Source: Laspinema olomoucense D3d (GTDB lineage Bacteria > Cyanobacteriota > Cyanobacteriia > Cyanobacteriales > Laspinemataceae). Taken from it: a DNA stretch of 12,950 bases. Below, one piece after another: positions 1 to 12,950 of this stretch. Each line of letters starts with the position of its first letter. The first letter of the stretch is position 1. The notes below the pieces were generated by a model. The model did not search any database, was not told the DNA's origin, and was given only the letters and a program-made list of their open reading frames with translations. The stretch lies in the NCBI RefSeq assembly GCF_025370715.1, contig NZ_JAMXEY010000002.1. The stretch is one strand, 5' to 3'. The translations under genes and the position numbers were made by a program.

Positions 1-1590
1 AACCACCCGTTGCCCATCGCCGCTGATGGCTACGGCACGTACCCAGTCACTATGCCCGGTGAGAGTGCGTTCCTCCTCCCCTGTGGCCAGATTCCACACT
101 TTCAGGGTCTTATCGTCTGAACCGGAAACCACCCGTTGCCCATCGCCGCTGATGGCTACGGCACGTACCCAGTCACTATGCCCGGTGAGAGTGCGTTCCT
201 CCTTCCCGGTGGCCAGATTCCACACTTTCAGGGTCTTATCCCCTGAACCGGAAACCACCCGTTGCCCATCGCCGCTGATGGCTACGGCACGTACCCAGCT
301 ACTATGCCCGGTGAGAGTGCGTTCCTCCTTCCCGGTGGCCAGATTCCACACTTTCAGGGTCTTATCCCCTGAACCGGAAACCACCCGTTGCCCATCGCCG
401 CTGATGGCTACGGCACGTACCCAGCTACTATGCCCGGTGAGAGGGCGTTCCTCCTTCCCGGTGGCCAGATTCCATACTTTCAGGGTGTTATCGTCTGAAC
501 CGGAAACCACCCGTTGCCCATCGCGGCTAATGGCTACGGCACGTACCCAGCTACTATGCCCGGGGAGAGTGCGTTCCTCCTCCCCGGTGGCCAGATTCCA
601 CACTTTCAGGGTGTTATCGTCTGAACCGGAAACCACCTGTTGCCCATCGCGGCTGATGGCTACGGCAGTTACCGAGTTACTATGCCCGGTGAGAGTGCGT
701 TCCTCCTCCCCGGTGGCCAGATTCCATACTTTCAGGGTGTTATCGTCTGAACCGGAAACCACCCGTTGCCCATCGCGGCTGATGGCCACGGCATTTACCG
801 TGCCACTATGCCCGGTGAGAGCGCGTTCCTCCTCCCCGGTGGCCAGATTCCAAACCTTTAGGGTGTTATCATAAGAACCGGAAACCACCCGTTGCCCATC
901 GCGGCTGATGGCCACGGCACGTACCATATCACTATGCCCGGTGAGAGTGCGTTCCTCCTCCCCGGTGGACAGATTCCAAACCTTTAGGGTGTTATCATAA
1001 GAACCGGAAACCGCCCGTTGCCCATCGCGGCTGATGGCCACGGCACTTACCCAGTCACTATGCCCGGTGAGGGTGCGTTCCTCCTCCCCCGTGGCCAGAT
1101 TCCACACTTTCAGGGTGTTATCCTCTGAACCAGAAACCACCCGTTGCCCATCGGGGCTGATGGCCACGGCAGTTACCGAGCTACTATGCCCGGTGAGAGT
1201 GCGTTCCTCCTCCCCCGTGGCCAGATTCCACACTTTCAGGGTGTTATCCTCTGAACCAGAAACCACCCGTTGCCCATCGGGGCTGATGGCCACGGCAGTT
1301 ACCGAGCTACTATGCCCGGTGAGAGTGCGTTCCTCCTCCCCGGTGGCCAGATTCCACACTTTCAGGGTGTTATCCTCTGAACCAGAAACCACCCGTTGCC
1401 CATCGGGGCTGATGGCCACGGCAGTTACCGAGTTACCATGCCCGGTGAGGGTGCGTTCCTCCTCCCCTGTCGCCAAATTCCACACCTTCAGGGTTTTATC
1501 CAATGAACCGGAAACCACCCGTTGCCCATCCCGGCTGATGGCGACGGCATTTACCGAGTTACCATGCCCGGTGAGAGTGCGGATTAAGGG
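1..1590 (-). repeat. Tandem array of 13 near-identical 126-bp units, each encoding one 42-aa WD40 blade; the array continues beyond the window
   Basis: The motif aaccacccgttgcccatcgc recurs at 1, 127, 253, 379, 505, 631, 757, 883, 1009, 1135, 1261, 1387 and 1513, an exact 126-bp period. Units are roughly 90% or more identical at the DNA level by eye. Differences concentrate in a few codons. Confidence 0.9.
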
Positions 1591-3981
1591 ACCGCCGGGG
1601 GCTGTCAAGTTAGGGAAGAGGGGACGAATCCAGGGTTTTCTTTGACATTGTTGCGCCTGGGTCAGCAGTTGGATGATGGCGGGGAACGTCTCCCTTTGGG
1701 GAGTCTCCTCCGCATACTTGGGTAAATGCTGACCAATGCCCGGAATCCGCTCCCAGAAATAGCGATAGGGAGGTTTAGGGGGGGTCATCTCCCCAAAAGA
1801 CAACAACCGCCCCCAGAGTTGCCCCGCCAGTTGGCTGGTATCCTGCTGCACCACATGGGCGGACAAGCGCACCGCCTCCCCCACTAGCTCCAGGGTCCGA
1901 CTTGCCACCGCCTCTGGAACTGCCTCAAAATCCGCCAACACCGCCCCCACCCCCAGGCGCTCTATCTTCCCCTGCAACCAGGGAAAATCCAGTAACAGGG
2001 GTGGGATGTGGTGTGGGCAAACTTGGAGATGGTGACGAATGGCGTAGCGAGCAAAATACTCATCCGCCGTCGCCTCGTGATAGCCTTCGGGATAGCGTTG
2101 ACCATAAGCGGCGAAAAACTGCTCCTGACGCGCCGTCAAATCCCCCGCCTGTTGGCGCACATAATCCACCTGCAAATCGTGCAGACTCAGCCGATCTAAC
2201 TCATCCCGCAACAGCAACGACTTCGCCACCAAATCATTCACCACATCGGACACCGCCGAGGCATCCAGCCCGATCGCCCCCCAGAAAATTTCCAGCACCC
2301 CCTCGGGAATCGGCCTATCCTCCGGGAAAATCGCCAAATCCAGATACCGAGTCGCCATATCTGACGGCAACGCATCCACACTCACTTGCAGCACTTTCAG
2401 TAAATTGGGATGGGGATAATTCGGGAACTCGTAGGCAATCCGAGCTAAATCTGGCGATCGCAATTTTTCCAGCACATTCCGCCAACGGTTTGCCCCGTTC
2501 CCACGGACCATTGCCCCGGCGATCGCCACTGCCAAAGGCAAATAGCCACATTCCCGCACCACCTCCACCGCCTCCGGTGGCAATCCTTCCCGGTGTTCCC
2601 CCGCCCACTGCGCCACCAACCCTAACCCCTGCTCCTCGGACAACACCCCCACCTCATGACCTTGGGCCGCCAACCCCGTCACTAACCTCCCATCCCGGGT
2701 CGTCACCAACAATTGACACCGTGGCCCCAACCCGTCAAACGCCGCCGCGTGGGACATCTGCCAAACATCATCCAACACCAACAAACAAGCGCGCCCCTCC
2801 AACTGTTGCGCCAGTGCCGCTTTCCCCTGGGGCACATCCTCAAAATAGATGCGCTCCCCGGTGAAATAGGCCACACAGTCCACCAATCGCGCTTTCACGT
2901 TCGGTTTTTGCCCCAAGGTCACCCACAGCACCCCATCGGGAAACCGTTCTCCCACCGCTTCATCCCGCGCCACCGCCGCCGCCAGCACCGACTTCCCAAT
3001 GCCCCCCATCCCCTGCACGCCCACCCGCTGCGCCACCCCCGTCATCACCAAAGTTTGGGACTCGGTTCCCAGCAGCTTGGTTTTAATCGCCTCAACTTCT
3101 TCTGAGCGGGGCAAAAACTTCAGAGGCAAGGACGGCACATTAAACAACTGGGAACGGAGTGCAGCGGTTGCCCCTTCCCCCCCTGCCAGTCGGTCCATCT
3201 TGCCTTCCATGCGCTCTCCCTGTCGCATCAGACGCAAGAAATTCTCGTCTAAGCTACTCAGCACCCGCTCCACATCTTCCCGCTGCGCCAACTTCGGCAA
3301 ATACTGCTGAATTTCCTGAAGCTGCGCCAAAGTTGCCCCATGCAAATCCAACACCATCCCCCCAAACGCTTTCGGGTCATCCTTCAACACCTGCCGCAAA
3401 TACTGGCCAAAATTCGCCGCCAACTCCCCCGCCAACGCCGCCACCACATCCTGATACTCGGCAGCTTCCGCAGGCAAAATCCCCCGCCCATAGCCCCAAT
3501 CCACCAAATCCTCACTTAACTCCTGCCACTCGTCCGCCGTCAAAACCGGGTAGTTGCTGAACCCTCCGGGTGCTTGGCTAAACAGGTGATAAAGCTGCTC
3601 CTCCTGCAAGGTTTCAAACACATTAATGCCCTGCACCCGCTCCAACCAATAGACTTCCACCCCATCCGCCAACCCCTGCAATCCAGCGCGCAAATCCAGG
3701 AACTGGGGGATGATGCGCTCCTCTAAGGTTTTCCCCACCGTCCGTCCCGCCGCCTTCGCTAAATCCTCATTCCGCAACACCTCCCCATGATTGCGAAACC
3801 GATCGAGCAACGCCTCGATCTCATTTGCCCCCAAGCTGCTGATAATCCCACTCGTCACAGTCCATACCGCTTCTGTCCCAGGACTCCCCGCCTTTGCTAG
3901 AGTCCACACAGCCCCCAACCCCAGTAGCGCCGTTTTACCCAATAGGCTTCGATTCACCTTGAGCCACCGATTCGCATCCAT
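1..3981 (-). CDS. STAND/NLR-like NTPase: unknown N-terminal domain, then NB-ARC (AP-ATPase), then a WD40 repeat array. The C-terminus is partial: the gene continues beyond the window start, in-window part 1,327 codons
   Basis: Minus-strand frame is open from the ATG at 3979-3981 (GGAGG 10 nt upstream) to position 1 with no stop. Walker A QGMGGIGKS is encoded around 2990-3013, Walker B ACLLVLDDVW at 2761-2790, and an LLVTTRD sensor motif follows. The linker PWIRPLFPNLTAPGGPLIRTLTGH then leads into 13 WD40 units of consensus SGSxDxTLKVWNLATGEEERTLTGHSxxVxAVAISxDGQRVV. The plus-strand ORFs in the track (26..874, 1034..1645, 1902..2864) are antisense artefacts of this gene. Confidence 0.85.
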   Translation of the reverse strand, partial: MDANRWLKVNRSLLGKTALLGLGAVWTLAKAGSPGTEAVWTVTSGIISSLGANEIEALLDRFRNHGEVLRNEDLAKAAGRTVGKTLEERIIPQFLDLRAGLQGLADGVEVYWLERVQGINVFETLQEEQLYHLFSQAPGGFSNYPVLTADEWQELSEDLVDWGYGRGILPAEAAEYQDVVAALAGELAANFGQYLRQVLKDDPKAFGGMVLDLHGATLAQLQEIQQYLPKLAQREDVERVLSSLDENFLRLMRQGERMEGKMDRLAGGEGATAALRSQLFNVPSLPLKFLPRSEEVEAIKTKLLGTESQTLVMTGVAQRVGVQGMGGIGKSVLAAAVARDEAVGERFPDGVLWVTLGQKPNVKARLVDCVAYFTGERIYFEDVPQGKAALAQQLEGRACLLVLDDVWQMSHAAAFDGLGPRCQLLVTTRDGRLVTGLAAQGHEVGVLSEEQGLGLVAQWAGEHREGLPPEAVEVVRECGYLPLAVAIAGAMVRGNGANRWRNVLEKLRSPDLARIAYEFPNYPHPNLLKVLQVSVDALPSDMATRYLDLAIFPEDRPIPEGVLEIFWGAIGLDASAVSDVVNDLVAKSLLLRDELDRLSLHDLQVDYVRQQAGDLTARQEQFFAAYGQRYPEGYHEATADEYFARYAIRHHLQVCPHHIPPLLLDFPWLQGKIERLGVGAVLADFEAVPEAVASRTLELVGEAVRLSAHVVQQDTSQLAGQLWGRLLSFGEMTPPKPPYRYFWERIPGIGQHLPKYAEETPQRETFPAIIQLLTQAQQCQRKPWIRPLFPNLTAPGGPLIRTLTGHGNSVNAVAISRDGQRVVSGSLDKTLKVWNLATGEEERTLTGHGNSVTAVAISPDGQRVVSGSEDNTLKVWNLATGEEERTLTGHSSSVTAVAISPDGQRVVSGSEDNTLKVWNLATGEEERTLTGHSSSVTAVAISPDGQRVVSGSEDNTLKVWNLATGEEERTLTGHSDWVSAVAISRDGQRAVSGSYDNTLKVWNLSTGEEERTLTGHSDMVRAVAISRDGQRVVSGSYDNTLKVWNLATGEEERALTGHSGTVNAVAISRDGQRVVSGSDDNTLKVWNLATGEEERTLTGHSNSVTAVAISRDGQQVVSGSDDNTLKVWNLATGEEERTLPGHSSWVRAVAISRDGQRVVSGSDDNTLKVWNLATGKEERPLTGHSSWVRAVAISGDGQRVVSGSGDKTLKVWNLATGKEERTLTGHSSWVRAVAISGDGQRVVSGSGDKTLKVWNLATGKEERTLTGHSDWVRAVAISGDGQRVVSGSDDKTLKVWNLATGEEERTLTGHSDWVRAVAISGDGQRVV

Positions 3982-4151
3982 CCTCTGTACCTCCACCACT
4001 GCACCTATTTTACTGAAGGTTCATCACCTTGGACACGATTTGTCAGCAAAAAGTGGGTACGAACAGCGCTATCCGGATTCATGAATTTCACCGCAACGGA
4101 CGGGAGCCATTAGAATAGAAACGTGAATCTGACTTAACCGGAGTGTGTGAC
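3982..4151. promoter_or_regulatory. Divergent intergenic region shared by the STAND gene (minus) and the small-protein/protease cassette (plus); presumed divergent promoters
   Basis: This 170-bp non-coding gap lies between two start codons facing away from each other. GGAGG is present 10 nt upstream of the minus-strand ATG and GGAG 8 nt upstream of the plus-strand ATG at 4152. No -35/-10 pair could be pinned down confidently. Confidence 0.35.
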
Positions 4152-4367
4152 ATGGTGCCATCGGAATTAATCTCAACCTTGAGAGCGCTGAGTCGTTCAG
4201 ATCAGTTCTATATCATGCAGATTCTGCTCTCAGAATTAGCCCAGCAGGAACCTACTCTGATTCAGTCTGAGCAATCTTATCCAGTGTGGTCGCCTTATGG
4301 TGCGGATGAGGCAGCAGATACAATGTTAAAAGTGCTACAGGAGTCTAAATCTCAAGATGATGGGTAA
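4152..4367 (+). CDS. Small acidic hypothetical protein, 71 aa, D/E-rich; partner of the downstream protease
   Basis: ATG at 4152 with GGAG at 4140-4143 (8-nt spacer). The ORF track starts at the GTG at 4143, and ATG 4152 is the more likely start. The frame stays open through an AT-richer stretch. Its stop TAA at 4365-4367 overlaps the next ORF's ATGATG start at 4357. No recognisable family. Confidence 0.5.
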   Translation: MVPSELISTLRALSRSDQFYIMQILLSELAQQEPTLIQSEQSYPVWSPYGADEAADTMLKVLQESKSQDDG

Positions 4368-4788
4368 TCCTGAACGATATCCATTTTTATCGGGTAATCC
4401 GGCATTAGGTGAAGCTAGTTTTTGTCCGTATCTGCCTTTGACCTTGTTTTACCAGGAGAGTTCACTCAAAACCTCCGGGCTGTTAGATACTGGGGCAAGT
4501 GTAAATGTGCTGCCATATTTGACAGGCATTGAGCTGGGATACGAATGGGAGAGACAAACAACTGCTCTGAGCCTGACTGGTAATTTAGCTCAGTATGAGG
4601 CGCGTGTTGTACTTGCTCAAGGGATCATTGGTCAGTTTGAGCCTGTGCAACTGGTATTTGCCTGGACACAAGCTACAAACGTACCGCTCATTCTGGGGCA
4701 GGTAAACTTTTTTATGGAGTTCGATGTCTGTTTCTATCGTTCCCAGTTAGAGTTTGCAGTCAGCCCTAAAACTCCTTCCTCCGAGTAG
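4357..4788 (+). CDS. Retropepsin-like (clan AA) single-domain aspartyl protease, 143 aa
   Basis: Catalytic motif LLDTGASVNVLP (Asp at aa 44, nt 4486-4488) follows a hydrophobic hairpin region. The C-terminal hh-G-x-hh motif LILGQVNFF matches the ILGRD/IIGRN dimer-interface motif of retropepsins and Ddi1. Its size fits a homodimerising half-pepsin. The start overlaps the upstream stop by 11 nt (ATGATGGGTAA), indicating translational coupling. Confidence 0.6.
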   Translation: MMGNPERYPFLSGNPALGEASFCPYLPLTLFYQESSLKTSGLLDTGASVNVLPYLTGIELGYEWERQTTALSLTGNLAQYEARVVLAQGIIGQFEPVQLVFAWTQATNVPLILGQVNFFMEFDVCFYRSQLEFAVSPKTPSSE

Positions 4789-4895
4789 GTTGAATGTTAG
4801 GTTGTTTAATCGTTGCCATAATCTTTGCCGGAACGATTCGATCTATTCGCTGATATCATGGGTAAATTATGTTCTGACCTTCTGAGCAAGCAACC

Positions 4896-6482
4896 GTGAC
4901 TCCTAGCTCTAAACCCTTTGATTCTGTCACTCCCCCGTCTGAAGAAGAACTCACCGATATCGTGGTGATCGGGAGTGGAATTGGTGGATTGTGCTGTGCT
5001 GCTTTATTGGCACAGTATGGGTTCGCGGTGACGGTTTGTGAGAGTCATAGCATTGCAGGGGGTGCAGCGCATGGGTTTTCTCGGAATGGATATACGTTTG
5101 ATTCGGGTCCGTCGTTGCATTCTGGGTTGTCTGACCCTCACTCGGCTCACCCACTTAAACAGGTGTTGGATGCCATTGGTGAAACAGTCCCTTGTGTGAC
5201 TTATGATACTTGGGGTTGTTATCTTCCGGAAGGGGAATTGAATATTGCCGTGGGTGCAGACCCGTTTTGTGAGGTACTGCAACAGTTGCGAGGCAGGGGT
5301 GCGGTGCAGGAATGGCGGAAGTTGCAACAAGTTATGGAACCGTTAGCGGCAGCAGCGAAGGCGATTCCTCCCACTGCGTTGCGCTGGGATTGGGGGGCTG
5401 CGATCGCCACAGCACGGTTTGCACCAGCGGTTTTGCCTCACTTGGGAAACATCGTTAAACTTACCGGGCCCTTTAGTCGAGTCATGGATGAGGTGATTCA
5501 GGACCCGTTTATCCGCAACTGGTTGGATTTGCTCTGTTTTCTGCTCTCTGGACTGCCTGCCTCGGGGACTAGCGCCGCAGAAATGGCCTTTATGTTTGCG
5601 GAATGGTATCGACCCGGGGTCGTGCTAGAGTACCCCATTGGCGGCAGTGGCGCGATCGCAGAGGCATTGGTGCGGGGACTCGAAAAACAGGGGGGACGGT
5701 TGCGGTTGAATGCTCATGTTGAACAAGTGCTGGTAAAAGGCGACTGCGCGGTAGGCGTGCGTCTGCGGGGAGGGACGGTGATTCACGCCCGTCAAGCGGT
5801 GGTATCCAATGCGTCGGTGTGGGATACGTTGAAATTACTACCCCAGGATGCAGTTCCGAAATCGTTTCGCAGTCGCCGTCAAGCCACTCCCGCTTGTGAG
5901 AGTTTCATGCACCTGCACCTCGGCATCGATGCTGCTGGATTACCGGCTGATTTAGCCTGTCATTATATCATTGTTAACGACTGGAGTCAAGGGATTACAG
6001 CCCCGCAAAATGTCGTTTTAGTCTCCATTCCCTCGGTGTTAGACCCGTCCCTCGCCCCACCGGGAAAGCACGCGATTCATGTTTATACACCTGGGAACGA
6101 ACCCTATCATTTATGGGCGGGACTTGAGCGCAATAGTGCGGCATATCAAGACTTGAAGCAAGAACGGGCGCAGGTAATGTGGCAAGGATTAGAACGCATT
6201 ATTCCGGATATTCGGCAGCGATGTGAGGTGACTTTGGTGGGAACACCTCTGACTCATGAGCGATTTTTACGCCGCGATCGCGGTTCTTATGGTCCTGCGA
6301 TTGCGGCAGGAAGCGGCTTTTTTCCGGGTCCAACCACTCCCTTATCGGGGTTATTCTGCTGTGGGGATTCCACTTTTCCCGGAATCGGTTTACCTGCCGT
6401 TGCCGCCAGTGGGGCGATCGCCGCTAATACGATCGCCCCCTTGCACAAGCATCTCGCCCTACTTAAGGCGATCGGTTTTTAA
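4896..6482 (+). CDS. CrtI-superfamily FAD/NAD(P)-binding oxidoreductase (phytoene desaturase / carotenoid isomerase-ketolase related; COG1233-like)
   Basis: N-terminal Rossmann dinucleotide-binding motif DIVVIGSGIGGLCCAALLA...E...GG. C-terminal blocks IPSVLDPSLAPPGKH, GSYGP and CCGDSTFPGIGLPAVAASG are typical of CrtI/CrtH/CrtO-type enzymes. The start is a GTG at 4896, with no in-frame ATG before the Rossmann motif. The exact enzyme cannot be assigned. Confidence 0.75.
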   Translation: MTPSSKPFDSVTPPSEEELTDIVVIGSGIGGLCCAALLAQYGFAVTVCESHSIAGGAAHGFSRNGYTFDSGPSLHSGLSDPHSAHPLKQVLDAIGETVPCVTYDTWGCYLPEGELNIAVGADPFCEVLQQLRGRGAVQEWRKLQQVMEPLAAAAKAIPPTALRWDWGAAIATARFAPAVLPHLGNIVKLTGPFSRVMDEVIQDPFIRNWLDLLCFLLSGLPASGTSAAEMAFMFAEWYRPGVVLEYPIGGSGAIAEALVRGLEKQGGRLRLNAHVEQVLVKGDCAVGVRLRGGTVIHARQAVVSNASVWDTLKLLPQDAVPKSFRSRRQATPACESFMHLHLGIDAAGLPADLACHYIIVNDWSQGITAPQNVVLVSIPSVLDPSLAPPGKHAIHVYTPGNEPYHLWAGLERNSAAYQDLKQERAQVMWQGLERIIPDIRQRCEVTLVGTPLTHERFLRRDRGSYGPAIAAGSGFFPGPTTPLSGLFCCGDSTFPGIGLPAVAASGAIAANTIAPLHKHLALLKAIGF

Positions 6483-6507
6483 AACTCCACAAACCCTATT
6501 ATGCAAT

Positions 6508-6541
6508 GTTCATAGTCACAACTTCAGTCGTTACTATGAAC
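6508..6541. terminator. Perfect 9-bp inverted repeat (GTTCATAGT-16 nt-ACTATGAAC) between convergent genes; possible bidirectional terminator or protein-binding palindrome
   Basis: The left arm 6508-6516 is the exact reverse complement of the right arm 6533-6541. The right arm overlaps the TAG stop (6534-6536) of the minus-strand GST gene. There is no clear U-tract on either side, so intrinsic-terminator status is weak. Confidence 0.3.
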
Positions 6542-7505
6542 TAAGAGAATGGCTTAAAACCTCGCGATGGTGGGGCTCCTGTAAGTTGGTGATAGTTGGT
6601 CCTAATGGAATAATTCCACCGGGATTTAAGGGGAAAAGATTACCGTAATAGTCTCGTTTAATACTATCAAGATTACAAGTGTCTGCTACTCCCGGGAGTT
6701 GATAGATATCCCTGAGATAGGGTCCGAGGTTTTGATAGTCCTGGATGCGGCGTTTATTGCATTTAAAGAGTCCGTGATAAACAATATCAAAACGAAATAA
6801 TGTGGTAAATAGCCGCACATCAGCTAGAGTTAATTGGTCGCCGCATAAGTATCGATTAGTCGCCAAAACTGCATCTATTTCATCTAAGGTATTAAACAGT
6901 TCCGTGCAGGCGGTGTTGTATGCGGTTTGACTTTGAGCAAATCCACAGCGATAGACGCCGTTGTTAATAGCAGGGTAAATTTTATCGTTCCAGTATTCTA
7001 TTTTGTCTTGCAACTTTTCGGGATATAAATTGAGTTCTGGATGAGGGCTAAATTCATTAAATTCTGAATTTAGCATGATGATAATTTCCGCACTTTCATT
7101 GTTAACAATGGTCTGGGTTTGGGTATCAAATAGGACCGGAACGGTGCAGCGTCCTTGATATCCGGGACGGGCGATCGCATACAGTTCCGGGAGGGTTTGA
7201 CAGCCGTATTCGGGTTCATCCAGGACCCAGATTCCGGCATCGGGAGAGGGGGAGACAATGGCAACGGAAATGGCCGATTCTAATCCTTTGAGCGATCGCA
7301 CCACCAGGGTCCGATGCGCCCAAGGGCAACCCAATCCCACATACAGGCGATACCGTTCCTTAGCTGGGGGATAGGGGTTTTCGGGTTGGGTTCCGACGGA
7401 ATTTCTAAACTCGCTGATGGGACGAATGTATTCTCCAGTTTGATTACGCGGGGCGAGTTTGGACATCATCAGTTGCCATAGGCTCGTCCAGACAAATTTG
7501 CCCAT
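6534..7505 (-). CDS. yqjG: Xi-class glutathione S-transferase / glutathionyl-hydroquinone reductase (YqjG/ECM4 family)
   Basis: Hallmark Cys-Pro-Trp-Ala active-site motif in RYRLYVGLGCPWAHRTLV. Blocks VPVLFDTQTQTIVNNESAEII, NNGVYRCGFAQSQTAY, LTLADVRLFTTLFRFD, LRDIYQLPG and GIIPLGP align closely with what I recall of E. coli YqjG. The start is chosen at the ATG (7503-7505) giving MGKFVW..., which aligns with the YqjG N-terminus. In-frame alternatives lie upstream at 7586 (MSLETPS...) and 7652. Confidence 0.8.
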   Translation of the reverse strand: MGKFVWTSLWQLMMSKLAPRNQTGEYIRPISEFRNSVGTQPENPYPPAKERYRLYVGLGCPWAHRTLVVRSLKGLESAISVAIVSPSPDAGIWVLDEPEYGCQTLPELYAIARPGYQGRCTVPVLFDTQTQTIVNNESAEIIIMLNSEFNEFSPHPELNLYPEKLQDKIEYWNDKIYPAINNGVYRCGFAQSQTAYNTACTELFNTLDEIDAVLATNRYLCGDQLTLADVRLFTTLFRFDIVYHGLFKCNKRRIQDYQNLGPYLRDIYQLPGVADTCNLDSIKRDYYGNLFPLNPGGIIPLGPTITNLQEPHHREVLSHSLSS

Positions 7506-7671
7506 TTTAATAATAACTTTTGAGGGCAGTTTTTTCCCTTTTTTCGGGGGAGTATTGGTTTGGTTGGAAGGAGTTTCTAAAGACATAATCAATGGGGTGA
7601 AGGGGATAAACTCATAAAAAATATTTCTCGTCTTACAAGTTGAGTAATGCACAGGCGAGGGCCTGGTTATT

Positions 7672-8178
7672 TTAGTCGGGTAATTGTTCTTTCAAAGAAG
7701 AAATAATCTGAGCATCTAGTTTGAGTTTGACCTCGATTAAGCGGGTGGTATCCCGGAAAATTAAAATTTGATTGTCTTCTACAAAAATTTCTGGTTCTTG
7801 CAAAGTCAAGGTTTGATATTTCAAGGCAGCGAGTCCGATCTGCATGACGAGGGTGGGTTGGGATTGGGGATAAATGTAGAGTTGCTGCCGTTTGGGGTCG
7901 AGTTGCAGTTGTCTGACGGTGGTATTGCGTTCGTCTGGCATTCCGGGTTTTGACCAATAGAGGGTAATGCCGCGTATATCGGGGTTGGCGATCGCAAAGG
8001 TTTCGTCAAAGCGTTGGGGTTCCCAATCCAATTCTCGAACATCGCCGTTTCCCGGAAGGATACGCTGGCGCAAGATGATCTCTTTGCCGTTGAGGTTGCG
8101 CCACCATTGCCGGATTGTCTCGAAATTTTCAACCATCTCGGGATTGCTATTCCCAGAGTGCCAGGTGATGAATTGCAC
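7672..8178 (-). CDS. Hypothetical protein (about 168 aa), family not recognised
   Basis: The minus-strand frame is open for 176 codons. The start is chosen at the GTG (8176-8178) preceded by a near-perfect SD AGGAGG with a 6-nt spacer. The ORF track's start at 8202 is a TTG and the first ATG lies 23 codons further in. No motifs recognised. It is transcribed divergently from the HDAC-family gene. Confidence 0.5.
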   Translation of the reverse strand: MQFITWHSGNSNPEMVENFETIRQWWRNLNGKEIILRQRILPGNGDVRELDWEPQRFDETFAIANPDIRGITLYWSKPGMPDERNTTVRQLQLDPKRQQLYIYPQSQPTLVMQIGLAALKYQTLTLQEPEIFVEDNQILIFRDTTRLIEVKLKLDAQIISSLKEQLPD

Positions 8179-8274
8179 GATCGCCCTCCTGATTACTATC
8201 AATAATTCCCATTTTAGAGTTTAAATTAGATTTTAAAGGTGACTGTACCTCGGCAACGCTAAACCTTCCCTGAC

Positions 8275-9192
8275 ATGGACTTACCCATCGTTTATCATCC
8301 TGACTATGTGGCCCCTCTGCCTCCGTCCCATCGTTTCCCGATGGAAAAGTTTCGGTTACTCTATGAAATGCTTTTAGGCGATCGCGTTGTCACTCCCGAA
8401 CAGTGTCACACGCCAGAATTGCCACCCCAGGACTGGATTGAATCCGTCCATGACCCCCAATATGTCCAGGCATATTGCCAAGGCACTCTCGACCCCAAAG
8501 CACAGCGCAGGATTGGTTTACCCTGGACTGAGGCGATCGCCCATCGCACTTGTATCTCCATTGGTGGGGCAGTTTTGACCGCTAAACTGGCATTAAAACA
8601 CGGATTAGCTTGCAACACCGCCGGGGGAACGCATCATGCCTTTCCCGATTTTGGATCAGGGTTTTGCATTTTCAATGATTTGGCGATCGCCTCCAGGATG
8701 ATCCAAAAATTGGCCGGGATTCGCAAAGTCTTAATTGTTGATTTGGACGTCCATCAAGGGGATGGGACAGCCTTTATTTTTAAAAATGACCCGGATGTTT
8801 TTACCTTTTCTCTACACTGTGAGGCCAATTTTCCCGGGCGAAAACAAACCAGTGATTTAGATGTTCCTTTACCCGTAGGAATGGAGGATGATGAATACTT
8901 GCAAACCGTCGCTGGTTATTTACCGGATTTACTCGGACAATTCCAACCGGATTTAGTCTTGTATGACGCAGGAGTGGATGTTCATGCAGGCGATCGCCTG
9001 GGTAAATTAGCCCTGAGTGATACCGGGATTTTTCGGCGAGATATGCAGGTGTTAAGCACCTGTCTCGCCGCTAGATATCCCGTTGCCTGTGTCATTGGGG
9101 GCGGATATTGCGAGGATATGCGCGGTTTGGTGTATCGCCATTCTCTCTTACATCGTGCTGCAGCTCAAGTGTATCGTCAGTATCGACTTTAG
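8275..9192 (+). CDS. Histone deacetylase-superfamily amidohydrolase (AcuC / acetylpolyamine aminohydrolase-like)
   Basis: N-terminal PIVYHPDY is followed by the class-defining GGTHHAFPDFGSGFCIFNDLAIA block, the metal-binding LIVDLDVHQGDGT block and a C-terminal GGGY motif. ATG at 8275. Confidence 0.85.
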   Translation: MDLPIVYHPDYVAPLPPSHRFPMEKFRLLYEMLLGDRVVTPEQCHTPELPPQDWIESVHDPQYVQAYCQGTLDPKAQRRIGLPWTEAIAHRTCISIGGAVLTAKLALKHGLACNTAGGTHHAFPDFGSGFCIFNDLAIASRMIQKLAGIRKVLIVDLDVHQGDGTAFIFKNDPDVFTFSLHCEANFPGRKQTSDLDVPLPVGMEDDEYLQTVAGYLPDLLGQFQPDLVLYDAGVDVHAGDRLGKLALSDTGIFRRDMQVLSTCLAARYPVACVIGGGYCEDMRGLVYRHSLLHRAAAQVYRQYRL

Positions 9193-9275
9193 TGGTAACA
9201 ACCGCTGGGGATTAAAACCTCCAGCTAATAGCTTAAGGCAACAACCGCCAATCGATTTATCCCCCGCCTGGTTTG

Positions 9276-10844
9276 CTACTCCCGTTCCAAAATTCTGACC
9301 ATTCCTTTGGCACTGCCACTGATGAGAAGTTGTCCATTTGGACTGTAAACTAAGGACATCACGGCCCCACTTTCTTCCGTTAACGTGCAGAGTAATTTAC
9401 CTGTGGGTAAATGCCAGATTTTGACCGTCCCATCGGCGCTGCCTGTGGCAAAGCTGTTCCCATCTGGGGCGAGGGCGACTGCGGTTACGGGTCCTAAATG
9501 GGCACTCAGACTCCACAGCAGTTCACCCGTTTCCAAATTCCAGAGTTGAATACTGCCGTCGCCACTGCCGCCGATGAGGAGTTGTTGGGGAGAGATGACG
9601 ATCGCTTCTACTGCCTCTAAACTGCCATTGAGGACCGAAATCGGCTGTTTGGTTTGGAACTGCCACAGGGTAATCGTACCGTCCCCACCGCCTCGGGCGA
9701 GAATTTGACCATCGGGGGAAATAGCGAGGGAAAAGATGGGTCCGGTATAGTCCGTGAGGGTATCAATTAATTCAGCAGTGGACAAATCCCACAATTTAAT
9801 CGTCTCGTCAAAACTGCCACTGACGAGGGTTTTGCCATCAGGGGCGATCGCCAAGGCGCGGACGGAACCCCCATGTCCCGTGAGGGTTTCTTTGGGAATT
9901 CCTGTGGGGAGTTCCCAGAGTTTGATGGTTTTATCCCAACTGGCAGAGGCGAGGGTTTTGCCATCGGGGGCGATCGCAATGGCAAATACCCCCCGTTTGT
10001 GTTCGGCAAGGACTTGCAACAGTTCGCCCGTAGTCAGGTTCCACAGTTTAATACTGGTATCAAAACTGCCCGTTGCTAGAATTTGTCCATCAGGGGTAAT
10101 CCCCAGCGATCGCACCCAGTCCGCATGGGCGGGCAAACTGTGGCGACAGCTCCAATTCTGGGCCGTGGGTTCTGAGGGGGCCGCAAATGACGGCAGGACG
10201 ACTTTCGACGCGGGCGGTTTGGATTTGGCGGGTTGAGAAGGGGTTGCGGATGTGGGGGGTTCCGGCGTTGCCAGTTCCGGTTGAGGGCGAGGAGAGGGCG
10301 ACGGGACCACGATTTGCGAGGTTAATTGGGAAATTGCCTCCTCCACTCGTTCTAAGCGGTAGGCAAAGGATGAACGATTCAGATAGGCGATCGCATTGCC
10401 CAGACTTTCATCCAACAAGGCATATTGCTCTTTCAACCCCGCGATTTCCCCCTGAATCTGGGACAAATCCACCGATTCTAATTTCCCCAATCGGGTTTTA
10501 AGCAGAGCCAATTCATCCGGGGACCCCGTAGCCACAGGGGGGCGGCTGCCTTCCTCTACTTCCACTTGAGGGAGGGGAAGTTGCTTCTGGGCTTCCACCC
10601 GTTGGGTGAGCATTTCCAGTTCTTCCGCCAATTGGCGATGCTGTCGATTCGTTGTTCCACTGACTCGGCGAGTTTGGTGTTCCAGGCGATACCGGGCGAT
10701 CGCATTCAAAATCAGGGTACTGCAAATCAAAGGGGCGGCTACATAGATAGCCCCATTAAAAAAAACCGCCACTATCGACGCCACCAATGACGCGAACAAG
10801 GAAGCATATTCTGCGGTTTCTAGCCAATGACGGTGATTTGACAT
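9276..10844 (-). CDS. Membrane-anchored coiled-coil / Pro-rich-linker / 7x WD40 repeat protein
   Basis: Start taken at ATG 10842-10844 (MSNHRHW...) with GGAAGGA 6 nt upstream; the ORF track's 10862 is a GTG. The N-terminus has two hydrophobic helices (LFASLVASIVAVFF, VAAPLICSTLILNAI), then a heptad-like QLAEELEMLTQRVEAQ region, then a P/S/T-rich linker (PSPSPRPQPELATPEPPTSATPSQP). Seven diverged WD40 units follow, such as DTSIKLWNLTTGE, DKTIKLWELPTG, DETIKLWDL and DGTVKIWHLPTG. Confidence 0.8.
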   Translation of the reverse strand: MSNHRHWLETAEYASLFASLVASIVAVFFNGAIYVAAPLICSTLILNAIARYRLEHQTRRVSGTTNRQHRQLAEELEMLTQRVEAQKQLPLPQVEVEEGSRPPVATGSPDELALLKTRLGKLESVDLSQIQGEIAGLKEQYALLDESLGNAIAYLNRSSFAYRLERVEEAISQLTSQIVVPSPSPRPQPELATPEPPTSATPSQPAKSKPPASKVVLPSFAAPSEPTAQNWSCRHSLPAHADWVRSLGITPDGQILATGSFDTSIKLWNLTTGELLQVLAEHKRGVFAIAIAPDGKTLASASWDKTIKLWELPTGIPKETLTGHGGSVRALAIAPDGKTLVSGSFDETIKLWDLSTAELIDTLTDYTGPIFSLAISPDGQILARGGGDGTITLWQFQTKQPISVLNGSLEAVEAIVISPQQLLIGGSGDGSIQLWNLETGELLWSLSAHLGPVTAVALAPDGNSFATGSADGTVKIWHLPTGKLLCTLTEESGAVMSLVYSPNGQLLISGSAKGMVRILERE

Positions 10845-10900
10845 AGAGTCCTTCCCACCCACCGGAGCCTATATTACAAGTGCCATTTTATCAAAAATCC
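10845..10900 (-). promoter_or_regulatory. Putative promoter region of the membrane WD40 gene
   Basis: Read on the minus strand: TTGATA...(12 nt)...TTGTAATAT, with a TAATAT -10-like hexamer (plus-strand 10871-10876) about 27 nt upstream of the ATG. The spacing to the -35-like TTGATA is suboptimal, so this is tentative. Confidence 0.2.
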
Positions 10901-11138
10901 CCCTAATCTTTCCATTTTATGGAGAAATGTTGATATAAGGGGGATACAAATTTTTCACTCAAACCCGGCACAATTGAGCCTAAATTGCCCAAAATTTTGT
11001 TTTGAGACTAATAATGATTCCTCTAGTTTCAACCCTGAGCGTTCGAGCCTTAAAAATAGGGTAAACAATGAACAAAGAGTTTAATCAATCATTTTTTTGT
11101 TTTGCCCCTCGTTATTGACTCAAGCGGCTGTTATCCAG

Positions 11139-11168
11139 AAAAATCCCCACCCGGAAAGCAGTGGGTGA
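11139..11168 (-). terminator. Candidate intrinsic terminator downstream of mgtE
   Basis: Read on the minus strand: CCCAC-tgctttccgg-GTGGG followed by ATTTTT, lying 7-35 nt after the TAA stop (11175-11177). The stem is only 5 bp, all GC, so confidence is moderate to low. Confidence 0.35.
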
Positions 11169-11174
11169 GGAAGA

Positions 11175-12575
11175 TTACAATCCTAGAAATAGCTTGGCAA
11201 TATTAAAGTAAATCAGAACACCCAAAACATCTACAGCCGTGGTAATAAATGGTGCTGACATCAGGGCGGGATCTAACTTAATGGCGCGGAATAAAAATGG
11301 CAGGGCTGAACCGGATACCGATGCCAAAATTGAAATCGCAATCAGAGAGATGCCGACACAGAAAGCCACCTGGAGATTGACTCGCAACAGGAAAAAAGCC
11401 CAGATGGTGGCAAGAGTTCCCAAAATTGTCCCTAGTAATGCACCGGCAATTCCTTCTCGCCAGATAACTTTGAGCGGTCCGAGTAAGCGAATTTCATCGG
11501 TATTCATCCCGCGAATCACCACAGTAGAAGACTGGGCACCGACATTCCCTCCCGTACCCGTCAGCAGGGGAATAAAGGCGGTGAGGACGACGACTTGCTG
11601 CAATAGCTCTTTTTGGGAATTAATAATTGATCCGGTTACGGTATTGGTGAGCAATAAGACGAACAGCCACACGACACGGCGTCGCGCCACTGTCCATAAA
11701 TTCATTTCAAAATAATTATCCCCATCGGTTTGGACCCCACCCAAGGCATAAATATCCTCGGTGGTTTCCTGTTCCATGATGTCGATCGCATCATCGATGG
11801 TGATGACCCCGACTAAGCGTTGCTCGCGATCGACCACGGGGATCGCTAGGAAATCATAGCGCTGAATCAGGCGCGAGACTTCCTCACCGTCGGTATCTGT
11901 ATGGACGAATACCACATCCCGAGTCATGATTTCACTAATTTTTTCCTCGGGGGAACTAATCACCAAGTCCCGCAGGGAAACGATTCCGGTTAACCGGCGT
12001 TCGCTATCCATGACATAGAGGTAATAAATAATTTCCGCCACTGGCGACAGGGTGCGAATCCGTTCCAGGGTTTGGCTGACGCTCATATTTTCCCGGACGG
12101 AAATATATTCCGGGGTCATGATTCTCCCGGCAGTTCCCGATTCATAGCCCATTAGCAGGGCGGTGGACTGCCATTCCGTGGGAGACAGTTGTGCCCGCAA
12201 TCGGCGCACGACTTTCGAGGGCAATTCATCCAGCAGTCGGGCGCGATCGTCCGGGGACATATTGCCAATGATATCTAGGACGTCCTGGCGCTTGAAGTCT
12301 TCTAAAAGCACCTGTTGGACGCTGGTATCGAGATGTTCATAAACTTCCGTTGCTTCCTGTTTGGATAGCAAGCGAAAGGCGATCGCCTGCATCGCTTCAG
12401 GCATTCCTTCGATCGCTTCGGCGATATCCACAGGTTGAACCGGGACTAAAATCGCTTTAGCCCCCTGGAGGTCCCCCTGTCTGAGCAGGGCTTCCAGTTG
12501 CGATCGCACTAAGTCAGGTATTTCTCTCCGCGACAGGGTCCCGAGGGGAGAGGATATCGGTTGAGGTTCAGTCAC
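11175..12575 (-). CDS. mgtE: Magnesium transporter MgtE (N-terminal MgtE-N domain, tandem CBS domains, C-terminal 5-TM MgtE pore domain)
   Basis: 466 aa. The GTG start at 12573-12575 is preceded by AGGGAG with a 6-nt spacer. The CBS-like regions are ...YISVRENMSVSQTLERIR... and ...RDVVFVHTDTDGEEVSRLIQRYDFLAIPVVD... The C-terminal TM block carries the conserved ...GNVGAQSSTVVIRG... and ...APFITTAVDVLGVLIYF... signatures of MgtE. Confidence 0.9.
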   Translation of the reverse strand: MTEPQPISSPLGTLSRREIPDLVRSQLEALLRQGDLQGAKAILVPVQPVDIAEAIEGMPEAMQAIAFRLLSKQEATEVYEHLDTSVQQVLLEDFKRQDVLDIIGNMSPDDRARLLDELPSKVVRRLRAQLSPTEWQSTALLMGYESGTAGRIMTPEYISVRENMSVSQTLERIRTLSPVAEIIYYLYVMDSERRLTGIVSLRDLVISSPEEKISEIMTRDVVFVHTDTDGEEVSRLIQRYDFLAIPVVDREQRLVGVITIDDAIDIMEQETTEDIYALGGVQTDGDNYFEMNLWTVARRRVVWLFVLLLTNTVTGSIINSQKELLQQVVVLTAFIPLLTGTGGNVGAQSSTVVIRGMNTDEIRLLGPLKVIWREGIAGALLGTILGTLATIWAFFLLRVNLQVAFCVGISLIAISILASVSGSALPFLFRAIKLDPALMSAPFITTAVDVLGVLIYFNIAKLFLGL

Positions 12576-12606
12576 GTTAAACTCCCTGGATCCAGTCCGA
12601 TCCCTA

Positions 12607-12643
12607 TTCTATACAATTTAAGGGGACGCGAACTCGTCACCCC
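12607..12643 (-). terminator. GC-rich imperfect hairpin plus U-rich tail between the two mgtE paralogues (terminator of the upstream paralogue and/or leader element of mgtE)
   Basis: Plus-strand GGGGACG-cgaact-CGTCaCCCC at 12622-12643. On the minus strand it is followed by CTTAAATTGTATAG. It sits in the 115-nt gap between the paralogue's stop (12691) and the mgtE start (12575). The structure is imperfect: an internal mismatch interrupts the stem. Confidence 0.25.
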
Positions 12644-12690
12644 AGGCGAAACAGGGCGAGTCGAACGGGACCTCTCCAGTGGGTTCCCAG

Positions 12691-12950
12691 TCACTCCGCA
12701 CCTCCCAAAAGCTGCTGTGCCACCGTTAAATAAATTAACACCCCCAGGACATCCACTGCTGTGGTAATAAAGGGCGCTGACATTAAGGTTGGCTCAAATC
12801 CTAGGCGATCAAATAAAAACGGGAGGGCTGACCCGGCGAAGGAGGCGAGGATAGTAATCGCCAGCAAACTCACTCCCACGGAAATAGCAACCAGGAGATT
12901 TCCCGCTAGGAAATAGGCCCAAATGGTGACAATAAGCGACAGCATGATTC
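12691..12950 (-). CDS. mgtE: Second MgtE-family magnesium transporter, C-terminal transmembrane part only (N-terminus beyond the window end)
   Basis: Translation ...ISVGVSLLAITILASFAGSALPFLFDRLGFEPTLMSAPFITTAVDVLGVLIYLTV... is clearly paralogous to the C-terminus of the complete mgtE at 11175..12575 (..ISLIAISILASVSGSALPFLFRAIKLDPALMSAPFITTAVDVLGVLIYFNI..). The frame stays open to the window edge. The Met at 12945 is probably internal. Confidence 0.75.
   Translation of the reverse strand, partial: IMLSLIVTIWAYFLAGNLLVAISVGVSLLAITILASFAGSALPFLFDRLGFEPTLMSAPFITTAVDVLGVLIYLTVAQQLLGGAE

Follow-up and report, generated by a model that had tools for sequence, protein, structure and literature searches.

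Recently amplified WD40 propellers have been described on cyanobacterial STAND proteins, and a role in innate immunity was proposed for them (PMC9218822). The blades of one such protein, Npun_R6612 of Nostoc punctiforme (structure 2YMU), were found to differ by only 10 point mutations and to show no synonymous differences (PMC9218822), and a very recent amplification is therefore indicated; this WRAP class is documented in Chaudhuri 2008, Dunin-Horkawicz 2014, Afanasieva 2019 and Pereira & Lupas 2022. A catalogue of the highly repetitive (HR) WD40 proteins, in which predicted interaction hotspot sites are diverse and the other sites conserved, was given in Hu et al. 2017 (Sci Rep 7:10585, PMC5587647), a work without dN/dS, concerted-evolution or strain-allele analysis of the family considered here. 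For the NWD repeats of the fungus Podospora anserina (HNWD/NWD proteins HET-E, HET-D and HET-R), positive selection was reported at codons 7, 9, 25 and 27, which flank the conserved codons 8 and 26 (Paoletti 2007, PMC1805685), and a double propeller was predicted for the reactive HET alleles, together with problems in short-read assembly (PMC12222747). [quoted passage not shown] Near-identical WD40 sensors with variable hotspots on cyanobacterial STAND NTPases are already published, and the locus described below is no new kind of system.

The window, that is, the whole stretch of 12,950 nucleotides analysed from the filamentous cyanobacterium Laspinema olomoucense D3d (GCF_025370715.1, contig NZ_JAMXEY010000002.1), carries a gene of this kind at its left end. 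We consider it probable (roughly 70%) that the gene encodes an Apaf-1-like STAND NTPase with a repetitive WD40 sensor that evolves in concert and is diversified on its top face; activation would be triggered by a ligand, as the analogy with related proteins suggests. The features are as follows.

1–3981, minus strand: gene for an Apaf-1-like STAND/NLR-type protein, a single open frame from the ATG at 3981, its 3′ end cut by the window after 1327 codons
3112–3981, minus strand: N-terminal all-alpha domain of about 290 residues, uncharacterised family, in the effector/adaptor position
2374–3057, minus strand: NB-ARC domain, aa 309–536 (Pfam PF00931, E = 5.8e-28)
2161–2361, minus strand: Apaf-1-like winged helix, aa 541–607 (PF21296, E = 2.2e-09; LHD motif at aa 600)
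1579–2112, minus strand: helical linker (HD2-like), aa 624–801, from the winged helix to the propellers; the Apaf-1 alignment reaches aa 686
697–1578, minus strand: WD40 units 1–7, predicted first 7-bladed propeller (unit coordinates, AlphaFold2, Foldseek)
1578–1453, 1452–1327, 1326–1201 and 1200–1075, minus strand: units 1–4, 126 bp each
1074–949, 948–823 and 822–697, minus strand: units 5–7, 126 bp each
1–696, minus strand: WD40 units 8–12 and the opening 22 codons of unit 13, belonging to a second propeller that continues outside the window
696–571, 570–445, 444–319, 318–193 and 192–67, minus strand: units 8–12
66–1, minus strand: unit 13, first 22 codons
1150–1355, minus strand: stretch bridging a 100-N gap of a near-identical assembly (end of unit 2, unit 3 and start of unit 4), from the comparison with locus L002

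The first-pass annotation had called the product a STAND protein, and this was borne out by the NB-ARC and winged-helix matches, by the match of Apaf-1 chain 1Z6T to aa 270–686 (4.2e-40) and by the presence of all the NOD motifs, namely Walker A (GMGGIGKS, aa 324), Walker B (LLVLDDVW, aa 400), TTR (aa 427), GYLPLA (GxPLA, aa 479) and LHD (aa 600). The first 797 residues were 100% identical to an NCBI entry named 'NB-ARC domain-containing protein, partial [Laspinema olomoucense]'. The domain order, with tandem WD40 propellers after NB-ARC, the winged helix and the helical domain, is that of Apaf-1, the blades of which are divergent and number 7+8; APAF1_C gave a weak, sub-threshold match on the linker (E = 0.11, aa 624–712). 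Unlike Apaf-1, the protein showed no CARD or caspase-type domain at its N-terminus, where the unannotated all-alpha domain stands instead. NACHT remained below its cut-off on the protein (E = 0.03, 14.6 bits against 26.7) and the HET domain gave no match; the protein differs from HET-E, HET-D and HET-R in being bacterial, in its NOD of the NB-ARC (Apaf-1) type and in having no HET domain.

The WD40 array reads on the minus strand in the one open frame, which continues past position 1 beyond the window. TRF found one array in the window at 1–1581 (period 126, 12.5 copies, 94% matches, score 2476), each 126 bp encoding one 42-residue blade. Of the 13 consecutive units first claimed, positions 1–1578 hold 12 complete ones and 22 codons of the thirteenth, truncated where the window ends; the near-identical 126-bp repetition itself was confirmed. 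Pairwise DNA identity ranged from 85 to 100% (mean 90.5%), units 3 and 4 being 100% identical, and amino-acid identity averaged 86% with a minimum of 79%. The 'highly internally conserved repeat' organisation ascribed to the array was confirmed, and the array exceeds the cut-off for a recently amplified propeller, a median inter-blade identity above 60% (Pereira & Lupas 2022, PMC9218822). Such near-identity is far above that of usual WD40 blades, since a second WD40 gene within the window (9276–10862) has blades with only 51% DNA and 39% amino-acid identity; the early remark that such near-identity is unusual holds against that gene, but less so against cyanobacterial homologues, most of which have a median blade identity of 60–90%. 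Pfam WD40 matched the protein at 2.8e-158 in 12 stretches. Plus-strand open reading frames at 26–874 and 1034–1645 across the array were rejected as genes and regarded as by-products of a stop-free repeat. An AlphaFold2 model of window positions 682–1614 had 28 strands (pLDDT 94.3, pTM 0.90), and its best Foldseek matches were PkwA 5YZV, WRAP-T 7BIE and 2YMU, with a probability of 1.00. The last of these, besides being a top fold match, was the best PDB sequence match to the protein (1.2e-175).

The complete orthologues at loci L003 and L004 have 13 units followed by one degenerate terminal blade, and the 14 blades presumably form two 7-bladed propellers as in Nostoc 2YMU. Like the WRAP class, the Laspinema protein is a cyanobacterial STAND NTPase carrying about 14 near-identical WD40 blades at its C-terminus, for which two 7-bladed propellers would be expected. 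It differs from Npun_R6612 in the N-terminal domain and in that no partner TIR-STAND gene was seen in the window, and the Nostoc unit is apparently one residue shorter (a one-residue C-D-loop gap per repeat in the HMMER alignment). A further difference lies in the repeats themselves: in the window array pS is about 0.14, and amino-acid variation affects 13 of 42 codons. Although highly repetitive, this array is no new amplification; it is either older or continuously homogenised, and it has diversified. High internal identity, many blades, cyanobacterial enrichment and hotspot diversity are shared with the HR WD40 proteins of Hu et al. 2017, and the 42-residue/126-bp unit, concerted evolution as far as homogenisation within the array goes and the same four hypervariable codons flanking a conserved V and D with HET-E, HET-D and HET-R. 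The parallel with fungal HET-E that had been drawn stands for these four codons, whereas the closest precedent is the cyanobacterial amplified WD40 propellers (2YMU; PMC9218822; PMC5587647).

Every peptide variant listed in the first reading was found in the array units, although the statement that these differ almost only at ligand-surface codons was correct only in part. At the nucleotide level it failed, with 32 variable columns distributed over 22 of the 42 codons; 11 of these columns are purely synonymous (ten at third positions, one at the first position of a Leu codon), and synonymous changes occur all along the unit, pS being about 0.14 throughout. Amino-acid variation was concentrated at codons 6, 7, 8, 10, 26 and 28, and these six top-face codons account for about 65% of the total amino-acid entropy. 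Faces were assigned from the DSSP strand order of the AlphaFold2 model, the standard WD40 topology, in which the D-A and B-C loops lie on top and the A-B and C-D loops at the bottom, and the correspondence with WDR5 residues. By this assignment codons 6–8 (D-A loop), 10 (start of strand A) and 26/28 (B-C turn) belong to the top face as had been proposed, but codon 16 (IS[G/R/P]DG, A-B loop) and codons 36/39 (TG[E/K]EE, C-D loop) lie in bottom-face loops; codons 1 and 3 fall in the outer strand D. The variable positions would correspond to WDR5 S49/S91/F133/S175/S218/F263/I305 and A65/D107/F149/Y191/L321, a comparison that covered the residue identities. Codon 16 also varies, with an entropy of 1.5, about equal to that of some top-face codons, and this, like the gapped assembly of the array in sister assemblies, counts against the preferred reading.

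In the present register the positively selected Podospora codons become 8, 10, 26 and 28, flanking V9 and D27. The entropy of this predefined set ranked 10th among 111,930 four-codon sets in the window array and 3rd, 20th and 11th of 111,930 in three orthologous arrays, and per-site entropy was correlated between arrays (Spearman 0.49–0.78). The pN/pS was 3.10 at the four codons against 0.29 at the remaining ones, values that are pairwise over 12 non-independent units linked by duplication or conversion and come from neither a site model nor a phylogeny-aware one; pS was equal inside and outside the four codons (about 0.13–0.15). With minimal state counts, the ratio of nonsynonymous to synonymous changes was 11:1 at these codons and 13:16 elsewhere (Fisher p = 0.006). 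The most recent duplicates differ mostly through amino-acid changes: units 10 and 11 are separated by one nonsynonymous change and nothing else, and units 5 and 6 by codons 8, 10, 21 and 36 plus two synonymous sites. The suggested per-codon check, carried out with entropy and pN/pS, yielded an excess at codons 8, 10, 26 and 28; the four positively selected Podospora codons are among the most variable ones. The structural residues of the blade are under purifying selection, whereas amino-acid-changing differences are in excess at six positions of each blade, all on the top face.

Concerted evolution is indicated by the interior units being closer to each other than to orthologous units. Units 2–12 found their best match within their own array (94–100%), against at most 93% in loci L001, L003 and L004, whereas for unit 1 the nearest relative was the unit that opens the L004 array. 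Likeness among the units would be maintained by tandem duplication, unequal recombination or gene conversion. The units of the Laspinema paralogue P0011 were clearly different from those of the window. The orthologue of Arthrospira PCC 9108 (P0015, on a 6.76-Mb contig) has 14 units and one degenerate blade, and near-identical blades with matching variable positions were found both in this strain and in Nostoc carneum NIES-2107 (8.35 Mb).

It was also considered whether a young, recently amplified propeller is simply drifting, its variable sites being the least constrained surface, with no selection for new specificities. Beta-propellers generally arise by amplification followed by differentiation (PMC9218822), and high internal identity is frequent in prokaryotic WD40 proteins, where it was read as young repeat duplication (PMC5587647). 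The variability of bottom-loop codon 16 and of codons 36 and 39 in the C-D loop would fit such drift, and the sample of units is small and non-independent. Across ordinary WD40 families the top face is the least conserved surface, so some of the pattern can be put down to relaxed constraint. However, relaxation alone gives a pN/pS of at most 1, while pN was about threefold pS at codons defined beforehand, with pS equal within and beyond them, and hypervariability recurs at these codons in four arrays. The pS of about 0.14 moreover shows the array to be not very young, yet its interior units are 94–100% identical to a neighbour, a combination that requires ongoing homogenisation, and drift of this kind is judged unlikely. 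Writing of the variable codons by a diversity-generating retroelement or other targeted mutagenesis was effectively refuted and is considered extremely improbable. Such elements diversify putative conflict-system sensors in multicellular bacteria (PMC10907252), and codons 7 (AAC/AGC/GAC/GGC) and 10 (AAT/ACT/AGT/CGT) superficially resemble the products of adenine mutagenesis of AAY, but, whichever unit and strand served as template, at most 43% of the differences fell at template adenines, where nearly all would be expected. Third-position synonymous differences are common, and no reverse transcriptase was present among the genes of the window or of four related loci.

The warning that short-read assemblies may misjudge the copy number proved justified, as the same array is interrupted by N-gaps in a near-identical public assembly. 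Two 100-N gaps lie inside the array in each of GCA_025370815.1 and GCA_025370725.1; in the former the matching sequence ends at a gap exactly at window position 1, beyond which it reads ...SGSYDNTLKVWNLATGEEIASFTADAALQCCAIAPDGVTVVAGDNGGRVHFLRLEGFP*. An exact 54-nt scan of species-representative genomes for the window's own contig gave 0 matches, and what is given for the sequence to the left of position 1 was taken from the near-identical locus L002. Around the other gap, window positions 1–1149 were 100% and 1356–4032 99.6% identical to the flanks in L002. The array copy number in the window assembly is not securely assembled, and it is least certain at 1150–1355. It is accordingly possible, though doubtful, that the near-identity or the order or number of units is partly an assembly artefact, in which short-read collapse or chimerism would make the unit differences unreliable. 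The start of the window coincides with one gap edge and its positions 1150–1355 bridge the other, the complete identity of units 3 and 4 would be expected if a collapsed loop had been traversed minimally, and Podospora short-read assemblies drop or create repeats in 126-bp WD40 arrays of high identity (PMC12222747). Against this, two assemblies with differing upstream flanks agree at 100% identity over units 5–13 (1149 bp), the organisation of 13+1 blades recurs in complete orthologous genes, and the multi-megabase contigs of Arthrospira PCC 9108 and Nostoc carneum NIES-2107 repeat the pattern. The concentration of variation at particular sites is, furthermore, independent of unit order. The locus flags a site at which public short-read assemblies are gapped or unreliable.

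For a diversified Apaf-1-like STAND sensor, a course of events can be proposed by analogy with Apaf-1, with the NLRs of plants and fungi and with bacterial Avs proteins. In a protein ordered from N- to C-terminus as all-alpha domain, NB-ARC, winged helix, helical linker and repetitive WD40 sensor, the propellers would hold the NOD inactive until a protein ligand bound to the variable face released it. By the same analogy, nucleotide exchange and oligomerisation would follow and activate the N-terminal domain, with growth arrest or cell death, at a guess, as its output. The proposal that phage or non-self is sensed went beyond the data, no known defence-system profile matching the non-WD40 part: the PADLOC profiles gave 0 families at E ≤ 1 against aa 1–797 (NOD and N-terminal part), and the only match with the full-length protein, HEAT-ARM_XIII, falls on the WD40 blades. 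This result and the housekeeping-type genes that neighbour the locus in the window (amine oxidase, GST-like, deacetylase-like and MgtE) speak against the preferred reading. A scan of the upstream region for promoters and terminators gave nothing beyond shuffled expectation.

A more far-reaching interpretation makes the gene a bacterial counterpart of fungal het-e/het-d, an NLR polymorphic within the species, shaped by repeat duplication or conversion and by diversifying selection at 4–6 top-face residues per blade, and signalling through an undescribed all-alpha death or effector domain. It is suggested by the divergence between two L. olomoucense strains, which is 4–11% in the gene and 0–1% in its flanks, and it is regarded as rather unlikely. 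The locus provides a clean bacterial case in which the four hypervariable codons of fungal HET-E/D are again the most variable, with a pN/pS above 1 and concerted evolution of the units, and the array supports the suggestion of Dyrka et al. that the repeats of bacterial NLR-like proteins may follow the mode of diversification of fungal NLR repeats. The all-alpha N-terminal domain that the het-e/het-d comparison invokes is shared with NB-ARC-TPR proteins. It opens with two moderately hydrophobic, Gly/Ala-rich helices, and this unannotated domain of NB-ARC proteins could be a new effector module.

The only array found in the window (1–1581; Tandem Repeats Finder: period 126, 12.5 copies, 94% matches) is coded on the minus strand, in a single open frame that starts with an ATG at 3981, reaches position 1 and runs off the window (1327 codons). 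In the unit register adopted here (T1-L2-T3-G4-H5 ... E41-R42), 12 complete WD40 units (1578–67) are followed by 22 codons that open a 13th unit (66–1); the 13 units counted in the first-pass annotation thus come to 12.5, since the array is truncated at the edge of the window. Compared in pairs, the units were 85–100% identical in DNA, with a mean of 90.5%, and mean amino-acid identity was 86%; units 3 and 4 were identical, and units 10 and 11 were one base apart. The internal control was the following gene:

9276–10862, minus strand: second WD40 gene, 528 aa

Blade identity in this control was only 51% for DNA and 39% for protein. The 528-aa product combines a hydrophobic segment at its N terminus with a coiled-coil/Pro-rich linker and at least five blades that can be recognised and show ordinary divergence. 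Long antisense open reading frames lie over the array on the plus strand (26–874, 282 aa; 1034–1645, 203 aa) because the repeat unit has no stop codons in that frame, and no evidence was found for either of them as a gene.

Every peptide variant listed in the first-pass annotation was found in the array. Its statement that the units differ almost only at ligand-surface codons was too strong, because synonymous differences are spread along the entire unit, with pS ~0.14 inside as well as outside the variable codons; what stands is the concentration of amino-acid variation at particular codons, which is real. Nucleotide variation occupied 32 columns, spread over 22 of the unit's 42 codons; the amino acid varied at 13 codons. 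The concentration was tested on codons fixed beforehand from the Podospora NWD repeats, not picked from the window data. In those repeats strong positive selection was found at codons 7, 9, 25 and 27, which lie on either side of conserved codons 8 and 26 (Paoletti et al. 2007, PMC1805685); they equal codons 8, 10, 26 and 28 in the present register, flanking V9 and D27. The summed entropy of these four codons ranked 10th among the 111,930 possible four-codon sets in the window array; for the arrays at three related loci the ranks were 3rd, 20th and 11th. As pairwise statistics on 12 non-independent units, with no site model, pN/pS (Nei-Gojobori) was 3.10 at the four codons versus 0.29 at the other 38, and minimal nonsynonymous:synonymous state counts were 11:1 versus 13:16 (Fisher p = 0.006). 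The closest unit pairs differed mostly by amino-acid changes at the same four codons.

An AlphaFold2 model of units 1–7 was confident (pLDDT 94.3, pTM 0.90, 28 strands) and matched the seven-bladed propellers PkwA (5YZV), WRAP-T (7BIE) and 2YMU. The faces assigned to the loops follow standard WD40 topology, and the elements of a unit were placed as follows:

Codons 9–14: strand A (AlphaFold2 model)
Codons 20–25: strand B (AlphaFold2 model)
Codons 29–34: strand C (AlphaFold2 model)
Codons 40–42 plus 1–3: strand D, the outer strand
Codons 4–8: D-A loop, top face
Codons 15–19: A-B loop, bottom face
Codons 26–28: B-C turn, top face
Codons 35–39: C-D loop, bottom face

The top-face codons 6, 7, 8, 10, 26 and 28 held ~65% of the total entropy. 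Codon 16 (R/P/G; entropy 1.5) fell in a bottom loop, as did codons 36 and 39; codons 1 and 3 lay on the outer strand. The earlier assignment of the variable sites to the top ligand face therefore held for the strongest sites and failed for IS[G/R/P]DG and TG[E/K]EE, which lie in bottom loops. Codons 10 and 26 are taken here to correspond to residues of the WDR5 peptide-binding pocket (F133, F263 and S91; F149 and Y191), a correspondence checked for residue identities only.

Neutral drift of a young array would account for the general surface bias and for the variable bottom loops, but it fails on the excess of pN over pS at equal pS and on the fact that four arrays vary at the same sites. An assembly artefact would apply to the number and order of the units, not to the phenomenon: the near-identical array is not itself an artefact, because the identical 1149 bp occur in two assemblies that differ in their upstream flanks and because homologues on multi-megabase contigs, Arthrospira PCC 9108 among them, share both the organisation and the variable positions. 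A diversity-generating retroelement was excluded: template adenines accounted for at most 43% of the differences, and the surroundings of the array showed no reverse transcriptase.

The first-pass warning about assembly and copy number was justified, since two public L. olomoucense assemblies, L001 (GCA_025370725.1, a second strain) and L002 (GCA_025370815.1, near-identical to the window), each carry two 100-N gaps inside the array (L001, 5801–5900 and 6980–7079; L002, 5837–5936 and 7086–7185). The L002 piece between its two gaps is 100% identical to window 1–1149; window position 1 is the exact edge of one L002 gap, and window 1150–1355 spans the other. Unit counts near the identical pair 3 and 4, and beyond position 1 on the left, are accordingly not secure. 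In Podospora, 126-bp repeats of this kind were omitted or created by short-read assemblers (PMC12222747). Past the gap, L002 shows the end of one unit, a degenerate last blade and a stop codon. At two further loci the orthologues are complete (L003, 1379 aa; L004, 1389 aa): each combines 13 GH-type units with this degenerate blade, giving 14 blades, and the 13 units of the window would fit this 13+1 count; the Arthrospira PCC 9108 homologue has 14 units plus a degenerate blade.

The best match of each of units 2–12 lay inside its own array (94–100%), and no orthologous array offered more than 93%; unit 1 came nearest to the unit that opens the L004 array. Mean DNA identity was 90.5% within the window array versus 86% between window and L001 units. 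Positionally conserved edge units with a homogenised interior are what unequal recombination or conversion usually leaves behind, and this pattern in the window array indicates concerted evolution. The blades of Npun_R6612, read as freshly amplified, lack synonymous differences, whereas the window array is distinct because pS ~0.14 is found together with interior homogenisation.

The window array is of an already described kind, as follows from several precedents and from the 65 homologues retrieved, most of which reach a median blade identity of 0.6 or more. Highly-Repetitive WD40 proteins were defined and found enriched in Cyanobacteria, with interaction hotspot sites that stay diverse and a conserved remainder (Hu et al. 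2017). STAND NTPases of cyanobacteria were shown by the Lupas laboratory to carry recently amplified WD40 propellers; the same group determined the structure of one (2YMU) and put forward a role in innate immunity. WD and TPR repeats of 80–90% internal identity are common to bacterial and fungal NLRs, and those of bacteria 'might similarly' be under a rapid-diversification regime, as suggested by Dyrka et al. A 2026 survey reported Apaf-1 orthologues in bacteria that carry WD40 sensors, the closest ones occurring in cyanobacteria. The addition made here is modest: a bacterial Apaf-1-like protein shows the four hypervariable codons of the fungal HET-E/D proteins once more, together with pN/pS >1 and within-array homogenisation.

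The non-repeat part matched NB-ARC (5.8e-28) and an Apaf-1-like winged helix (2.2e-09), aligned with the Apaf-1 NOD (4e-40) and retains intact Walker A, Walker B, TTR, GxPLA and LHD motifs. Over residues 1–797 the protein matches, at 100% identity, a 'partial' NB-ARC protein from the filamentous cyanobacterium Laspinema olomoucense. The protein begins with the following domain:

3112–3981, minus strand: N-terminal all-alpha domain, ~290 residues, no family match

An exhaustive HMMER search of 1.84 billion representative proteins found this domain in just 55 clusters, always N-terminal, with NB-ARC and TPR downstream in five of the seven long members scanned and WD40-like repeats in other members; by this arrangement it behaves as an N-terminal module that NB-ARC proteins can exchange, and it is a candidate new effector/adaptor module. 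The sole strong PADLOC match of the full protein, to the candidate-system model HEAT-ARM_XIII (9.7e-68, aa 806–973), lies wholly over WD40 blades and is therefore uninformative on defence-system membership. By analogy with Apaf-1, NLRs and Avs proteins, the WD40 array would presumably serve as a sensor, acting through release of autoinhibition, and any immune or cell-death output would follow from the same analogy.

The NLR-like gene diverges by 4–11% (89–96% identity) between the window strain and L001, whereas most flanking DNA is 99–100% identical (window 1425–4200 against 4200–12950). This gene-specific divergence is compatible with balancing selection or recombination. A second patch divergent from L001 lies at ~5700–7800. 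The gene is 99.6–100% identical to that of L002, whose upstream flank differs; the overall mosaic suggests recombination or long-lived alleles. In L002, two toxin-antitoxin pairs (a ParE-antitoxin and a TacA-acetyltransferase pair; L002 1381–3210) are inserted just upstream of the NLR-like gene, at the spot matching window 3982–4895. Together with an HSDR_N protein and a D5/DUF5906 primase-like protein at related loci, they are weak hints of a variable region. Window 3982–4895, between the NLR-like gene and an amine oxidase gene, holds a 143-aa open reading frame (4357–4788) with a weak, sub-threshold match to a retropepsin-like aspartyl protease (Asp_protease_2). The neighbouring genes in the window have metabolic or transport functions. 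Among them, two MgtE-type magnesium transporter genes in tandem, both carrying CBS domains, lie at 11175–12575 and 12691–12945 (both minus strand; the second cut by the right window edge), with such a pair also at L001 16843–19762.

Follow-up and report, generated by a model that had tools for sequence, protein, structure and literature searches.

A cyanobacterial Apaf-1-like NLR with an N-terminal domain of no described family and a hypervariable WD40 array

Introduction

What is the large STAND gene at the left end of a contig segment from Laspinema olomoucense D3d, is it intact, and would its product guard the cell? The window, by which we mean the whole 12 950-nucleotide stretch analysed, was earlier given a sequence-only reading that saw in this gene a tripartite NLR/STAND protein (putative N-terminal effector, NB-ARC ATPase, repeat sensor) and a candidate antiphage or cell-death sensor. 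That tripartite reading was correct and can be made more precise: at the centre is an Apaf-1-like module of NB-ARC, winged-helix domain (WHD) and helical domain 2 (HD2). Proteins of this kind are already known; the new part is the N-terminal domain.

Gene and domain architecture

1–3981, minus strand: NLR-like STAND gene, 5′ end complete, 3′ end beyond the window; 1327 codons present out of about 1380–1390

The gene is one unbroken frame with its ATG at 3981, preceded by GGAGG, and the start MDA(K/N)(R/Q)WLKVNRSLL is common to its orthologues. The frame continues past the left edge of the window, so that 1327 codons fall inside it and the C-terminal end of the protein is cut off; complete orthologues have 1379–1390 aa. 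The earlier call had the right frame at 1–3981, leaving the minus strand and the cut unmentioned. The closest public record is GCA_025370725.1, and the named relatives are Laspinema. From N- to C-terminus the order is N-terminal domain (N-domain), NB-ARC, WHD, HD2, and about 14 WD40 blades, sufficient for two propellers. The gene is intact, and its predicted product is an Apaf-1-like NLR from a filamentous cyanobacterium.

2374–3057, minus strand: NB-ARC NTPase, aa 309–536 (Pfam PF00931, E 5.9e-28)
2989–3012, minus strand: Walker A GMGGIGKS, aa 324–331
2761–2784, minus strand: Walker B LLVLDDVW, aa 400–407
2692–2712, minus strand: TTR sensor, aa 424–430
2527–2550, minus strand: GYLPLA motif within NB-ARC
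2161–2361, minus strand: Apaf-1-like winged-helix domain, aa 541–607 (Pfam PF21296, E 2.2e-9)
2170–2187, minus strand: LHD (MHD-like) motif of the winged-helix domain
1576–2160, minus strand: helical domain 2 and linker, resembling APAF1_C, aa 608–802

NB-ARC scores 98 bits against a cut-off of 23.5, and the NTPase motifs are intact; the Walker A, Walker B and TTR motifs quoted earlier are all present and now located, and the codon string cited with them occurs in frame at aa 327. The best PDB match is Apaf-1 (E 1e-38 over aa 312–686, about 375 residues), with plant CC-NLRs ranking next (E 1e-21 to 1e-10). PF17908 is weak on aa 624–712 here (E 0.11) and reaches E 4.8e-8 in the homologue P0005. 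At the related loci L009–L011, and at L016 by tblastn, an HD2/linker segment plus WD40 is matched directly downstream of the NTPase gene; in L009–L011 this is a separate gene that overlaps the NTPase gene. None of the PADLOC models of established defence STAND families matches the protein.

The N-terminal domain

3232–3981, minus strand: N-terminal domain, all-helical family without description, aa 1 to about 250
3811–3945, minus strand: Gly/Ala/Ser/Thr-rich hydrophobic segment with two predicted helices, aa 13–57; transmembrane-like across the family
3736–3780, minus strand: conserved N-domain motif VLRNEDLAKAAGRTV
3337–3399, minus strand: conserved N-domain motif LRQVLKDDPKAFGGMVLDLHG
3058–3231, minus strand: variable helical linker from N-domain to NB-ARC, aa 251–308; aligns poorly among homologues

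The N-domain (roughly 250 aa) matched nothing in Pfam, NCBIfam or PADLOC, and a fold search found no match in PDB or BFVD, in agreement with the earlier label of an unknown N-domain. Its own family comprises about 146 clusters, with all named records cyanobacterial, and it stands at the N-terminus in nearly all 146 cluster representatives. Besides VMAP and iSTAND, five or more NTPase clades bear it: we find it on VMAP-M1/VMAP-C (P0084), iSTAND (P0045), nSTAND1 (P0010), NACHT and NB-ARC cores, and on the enzymatic or signalling partners Pkinase (P0065, E 5e-11), Trypsin_2 (P0119, E 3e-4) and CHASE2 (P0019, E 2e-61). Kaur et al. 2020 (PMC7159879) describe conflict systems of which VMAP and iSTAND are core components. 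The few members fused to kinase, trypsin-like peptidase or CHASE2 suit an adaptor or anchor no less than an effector. The N-domain is not EACC2, which is alpha+beta and comes with a caspase.

The aa 13–57 segment here has a maximum 19-residue Kyte–Doolittle value of 1.2, under the usual transmembrane threshold, and low pLDDT in the predicted structure. Across the family, 78% of 143 members reach a transmembrane-grade value (≥1.6) in their first 90 aa, and the median is 1.77 there versus 1.01 in aa 90–260. N-terminal position, varied NTPase partners and this widespread segment together suggest that the N-domain may be the output module. As its structure model is confident for only about one-third of residues and no fold match was found, the case for a membrane effector is one of composition and position; we put forward that step tentatively, as more likely wrong than right, though other bacterial STANDs are known to carry transmembrane effectors (PMC13581612). 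In the linker, dN exceeds dS in three of five comparisons, over 58 codons only.

The WD40 array

1–1581, minus strand: tandem WD40 array, 12.5 units of 126 bp, aa 803–1327 (TRF and Pfam WD40)

TRF reports a period of 126 with 12.5 copies and 94% matches, and Pfam WD40 reaches E 2.8e-158; the window thus holds 12.5 of about 14 units. Mean pairwise nucleotide identity among units is 90.5%, two being identical, and amino-acid variation is concentrated at positions 6, 7, 9, 15, 25 and 27. At codons 7, 9, 25 and 27, chosen a priori from Paoletti et al. 2007 (PMC1805685), pN/pS is 3.1, versus 0.29 elsewhere; in that study the same codons are positively selected in fungal HET-E/NWD WD40 repeats, with 8 and 26 conserved. 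The hypervariable positions coincide with the top-face positions that set specificity in those receptors. Against the relative L001, the array is about 85% and the rest 97.4% identical, and the flanks of the two strains mostly agree at 99–100%. The array undergoes concerted evolution.

Composition and divergence

With GC 0.588 and GC3 0.66, the gene is an outlier among its seven window neighbours (GC 0.45–0.54, GC3 0.43–0.56), as had been claimed, although three of the neighbours, put earlier at 40–45% GC, have 51–54%. The anomaly is a third-position G preference, not high GC as such: aa 1–800 have G3 0.52, C3 0.17 and ENC 41, while the WD40 part (G3 0.31, C3 0.32) has no G-ending bias. Cyanobacterial relatives of the N-domain family also prefer G-ending codons, to a lesser degree, and the preference could be a family codon-usage trait; the compositional argument for horizontal acquisition is therefore weaker than proposed.

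The two reported HIP1 octamers are indeed inside the gene (2454 and 2519), yet HIP1 is depleted there (0.5 per kb versus 2.0 per kb; P about 0.014), and synonymous divergence from four other genomes is mostly 3–7 fold below that of the syntenic neighbours, which makes the claim that any acquisition was not recent doubtful. The lowered divergence could mean that the gene has recently spread or been exchanged among these lineages, or else that its synonymous sites are strongly constrained. Omega is 0.24–0.66 in the non-repeat part of the gene and 0.06–0.14 in five of six flanking genes, the sixth (hyp176) having 0.36.

Genomic context

4143–4788, plus strand: divergently transcribed neighbour pair of overlapping genes for 74 aa and 143 aa, PADLOC candidate PDC-M52A/B

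PADLOC assigns the pair at E 4.9e-50 (M52B) and 4.1e-6 (M52A), and M52B resembles retropepsin (Pfam Asp_protease_2, E 2e-4, below cut-off). PDC-M52A/B is a candidate defence system, and is context rather than an established part of the NLR system. M52B homologues lie close to N-domain STAND genes at four other loci (L009, L011, L015 and L016), and in L002 an eCIS_core protein occupies the slot adjoining the gene. The window's right side carries housekeeping genes (carotenoid-isomerase-like oxidase, GST, HDAC-like and MgtE). With PDC-M52 a candidate only and these neighbours housekeeping, there is no dense defence island.

At the same syntenic site, L019 and L020 have a 97-aa stub of the gene followed by IS605 OrfB (in L020 HTH_OrfB_IS605 only, at the contig end), and L023 has other DNA in its place; loss to IS insertion leaves the neighbours where they were. 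The gene is a hotspot of divergence and of presence/absence between related genomes.

Proposed function and alternatives

The adjacency of PDC-M52A/B, the IS605-truncated remnants, the hypervariable WD40 top face and the raised omega fit a conflict or immune gene, and the protein is probably an NLR switch of that sort. Cyanobacterial Apaf-1 orthologues with propeller sensors are reported in a survey that systematically covered the defence-associated STANDs of prokaryotes (PMC13581612); our literature search found no antiphage or cell-death test of this protein or its relatives. By analogy with Apaf-1, plant CC-NLRs and bacterial Avs/bNACHT, the WD40 propellers would keep NB-ARC closed and ADP-bound at rest, until a foreign or altered self protein bound at the variable propeller face permitted nucleotide exchange and then ring-like oligomerisation, bringing the N-terminal domains into a cluster. 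The most speculative steps follow: the clustered N-domains would act as the output, through a hydrophobic, Gly-rich helical hairpin (aa 13–57) that might insert into or perturb the cytoplasmic membrane, and the infected cell could in this way be arrested or killed. As abortive infection or regulated cell death, this would protect the filament. This ligand-triggered switch with membrane output is, taken whole, the best explanation we can offer, and one that we only slightly favour over its being wrong.

The receptor logic would be unchanged if the N-domain were instead an adaptor for homotypic contacts, an effector-associated domain (EAD, as Kaur et al. 2020 use the term) not yet described, through which the oligomerised NLR recruits same-domain proteins (kinase, trypsin-like peptidase and others, encoded elsewhere in the genome) as executors. 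An EAD is by definition present in several copies per genome. Its family does follow the EAD architectural pattern, on core components and on enzymatic or signalling domains (PMC7159879). It is also all-helical, as most EADs are. Described EADs are generally short soluble modules, however, and the N-domain, about 250 aa long and bearing transmembrane-like helices, is unlike them; no Pfam EAD or bDLD model matches it, and few copies are fused to an effector (about 3 of the 102 long members, versus 76 with a Walker A). We regard the adaptor as unlikely, though the least so of the alternatives.

Two further readings seem to us improbable to the same degree. One is a receptor for allorecognition or kin discrimination that senses polymorphic proteins from filaments of the same species and, as HET-E/HET-D do, kills on contact with non-self. 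It would suit a repeat regime like that of fungal het NLRs (concerted evolution with diversification at codons 7, 9, 25 and 27), and in bacteria it is typically multicellular lineages that have NLR-like architectures with highly conserved repeats (bioRxiv 10.1101/2020.01.06.895854). Divergence is allele-like between near-identical strains, with similar alleles in more distant genomes, resembling balanced or trans-specific polymorphism; phage sensing, however, predicts the same evolutionary signatures, and no polymorphic partner locus was identified. Such a cytosolic receptor would also need cytoplasmic fusion between cyanobacterial filaments, and we know of none that exposes non-self proteins to it. 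The protein might otherwise be a non-immune signalling or scaffold STAND, such as a membrane-tethered regulator with the N-domain as mere anchor, its composition and divergence arising not from conflict but from constrained codon usage and unstable repeats. NB-ARC/TPR proteins are also regulators, sub-threshold NCBIfam matches are to AfsR-type and RiPP-associated STANDs, the right-hand neighbours are mostly housekeeping, and strong codon bias alone could lower dS. Against this, variation is aimed at the propeller top face with pN > pS, omega is elevated, relatives lose the gene by IS insertion yet keep its neighbours, and the N-domain family is tied to VMAP, iSTAND and nSTAND1 conflict systems.

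Comparison with known systems

The proposed immune switch shares with bacterial antiviral STANDs (Avs1–5, Avs7 and bNACHT) the tripartite order of effector, STAND NTPase and repeat sensor, and presumably the mechanism, direct recognition of a phage protein leading to abortive infection; transmembrane effectors are present among those families. It differs in matching none of their PADLOC models, in its NB-ARC/AP-ATPase clade, and in having WD40 rather than TPR-like sensors. With EADs and the VMAP/iSTAND ternary conflict systems (Kaur et al. 2020, 2021) the N-domain has a common “syntax”: VMAP, iSTAND, nSTAND1, NACHT and NB-ARC cores, occasionally a kinase or peptidase, in multicellular cyanobacteria. 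Yet it lacks a Pfam match and is not a described EAD, bDLD, TRADD-N or EACC, and the window has no vWA or MoxR genes.

Plant CC-NLR resistosomes (ZAR1, Sr35, NRCs) provide the next-best NB-ARC matches after Apaf-1. With these and with the N-terminal helical death domains HeLo, MLKL and Bell, the last described from some cyanobacterial NLRs, the N-domain may share its logic, that of a helical domain with a hydrophobic leading helix that becomes membrane-active once oligomerised; comparison with these domains detected no sequence or fold similarity, the N-domain is about twice the length of Bell (120–140 aa), and its hydrophobic part resembles a Gly-rich hairpin of two helices, not a single amphipathic helix.

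Apaf-1, the animal apoptosome scaffold, has the same NB-ARC, WHD and HD2 followed by tandem WD40 propellers, and its closest bacterial homologues are cyanobacterial and share propeller sensors (2026 STAND survey, PMC13581612). The protein here differs in its about 14 near-identical WD40 units and in lacking CARD and N-terminal caspase, in whose place it has the helical domain, about 250 aa long and hydrophobic at its N-terminus. The fungal NWD/HET-E/HET-D NLRs differ in their NACHT rather than NB-ARC, their HET domain, their eukaryotic host and their incompatibility phenotype, none being known for the protein here; like it, they have tandem 42-aa WD40 units of about 90% internal identity under concerted evolution, diversified codons 7, 9, 25 and 27 flanking conserved 8 and 26, and close strains that differ in repeat content.

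The NLR gene and its nucleotide switch

The NLR-like gene at window 1-3981 (hereafter NLR) combines a recognizable domain architecture and intact ATPase motifs with a diversifying propeller face, and it occupies an unstable, fast-evolving locus. The sole long open frame of window 1-4020 is on the minus strand; it begins at an ATG at 3981, ten bases 3' of GGAGG, and continues without a stop down to position 1, placing 1327 codons within the window and leaving the 3' end missing. The sequence-only reading had recognized an NLR-like STAND gene here, and we confirm this observation, adding that the gene lies on the minus strand and is cut by the window edge. The motifs quoted in that reading are all found, all in frame, among those listed below.

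Conserved motifs of NLR, in residues of the encoded protein
aa 324-331: Walker A, GMGGIGKS
aa 400-407: Walker B, LLVLDDVW
aa 424-430: sensor-1 (TTR), LLVTTRD
aa 478-485: GxP motif, GYLPLAV
aa 599-604: MHD-type motif in the WHD, SLHDLQ

Complete orthologues from four related genomes are 1379-1390 aa long, share the start MDA(K/N)(R/Q)WLKVNRSLL, and terminate in a degenerate final WD40 blade. The window copy therefore lacks ∼55-60 C-terminal residues, which would bring its WD40 units to ∼14, the degenerate final blade included.

In Pfam, NB-ARC (PF00931) covers aa 309-536 with 98.2 bits against a cut-off of 23.5 bits (E 5.9e-28), followed by an Apaf-1-like winged helix (PF21296, E 2.2e-9, aa 541-607) and, from about aa 800, by WD40 repeats (E 2.8e-158). 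APAF1_C is weak in NLR (E 0.11, aa 624-712) and significant in the homologue P0005 (E 4.8e-8). NB-ARC is strongly preferred over NACHT, which reaches an E of only 0.03, below its cut-off. By both profile and intact motifs, NLR is thus a member of the AP-ATPase/NB-ARC clade of STAND NTPases, and its succession of NB-ARC, WHD, HD2 and C-terminal WD40 propellers is Apaf-1-like. Apaf-1 is also by far the best match among solved structures (E 1e-38 over ∼375 residues), the next being plant helper NLRs and CC-NLRs, namely an RPW8-domain protein (E 2e-21), the NRCs (∼1e-17), ZAR1 (3e-14), and Sr35 (1e-9). None of the PADLOC-DB v2 models, which include the validated STANDs Avs1-5 and bNACHT, matches NLR aa 1-800 at E <= 0.01; the sole match of the full protein is to the repeat-containing model HEAT-ARM_XIII, via the WD40 repeats. 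The literature searched yielded no paper on this protein family.

The WD40 sensor array

At nt 1-1581, Tandem Repeats Finder detects a 126-bp unit in 12.5 copies, with 94% matches. The twelve full WD40 units have a mean nucleotide identity of 90.5% (range 83-100%; two are identical), and their amino acid variation falls almost wholly at positions 6, 7, 9, 15, 25, and 27, numbered from LTGH, with V8 and D26 invariant. In the fungal HET-D/HET-E/NWD proteins, strong positive selection acts on codons 7, 9, 25, and 27 while 8 and 26 are purified (Paoletti et al. 2007, PMC1805685), and the selected residues lie on the propeller top face, in the d-a loop and b-c turn (PMC1805685). We tested codons 7, 9, 25, and 27 as an a priori set, with positions taken from that study, and prefer this test because the variable codons of its other version were picked post hoc. 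The pN/pS ratio of the window copy is 3.1 at these four codons versus 0.29 over the other 38; in four orthologues it is 0.9-1.6 versus 0.27-0.43 elsewhere, with pN near saturation.

The array is the least conserved part of the window relative to the closest public record (JAMXEZ010000006.1, GCA_025370725.1), at ∼85% identity compared to 97.4% for the whole alignment; that record has scaffold gaps within the array, typical of collapsed repeats. Highly internally conserved WD/TPR repeats are already known from bacterial NLR-like proteins (bioRxiv 10.1101/2020.01.06.895854), so the NLR array is a member of a known phenomenon and not a new one.

The N-terminal domain family

Residues 1 to ∼300-330 of NLR have no Pfam match at E <= 1 except an insignificant one to DUF5955, and the N-domain (aa 1 to ∼250) finds nothing in the PADLOC or NCBIfam profile libraries. 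A word-indexed search of 5.8 billion proteins returned only four relatives; an exhaustive search with a profile over 1.84 billion cluster representatives returned 146 at E <= 1e-3, 66 of them at E <= 1e-10. The match is N-terminal in nearly all 146; the few proteins where it is not are fragments or have weak, partial matches. No description of this family was found in the libraries and papers searched. All named organisms that carry it are cyanobacterial and the named genera are filamentous, including Laspinema, Oscillatoria, Limnospira/Arthrospira, Spirulina, Phormidium, Geitlerinema, Microcoleus, Tychonema, Roseofilum, and Planktothrix. Our scan of the genome collection used alignment A4, which finds only relatives carrying N[EH]D[LI][AI][KQ]A[AV]G and misses divergent paralogues in the same genome.

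Among 62 members, the domains found downstream of the N-domain are NB-ARC (29), AAA_16 (21), NACHT (16), and NPHP3_N (10), and, beyond NTPases, TPR (∼18) and WD40 (5). Single members have nSTAND1, iSTAND, CHASE2, VMAP-M1 with VMAP-C, a protein kinase, a trypsin-like domain (a weak match), or nothing besides TPR. A Walker A motif is present in 76 of the 102 long members, at a median position of 361.

Two core motifs mark the domain: L-x-N-E/H-D-L-x-K-A-x-G, whose NLR version is VLRNEDLAKAAGRTV, and L-R-x-V-L-K-x-D...G-K-A-F-x-G. The first 55-60 residues are hydrophobic and rich in Gly, Ala, Ser, and Thr. A 19-residue Kyte-Doolittle window of transmembrane grade (>= 1.6) occurs in 78% of the family, with a median of 1.77 versus 1.01 in the rest of the domain; the hydrophobic N-terminal segment of NLR itself reaches only 1.2. 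AlphaFold models of the N-domain have a mean pLDDT of 49.8 with 5 sequences and 59.0 with 22, and are confident for aa 71-116 and 149-200 only; a Foldseek search with the model gave no usable match (best E 0.19 in PDB and 0.37 in BFVD). We detected no sequence or fold homology to HeLo, RPW8, Rx_N (CC), MLKL, or Bell. EACC2 (Kaur et al. 2021), likewise a constant N-terminal module ahead of CHASE2, kinase, or STAND, was considered and rejected as the identity of the N-domain because it is alpha+beta and precedes a caspase.

Gene neighborhood and evolution of the locus

Other features of the window, with coordinates and strand
4143-4367, plus: candidate PDC-M52A (PADLOC E 4e-6)
4357-4788, plus: candidate PDC-M52B, a retropepsin-like aspartyl protease (PADLOC E 5e-50)
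7672-8202, minus: hyp176, 176 aa, with no Pfam, NCBIfam, or PADLOC match
9276-10862, minus: second WD40 protein, 528 aa, with six stretches matched to WD40 in the C-terminal part
11175-12575, minus: MgtE magnesium-transporter gene, first of a tandem pair
12691-12945, minus: MgtE magnesium-transporter gene, second of the pair, cut by the right window edge

The candidate defense genes M52A and M52B overlap each other and are transcribed divergently from NLR, 160 bp upstream of it. No paper on PDC-M52 was found in our literature search. At four other loci (L009, L011, L015, and L016), homologues of M52B lie 1.5-4 kb away from N-domain STAND genes that are distant relatives, and VapBC/ParD-like toxin-antitoxin cassettes are present at the equivalent places in L009 and L010. 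The remaining window genes are ordinary, encoding a carotenoid-isomerase-like oxidase, a GST, the 176-aa unknown, an HDAC-family protein, the second WD40 protein, and MgtE. The hyp176 gene adjoins the GST gene in all syntenic relatives, with 80-95% amino acid conservation. The second WD40 protein has a 220-aa N-terminal region without a significant Pfam match, and its gene is kept beside the MgtE and HDAC-like genes in the near-identical strain (L001) and in L006; repeat exchange between it and NLR was considered and rejected, as the repeats are only 38-48% identical. Both MgtE genes are complete in L001 (466 and 467 aa). A tRNA gene and Rfam families were sought as clues to an integration site, and the window contains neither.

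Named relatives are Laspinema palackyanum D2a and Laspinema sp. D2d. Across the related loci L001-L006, as far as contigs reach, synteny takes in M52A, the oxidase, GST, and hyp176 at one flank, and at the other adh_short and a fatty-acid-hydroxylase gene. Between related genomes the position of NLR itself is unstable. At the same syntenic site, locus L019 (8418-9906) retains only the first 97 NLR codons, followed by IS605 OrfB/TnpB, and L023 (10159-13720) retains 39 codons, followed by unrelated DNA and ORFs; in L020 (6779-7661) the first 97 codons are followed only by an HTH_OrfB_IS605 region at the contig end. A single MAG, MFD01721.bin.1.50, holds three versions of the locus (L005, L019, and L023), which probably reflects strain heterogeneity. 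In L002, at 7639-9366 (minus), a 576-aa eCIS_core protein (PF13699, E 4.5e-33) stands in place of the M52 pair; L002 is from the closest species-level relative. Split systems are found in L009-L011 (10001-14300), where a 645-647-aa gene with the N-domain and an NPHP3_N/AAA_16 NTPase is followed by a 729-788-aa gene, the stop of the one overlapping the start of the other; just downstream of the NTPase, tblastn finds matches to an HD2-like linker and WD40 repeats, as it does in L016 (1203-4225).

Compared to L001, the non-repeat part of NLR is 92-97% identical and most flanking DNA 99-100%, making NLR the most divergent segment relative to this near-identical strain. Compared to the more distant L002-L006, the dS of NLR (window 1582-3981) is 0.06-0.23, and 0.08-0.13 for NB-ARC, versus 0.33-0.92 for the syntenic oxidase and GST genes in the flank (window 4896-7652). 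Across species, then, NLR dS is mostly 3- to 7-fold below that of its syntenic neighbors, and the same high-identity island at NLR appears when L006 and L005 are compared in sliding windows. Omega is 0.24-0.66 for NLR versus 0.06-0.14 in five of six flanking genes, with hyp176 at 0.36. In the short linker that joins the N-domain to NB-ARC (aa 251-308; window 3058-3231, minus), three of five comparisons with orthologues give a dN above dS (omega 1.8-3.9), which over 58 codons may be noise.

These contrasting divergence patterns decouple the history of NLR from that of its neighborhood. NLR alleles may have been exchanged or have recently spread among lineages, with divergent alleles kept within species; alternatively, the synonymous sites of NLR may be unusually constrained. 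We found no description of the evolutionary behavior of this locus in the papers searched.

Codon usage

The gene had been described as compositionally distinct, with very high GC. The distinctness stands: GC3 is 0.66 in NLR versus 0.43-0.56 in its window neighbors, and 0.63-0.65 in four orthologues versus neighbor medians of 0.44-0.51, each orthologue being the top outlier. The general GC enrichment does not, the bias being toward G-ending codons. Over aa 1-800 (window 1582-3981, minus), G3 stands at 0.52 and C3 at 0.17, and the ENC is 41 compared to 48-54 in the neighbors. The WD40 part is without this bias (G3 0.31, C3 0.32).

Share of the G-ending codon in NLR aa 1-800 and in neighboring genes
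GTG (Val): 88% in NLR, 34% in neighbors
GGG (Gly): 70% in NLR, 29% in neighbors
GCG (Ala): 63% in NLR, 26% in neighbors
GAG (Glu): 71% in NLR, 25% in neighbors

We reject high GC inherited from a GC-rich donor as the only explanation, since the rise in G3 comes with a depressed C3. The bias is common to the N-domain STAND genes of L002-L038, but weaker than in NLR: in family genes of other cyanobacteria G3 is 0.27-0.40 versus neighbor medians of 0.19-0.27, at nearly all of 20 loci. HIP1 octamers are four-fold depleted in NLR, with 2 in 3981 bp versus 18 in 8969 bp (Poisson P = 0.014). Composition and HIP1 depletion would fit a foreign or mobile past, and would equally fit a preference, specific to this family, for G-ending codons that are rarer locally. 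We speculate that such codons may throttle the expression of a dangerous protein.

Proposed mechanism and alternatives

From Apaf-1, plant resistosomes, and Avs/bNACHT, we infer that binding of a ligand to the WD40 top face would relieve autoinhibition, that NB-ARC would then swap its nucleotide and oligomerize, and that the N-domains would thereby be brought together. More speculatively, the clustered N-domains would push their Gly-rich hairpin into the membrane, and the cell would be stopped or killed.

The main alternative is that the N-domain may be a homotypic adaptor of the effector-associated domain (EAD) type. Its family has an EAD-like spread (VMAP, iSTAND, and STANDs versus kinase, trypsin-like, and CHASE2), and such a distribution, on cores plus a small number of enzymes, agrees with EADs as defined in the literature. 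Yet the N-domain matches no described EAD: the EAD, bDLD, and TRADD-N models give no Pfam match to the N-domain of NLR, and none of them ranks in the top 25 by frequency of the 113 Pfam families that the 62 members match. Its hydrophobic tip and the rarity of its fusions to enzymes, effector-fused copies being few, also argue against an adaptor, as does its size, which is large for a domain of the EAD type. At lower probability than membrane insertion or an adaptor role, NLR could possibly be an allorecognition receptor or serve in non-immune signaling.

We consider our most far-reaching reading unlikely. The N-domain would be an unrecognized membrane-inserting death-effector module of filamentous cyanobacteria, functionally analogous to plant CC, fungal HeLo, and bacterial Bell though unrelated to them in sequence, and shuffled among VMAP systems, iSTAND systems, and a minimum of five STAND clades. 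NLR would be a horizontally exchanged, balanced immune or allorecognition allele, with its specificity set by the same four positions of the WD40 top face that serve the fungal het genes and its expression perhaps throttled by the extreme preference for G-ending, locally rarer codons.

Significance and relation to known systems

The NB-ARC/WD40 proteins of multicellular cyanobacteria, their kinship to Apaf-1, and their highly conserved repeats are already in the literature, and a 2026 STAND survey reports cyanobacterial Apaf-1 orthologues, some with N-terminal caspases (PMC13581612). NLR is therefore not a surprise in kind, but would be a good experimental entry point. Such proteins, which filamentous cyanobacteria have in abundance, are the nearest relatives of Apaf-1 in bacteria, and none is known to have a demonstrated function. 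The NLR locus is a compact, testable case, with a clear switch and with sensor specificity positions readable from sequence, for which sister genomes supply natural knock-outs and divergent alleles. Although current libraries of domains and structures lack the N-domain, it recurs on many conflict-system cores; its role, whether membrane killer, adaptor, or anchor, would once known annotate ∼150 protein clusters at once, and would inform how multicellular bacteria execute apoptosome- or resistosome-type signaling.

NLR differs from Apaf-1 and its bacterial variants at the N-terminus, having neither the CARD of the former nor the caspase of the latter (Pfam, aa 1-330). The fungal NWD/HET-E NLRs have a NACHT NTPase with a HET or other fungal effector; NLR has neither, the HET domain giving no Pfam match. 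It does resemble these fungal proteins in its sensor, in that both have tandem WD40 units of high internal identity, for which at least 80-90% is the mark of the class, and diversification at the top-face codons 7, 9, 25, and 27. This repeat regime, common to NLR and the fungal het genes, represents convergent, or anciently shared, receptor diversification.

Follow-up and report, generated by a model that had tools for sequence, protein, structure and literature searches.

A conserved module of ~266 residues at the N-terminus of a STAND/NLR-like protein encoded in the window (the whole 12,950-nucleotide stretch of Laspinema olomoucense D3d DNA that was analyzed) defines a family of at least 146 clusters, named by no library and explained by no solved fold. 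As judged by sequence comparison, this N-module is a genuine conserved family and a bona fide domain, and it is most likely a part that would act on membranes once the receptor fires. The original prediction was that the region may be a new effector domain. The domain itself is real and recognized by no library, while its effector role is still something that we infer. STAND proteins of the NLR type are plentiful in multicellular cyanobacteria, and many N-terminal output modules among them lack annotation.

The gene lies on the minus strand, where translation from an ATG at 3979-3981 reads leftwards past the window edge. The ORF is uninterrupted from 3981 to window position 1; with orthologs 1379-1390 aa in length, the window copy is short of ~55-60 C-terminal residues. 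M1 is nearly invariant in the family alignment. In protein order, the N-domain (1-~308) is followed by NB-ARC (309-536), an APAF-1-type winged helix and a WD40 array. The main features are as follows.

1..3981, minus strand: STAND/NLR-like gene, from translation; open at the window edge, at least 1327 codons (aa)
3990..3994, minus strand: Shine-Dalgarno-like GGAGG, read from the sequence, with an 8-nt spacer to the ATG at 3979-3981
3052..3981, minus strand: N-terminal region, residues 1-310 (conserved module ~1-266 plus linker), from translation, profile search and AF2
2374..3057, minus strand: NB-ARC NTPase, residues 309-536 (PF00931, E 5.9e-28)
2989-3012, minus strand: Walker A GMGGIGKS, residues 324-331, by motif reading
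2761-2784, minus strand: Walker B LLVLDDVW, residues 400-407, by motif reading
2692-2712, minus strand: TTR motif (LLVTTRD), residues 424-430, by motif reading
2527-2547, minus strand: GxP motif (GYLPLAV), residues 479-485, by motif reading
2161..2361, minus strand: APAF-1-like winged-helix domain, residues 541-607 (PF21296, E 2.2e-9)
2173-2187, minus strand: MHD-like LHD, residues 600-602, by motif reading
1846..2112, minus strand: helical domain with a weak APAF1_C match, residues 624-712 (PF17908, E 0.11)
1..1581, minus strand: WD40 sensor array of at least 13 WD40 repeats, with a 126-nt unit in at least 12.5 copies and 94% nucleotide matches

The peptide that was first noticed, MDANRWLKVNRSLLGKTALLGLGAVWTLAKAGSPGTEAVW...KLLG, is the minus-strand translation from 3981 down to 3052. 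It had been placed at 3051-3981, with the lower bound one base off and the minus strand left unstated; a plus-strand reading of that interval is ruled out by its stop-ridden translation. The accompanying claim that ~310 residues precede the P-loop agrees with the Pfam match, since NB-ARC starts at residue 309 and thereby leaves ~308 residues ahead of the NTPase.

With all motifs and the winged helix present, the host protein can be assigned from its profile matches and motifs to the NB-ARC (AP-ATPase) clade of STAND/NLR-like NTPases, and it fits the tripartite STAND layout of N-module (1-308), NTPase and C-terminal WD40 repeat sensor. The PF17908 match is stronger in a homolog (P0005; E 4.8e-8). 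Diversifying NLR sensors typically have near-identical repeats of this kind (Dyrka et al. 2020, bioRxiv 10.1101/2020.01.06.895854). Beyond its N-module, the window protein is a typical APAF-1/NB-ARC-WD40 cyanobacterial STAND (NB-ARC, winged helix, APAF1_C-like region, WD40); the N-terminus of APAF-1, however, is a CARD adaptor, whereas that of the window protein is an unclassified module. Orthologs are apparently monocistronic, with a convergent ORF downstream. Housekeeping genes surround the window gene, and a defence island is not seen around it.

Profile searches and structure prediction with fold comparison had been suggested as checks on the original prediction, and neither links the N-module to a known domain or fold. 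The window N-domain (~308 residues) has no significant match in Pfam, NCBIfam or PADLOC. For 22 diverse family members, Pfam-A at E<=1 gives unrelated, single-member chance matches only, and NCBIfam and PADLOC are also negative. A PDB sequence profile search with the N-module matches no known enzyme or adaptor, and its predicted fold, all-alpha in the AF2 model, resembles none among solved structures, HeLo/MLKL/CC-NLR bundles included. Insofar as the searched libraries contain models, there is no match to TIR, caspase/CHAT, HNH/REase, patatin, PNP or SIR2 profiles, to those of CARD/Death, EAD1-11, TRADD-N, NNH or Goodbye, or to those of HeLo, Helo_like_N, SesA, Rx_N, RPW8 or SLATT. The earlier reading from sequence alone that TIR, caspase, nuclease and patatin signatures are absent is therefore borne out by profiles. 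Weak matches to the N-terminal (pore-forming) region of RTX toxins, one member each, are taken as compositional and not as evidence.

The family became visible through an exhaustive profile search of 1.84e9 representative proteins, which yields 146 clusters at E<=1e-3, of which 66 reach E<=1e-10; word-indexed homolog searches give four matches with a single sequence and five with a diverse alignment. In nearly all 146 clusters the match is at the protein N-terminus. What follows it varies. Among 102 long members, the module precedes NB-ARC in 46 and NACHT in 27 (two counts that may overlap) and nSTAND1 in 13, while nSTAND6 is the partner in 6 of the 51 members of a first batch and is not among the families listed for the second. 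Some members carry NPHP3_N/AAA_16 instead. Between module end and P-loop lie 5 to 227 aa (median 86), and the sensors, a survey of which had been proposed at the outset, are TPR, WD40 or HEAT. Two architectures are of particular use below: P0019, in which the module is joined to CHASE2, a membrane receptor domain, and P0059, in which the order is N-module, TIR_2, AAA_35, so that a canonical TIR effector lies between module and ATPase. Since the partners also include NACHT, nSTAND1, nSTAND6, AAA_35 and CHASE2, the N-module is, on the basis of these fusions, a mobile module and no NB-ARC-specific extension. Neither of the two outcomes that had been named as fatal to the original prediction came about: no known scaffold is matched with confidence, and the partners are too varied for a mere NB-ARC extension. 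Every identifiable host is a filamentous cyanobacterium.

An AF2 model of the module, built from 105 sequences, runs from a hydrophobic hairpin (~12-55) through a helical bundle (~66-205) and a long helix pair (207-266) to a variable linker. AF2 places the hairpin without confidence (pLDDT <50 for residues 1-65). The parts of the module in the window are listed here.

3895..3948, minus strand: hydrophobic helix 1, residues 12-29, SLLGKTALLGLGAVWTLA (AF2 secondary structure; hydropathy)
3817..3870, minus strand: hydrophobic/amphipathic helix 2, residues 38-55, AVWTVTSGIISSLGANEI, ending in the family G..AN motif (AF2, alignment, hydropathy)
3802..3918, minus strand: hypervariable cassette, residues 22-60, with two allelic types (ortholog comparison)
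3367..3786, minus strand: conserved all-alpha core, residues 66-205 (AF2 pLDDT ~88-97; conservation; dN/dS 0.4-0.6)
3184..3363, minus strand: two long "stalk" helices, residues 207-266 (AF2 pLDDT ~63-77; alignment)
3058..3183, minus strand: variable linker to the NTPase, residues 267-308 (low pLDDT)

The stalk opens with KAFGGMVLDLHG (from residue 204), the window form of a conserved family helix, GGKAFAGLxLxLLG. At the other end, the family N-terminus carries an uncharged stretch of 30-55 residues in which A, G, L, V, T and S predominate. Its Kyte-Doolittle 19-mer maximum exceeds 1.6 in 85% of members and has a family median of 1.78, versus 1.21 in the window protein. A Hessa-type sum is positive throughout the 105 sequences analyzed, i.e., 104 members and the window protein; its median is +2.5 kcal/mol, the window protein has +5.8, and helix 2 has a family median of +6.4. 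All of these values are crude, as the scales were used without positional terms. Small-xxx-small-xxx-small motifs are enriched (3.9 observed versus 2.4 in shuffles). The window allele is of the least hydrophobic type, with K16, K30 and E37 breaking the hairpin. The original prediction had read one hydrophobic stretch as a possible membrane-interacting helix: the stretch exists at residues 12-29 and is one of two such helices family-wide, although its hydrophobicity in this protein is no more than moderate. Taken as a whole, the hydropathy profile would suit hairpins held ready for insertion better than it would suit permanent anchors. Since CHASE2 retains its own N-terminal TM helix (residues 327-345) in P0019, the hairpin of the module should cross the membrane either zero or two times, which is consistent with a hairpin.

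Core and hairpin have diverged to different degrees. The core is under purifying selection among orthologs (dN/dS 0.4-0.6), and N71, D73, L74, G79, W112, W152, L187, F191, L195, R196, K200 and D202 are near-invariant in it. Ortholog identity falls to 53-62% over residues 1-65, versus 84-96% elsewhere. A conserved core bearing a hypervariable hairpin is the pattern that would be expected of an exposed effector surface engaged in an arms race.

Plant CC-NLR resistosomes, fungal HeLo/HET-S proteins and MLKL oligomerize and then kill the cell by membrane insertion. We tentatively place the N-module beside them, as a latent membrane-inserting death/effector module that is freed by STAND oligomerization. 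The membrane insertion, toxicity and activation logic that we infer for it would run as follows. In the resting monomer, the hairpin would be kept on or in the helical bundle. A ligand on the hyper-repetitive WD40 propellers would bring about nucleotide exchange in NB-ARC and oligomerization, and the oligomer would gather several N-modules, whose hairpins could enter the cytoplasmic or thylakoid membrane collectively. The membrane would thereby be permeabilized or depolarized, and the infected or damaged cell would die (abortive infection or programmed cell death). The module may thus be analogous to plant CC, HeLo, MLKL and Bell domains, with no detectable homology to them. Weighing against this proposal are the low-confidence placement of the hairpin, the charges and low hydrophobicity of the window allele, the housekeeping neighborhood of the gene, the TIR effector within P0059 and a fold comparison that gives no structural homolog tied to membrane damage. 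A bolder version of this proposal, possible although doubtful, is that an undescribed fold serves as a membrane-permeabilizing executioner of bacterial NLRs, an independent invention of the oligomerize-then-insert strategy whose allelic hairpin cassette has been shaped by conflict, e.g., with phage-encoded inhibitors or through self/non-self discrimination in filaments.

Several known systems resemble the module in part. The plant CC/Rx_N/RPW8 domains (as in the ZAR1 resistosome) and the MLKL four-helix bundle are one parallel: the slot in an APAF-1/NB-ARC-clade switch is the same, and oligomerization frees a helix at the N-terminus to enter the membrane. There is, however, no sequence or fold similarity, and the N-module exceeds them in size, having a six-helix core and a stalk besides its hairpin. 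Bell, HeLo and HeLo-like domains and SesA are also all-alpha, have a hydrophobic N-terminal helix and occur at NLR N-termini (Bell only occasionally). This group is found in filamentous cyanobacteria and actinobacteria, and its presumed role is cell-death execution at the membrane, as proposed here for the N-module. Bell, from multicellular bacteria, is a ~100-aa bundle of five helices, one of them hydrophobic, that is mostly free-standing and often ends in a BASS amyloid motif with a neighboring NLR as its counterpart, as exemplified by the N-terminal 102 aa of ONI86675.1 (Dyrka et al. 2020, bioRxiv 10.1101/2020.01.06.895854). Compared with Bell as so described, the N-module is longer (~250 aa), contains two hydrophobic helices and occurs as a fusion in nearly all members long enough for their architecture to be read. 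No amyloid-motif partner is seen among family members, and short members that might pass for free-standing, amyloid-tailed versions look like contig-truncated fragments of NTPase fusions. Size and the absence of such members argue against membership in Bell, and the Pfam models of HeLo, Helo_like_N and SesA fail to match the module.

SLATT and other 2TM effectors of nucleotide-signaling defence systems (Burroughs et al. 2015, as cited in PMC7159879) likewise begin with a pair of hydrophobic helices, behind which lies a helical region in the cytoplasm, and they are predicted to form pores. Nucleotide second messengers activate SLATT proteins, which usually exist as separate proteins. The N-module helices are less hydrophobic, and the 22-member Pfam scan found no SLATT match. 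EACC1, EACC2 and the EADs, from "multicellular" conflict systems, share the plan of a constant N-terminal module with variable partners, STAND NTPases and CHASE2 among them; the TM segment of EACC1 is rich in small residues, and so is the N-module hairpin. EACC1 consists of one TM helix plus alpha+beta extensions, has a partner caspase gene and occurs mainly in actinobacteria (Kaur et al. 2020 PMC7159879; 2021 PMC8195603), and in EACC2 a caspase comes after an alpha+beta module (Kaur et al. 2021 PMC8195603). Neither identity is tenable for an all-alpha (in the AF2 model), ~250-aa module free of caspases: caspase/CHAT domains are absent from 19 members scanned singly and do not figure in the list of families for the 102 long members.

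A somewhat unlikely but serious alternative is that the hairpin is a constitutive membrane anchor for the STAND protein and that bundle and stalk position the switch or relay its signal, output being supplied by a different domain, by a partner protein or by sequestration alone. It remains serious because P0059 has the module upstream of a bona fide TIR effector, and killing in that protein does not have to come from the module. The CHASE2 receptor fusion, the additional true TM helices of some members (e.g., residues 1378-1396 of P0023) and the absence of a catalytic signature from the module also agree with such a tether. Against this, the hairpin is marginally hydrophobic by the crude sums given above and, in the window allele, has charges inside it; a plain anchor would need no ~200-aa conserved helical domain under purifying selection; and no second candidate for an effector domain is present in the window protein.

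It is improbable that the module is a homotypic adaptor, analogous to EAD or Death-like domains, that recruits a separately encoded effector bearing the same domain. Like the EADs (PMC7159879, PMC8195603), it is all-alpha and lies ahead of STAND NTPases, and several paralogs can be present per genome, some of them in tandem (loci L012 and L022 of a Geitlerinema contig; three loci in MAG MFD01721). None of the 146 clusters, however, joins the module to a free-standing enzymatic effector or has it at a C-terminus, and Pfam EAD and Death-like models do not match. EADs are small adaptors of ~60-100 aa, and the module, with its ~250 aa and hydrophobic hairpin, is far bigger.

An all-alpha enzyme of unrecognized fold (e.g., a nuclease, NADase or lipid-modifying effector) is less probable still, even though the module occupies the slot where NLRs hold enzymatic effectors and its strongly conserved core includes near-invariant N71, D73, R196, K200 and D202. 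These five are few for conserved polar residues, and their position at the ends of predicted helices gives them the look of helix caps or turns; an enzymatic role is argued against on these grounds, and their placement in the model suggests a structural rather than catalytic function. Conserved His, Cys, Ser and Glu are absent, and neither fold nor profile resembles an enzyme. Finally, a Sec/Tat-type signal peptide exporting the protein is rejected as very improbable despite a superficial n-h-c layout in the window protein (R5/K8/R11, an h-region and "AKA" at 29-31), given that a 1390-aa ATP-dependent NB-ARC/WD40 switch is, like STAND NTPases in general, inherently cytoplasmic, that a second hydrophobic helix comes after the first, that "AKA" lies within the hypervariable cassette and is missing in orthologs L004, L006 and L007, and that the topology of the CHASE2 fusion demands a cytoplasmic module.

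If the membrane-acting death domain that we favor is real, membrane attack by NLRs arose in bacteria in addition to plants, fungi and animals, and the N-module provides a compact, testable toxic module. If the tether is correct, a subset of bacterial NLRs operates at the membrane. Either outcome would let genes labeled only "NB-ARC/WD40/TPR repeat protein" gain a functional annotation.

Two observations concern the genomic setting of the family. Phage or plasmid carriage of the window's own N-domain was searched for with no match, and a distant family member sits on a Nostoc plasmid. A 318-aa Spirulina "protein" is a pseudogene, in which a stop is followed by an NB-ARC fragment, with an IS605 TnpB gene ~1.3 kb further downstream.

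The peptide that the original prediction placed at 3051–3981 is real, with its strand corrected to minus: the plus-strand translation of this interval is riddled with stops. The reverse complement of 1–3981 is a single unbroken frame of 1327 codons whose translation starts MDANRWLKVNRSLLGK. This STAND ORF is open at the left edge of the window, and orthologs in related genomes are 1379–1390 aa long, so just ~55–60 residues are absent from the window protein. Since Pfam starts NB-ARC at residue 309, ~308 residues lie ahead of the NTPase, in agreement with the ~310-aa region that had been predicted before the P-loop.

Features of the gene and its product (minus strand)
3979–3981, minus: start codon ATG, read from the sequence
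3990–3994, minus: GGAGG upstream of the ATG, 8-nt spacer
residues 309–536: NB-ARC (Pfam, E 5.9e-28)
residues 324–331: NTPase motif GMGGIGKS, intact
residues 400–407: NTPase motif LLVLDDVW, intact
residues 424–430: NTPase motif LLVTTRD, intact
residues 479–485: NTPase motif GYLPLAV, intact
residues 541–607: APAF-1-type winged helix (Pfam, E 2.2e-9)
residue ~600: LHD motif, intact
residues 624–712: APAF1_C-like helical region, weak (Pfam)
from residue ~800: WD40 repeats, at least 13 (Pfam)

The WD40-coding array (window 1–1581, minus strand) consists of a 126-nt unit in at least 12.5 copies with 94% nucleotide matches. Highly homogenised WD40 repeats are typical of rapidly diversifying NLR sensors (bioRxiv 10.1101/2020.01.06.895854).

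The proposal that the region may be a new effector domain is partly supported: the domain family is new and uncatalogued, and an effector role for it is what we infer. The isolated 310 residues gave no significant match in Pfam-A, NCBIfam or PADLOC, the best Pfam-A match (DUF5955, E 0.047) falling short of the cutoff. When 22 diverse family members were scanned singly at E ≤ 1, solely unrelated matches were obtained, each in one member, and the earlier statement that no TIR, caspase, HNH, PD-(D/E)xK or patatin signature is evident holds in these libraries. A family profile run against all PDB chain sequences returned nothing (best E 0.37), and within the literature covered, full-text searches turned up no description of it. 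Public annotations of the family proteins read merely “NB-ARC domain-containing”, “WD40 repeat” or “TPR repeat” protein.

The N-terminal region is a real domain family. A word-indexed search retrieved four close relatives only; when 1.84 billion representative proteins were searched exhaustively with an HMMER profile, 146 clusters emerged at E ≤ 1e-3, 66 of which reach E ≤ 1e-10 and 13 E ≤ 1e-30. In nearly all clusters the profile match starts close to the N-terminus, no more than a few dozen residues in. Conservation extends over window residues ~1–250, after which comes a variable spacer (median 86 aa across the family) before the P-loop, whose median position is 362. Near-invariant positions are L69, N71, D73, L74, G79, W112, L147, W152, L187, F191, L195, R196, K200, D202 and A205, and the family consensus reads ...VAxGxxAN... 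LxNxDLxxAVGxAIA ... W ... LxExxL..F ... W ... FPxALREVLKxDFxxGGKAFAGLxLxLLG. Just past the module, the distant members P0035, P0062, P0063, P0074, P0115 and P0123 carry a single copy, or at times two or three, of the motif (I/V)xSGF(E/D)xVxxxLG(V/I/L), which is not evident in the window protein.

Structure prediction followed by Foldseek, one of the checks proposed with the original prediction, gave an all-alpha model and no confident match to a known fold. With 105 sequences AlphaFold reached a mean pLDDT of 73 and a pTM of 0.60 (pLDDT 50 with five sequences). The core (residues 66–205) is the best-defined part, with pLDDT ~88–97 over residues 68–205, and its predicted helices span 71–93, 95–118, 127–135, 138–143, 149–165 and 173–201. 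Two long helices follow as a stalk (207–230 and 234–266, pLDDT ~63–77), while the N-terminal helices (3–30, 44–49 and 52–64) are placed without confidence (pLDDT <50). With the whole 310-residue model as query, Foldseek detected no significant neighbour in the PDB (best E 0.8, probability 0.08) or in BFVD (best E 0.64).

The family survey covered the partners to which the module is fused. Among 102 members of at least 450 aa, NB-ARC occurs in 46, NACHT in 27 and nSTAND1 in 13, counts that may overlap, since the E ≤ 1e-3 threshold admits weak cross-hits between NB-ARC and NACHT. In the first batch, six of 51 members have nSTAND6; the 25 families listed for the second batch do not include it. 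TPR repeats are present in ~35 of the long members, and others have WD40 or HEAT repeats.

Representative architectures following the module
P0010, a close relative of the window protein: nSTAND1-WD40
P0017, P0023, P0053 and P0037: NB-ARC-TPR
P0043: NACHT
P0071: NACHT-HEAT-NCC-H-NCAB1
P0014: NPHP3_N/AAA_16
P0019: CHASE2
P0059: TIR_2-AAA_35

Fusion to such varied partners indicates that the module is mobile and independent of NTPase clade. This mobility excludes the reading of the region as nothing more than an NB-ARC-associated helical extension, the outcome that had been named as counting against a new effector domain. No member found carries the module at its C-terminus or on a free-standing enzyme. 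Short members look like contig-truncated pieces of NTPase fusions, and the 318-aa “protein” of Spirulina sp. CCNP1310 (L001 2102–5957) is a decayed gene or pseudogene, in which the N-domain ORF ends at a stop, an 80-aa NB-ARC fragment begins 3 nt past it and an IS605 OrfB/TnpB gene lies ~1.3 kb further downstream. The CHASE2 fusion (L033 2113–8014) adjoins DUF928 and a TPR-CHAT gene, and the TIR-AAA_35 fusion (L032 750–6747) is directly followed by an AAA_35-WD40 gene.

The N-terminus holds two small-residue-rich hydrophobic helices (residues ~12–55), here called the hairpin. Within the first ~100 residues of members, the uncharged stretch has a median length of 32 residues and a maximum of 56, and is composed of 20% Ala, 16% Gly, 15% Leu, 10% Val, 9% Thr and 8% Ser. 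At the N-terminus the median Kyte-Doolittle 19-mer maximum is 1.78, and 85% of members lie above 1.6; elsewhere in the domain the median is 1.0 and the maximum 1.61, so that at most one member attains the 1.6 level there. By a crude, position-independent sum of Hessa-type apparent free energies, the best 19-mer is above 0 in all members (median +2.5 kcal/mol) and the second helix has a median of +6.4; these positive sums mark the segments as marginally hydrophobic rather than as classical anchors. Small-xxx-small-xxx-small motifs are more frequent than in shuffled sequences (3.9 against 2.4 per N-terminus). Since CHASE2 keeps its own N-terminal TM helix (327–345) in the fusion, the two helices of the module must cross the membrane either zero or two times, as a hairpin does. 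The window protein sits at the weak end of this range (KD maximum 1.21, Hessa-type sum +5.8), with K16, K30 and E37 inside the hydrophobic segment. Of the membrane-interacting helix suspected earlier, the hydrophobic N-terminus is borne out at family level and is weak in the window protein; action on a membrane is a putative property.

Compared with five orthologs, the core, the stalk and linker, NB-ARC/WHD and the helical domain are 84–96% identical, and core dN/dS is ~0.4–0.6. Residues 1–65 share just 53–62% identity with four of the five. The divergence is limited to residues ~22–60 (window 3802–3918, minus strand) and sorts into two allelic types, one in the window, L003 and partly L005, the other, more hydrophobic and nearer the family consensus, in L004, L006 and L007. 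Three of the comparisons show elevated synonymous divergence in this stretch as well. The hairpin is a hypervariable cassette, and the pattern suggests cassette exchange or recombination and/or very fast evolution.

A non-enzymatic, membrane-acting output module is the best fit, since the module occupies the position of an effector or signalling domain in STAND proteins of several unrelated clades and is the sole candidate output domain in the window protein, a catalytic signature is absent, conserved polar residues are few and fall at the ends of predicted helices, and the hairpin is marginally hydrophobic and small-residue-rich. What stands of the proposed new effector domain is a modular family in effector position without a detectable fold relative; effector activity is presumed. 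The mechanism we favour, tentatively and by analogy, is that the hairpin would be sequestered in the resting monomer, ligand-bound NB-ARC would oligomerise, and the released hairpins would insert together and damage the membrane. Plant CC-NLR resistosomes, HeLo/HET-S and MLKL offer parallels in mechanism, not in membership, as sequence profiles and fold searches detected no relationship of the module to these families. The role proposed for the Bell domain, compared by description only, is similar (bioRxiv 10.1101/2020.01.06.895854). The main rival, a constitutive membrane tether or relay, is possible and somewhat less probable; it draws on the TIR- and CHASE2-containing architectures, against which stand the weak hydrophobicity and the size and conservation of the soluble part. 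An adaptor is unlikely, an enzyme more so, and a signal peptide highly improbable.

The module has the “constant module plus variable partner” logic of EACC1, EACC2 and EADs of multicellular-bacteria conflict systems, sharing CHASE2 and STAND partners with EACC2, but these differ from it in fold class, size and obligatory caspase (PMC7159879, PMC8195603). N-terminal helical (NNH) and TM types are among the categories given in surveys of NACHT proteins from bacteria (bioRxiv 10.1101/2022.07.19.500537); no Pfam model, including any NNH models in the copy scanned, matched family members.

A one-genome-per-species scan found 29 loci, all named organisms being filamentous cyanobacteria and three loci being uncultured MAGs labelled just “cyanobacterium” or “bacterium”. 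Among the sources are an uncultured Oscillatoriaceae MAG (90% identity), Laspinema (82%), Phormidium, Arthrospira/Limnospira, Oscillatoria, Geitlerinema, Spirulina and Limnoraphis. Some genomes have several paralogs, and one contig has two ~5 kb apart. A distant member, annotated only “tetratricopeptide repeat protein”, resides on the mobilisable Nostoc sphaeroides plasmid p3 (L035 5754–9215), where its neighbours include a patatin-like phospholipase, a pair of Ser/Thr kinases and an integrase; the window's own domain gave no tblastn match in phage or plasmid collections. The closest database relative (P0001, 91% identity, partial) is labelled a “Vampirovibrionales bacterium” MAG, and its contig is probably mis-binned, as the other relatives are all Oscillatoriales cyanobacteria.

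At orthologous loci the STAND gene appears monocistronic. Among its window neighbours there is no obvious defence island, the flanks being ordinary chromosomal genes (FAD-dependent amine-oxidase or isomerase-like, GST-like, histone-deacetylase-family, another WD40 protein and MgtE). A compositional step separates the gene, with 56–63% GC and a GC skew of -0.36 to -0.41 in its 5′ part (window 2500–4000) and 55–60% GC and weaker skew in the remainder, from the DNA right of ~4000 (41–56% GC, skew near zero or positive). Divergent from it are two small overlapping ORFs, 4143–4367 and 4357–4788 (both plus strand), which may be a local insertion, since L003 and L007 have different ORFs in the gap. 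The 143-aa ORF resembles a retropepsin, with a DTGAS motif and a sub-threshold Asp_protease_2 match (E 2e-4). The second WD40 protein (9276–10862, minus strand, 528 aa) is unrelated to the STAND protein and without an NTPase; its parts are a hydrophobic segment at the N-terminus, a long stretch of low complexity or coiled character, and a WD40 propeller of the seven-blade type. After a complete MgtE magnesium transporter gene (11175–12575, minus strand) comes a second MgtE-like ORF, present in the window as its 3′ end (12691–12945, minus strand) and similar in C-terminal sequence; the two are tandem paralogs.

Follow-up and report, generated by a model that had tools for sequence, protein, structure and literature searches.

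A protease gene of Laspinema olomoucense D3d (here gene B; 4357-4788, plus strand, in a window of 12,950 nt that is the whole stretch of DNA analysed) is the second gene of a conserved cassette, in which it is linked almost universally, and across phyla, to an overlapping upstream gene (gene A) whose 71-aa product carries an invariant VWSPY-helix module. This linkage is the new observation; gene B already carries an annotation as an aspartyl protease, and the pair is already catalogued in PADLOC as PDC-M52, but is uncharacterised. The explanation that we favour for the cassette, tentatively and at a little short of an even chance, is a protease/inhibitor module resembling a toxin-antitoxin system.

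Gene B (PDC-M52B in PADLOC) begins with an ATG codon and encodes a protein of 143 aa with exactly the sequence quoted in the original prediction, which also placed the open reading frame correctly. The protein is acidic and soluble, with a peak 19-residue hydropathy of 1.38 and no hydrophobic stretch at its N-terminus, and is predicted to be cytoplasmic; its homologues already bear the NCBI label 'aspartyl protease family protein'. Read directly from the sequence, the codons of the catalytic triplet D44-T45-G46 (GAT ACT GGG) are at 4486-4494 and those of the psi-loop motif (hydrophobic-hydrophobic-Gly, I112-L113-G114) at 4690-4698, both on the plus strand, the latter within the segment LILGQVNFFMEFD (residues 111-123). 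The active-site motif is L42-L43-D44-T45-G46-A47, and LLDTGAS spans residues 42-48, one residue earlier than the range of 43-49 that had been given; on renumbering, D44 stands as the residue that had been proposed for mutation. The sequences hydrophobic-hydrophobic-Asp-Thr/Ser-Gly-Ala/Ser/Thr and hydrophobic-hydrophobic-Gly are hallmarks of retropepsins (PMC4140852). In an alignment of 57 gene B sequences, down to 35% identity, D44 is invariant (57/57) and both G46 and G114 are nearly so, and of the 333 full-length members of the family, 319 retain D[TS]G and 316 the hydrophobic-hydrophobic-Gly motif; conservation and retention to this extent indicate that the motifs are not due to chance.

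The model of protein B is a single-lobe beta-barrel that superposes on solved retropepsins, and supports the assignment of B as a single-lobe aspartic protease of the retropepsin fold (MEROPS clan AA) with an intact DTG active site and hydrophobic-hydrophobic-Gly motif. The identification as a retropepsin, originally made from sequence motifs, is thus borne out by the conservation in the alignment, by the model and by its superposition. Profile searches gave matches to PF13650 (22.3 bits, cutoff 24.3) and PF13975 (17.9 bits, cutoff 28.2) for B itself, and PF13650 is matched at E < 0.01 by 35 of 57 members of the B family (best 3.3e-8); a profile of the family searched against the sequences of the PDB found HTLV-1 protease only (E 0.33). 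From the fold, a homodimer would be needed for activity, and because there is only one catalytic Asp (D44) per chain, B should act only in this form.

Gene A (PDC-M52A; 4152-4367, plus strand) overlaps the start of gene B. As an open reading frame of 71-74 aa (4143/4152-4367) on the same strand as gene B, it had been overlooked in the original prediction. The listing of open reading frames starts it at a GTG (4143, 74 aa), and its homologues support the ATG at 4152 (71 aa). The product is acidic and helical, and matches a hypothetical Laspinema olomoucense protein with 100% identity. A proteins have a mean column identity of 79% across four cyanobacterial orders, and the sharing of this level of identity by small open reading frames of different genomes argues that A is a real gene. 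The homologues are all annotated as hypothetical and none has a Pfam domain; A itself has no match in Pfam, NCBIfam or PHROG, and the Pfam matches among A proteins are all sub-threshold.

An alignment of 28 diverse A proteins reveals two modules: an N-terminal helix pair (consensus ELL..L..L.R.DKL.LMQFL..ELA.EE) and a C-terminal module (consensus YP[IV]W[ST]P[YL][DN]A.[ED]AA..LL..L). The latter, VWSPY-A--AA--L, which in the window comprises residues 43-62 (Y43-P-V-W-S-P-Y-G-A-D-E-A-A-D-T-M-L-K-V-L62; 4278-4337, plus strand), is invariant from Cyanobacteriota to Chloroflexota and is the putative protease-binding part. A search of the fetched loci with an HMM of A found 158 open reading frames that have both modules. 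At three Microcoleus loci (L080, L081 and L085) the N-terminal module has been replaced and the C-terminal module kept, the replacement having a FitA-like RHH match (E 0.009) that is below the cutoff; in canonical A, a Pfam search recognised no DNA-binding domain. Ten of the 28 A proteins weakly match PF09720, 'addiction module component' (best E 0.004). The FitA-like and PF09720 signals are consistent but all sub-threshold, and a link of A to the PF09720 antitoxin family was considered and not adopted, since the A-family HMM also missed the genuine PF09720 proteins encoded in the neighbourhood.

Gene B had been described as free-standing, which is wrong: it is the downstream member of a conserved A-B cassette whose two genes overlap. 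The ATG of B at 4357 and the stop codon of A (TAA, 4365-4367) define an overlap of 11 nt (4357-4367, plus strand). At 80 reference-genome cyanobacterial loci, 75 of the 77 protease genes are preceded by A, and the reference-genome cassettes have overlaps of 8 nt (n = 67) or 11 nt (n = 4). Divergent metagenomic copies (50-65% protease identity) have overlaps of 4, 8, 11 or 14 nt, and by manual reading of the output an A-like gene is present at 63 of the 71 such loci that could be evaluated. In Microcystis, Gloeocapsopsis, Anabaena and Leptolyngbya, where the protease has wholly different neighbours on both sides, an open reading frame of 50-71 aa overlaps the protease start by 8 nt in all four cases (4/4), and the same arrangement is found in Chloroflexota (Anaerolineae) and on cyanobacterial plasmids. 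The loci were retrieved with a single B protein and with a sub-alignment of 13 sequences as queries.

The expression signals of the cassette precede A. A consensus scan located a promoter-like site at 4087-4116 on the plus strand (TTCACC, an 18-nt spacer and TAGAAT, the -10 box, at 4111-4116), and a Shine-Dalgarno sequence GGAG (4140-4143, plus strand) is situated 8 nt before the ATG of A at 4152, GGAGT being conserved across cassettes. Since promoter-like sites are no more numerous in the region than chance would give (one found, 1.2 expected), the real support for the promoter is its conservation across genomes: when 40 cassettes of different genomes are aligned with gaps, a TA.AATA box situated about 35 nt before the start of A shows conservation of 70% or more. 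The leader that precedes A contains no conserved operator besides the -10 box and the Shine-Dalgarno sequence; when anchored at the start codon of A, it has an information content of 0.1-0.6 bits, compared with 1.03 bits for third codon positions. An Rfam search of the window matched no family. Gene B has a Shine-Dalgarno-like sequence of its own in seven of 73 cassettes and lacks one in the other 66, and the overlap would give translational coupling of B to A. The linkage and overlap with A, the lack of a Shine-Dalgarno sequence for B and the conserved -10 box and Shine-Dalgarno sequence before A together argue that the two genes are a self-contained, translationally coupled operon with its own predicted promoter.

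Two PADLOC profiles of PDC-M52B match protein B, PDLC04692 with E 4.9e-50 (residues 4-138 to profile positions 3-137 of 139) and the shorter PDLC04693 with E 5e-39, and the PDC-M52A profile PDLC04691 matches A with E 4.1e-6, over C-terminal residues 48-72 of the 74-aa form only. By these profile matches the pair is the PADLOC candidate system PDC-M52, with which its gene order and adjacency agree. The PDC systems are 145 candidates chosen for their nesting in BREX, DISARM or type I RM loci, their protection against phage being untested there; PDC-M52 is cassette CAS_00170 (FAM_01284>>FAM_00696), with 55 occurrences and the remark 'Assign as candidate', and is merely a list entry in the supplement, the main text making no mention of an aspartyl protease (Payne et al., bioRxiv 10.1101/2024.01.29.577857). 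The copy in the window is the same in kind but lies outside any BREX, DISARM or type I RM locus. A literature search found no mention of PDC-M52 by name and no experimental paper on B, in agreement with the original statement that the protease is uncharacterised.

Protein B has 3,858 close database relatives, of which the best 120 are 79-97% identical to it and mostly 142 aa in length; more distant relatives make up 859 representative clusters at the 50% level. The nearest relative (97% identical) is in a cyanobacterial MAG. The close relatives are spread over 250 or more species-level genomes, almost all of them cyanobacterial, from Gloeobacterales to Nostocales. Bloom-forming Microcystis is among the carriers of the A-B pair. 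A few MAGs labelled as other phyla have copies of B that are 76-82% identical, on short contigs, and these are probably binning errors. Across 17 cassettes, dS has a median of 1.0 and dN/dS is about 0.10, with purifying selection on both genes, which indicates that the genes are old and strongly constrained and have undergone no recent sweep. Synonymous divergence is below saturation even in comparison with the Gloeobacterales copy, which, as an uncalibrated measure, hints at horizontal spread of the cassette.

The distribution of the cassette is patchy, and its flanking genes differ in every genome, with no neighbour conserved. The commonest families among the 134 nearest neighbours are Uma2, DUF433/DUF5615, PIN, Unstab_antitox, HicB, PemK, XisH, NYN, IS605 OrfB and HNH, and the remaining neighbours are single housekeeping genes; in the window and at the Chloroflexota loci, the neighbours are ordinary genes and there are no defence islands. 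On plasmid pP880101 of Rippkaea orientalis PCC 8801 the cassette is located between IS701 and IS4 transposases, beside HicAB and ParA. One locus (L018) has two cassettes in tandem, and another (L073) has a decayed copy in which the protease has an in-frame stop and A has a W-to-S substitution in its motif. The differing flanks, the toxin-antitoxin and mobile-element neighbours, the IS-flanked plasmid copy and the tandem and decayed copies all point to an autonomous, mobile element. No relatives of the cassette were found in 2.9 million viral contigs or in INPHARED phages, on which ground a phage origin was set aside; with respect to the toxin-antitoxin reading this absence is neutral.

In the protease/inhibitor module that we favour, A would be produced in fixed proportion to B and would bind B through its invariant C-terminal VWSPY-helix module. 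It would thereby hold B inactive, either filling the cleft for the substrate or preventing B from dimerising. Upon loss or displacement of A (by stress, plasmid loss or phage infection), the B dimer would cut cellular or invader proteins and growth would stop. We propose this logic by analogy with type II toxin-antitoxin pairs and with the yeast proteinase A/IA3 pair. The replacement of the N-terminal module at the three Microcoleus loci, together with the weak PF09720 matches in 10 of 28 A proteins, suggests that A is modular in the manner of an antitoxin. Also in favour of this reading are the mobile behaviour of the cassette, the purifying selection on both genes and the listing of the pair as a phage-defence candidate. 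The only natural fusion of A and B (P0145, 187 aa) is a singleton on a metagenomic contig of 1,094 bp, and its AF2 model has a pTM of 0.66, with the A part at pLDDT 55-79 and placed without confidence. Alignment A5 was used for this model; MAFFT misplaced the A rows when more than about seven B rows were included. Because the A part is modelled at this pLDDT despite 34 aligned homologues, A may fold only on binding B. Analysis of covariation in 136 unique A-B pairs (Neff 60) was underpowered, its top pair being an artefact of the overlapping reading frames, and gave a mild enrichment between the C-terminal module of A and residues 1-24 of B. A further idea, that SYPVWSPY..EAA of A mimics RYPFLSG..GEA at the N-terminus of B, was rejected, the hhalign probability between the two families being 0.09%.

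The cassette is like a type II toxin-antitoxin system in that a small upstream gene with its own predicted promoter overlaps the gene that follows it, which encodes about 140 aa, the small partner is modular, and the genes are patchily distributed in a variable, toxin-antitoxin-rich context, with plasmid copies beside partition and addiction genes. It is unlike such systems in that canonical A has no detectable DNA-binding domain and conservation is above what is expected of toxin-antitoxin families; the identity of about 80% across cyanobacterial orders is unusually high for a toxin-antitoxin module and counts against the favoured reading. Also against it are the ordinary neighbours of the copies in the window and in Chloroflexota and the sub-threshold level of all Pfam matches of A. 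A literature search found neither an aspartic-protease toxin of a toxin-antitoxin system nor any report of a retropepsin or other aspartic protease as a toxin or defence effector. As for the second analogy, proteinase A is a two-lobed, pepsin-type eukaryotic enzyme, and the gene of its inhibitor is unlinked. The yeast pair (PDB 1dp5) is an analogy for the mechanism and not a homologue, and no sequence similarity between A and IA3 is claimed.

Should the toxin-antitoxin or anti-phage reading be true, aspartic proteases would join the known effector types, and A would provide a retropepsin regulator that is itself a small, genetically encoded protein, which would be of interest because retroviral proteases are drug targets. 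A more specific form of it, in which the cassette would be the first toxin-antitoxin or abortive-infection module to have a homodimeric retropepsin as its effector, curbed by the VWSPY-helix in the cleft or by a block of dimerisation, is plausible though rather doubtful; it would make this protease class new to prokaryotic immunity and addiction systems, and would give cytoplasmic retropepsins their first defined function.

Another way to account for the cassette, unlikely but with precedents, is that A is a dedicated substrate of B, a pro-protein or regulator cut at or near Y-P-V-W-S-P-Y so that its activity is released or destroyed. ImmA cleaves its neighbour ImmR, and the retropepsin-like SpoIIGA cleaves pro-sigma-E, encoded in the same operon. 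The linkage and coupling of A and B would fit a substrate equally well, and the motif of A often opens with Tyr-Pro followed by hydrophobic residues, resembling the aromatic-Pro sites that retroviral proteases cut; moreover, the segment is predicted in the fusion model to be extended rather than helical (E41-42), as a substrate requires. The Tyr-Pro pair, however, is not universal, being replaced by YR, YE, CE, VV, HT or VP, whereas it is W-[ST]-P and the helix that are invariant, and A is conserved over its whole length rather than at one site. A also has no recognisable effector or DNA-binding domain, and no role suggests itself for a cleaved product.

It is also conceivable, but distinctly unlikely, that A promotes the action of B (as activator, as chaperone of folding or dimerisation, or as substrate adaptor) in housekeeping or stress proteolysis, with no logic of toxicity or defence. 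The very strong purifying selection and the identity of about 80% across the whole phylum are in keeping with such a role, as are the ordinary neighbours in the window and in Chloroflexota, the acidic and soluble character of both proteins, and the physiological roles of the other bacterial retropepsins, APRc (PMC4140852) and the Pseudomonas Rlo peptidases (PMC11957051). A core function, however, predicts conserved synteny and universal presence, whereas the flanks of the cassette differ in every genome, only 250 species-level genomes were matched, and there are an IS-flanked plasmid copy, tandem duplicates and decayed copies. Even if B proves to be an ordinary processing enzyme, A and B would be an uncharacterised, conserved gene pair of ecologically important bacteria.

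The reading that follows from the original prediction, of a free-standing retropepsin with an N-terminal segment of 30-40 residues that is an autoprocessed propeptide, the upstream open reading frame being irrelevant, has become very improbable. The product of the upstream open reading frame is conserved and its gene nearly always accompanies B, and the suggestion that the N-terminal 40 or so residues could serve as a propeptide or resemble a substrate finds no support in the form in which it was made, residues 1-43 being conserved and also ordered in the model (pLDDT 88-98). Residues 25-43 are modelled as two beta-strands directly before the active-site loop and are read as the first hairpin of the predicted retropepsin fold, while residues 1-24 are modelled with a conserved strand (6-9) and a helix (15-21) at pLDDT 88-89; a buried beta-strand would account for the aromatic-x-aromatic pattern of residues 8-10, where the Pro is not conserved. 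In favour of a propeptide, the closest structural match, APRc, removes residues from its own N-terminus before it becomes active (PMC4140852), a few B members start near residue 24, and the second PADLOC profile of B is shorter; these short forms may, however, be gene-calling artefacts, since they start at an internal Met that is present in many full-length members. That B is a catalytically dead scaffold of the retropepsin fold, which only binds A or other proteins, is scarcely credible, because the Asp invariant in 57 of 57 sequences, the D[TS]G kept in 319 of 333 and the strong purifying selection make up the pattern of an active enzyme, even if APRc also has a non-proteolytic, immunoglobulin-binding role (PMC8649778).

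Bacterial retropepsins are common in databases, and few have a known role, namely APRc and the Pseudomonas Rlo peptidases. SpoIIGA is a further bacterial retropepsin of known role. All three act at or outside the membrane, whereas the B family is predicted to be cytoplasmic, and the presumptive interaction of A with B offers a concrete handle on what a soluble bacterial retropepsin does, as a two-protein question that is directly testable. APRc (RC1339) of Rickettsia conorii (PDB 5c9b and 5c9f) is 12-15% identical to B, and the APRc-related model TIGR02281 gives B a score of 12.3 bits, the cutoff being 57.95. APRc is predicted to have three transmembrane helices at its N-terminus, its protease domain faces outwards and it undergoes autoprocessing, whereas B is predicted to be a soluble protein of the cytoplasm and has an obligate partner gene, of which none is described for APRc (PMC4140852). 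The Rlo peptidases, such as RloA of Pseudomonas aeruginosa (PDB 9g59), have signal peptides and are secreted, and as partners they have an inactive transmembrane transglutaminase and an ATP-grasp protein (PMC11957051), in contrast to the 71-aa helical A. The retroviral proteases (of HIV-1, EIAV, FIV, HTLV-1 and RSV) and the protease domain of Ddi1 are parts of polyproteins or of UBL/UBA-containing proteins, whereas B is a separate gene product that is paired with a small partner protein and that, in the model, adds about 20 N-terminal residues (a strand and a helix) and a C-terminal hairpin. A small retropepsin-domain protein has also been recorded near type III CRISPR loci in Sulfolobales (PMC3973734, a survey).

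The partner protein is encoded by the small gene that precedes and overlaps that of the retropepsin-fold aspartic protease. In three Microcoleus loci (L080, 1587-1829; L081 and L085, 2766-3008), the partner retains the VWSPYDA..AA..ML module, and its N-terminal half has been swapped for MNLTLNLSPELEQYLLQSAERRGLSVEEV, which has a weak match to a FitA-like ribbon-helix-helix antitoxin domain (E 0.009). In a single protein of 187 aa (P0145), encoded on a 1,094-bp contig from a JGI metagenome, a full homolog of the partner makes up residues 1-64 and is fused in frame to a protease without its first ~19 residues; no second fusion was found among 351 relatives.

A Leptolyngbyaceae MAG (L018, 2775-4376 and 4454-4798) contains two cassettes in tandem, the second protease being ~55% identical to that of the window. 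These are followed by a third small ORF, with a partner-like N-terminus (LAELLPAVRQLSAMEKLKLIQILAEDLA), a different C-terminus, and no protease gene downstream. The cassette of a Rivularia MAG (L073, near 3001-3429) is a decaying copy: an in-frame stop replaces the conserved W64 of the protease, and the WSPY motif of the partner has a W-to-S substitution, a variant common to two other loci (L043 and L014). In a protease homolog of 159 aa from the representative library (P0166), ~12 tandem pentapeptides (VPFIK, VPFMK or VPFIE) are inserted directly before the ILG motif, an unusual expansion of repeats that stays in frame and falls at the conserved VPLILG site.

Copies of the protease with 76-82% identity to the cyanobacterial protein were found in MAGs labelled as Saccharibacteria, Chloroflexaceae, Acetobacteraceae and Maritimibacter (L019, L021, L071 and L082), all on short contigs. 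Misbinning of cyanobacterial contigs, rather than genuine transfer, is the most likely explanation.

Elsewhere in the window, the left edge is occupied by an ORF of >1,333 aa on the minus strand (1-3999, open at the edge), divergently oriented with respect to the cassette on the plus strand. With an N-terminal region, a P-loop (GMGGIGKS) near residue 330 and 12 or more WD40 repeats, its product looks like a STAND-type NTPase-WD40 protein. The opposite plus strand is C-rich and has many ORFs listed (26-874, 1034-1645 and 1902-2864, among others), which are spurious and, like the base composition, due to the presence of this minus-strand ORF. A minus-strand ORF of 176 aa (7672-8202), flanked by genes for a GST-like protein (6534-7652) and a member of the histone deacetylase family (8275-9192), had no match in the Pfam or PADLOC profiles. 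Toward the right edge lie a complete gene for an MgtE magnesium transporter (11175-12575, minus strand) and, next to it at the edge, an ORF of 84 aa (12691-12945, minus strand), the product of which is closely similar to the membrane portion at the C-terminus of the neighboring MgtE (…SALPFLF…MSAPFITTAVDVLGVLIY…); the two appear to be tandem mgtE paralogs, the second truncated by the window end.
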